Below are positions 1 to 7,288 of a DNA stretch of 7,288 nt, piece after piece (the stretch's first letter is position 1; every line of letters starts with the position of its first letter). A model generated the notes under the pieces. The model was not told the origin of the DNA, made no database searches, and saw nothing but the letters and a program-made list of their open reading frames with translations. The translations under genes were made by a program, and so were the position numbers. Source of the stretch: Promethearchaeota archaeon. GTDB taxonomy: Archaea > Asgardarchaeota > Odinarchaeia > Odinarchaeales > JBHLKK01. Location of the stretch: contig JBHLPL010000099.1 of assembly GCA_048939465.1 (NCBI GenBank), positions 1-7,288 of the forward strand, read 5' to 3'.

Positions 1-1
1 G

Positions 2-1717
2 ATTGCTGATGGTGAGCATAGGCTTAGGGCTGCGAAGGATTTGGGGATGAAGCAGGTTGCTTTTGTCAGGTTGCCTGTGGATGAAGTTGACCGACGTATG
101 ATTCGGCAGGTGATGAACAAGATTCGCGGCGAACATGATGTCTTTCTGGATGCTGAAGAGTATTATCGGATGGTTTCTGAAGGGTCACGTGAGCTGATTA
201 AGCAGCTGTTGAATGAGAATGATCTCAGAATTGATAATTTGTTGAGGTTGCGCGAGCCTCAAGTCTACAGTGACGCTGATCTGAAGGCTATCGCAGAGCA
301 GTTTGCGACCAGAGTTGAAAGCAATCGGCTGGACAAAGACTGGGAAAAAGCGCATCGTGGTGAACCGTTAACCCTGAAGTGTCATGCTGAGTTCTCTACT
401 CAAGCTGAAGTCACTGAAAGAACAGTTGCGGTGTGCGAGGCCTTCGGGCTGGGCGTCGATGAGGCTAAGCACTTTGTCGTGTTTGATGATTTCTCCCTTG
501 AATTCTGCAAGGGTGATCTGATTTACATAACTGGAGACTCGGGTGGAGGAAAAACACTCCTCCTTAAAGCCTTCAAAGAGTTCTTCGGAGACGAAGCTAT
601 AGAGCTGAGTGATTTGGAAATTAATCCTGAGGAAACACTTGTTGAAGGTGTGGGGAGAGACATTAAAGAAGCCATAAAGACCCTGAGTTTGTGCGGTTTG
701 AATGACGCCTTTCTCTTCCTACGCAAATATAAGGAACTCAGTGATGGACAAAAGTACCGTTACAAGCTTGCCAAACTGATGGATAATAAAGAAAGGAAGG
801 TTTGGATAATCGATGAGTTTTGTGCAACGCTTGACCGGGTTATGGCTCGCGTTATCGCTTATCTGATTCAGAGAGTAGCTAGAAAATATAGAAAGACCGT
901 TGTGGTAGCAACTACGCATCATGATATTATCGAAGACTTTCAGCCAGATGTCATGATTGAGAAGGGATTCGAAAGGGATGTTGAAGTTCTCAAGAATGAT
1001 TTTTTACCTAAGAGATGTAGTATTTACGGGAAGGTCTGCATAGAGAAAGGAAGTGTTGAGGATTATGCCAAGCTCAGCTGCTTTCATTATCGCTCTAAAG
1101 GGGTTGCAGGGGTTAAAGATTGTTATAAGCTTCTTTTTGATGACGAGCTGATTGGTGTTATCGTCTATTCGAATTCATATCTCAACTTGAAGCCTAGAAA
1201 CATGGTTTTCGGCGGAAGATATGTCTATACTCCCGGGGACTTGCATAAAGCGAGATTAATCAATAGGGAAATCGCGAGAATCAGCAGGGTGATAATTCAT
1301 CCCAAATTTAGGGGAATAGGCTTAGGGGCTTTCTTGGTGAGAGAGAGTATGCCTAGAGTTGACGCTAAAGTGATTGAAGTTTTGGCAGTGATGGCAAAAT
1401 ACAACCCAATCTTCGAAAAGGCCGATATGACTCGGGTAAACTATAGCAGAGATGAGAATTCGATAGAAAAGAAGATTAGAAGACTTTTAGAAGCAAATAA
1501 TTTCGACTTCGCCTTTGTAAGGTCGAAGACTTACTGCCGCCACTTCTTCGGTCAATTGAATTGTCAAGATAAGAAAGTATTGCTTGGGTACCTGTATAAT
1601 TTTGCTCATCAACCATTTATCAAGGCAAAAACGGTAACACCAGATCTATTGACTAGAGTTTTTTCCTCAGACGTAGTTTATTTGTACTACATTAATGGCT
1701 CTAATCTGAAGATGTGA
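2..1717 (+). CDS. 5'-truncated ParB/Srx-like domain + ABC ATPase + GNAT (Mom-like) acetyltransferase fusion (COG2401-like)
   Basis: The frame is open from nt 2 (IADGEHRLRAAKDLG-MKQV...), so the supplied start at 41 is internal. Motifs: ParB-type GxxRxxA at 11-31, Walker A GDSGGGKT at 533-556, ABC signature LSDGQ at 737-751, Walker B VWIIDEF at 800-820 and H-loop ATTHHD. The GNAT part has FHYR at 1082-1093 and acetyl-CoA motif A RVIIHPKFRGIGLG at about 1286-1327. No transmembrane segments. Confidence 0.87.
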   Translation: MADGEHRLRAAKDLGMKQVAFVRLPVDEVDRRMIRQVMNKIRGEHDVFLDAEEYYRMVSEGSRELIKQLLNENDLRIDNLLRLREPQVYSDADLKAIAEQFATRVESNRLDKDWEKAHRGEPLTLKCHAEFSTQAEVTERTVAVCEAFGLGVDEAKHFVVFDDFSLEFCKGDLIYITGDSGGGKTLLLKAFKEFFGDEAIELSDLEINPEETLVEGVGRDIKEAIKTLSLCGLNDAFLFLRKYKELSDGQKYRYKLAKLMDNKERKVWIIDEFCATLDRVMARVIAYLIQRVARKYRKTVVVATTHHDIIEDFQPDVMIEKGFERDVEVLKNDFLPKRCSIYGKVCIEKGSVEDYAKLSCFHYRSKGVAGVKDCYKLLFDDELIGVIVYSNSYLNLKPRNMVFGGRYVYTPGDLHKARLINREIARISRVIIHPKFRGIGLGAFLVRESMPRVDAKVIEVLAVMAKYNPIFEKADMTRVNYSRDENSIEKKIRRLLEANNFDFAFVRSKTYCRHFFGQLNCQDKKVLLGYLYNFAHQPFIKAKTVTPDLLTRVFSSDVVYLYYINGSNLKM

Positions 1718-1844
1718 AGATGCTCAAAATTCTCGGCCCGAACCTAGAGCCACCGACCCTTGAACAAATTAACGTTAACCAAGACCAGTAACGGTGATAG
1801 ACCACAAGAGACTATGTGCGCGGATGTGTACTTCCGTGAAGGCA

Positions 1845-2027
1845 TCAGACCTTGACCCATCTCTTCCCCGTTTCATATTTCAATGTGAAGCTATGTTTTC
1901 CGTCTTTGGTGTATTCTCTGAACTTGGTGCCACAGTCACAAGAATACCCCTGCACTTTGAATGGTCCATAAGTCCATGATTTTTCAGGTTGAGTGATTCT
2001 TCTCTTGCAGTTGGGGCATTCGATCAT
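1845..2027 (-). CDS. Small Zn-ribbon protein resembling the Cren7 chromatin-protein family
   Basis: 60 aa, basic, ATG start, with CPNC...CDCG knuckles. The segment PEKSW...FKVQGYSCDCGTKFREY parallels Cren7 PEKVW...VKIGLFKDPETGKYFRHK as recalled, with a shortened loop. Confidence 0.7.
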   Translation of the reverse strand: MIECPNCKRRITQPEKSWTYGPFKVQGYSCDCGTKFREYTKDGKHSFTLKYETGKRWVKV

Positions 2028-2063
2028 GATGATCCCAATCCGTTATTACGACTTCGATAAACT

Positions 2064-2069
2064 AATAAA
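2064..2069 (-). promoter_or_regulatory. Possible archaeal TATA-like element for the Zn-ribbon gene
   Basis: TTTATT on the - strand about 37-42 nt upstream of the ATG at 2027, preceded by the A-rich CAAAGAG. Weak match only. Confidence 0.3.
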
Positions 2070-2087
2070 CTCTTTGCTTAGGTAAAG

Positions 2088-2269
2088 ATGCAAATACATG
2101 TCTGCATGCATACACATGCAATCCAAATCTAGTGCTTCAGGGTCTCATTCCATGTTTAATGCAGCACTCAACCCTTACATAGGAATTTTCAACTCTAAAG
2201 AACACGCATCCACAAGGTGCTTCCAGTCTATCCCGATCTTCGTTTGACTTTCCCCTCCACATGTCTGCA
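2088..2269. repeat. Short direct repeats in the divergent intergenic region
   Basis: ATGCAAATACATG (2088-2100) and ATGCATACACATG (2106-2118) match at 11 of 13 positions. ACATGTCTGCA occurs exactly at 2096-2106 and 2259-2269. Confidence 0.4.
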
Positions 2270-2301
2270 GCTTTTTCCAAGTCTCTACTTTTTCTCTCCA
2301 A
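2137..2301 (-). CDS. Putative small Cys/His (Zn-binding) protein, 54 aa, absent from the ORF track
   Basis: Hand translation from TTG 2301 (alternative ATG 2262, 41 aa) to TGA 2139-2137 gives MERKSRDLEKAADMWRGKSNEDRDRLEAPCGCVFFRVENSYVRVECCIKHGMRP, with a CxC...CCxxH motif. It is co-oriented with the Zn-ribbon gene and has a purine-rich upstream sequence. Confidence 0.42.
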   Translation of the reverse strand: MERKSRDLEKAADMWRGKSNEDRDRLEAPCGCVFFRVENSYVRVECCIKHGMRP

Positions 2302-2417
2302 GCCTTGCCCCTTTCCCTATCTTGGTTATCGACCTCCTGCAAAGAGAACTTGATTCTAGTCCCAACAATGTATCGAAGATCCAAATATTCAAAGAGAAAC
2401 AGTGTAGGCGGGGTGGC

Positions 2418-2434
2418 ATGAAATGCTTATAAAT
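2418..2434 (+). promoter_or_regulatory. Archaeal BRE/TATA promoter for the ASCH-TFB gene
   Basis: ATGAAATGC (BRE-like) is followed by TTATAAAT at 2427-2434. This places a TSS near 2453-2460, consistent with a leaderless GTG (2454 or 2460) or a short-leader ATG (2472). Confidence 0.55.
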
Positions 2435-2447
2435 TGAGAAAGTCAAC

Positions 2448-3620
2448 TTGAATGTGCGCGTGTTCGTTGCAATGACGCCTGAGCGCATAAAGATTGCTGC
2501 TTTGGTAAAGTATAACCCTTGCAGTGTTCATGCACGCGGAGGAGTTCCGTGTCCGTTTTTCATCTCAGGAACAGGCAGGAAATGCAAGAAGCCTTTGGGA
2601 TGTTGTGAGATGCTGGAATATGATGAATGGTTCAAGGAGGTTCTCAAAGGCAAGATGAAGAGCTTCTATCCGCGCAGGATACGTCTGTTAGAAATACCCG
2701 GCACAATCCTTCTTCTTTATCATGCCCATATGCGAAAAATAGCTGGTGAAGCGAAGATTATCAATGCAACTTCGGAGGATAATATTCATCATTATTGGTT
2801 TGACAATTTTGTAGCTTACCCGAATCCAGTAGGGCTTAAGCTTTTGCATACTGATTCTAGATTGAAGTTGATTGCCAAGCTGGGTAGATGGGGACTTGTG
2901 TACCTTTCAGAAGAAACGTTAGAGGAAATCCGCAGTCTTTCAGAACTGAAAGGCAAAAGCAGAGAAAGACTGAGACGAGAAGTAGAGTTAGCAAAACAAG
3001 AAGCCGCAAAGCGTCCATATTTATATGCACGTCCTAGTCCTAAAGAAAGAATAAGTAAGATAAGAAGAGAGATTGCGCCCAAGCTCTCAAATCTTGGAAC
3101 AAACGCTGAAATCATGAAAGAAGCTGAAAGGATTTTTCTTAAAGCCTGCGAGAAAGCATTACTGCGAGGACGATCTTATACACTTCTTTTCTTCGCCTCT
3201 TTATATTCGTCCTTTAGAGTTTTGGGCATACCTATGAGTCTTCGCGAATTTGGAGAAATGACCCATTATGATGTAAAGAAGATTGCGTCATTAGCCAGAA
3301 TCCTCCAAAGAGAACTCGACATCAAGTTTCATTCAATAACCTTAAGGGATTGGGTTTCGCATTATTCCAGCAATCTGGGCCTGTCAGATGAGACAATCCG
3401 AATTGCCAAGAATCTTCTTGACAAAATGGAGACGGACCGTCGTTTGATAGGCATTAGTCCTCTCTCGATATCCGCGACAGCAGTGTATCTTGCATCTCGA
3501 AAAACAAAAGAAGGAAAAACACCAAAGAGAATCGCTGAAGCATTTGGTGTGTCCTCTGTTACTATAAGAAATGTATCAAAACGGTGGCTGAGCCTAAAGA
3601 AGCCTCAGAATGCCATGTGA
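2448..3620 (+). CDS. TFB (TFIIB)-family cyclin-repeat protein with N-terminal Cys cluster and ASCH/EVE (PUA-like) domain
   Basis: Residues about 198-380 contain two TFIIB repeats (EAERIFLKACEKALLRGRS...LY...R..GIPMSLRE; LGLS...A..LL...GISP...AVYLAS...IAEAFGVSSVTIRN). Residues about 60-164 show a PUA-like pattern (WFKEVLKGK...PGTILLLY...KIAGEAKI...YPNPVGL...GLVYLSEETLEEI). There is no canonical TFB CxxC-x15-CxxC ribbon. The true start may be 2454, 2460 or 2472. Confidence 0.85.
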   Translation: MNVRVFVAMTPERIKIAALVKYNPCSVHARGGVPCPFFISGTGRKCKKPLGCCEMLEYDEWFKEVLKGKMKSFYPRRIRLLEIPGTILLLYHAHMRKIAGEAKIINATSEDNIHHYWFDNFVAYPNPVGLKLLHTDSRLKLIAKLGRWGLVYLSEETLEEIRSLSELKGKSRERLRREVELAKQEAAKRPYLYARPSPKERISKIRREIAPKLSNLGTNAEIMKEAERIFLKACEKALLRGRSYTLLFFASLYSSFRVLGIPMSLREFGEMTHYDVKKIASLARILQRELDIKFHSITLRDWVSHYSSNLGLSDETIRIAKNLLDKMETDRRLIGISPLSISATAVYLASRKTKEGKTPKRIAEAFGVSSVTIRNVSKRWLSLKKPQNAM

Positions 3621-3663
3621 ATCGCCAATCTACGTCCACAATGTGCTCCTTCTTGGTACCACC

Positions 3664-3669
3664 AAAAAA
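3664..3669 (-). terminator. Possible oligo-T archaeal terminator after the methyltransferase
   Basis: T6 on the - strand about 15 nt after the MTase stop codon, in the 63-bp gap between convergent genes. Confidence 0.35.
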
Positions 3670-3683
3670 CACGTGCGCACTAT

Positions 3684-5333
3684 TCAGATGAATGAGTCTA
3701 AACGATGAGTCTTTCTCTTAAGTTTTATGAACTCCATTACATATTCATCTAACTCGCCTGTCATATTCAGCTGCCTCTGTGCGACAATCTCCTCAACGAC
3801 CTCAACGATTAGTCTGTGAAATTCTACTTCCTTTGGATTCTCCCAATTAACCTTTGGTATAGGAATAATACTTAATGGGCCCTCACAAAAGTCATGGACC
3901 CCACCTCTGCTGAATCCTTTCGTCATGATCCATTTCTGGATGGGTTTGGAGTTGAGCATGCCAAGTATGTATTCAACCCTTTCTTCAATGGCGTTCTCCT
4001 TCAAACAAATGGTTGTAACATCTTGTGTTGCATAGTGCGTCTTACCCTCTTTATCATATATTAGAGTGAACCTGAAGTATCCTCGGGTATCATATCGTTC
4101 TTTACTGGGAACGAAGATTTTGGTGCTATGCTCCTCGAAAAGATGCTTGTTTCTTAGAAAAACCCAATGCCACCACGGGATGTCTTTCTTGTAATCATAT
4201 CGTTTTTCCAATATCTCCCTGTAGTTCGATAGTTTTTCATAGAAATAAGGATAGAATTGTCTTAGCTCCTTTTCAGAGCCGATGCGATTCGTAAAAATAT
4301 ATGGAATCGGGGCGCTTGAAGGAAAGAATCTCTCGAGCGTCTTAGCTTTGTATACATATATCAATGAGCCACGCTCGCGCTTGTTTAACACTTCAGGATC
4401 TTCTTCTAGCCTGAATGCCTTATCCAAACCGCTAACCATACCATTGCCAATCTCTGAAATATTGCCGAGCTGGACAATCTCTCGAATCGCATCTACTTGC
4501 CTAACTACTCGTGCAGTCGGAGGAATTGGGTGCCAGGGTTCGCTTCCTACAAACTGCTCATTCAGATATGCTCTGAAGACATCGTTTTCCAAGTAGATGT
4601 TGGGGGTTCCTGACTCAAGTTGAAGTCTTCTGAGTAAGTGAGAGACCTTGTTGGTAACCTCAAGAGTAACAGGCTCTTTGCTGGCATATTCGACAATTTT
4701 GACATCAGATAGTCTGACCCCCTTTATGTACTTGAATATAATAATCGTCGAAGACCCCTCATCAAACACTTTGGCTTCGTTCAGGTTAATCAAAGCTTCA
4801 AGAGATCCGTTCTTGGACAAATGTTCTCTTAGCCGACCTGCATGTAGCGTTTCCGTCCAGAACAAAGGACAAATGAATATTAACTCTCCACGTTGTCCCA
4901 GCAGATTGACGGAGTGATAAATGAAGGCATAGGTCAAGTCACATAGACCATTCATTACTCTGTTCCAGTATTCGCTTCTCTTGAAGAGGCTCCGCCATTC
5001 GGGAACAATGTTCTTCCACCGTACGTAGGGAGGATTGCCTATGACTACATCGAAGGTTGGTTTTGGCGGGATTTCGAGAAAATCGCCGTGGATTATTCTC
5101 TCTGAGCTTTTCGCTAATTGCTCATCTACCTCATAAGCCGTAATATTTTCAAAACCTTTCTCGTCTAGGGTCTTGAGGAATATCCCTTCACCTGCACATG
5201 GTTCCAGAACTTTGGCTGTCTTTGGCTTGGATATCAACGAGGCCATAAACTTCGCTACTAGCTGTGGCGTCATGTACTGTCCAAGCGATTTTGAATTGAT
5301 GCTCCTGCTTCTCAGGTTTTTAGAAACTGTCAT
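3684..5333 (-). CDS. hincIIM: N6-adenine DNA methyltransferase, gamma class, M.HincII-like
   Basis: Motif X GQYMTP, motif I VLEPCAGEG (5184-5210) and motif IV NPPY (5025-5036) are in gamma order. Blocks recalled as shared with M.HincII: GNPPYVRWKN, ELIFICP, IGNGMVSGLDKAF, FLRN, KIFVPxKER, TQDVT, LNSK. The symbol denotes the family, not a proven ortholog. Confidence 0.92.
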   Translation of the reverse strand: MTVSKNLRSRSINSKSLGQYMTPQLVAKFMASLISKPKTAKVLEPCAGEGIFLKTLDEKGFENITAYEVDEQLAKSSERIIHGDFLEIPPKPTFDVVIGNPPYVRWKNIVPEWRSLFKRSEYWNRVMNGLCDLTYAFIYHSVNLLGQRGELIFICPLFWTETLHAGRLREHLSKNGSLEALINLNEAKVFDEGSSTIIIFKYIKGVRLSDVKIVEYASKEPVTLEVTNKVSHLLRRLQLESGTPNIYLENDVFRAYLNEQFVGSEPWHPIPPTARVVRQVDAIREIVQLGNISEIGNGMVSGLDKAFRLEEDPEVLNKRERGSLIYVYKAKTLERFFPSSAPIPYIFTNRIGSEKELRQFYPYFYEKLSNYREILEKRYDYKKDIPWWHWVFLRNKHLFEEHSTKIFVPSKERYDTRGYFRFTLIYDKEGKTHYATQDVTTICLKENAIEERVEYILGMLNSKPIQKWIMTKGFSRGGVHDFCEGPLSIIPIPKVNWENPKEVEFHRLIVEVVEEIVAQRQLNMTGELDEYVMEFIKLKRKTHRLDSFI

Positions 5334-5355
5334 TTCGAAGCCACGGTATACGATG

Positions 5356-5517
5356 TTACCTAGTATCTTTAAAAGATTTTCTCTTGGAATAACTGTGAAT
5401 GAGCAGTGTAACTACCTCATCGAAGCTTACTCGTTGGTTCTTTTCCTTTTCTATTTCATGAAGGATTTCCAATAATCGACTGTAATTCTCATTATGGATC
5501 TTGATGACTTTGACCAA
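5356..5517 (-). CDS. Small ribbon-helix-helix DNA-binding protein, 53 aa, absent from the ORF track
   Basis: Hand translation from TTG 5517 to TAA 5358-5356 gives MVKVIKIHNENYSRLLEILHEIEKEKNQRVSFDEVVTLLIHSYSKRKSFKDTR. It has an alternating beta-strand KVIKI, helix A NYSRLLEI and helix B SFDEVVTLLI, typical of archaeal RHH proteins. An SD GGTGA lies 5 nt upstream, and the ORF ends 22 nt before the MTase ATG. Confidence 0.8.
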   Translation of the reverse strand: MVKVIKIHNENYSRLLEILHEIEKEKNQRVSFDEVVTLLIHSYSKRKSFKDTR

Positions 5518-5526
5518 CCTCTTCAC

Positions 5527-5544
5527 CACAATCAGAGTATTGTG
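5527..5544. promoter_or_regulatory. Inverted repeat CACAAT-N6-ATTGTG, candidate RHH operator
   Basis: Perfect 6-6-6 inverted repeat abutting the SD (5523-5527) of the RHH gene. Confidence 0.5.
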
Positions 5545-5640
5545 TTTTGTTTCCTAAAAAACCTAAGTGAACTCTTGATGCCGAAAACATATGTGTGCAG
5601 TGAAAACCTCTGCGACTCATCATCTACCTATTTTTTGCAT

Positions 5641-6486
5641 CTATCTATTTTCTTGTTCTACCCATGCAATGATGTTCCGAGTTTTATCAACATATGATTC
5701 ATTTCTCCTATGAATAAACAATTTCCACTGCTGATTCAACGTTTCAACAAACTCGCGGACGAAATCCAGTCGAGGTGGAGGGGGATCCAATTCAACCATA
5801 TCAGCTACATGCCACTGTATCTGAATAGCTGCATCAAAGTTAATCGTAGGAATCTGGCTTAAATCCAAACAGAAGAAGTCTCGGATTTCTATTTCTTCAA
5901 AGATAATCTGGTCTTCTTGCTCATACCAAGAAACACCAATGAACAAGATCTGGACATTCTCCAAAATGGGTTTTCGGTGCTGATCTGGTTGCGTTGCTAT
6001 CCAGTCAAAGAGATCCAGTATTTTCTTTGCAGACATAATGTTTGGGTGTCTGCTAGTTTTTGCTATGTTGTGCGATTTGATGTTGACATACACGATGGCC
6101 TCACCATTAATAACCAAATCTGGTGTGTCTTCCTGTTTGTACCCCAGAGGAGCATCGTTCTCTAGATACGCTCTGACCTTTCGCTTCCCTCTAGAACATA
6201 GTTTCCACCACCATTGTTTTCCCAATTCAGCAAAGAGACTGTTAATATAAGCGGATTTGTTAGCTGCCTTTAGCAGTCTAGCTCTATAGGGTAAAAGCCT
6301 TTGAGCCAGAAACTCTTCAGGTTCCAAGACGTTCAAATTCTTAACAAGAATCTCCTTTATTCTGTCCCTTACAAATATCCCAGCACTATGACCCACCATC
6401 TGCCTTGTTCGGGGAAAAGTTAATTGACCGGAGTTCAACCCTTGGAAGATCTCTTCCATTCTGCGTTTGATCTCTTCGATTGGCAT
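5641..6486 (-). CDS. hincIIR: HincII-family type II restriction endonuclease homolog with variant active site
   Basis: Blocks matching R.HincII as recalled: GHSAG (GHAAG), SRGK, KQEDTPDL (KQNDTADI), NIKSHNIAK...PNIMSAKK (DVKTRNISK...PNIISAYK) and INFDAAIQIQWHV (INWAAAMQIQFHV). There is an SD-like GAGGA upstream, and the gene neighbours the M.HincII-like MTase. The symbol denotes the family. Confidence 0.85.
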   Translation of the reverse strand: MPIEEIKRRMEEIFQGLNSGQLTFPRTRQMVGHSAGIFVRDRIKEILVKNLNVLEPEEFLAQRLLPYRARLLKAANKSAYINSLFAELGKQWWWKLCSRGKRKVRAYLENDAPLGYKQEDTPDLVINGEAIVYVNIKSHNIAKTSRHPNIMSAKKILDLFDWIATQPDQHRKPILENVQILFIGVSWYEQEDQIIFEEIEIRDFFCLDLSQIPTINFDAAIQIQWHVADMVELDPPPPRLDFVREFVETLNQQWKLFIHRRNESYVDKTRNIIAWVEQENR

Positions 6487-6510
6487 TGTCTTAGATCCTC
6501 AAGAAGAACC

Positions 6511-6530
6511 TTGGCGGTGATCACCACCAA
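6511..6530. repeat. 20-bp near-perfect palindrome / hairpin upstream of the endonuclease
   Basis: TTGGCGGTGATCACCACCAA has one mismatch. On the - strand transcript the mismatch becomes a G-U wobble (8-bp stem, GAUC loop). Confidence 0.55.
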
Positions 6531-6715
6531 ACAAAGCGAGTTATCCTATTAACTCTTGCGGACAAATGAGAACCGTACCTGCTTCTGCCCAACGGTAGTG
6601 ACTGAAGATAATCAGACTCGTTGATTCGTAGATTGCTTTGAGAAGAAGAGGTATTGACACCTACTGTGCGCTTGGTGCGGGCATGCATTCTTGTAGCTGA
6701 CCTCCATCGTCCACT

Positions 6716-7285
6716 TCAACTAGAATCAGCACAGCATTCTCTGGGGAATAAGAGGGCAGTTCTATAGCTTAAGTTATGGCCATCGAAAATTTCTTGCACA
6801 TTTACAGCACTGTACGGCTTTCCTTTCCACCATATACGATCTCGGTTTTTGATAGAATCGGCGGTTAGAAGAGCAGTATCGTAGGCAGGATGAAAGTCGA
6901 CACCCGAGGCTGTTTTCAACTCTGGTGCTTTCTTCAAGACAATTATCCCTTTAATTGATTCTCTCTTGTCATATTTGGGAATAGGCCAACTGGTCTTTGG
7001 ATCCTTCTTGTCAGTAAGATATGCAAATCTATCCACCTCAAGATCAAACAAATTGCCCCCACACTCCGCTAGCTTGCTTTTTTTGCGATCCCACAAACTT
7101 GCTCGTTCACTATAATTCCATAGTGAATATCCCTTCCTAGTCTTCTTGATAATTTCCCTGTTGATTAAGAGGCGACGTATGCGGTAAAACGTACTTTTGT
7201 TTATCCCAGCACTCCGACAATTTAAAATCGTAAGGTCATGTTCTCTTTTAATCCGGATTATGCATAAGGCTTTATCCCAGATCAT
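6716..7285 (-). CDS. Winged-HTH protein with C-terminal domain resembling virion head-closure/head-tail joining proteins (possibly 5'-truncated)
   Basis: Residues about 25-56, GINKSTFYRIRRLLINREIIKKTRKGYSL, look like a recognition helix plus wing. Residues about 80-180 are beta-rich, with D..T.W...Y...I.GII ... TAD.I...DRI.W.G..Y....V.E, reminiscent of SPP1 gp16-like proteins. The frame is still open at the window edge. Confidence 0.55.
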   Translation of the reverse strand: MIWDKALCIIRIKREHDLTILNCRSAGINKSTFYRIRRLLINREIIKKTRKGYSLWNYSERASLWDRKKSKLAECGGNLFDLEVDRFAYLTDKKDPKTSWPIPKYDKRESIKGIIVLKKAPELKTASGVDFHPAYDTALLTADSIKNRDRIWWKGKPYSAVNVQEIFDGHNLSYRTALLFPRECCADSS

Positions 7286-7288
7286 TAT

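Follow-up and report, generated by a model that had tools for sequence, protein, structure and literature searches.

A PUA-like domain in place of the zinc ribbon and B-reader of a TFB homologue encoded beside archaeal DNA methyltransferase genes

Archaeal TFB and its eukaryotic counterpart TFIIB connect RNA polymerase to the TBP bound at the promoter. The TFB core binds the TBP–DNA complex, and the zinc ribbon is required for recruitment of RNA polymerase (RNAP). The TFB/TFIIB paralogues known to us vary the core or drop a domain. Among regulators of restriction–modification (R-M) systems, the controller (C) proteins are small Xre-type helix-turn-helix (HTH) proteins that bind C-boxes upstream of the endonuclease gene; to our knowledge, little has been learned in archaea about how R-M systems are regulated or how epigenetic marks are read. 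The eukaryotic factor ASC-1/TRIP4, which reportedly contacts the basal transcription machinery, combines an ASCH domain with a zinc-binding element.

Here we analyzed a gene in a 7,288-nucleotide stretch of archaeal DNA (the window), in which an open reading frame spans positions 2448–3620 of the plus strand. It encodes an N-terminal PUA-like barrel and a complete C-terminal TFB core, joined by a conserved charged helix. Profile matches and structure models thereby upheld the initial annotation, made from the sequence without database searches, according to which a PUA-like domain replaces the ribbon and the reader. The start it had proposed, TTG 2448, was exchanged for ATG 2472, since homologues begin at the same point and in-frame stops lie just upstream of it in most loci; judged from these sequences, ATG 2472 is the likely start and TTG 2448 probably is not. 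The same upstream stops argue against a ribbon encoded 5' of the ATG. The gene and its parts are:

2472–3620, plus strand: PUA-like/TFB-core fusion gene (382 aa from ATG 2472; stop at 3620)
2490–2513, plus strand: strand 1 of the PUA-like barrel in the structure models (ALVKYNP; residues 7–14)
2514–2621, plus strand: Cys-rich insert between the first strand and the first helix (residues 15–50, 36 residues)
2622–2939, plus strand: rest of the predicted PUA-like (ASCH/EVE/YTH-type) fold (residues 51–156, including G60-K-x-K-x-F65-Y-P67-x-R69)
2940–3038, plus strand: linker (residues 157–189), with a conserved charged helix at 162–179
3039–3326, plus strand: TFB cyclin repeat 1, with the RGRS motif (residues 190–285)
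3327–3599, plus strand: TFB cyclin repeat 2, ending in a BRE-type HTH (GVSSVTIRN; residues 286–376)

The TFB core is complete, with two cyclin repeats and a BRE-type HTH. Two stretches of the protein matched the Pfam TFIIB repeat (PF00382, E 1.1e-18), the C-terminal HTH matched HTH_23 (E 1.6e-5) and a phmmer comparison with 1ais_B gave an E value of 6.2e-20. The core model superposed on 1d3u_B, the TFBc of P. woesei, with a TM score of 0.83, an rmsd of 2.2 Å and 29% identity (rmsd 1.9–2.2 Å over 1d3u_B and 1c9b_A), and alignment with P. woesei TFBc showed that the RGRS motif and the C-terminal GVSxVTxRN helix are kept. Both repeats, the GRS motif and the HTH had been recognized in the initial annotation, with correct cyclin coordinates (3039–3587). 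The NCBIfam TFB model PRK00423 was matched with an E value of 2e-30 (105.9 bits, against a cut-off of 384), in an alignment covering only profile positions 134–300 of 312. Because this alignment begins at position 134, the B-ribbon, B-reader and B-linker (positions 1–133) are unmatched, and no Zn-ribbon (CxxC...CxxC) Pfam match was found in the protein at E values up to 1.

For residues 7–156, AlphaFold predicted a PUA-like barrel of the ASCH/EVE/YTH type, at a pLDDT of 78.6 for the N-domain modelled alone and 90.4 within the full-length model. Foldseek matched the N-domain model solely to ASCH, EVE, THYN1 and YTH structures (E 2.7e-4), with a Zymomonas ASCH ribonuclease at the top and YqfB-type ac4C amidohydrolases lower in the list. 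VIA returned Z scores of 11.1 (2gbs), 11.0 (1zce) and 10.9 (5guq) over 114–127 residues; 164 chains reached Z ≥8, and the 50 entries listed consist entirely of ASCH, EVE/THYN1 and YTH structures, YTH matching at Z 9.2–10.0. Foldseek searches of PDB, AFDB, BFVD and Swiss-Prot and a search of the Atlas agree on the PUA-like fold. Modified-base readers abound among the structure matches (THYN1 with 5mC DNA, YTH with m6A, VcaM4I and the McrB N-domain), which also include TRIP4 ASCH–dsDNA structures. The modelled N-domain thus belongs to the PUA-like superfamily at the level of the fold, the pseudo-barrel common to ASCH, EVE, YTH and SRA domains, as had been proposed from the sequence. The proposed boundary at nucleotide 2625 has moved: the fold begins around nucleotide 2490, with strand 1, and is split by the four-cysteine insert (2514–2621).

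At the sequence level, no significant match to the N-domain was found in Pfam, NCBIfam, PHROGs or PADLOC. Pfam ASCH (PF04266) matched none of 19 family members at E values up to 10, Pfam EVE (PF01878) matched two of the 19 weakly and below threshold (best E 0.016), and a profile search of the PDB gave a best E value of 0.47. With hhalign, neither the comparison with eight ASCH domains of related genomes (21 columns, P 0.004, probability 8%) nor that with the EVE proteins encoded next door (probability 0.2%) was significant. Because membership of ASCH, EVE or YTH lacks clear support at the sequence level, the ligand cannot be read from the family. The family consensus G60-K-x-K-x-F65-Y66-P67-x-R69 has no Glu or Thr at the position of the ASCH motif GxKxxExR, and the description of this motif as degenerate was correct in that no acidic residue is present. 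In YTH readers of m6A, aromatic residues form a cage around the methylated base; seven aromatic residues of the N-domain are invariant (W53, F65, Y108, F110, Y116, W140 and Y144) and are candidates for lining a base pocket, and Y14 and P16 are nearly invariant. The N-domain is a new sequence family within the PUA-like superfamily, with an unusual four-cysteine insert.

In this insert, C17, C27, C38 and C45 are conserved in 34–36 of 36 family members, with the spacing C-x9-C-x10-C-x6-C. It was modelled without regular secondary structure (pLDDT 73–93 in the full-length model), and its cysteines suggest a probable metal site of a type other than the CxxC zinc ribbon. We also considered the insert as a relic of the B-ribbon and rejected this, given its place after strand 1 of the barrel and the lack of CxxC pairs. 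The linker helix (residues 162–179) sits at the position of the B-linker, with no similarity to the B-linker detected; close homologues show little or no variation at its residues E165, R166, L167, E170 and E172. The initial annotation had mentioned neither the insert nor the charged helix, nor the recurrent small Zn-ribbon gene nearby and the location on mobile elements or proviruses, both described below.

Clustering at 50% identity placed the fusion family in 38 clusters among 1.84 billion representatives, nearly all of its members being ~360–390 aa long, and the full-length architecture was present in at least 36 proteins from independent assemblies (30–64% identity). Conservation is higher in the N-domain (0.47) than in the TFB core (0.28–0.32). 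In both cluster and profile searches the N-domain was found only within the TFB fusion; the profile search for stand-alone N-domains (97–310 aa) yielded partial fragments only, with this query, no N-domain was detected among 60 related genomes from the phylum, a scan of genome contigs recovered three loci only, and an IMG/VR scan with N-domain patterns gave no confirmed relative. One family member (P0022) carries an additional bona fide EVE domain at its C-terminus. In the literature searched on EVE, ASCH or PUA-like domains with TFB/TFIIB, we found no description of the fusion, in line with the earlier remark that the architecture was not known as described.

The surroundings of the fusion gene in the window are:

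1845–2027, minus strand: 60-aa Zn-ribbon protein (CPxC...W.YG...CxCG.FREY), divergent from the fusion gene; a recurrent neighbour
2427–2433, plus strand: TATA-box-like TTATAAA, as read from the sequence, 38 nt before the ATG
2442–2447, no strand assigned: GTCAAC, a HincII-type GTYRAC site
3684–5333, minus strand: type II N6-adenine DNA methyltransferase (Eco57I/TaqI_C type), convergent with the fusion gene (Pfam Eco57I E 9e-18, N6_Mtase E 6e-12; PADLOC MTase_II E 5.5e-135)
5356–5529, minus strand: 57-aa ribbon-helix-helix (RHH)-like ORF between the endonuclease and methyltransferase genes, proposed from a sequence pattern only
5641–6486, minus strand: HincII-like type II restriction endonuclease (Pfam Endonuc-HincII E 2.6e-13; PADLOC REase_II)

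Scans of the window for Rfam families and tRNA genes found none. The possibility that the fusion protein is an R-M controller (C) protein was rejected: its fold and size are different, and its gene is convergent with the R-M operon, not upstream of it. At the place of the RHH-like ORF, the related locus L019 has a 49-aa gene.

A DNA methyltransferase or R-M system lies within ~4 kb of the fusion gene in all 10 loci with enough flank, and the linked systems vary (HincII/Eco57I-like; Eco57I-like plus N6_N4; D12 plus N6_N4; type I). The host genome has ~11–12 such methyltransferase or R-M genes in 1.96 Mb, which gives a random site a chance of ~5%; the linkage is nevertheless weaker than the raw count suggests, because mobile elements often carry methyltransferases and the loci are in part related to one another. 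In four loci an EVE gene or domain is adjacent or fused, and in one locus, L018, two element-encoded TBP genes flank the orthologue. Homologues of the small Zn-ribbon protein adjoin the fusion gene in 7 of 11 loci, two of them fused to a winged helix. A predicted complex of the fusion protein with the 60-aa Zn-ribbon protein scored 0.00 without controls, a value that says nothing on binding either way. Some of the loci are proviruses with integrase and tail genes, and the host genome carries five canonical TFB paralogues elsewhere.

The TTATAAA element is one of just two conserved islands in an otherwise diverged upstream region shared with L018. GTCAAC follows the TATA box by 8 nt, which places it roughly at -15 to -10 relative to the expected start of transcription, and TTATAAA-N8-GTCAAC recurs with the same spacing upstream of the L018 orthologue (n=2 related loci). 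L018 also carries a HincII-like enzyme 77% identical to that of the window, and GTCAAC is a candidate target of the window's enzyme. L019 has no GTYRAC site in the promoter, and no operator-like repeats were found around the promoter apart from GTCAAC.

We consider the chances about even that the fusion protein is a modification-sensing promoter gatekeeper of mobile elements. By analogy with TFB, we infer that its core would dock on TBP-bound TATA/BRE promoters in the TFB manner. Since canonical recruitment of RNA polymerase would be impossible, the protein would occupy promoters as a gate or a competitor. Suspended from cyclin repeat 1 at its N-terminal end, the PUA-like domain would lie above the DNA immediately downstream of the TATA box, where it could read a modification, most probably m6A or m4C, that the neighbouring methyltransferases have written. 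From such reading beside the TATA box it would follow that occupancy of the element's promoters, its own included, depends on DNA methylation. For an element with its own TBPs, such as L018, an activator would be no less fitting than a blocker, and it counts against the gatekeeper that the R-M operon in the window may already have a controller of its own, the candidate RHH-like ORF at 5356–5529. A more far-reaching form, which we regard as possible if doubtful, is that of an epigenetic general transcription factor, in which the polymerase-recruiting head has been swapped for a methylated-base reader and the marks set by the element's own methyltransferases would directly govern whether the pre-initiation complex assembles or is blocked at TATA/BRE promoters.

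That the locus is an artefact, whether a chimeric assembly or a TFB pseudogene in decay whose N-terminus means nothing, is scarcely credible, and conservation of the full-length family rules it out. The window is a MAG contig that is short (7.3 kb) and of low coverage, and one relative, L030, is split by a frameshift; against this stand the recurrence of the architecture in independent assemblies, an N-domain more conserved than the core, confident models and a Logan contig that spans the junction between N-domain and core. Two public DNA data sets gave identical contig sets, which are probably one data set and not independent support, and no RNA run was listed among the public runs containing the contig sequence. 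The N-terminal module, as the best-conserved part of the protein, would also suit an alternative initiation factor, in which the PUA-like domain, the insert and the linker helix would replace the ribbon, reader and linker and serve a private promoter set, sometimes with its own TBP, through a new RNA polymerase contact or through melting by flipped-base capture. The two TBP genes flanking the L018 orthologue point in this direction, as do a metal-binding-looking Cys cluster at the N-terminus, where the B-ribbon would be, the conserved charged helix at the B-linker position and the general view of viral TFB homologues as recruiters for the host machinery (10.1101/2021.07.29.453957). However, neither sequence nor profile similarity to the ribbon, reader or linker was found, the cysteine spacing is unlike that of a CxxC zinc ribbon and the insert was modelled as a loop inside the PUA-like barrel, so we regard this explanation as fairly unlikely.

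Two further alternatives assign the N-domain another ligand. It could sense a free modified nucleotide, for example a methylated mononucleotide from degraded DNA, and so switch promoter occupancy of the TFB core as an alarm-responsive regulator. The Metis defence protein MisA senses free m6dAMP via an N-terminal PUA-like pocket (10.1101/2025.11.05.686725), ASCH/EVE domains beside ligand-responsive transcription factors are known (PMC7641849) and the fusion gene is placed among restriction and defence genes. Yet no relation to MisA was detectable beyond the superfamily fold, and DNA reading would account equally well for the tether geometry and the GTYRAC site in the promoter; we think such a sensor improbable. 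An N-domain that acts on RNA, as a ribonuclease of the ASCH type, by amidohydrolysis of ac4C or by RNA binding, and so couples promoter binding to an RNA activity, seems very improbable. The ribonuclease and amidohydrolase matches of the Foldseek search would agree with such activity, but the GxKxxExR motif lacks its acidic residue, Pfam ASCH is not matched, EVE and YTH readers score as well as ASCH, and the genes linked to the fusion encode DNA methyltransferases rather than RNA enzymes.

Retention of the whole promoter-binding core together with exchange of the polymerase-binding head for a modified-base-reader fold is a design different from that of known paralogues. The linkage to methyltransferases, R-M systems and EVE readers suggests a concrete way, open to testing, in which the initiation of archaeal transcription could be controlled by DNA methylation. 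If the protein is an epigenetic general transcription factor, an element could distinguish established DNA, which is methylated, from unmethylated DNA that has newly arrived or been newly replicated, and DNA methylation would for the first time be tied directly to the basal transcription machinery in archaea. For archaeal transcription biochemistry, the protein is also a possible tool, as a naturally dominant-negative or re-targeted TFB.

Compared with known systems, the N-domain has the same barrel as ASCH, EVE and YTH domains (ZmASCH 5GUQ, Atu2648 1ZCE, Rpa0253 2GBS, THYN1 5J3E and YTHDC1/DF2; Z 9.5–11.1 over 113–130 residues) and shares with ASCH the N-terminal order of strand, helix and G-K-x-K...R segment; many EVE/YTH modules are, like the fusion gene, encoded beside restriction or modification genes. 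It differs from these domains in the 36-residue Cys-rich insert, the missing acidic ASCH residue and the lack of a Pfam match above threshold. TRIP4 resembles the fusion only in its combination of parts, having no TFIIB core and showing no evidence of common descent. TFB-like proteins are also carried by archaeal viruses and mobile elements (some rudiviruses, Asgard wyrdviruses and other Asgard mobile elements; PHROG 20431), but the literature searched describes those without a PUA-like N-terminal replacement; for WyrdV1, a figure legend names both TFB and ASCH and describes no fusion (10.1101/2021.07.29.453957). Bacterial reader-regulators (XRE-HTH/EVE and HTH/ASCH fusions, MarR-EVE operons), C proteins and RptR likewise have a DNA-binding regulator joined to or beside a PUA-like reader near R-M genes (PMC7641849; PMC12255303), and the Atlas contains an HTH_3+ASCH cluster; in the fusion, by contrast, the DNA-binding part is the core of a TBP-dependent general transcription factor, not a simple HTH/RHH operator binder. 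With archaeal TFB and eukaryotic TFIIB (P. woesei TFBc, 1AIS, 1D3U) it shares the two five-helix cyclin repeats, the RGRS motif and the BRE-type HTH, at ~2 Å from the DNA/TBP-bound conformation, whereas the Zn ribbon, B-reader and B-linker, which recruit RNAP and set the start site, are replaced by the PUA-like domain with its four-cysteine insert, and the gene resides on mobile elements, in contrast to the five canonical TFB paralogues elsewhere in the host genome.

The window is one entire 7,288-bp contig of an archaeal MAG (1.96 Mb, 152 contigs, 91% complete), and the nearest homologues of its fusion protein are labelled Bathyarchaeia. The open reading frame at 2448-3620 (+) proposed in the initial annotation is present, but its start was probably set too early: the first residue of the homologues aligns with ATG 2472, and in most related loci in-frame stops lie a few codons 5' of the equivalent start. 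We therefore place the fusion gene at 2472-3620. The host genome also encodes five canonical TFB paralogues, all of them elsewhere than in the window.

Features of the window discussed in the text
2-1717 (+), ORF1, extending past the contig start: ParB/Srx-like N-terminus, ABC-type ATPase and GNAT-like C-terminus (PHROGs 11143, 293, 886)
1845-2027 (-), 60-aa Zn-ribbon protein
2028-2426, stretch of about 400 nt separating the divergently transcribed Zn-ribbon and fusion genes: short ORFs only (54-71 aa), unconserved in other loci; no Rfam or tRNA matches
2427-2433, TATA-like TTATAAA, 5' of the fusion gene
2442-2447, GTCAAC
2472-3620 (+), fusion gene, 382 aa
5356-5529 (-), 57-aa ribbon-helix-helix-like ORF between the endonuclease and methyltransferase genes

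The C-terminal half of the protein is a complete TFB core. The Pfam TFIIB repeat matched two stretches (E 1.1e-18) and HTH_23 the final helices (E 1.6e-5), while the NCBIfam TFB model PRK00423 (E 2e-30) aligned only over profile positions 134-300 of 312, scoring 105.9 bits, far under the equivalog cut-off of 384 bits. A phmmer comparison with P. woesei TFBc (1AIS, 1D3U; E 6.2e-20) aligned both the RGRS motif and, at the C-terminus, the recognition helix with VTxRN. In the full-length AlphaFold model, built on a 36-sequence alignment (pLDDT 90.4), residues 190-376 form ten helices that superpose on TFIIB/TFB cores from TBP-DNA complexes with an rmsd of 1.8-2.2 Å (1d3u_B, TM-score 0.83, 29% identity).

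Residues 1-190 were unrecognised by every sequence library searched. Models of this part, with a pLDDT of 78.6 when the domain is modelled by itself and a higher value within the whole protein, show a beta-barrel flanked by helices and predict a PUA-like barrel rather than a ribbon or reader. Foldseek against the PDB placed a Zymomonas ASCH ribonuclease at the top (E 2.7e-4), followed by the EVE proteins Rpa0253 and Atu2648 and then by THYN1 with 5mC DNA, YTH domains, the EVE-HNH enzyme VcaM4I and the McrB N-domain. VIA-align gave Z scores of 11.1 (2gbs), 11.0 (1zce) and 10.9 (5guq) over 114-127 residues and 9.2-10.0 for YTH domains; AFDB clusters, ESM Atlas, BFVD and Swiss-Prot were concordant. 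Every structure search thus returned the PUA-like superfamily, bearing out the fold and the architecture that had been proposed, a PUA-like domain ahead of a TFB core and lacking ribbon and reader. At the sequence level, membership of a named family is not established: Pfam EVE matched 2 of 19 family members weakly (E 0.016), hhalign detected no relationship to the EVE proteins encoded next door, and against ASCH domains of related genomes it gave a short alignment (21 columns, P 0.004). The order of elements resembles ASCH (strand ALVKYNP, helix, G-K-x-K-x-F-Y-P-x-R), but the acidic residue of the motif is absent, so that the motif is degenerate, as had been noted.

Two features were overlooked in the first reading. 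Strand 1 and helix 1 of the barrel are separated by an insert of 36 residues (15-50), in which C17, C27, C38 and C45 are kept in 34-36 of 36 members; the spacing, C-x9-C-x10-C-x6-C, is unlike that of a zinc ribbon and may reflect structural metal binding or disulfide bonds. Barrel and core are joined by a charged helix (162-179) that is also conserved. Mean pairwise identity, taken over 36 members, is 0.47 in the PUA-like domain and 0.45 in the Cys insert, against 0.28 in the linker, 0.28 in cyclin repeat 1 and 0.32 in cyclin repeat 2, making the N-terminal module the most constrained portion of the protein.

The family is rare and patchy. A word-indexed search retrieved 18 further proteins (39-64% identity, query coverage 82-100%), and an exhaustive phmmer search of 1.84 billion representatives, with the first 192 residues as query, gave 38 clusters, nearly all of 360-390 aa. 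A profile search limited to short proteins yielded partial fragments only, one from a Jordarchaeaceae MAG, and no stand-alone N-domain, which is therefore seen solely within this fusion. Among 185,579 species genomes the family occurred at three loci (two Bathyarchaeia, one Thermofilaceae), and a search of 60 relatives of the host with the window's query found no member. One member, P0022 (516 aa, L019:10001-11551), adds a bona fide C-terminal Pfam EVE domain; its gene adjoins a HincII-like/Eco57I-type R-M pair, a GmrSD_N fragment and an HNH gene.

Several of the loci carrying the fusion gene are mobile elements or proviruses.

Gene content of related loci
L010, integrase
L017, integrase
L013, provirus: phage tail-tube gene; other large upstream genes, function not assigned; upstream of the fusion gene, an ABC ATPase (7202-8686) 38% identical to window ORF1
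L018, 17-kb JGI contig, 1-17092: family B DNA polymerase, Rad51-like gene, NucS-like gene, Eco57I-type methyltransferase, two HincII-like genes, two EVE genes; the fusion gene is flanked by two TBP genes
L030:718-9073, Thermofilaceae MAG contig: type I R-M operon (HsdM, HsdS, HsdR, YgjP-like), then an EVE gene, then the fusion gene, broken by a frameshift (7950-8567 and 8366-9073)

The database model of the L018 fusion protein (P0004, 335 aa) begins too late, the true start being 7456. All ten loci with enough flank have a DNA methyltransferase or complete R-M system no more than about 4 kb away, its type varying.

Methyltransferases and R-M systems near the fusion gene
Window, L018, L019: HincII-like endonuclease and Eco57I-type m6A methyltransferase
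L013: Eco57I-type and N6_N4
L010, L017: N6_N4 and D12-class
L021: Eco57I-type
L024: D12-class
L025: N6_N4
L030: type I HsdM/S/R

With some 11-12 methyltransferase or R-M genes in the 1.96-Mb host genome, a random site would have a roughly 5% chance of like proximity, a figure that overstates the significance of the linkage because mobile elements are methyltransferase-rich and the loci partly related. An EVE gene or domain is adjacent in L018, L019 (fused), L021 and L030. The 57-aa ORF of the window, whose position is taken in L019 by a 49-aa gene, may act as controller of the R-M pair. The gene for one canonical TFB paralogue of the host (285-aa frame, normal Zn ribbon) and an N6 DNA methyltransferase gene are about 2 kb apart (G000 C123:1085-1780 and 3864-4418), so TFB-methyltransferase proximity may extend beyond the fusion family.

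Members of the Zn-ribbon protein family (CPxC...W.YG...CxCG.FREY) neighbour the fusion gene in 7 of 11 loci, the window included, and their orientation varies; two copies bear a C-terminal winged helix, and the protein could be a partner or co-regulator.

Zn-ribbon copies in related loci
L010:16132-16356
L013:11120-11305 (-), missing from its gene calls
L017:2964-3170 (-)
L022:915-1250 (-)
L024:645-968 and 2501-2686
L025:2017-2199

Among seven GTYRAC (HincII-type) sites in the window, GTCAAC at 2442-2447 lies 8 nt past the TATA box, at about -15 to -10 of the expected start. The L018 promoter (L018:7421-7441) has TTATAAA-N8-GTCAAC at a spacing identical to window 2427-2447, with diverged flanks, and its fusion gene adjoins a HincII-like gene 77% identical to the window's. 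Both promoters with the motif are next to HincII-like R-M systems, and the L019 fusion-gene promoter does not have it; the site as a putative target of the neighbouring enzyme is a lead.

TFB contacts TBP-TATA/BRE DNA through its core and depends on ribbon, reader and linker to recruit RNA polymerase and open the promoter. The fusion protein would sit on TBP-bound promoters without canonical polymerase recruitment, and its PUA-like domain, being joined to the N-terminal side of cyclin repeat 1, could reach DNA just past the TATA box. There it would read the methylation state set by neighbouring enzymes, making occupancy of the element's promoters, possibly its own included, methylation-dependent. 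We consider this whole model evenly poised between right and wrong; the initial interpretation is partly supported, in that the architecture is as described and the genomic context now favours the modification-sensing or dominant-negative role initially inferred.

That the protein truly serves as an alternative initiation factor, through a new polymerase-engaging head, is rather unlikely, although the element L018 encodes TBPs and the N-module and linker helix are strongly constrained. Sensing of free methylated nucleotides has a precedent in the PUA-like domain of Metis MisA (10.1101/2025.11.05.686725), and we hold it improbable here. An RNA-directed, ASCH-like activity, to which the best Foldseek match points, seems very doubtful for this domain. 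The contig is short and of low coverage, and the L030 relative is frameshifted; nonetheless, an artefactual gene is scarcely credible, and the conserved full-length family excludes both pseudogene and assembly chimera, the latter having been raised at the outset against the junction.

TFB homologues of viruses and mobile elements are known from rudiviruses and Asgard viruses, and in the papers examined on them no PUA-like replacement of the N-terminus is described. The main census of EVE contexts links EVE with MarR, YafY and XRE regulators and with R-M systems, and does not mention TFB or TFIIB (PMC7641849); targeted literature searches returned no account of a PUA-like/TFB-core fusion. Bacterial HTH-ASCH clusters likewise join a regulator to a PUA-like domain, and the R-M-proximal regulators RptR (PMC12255303) and C proteins are functional analogues with unrelated folds. 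Parts and logic are known, and the novelty lies in their combination, a general-transcription-factor core with a PUA-like domain of a new sequence family.
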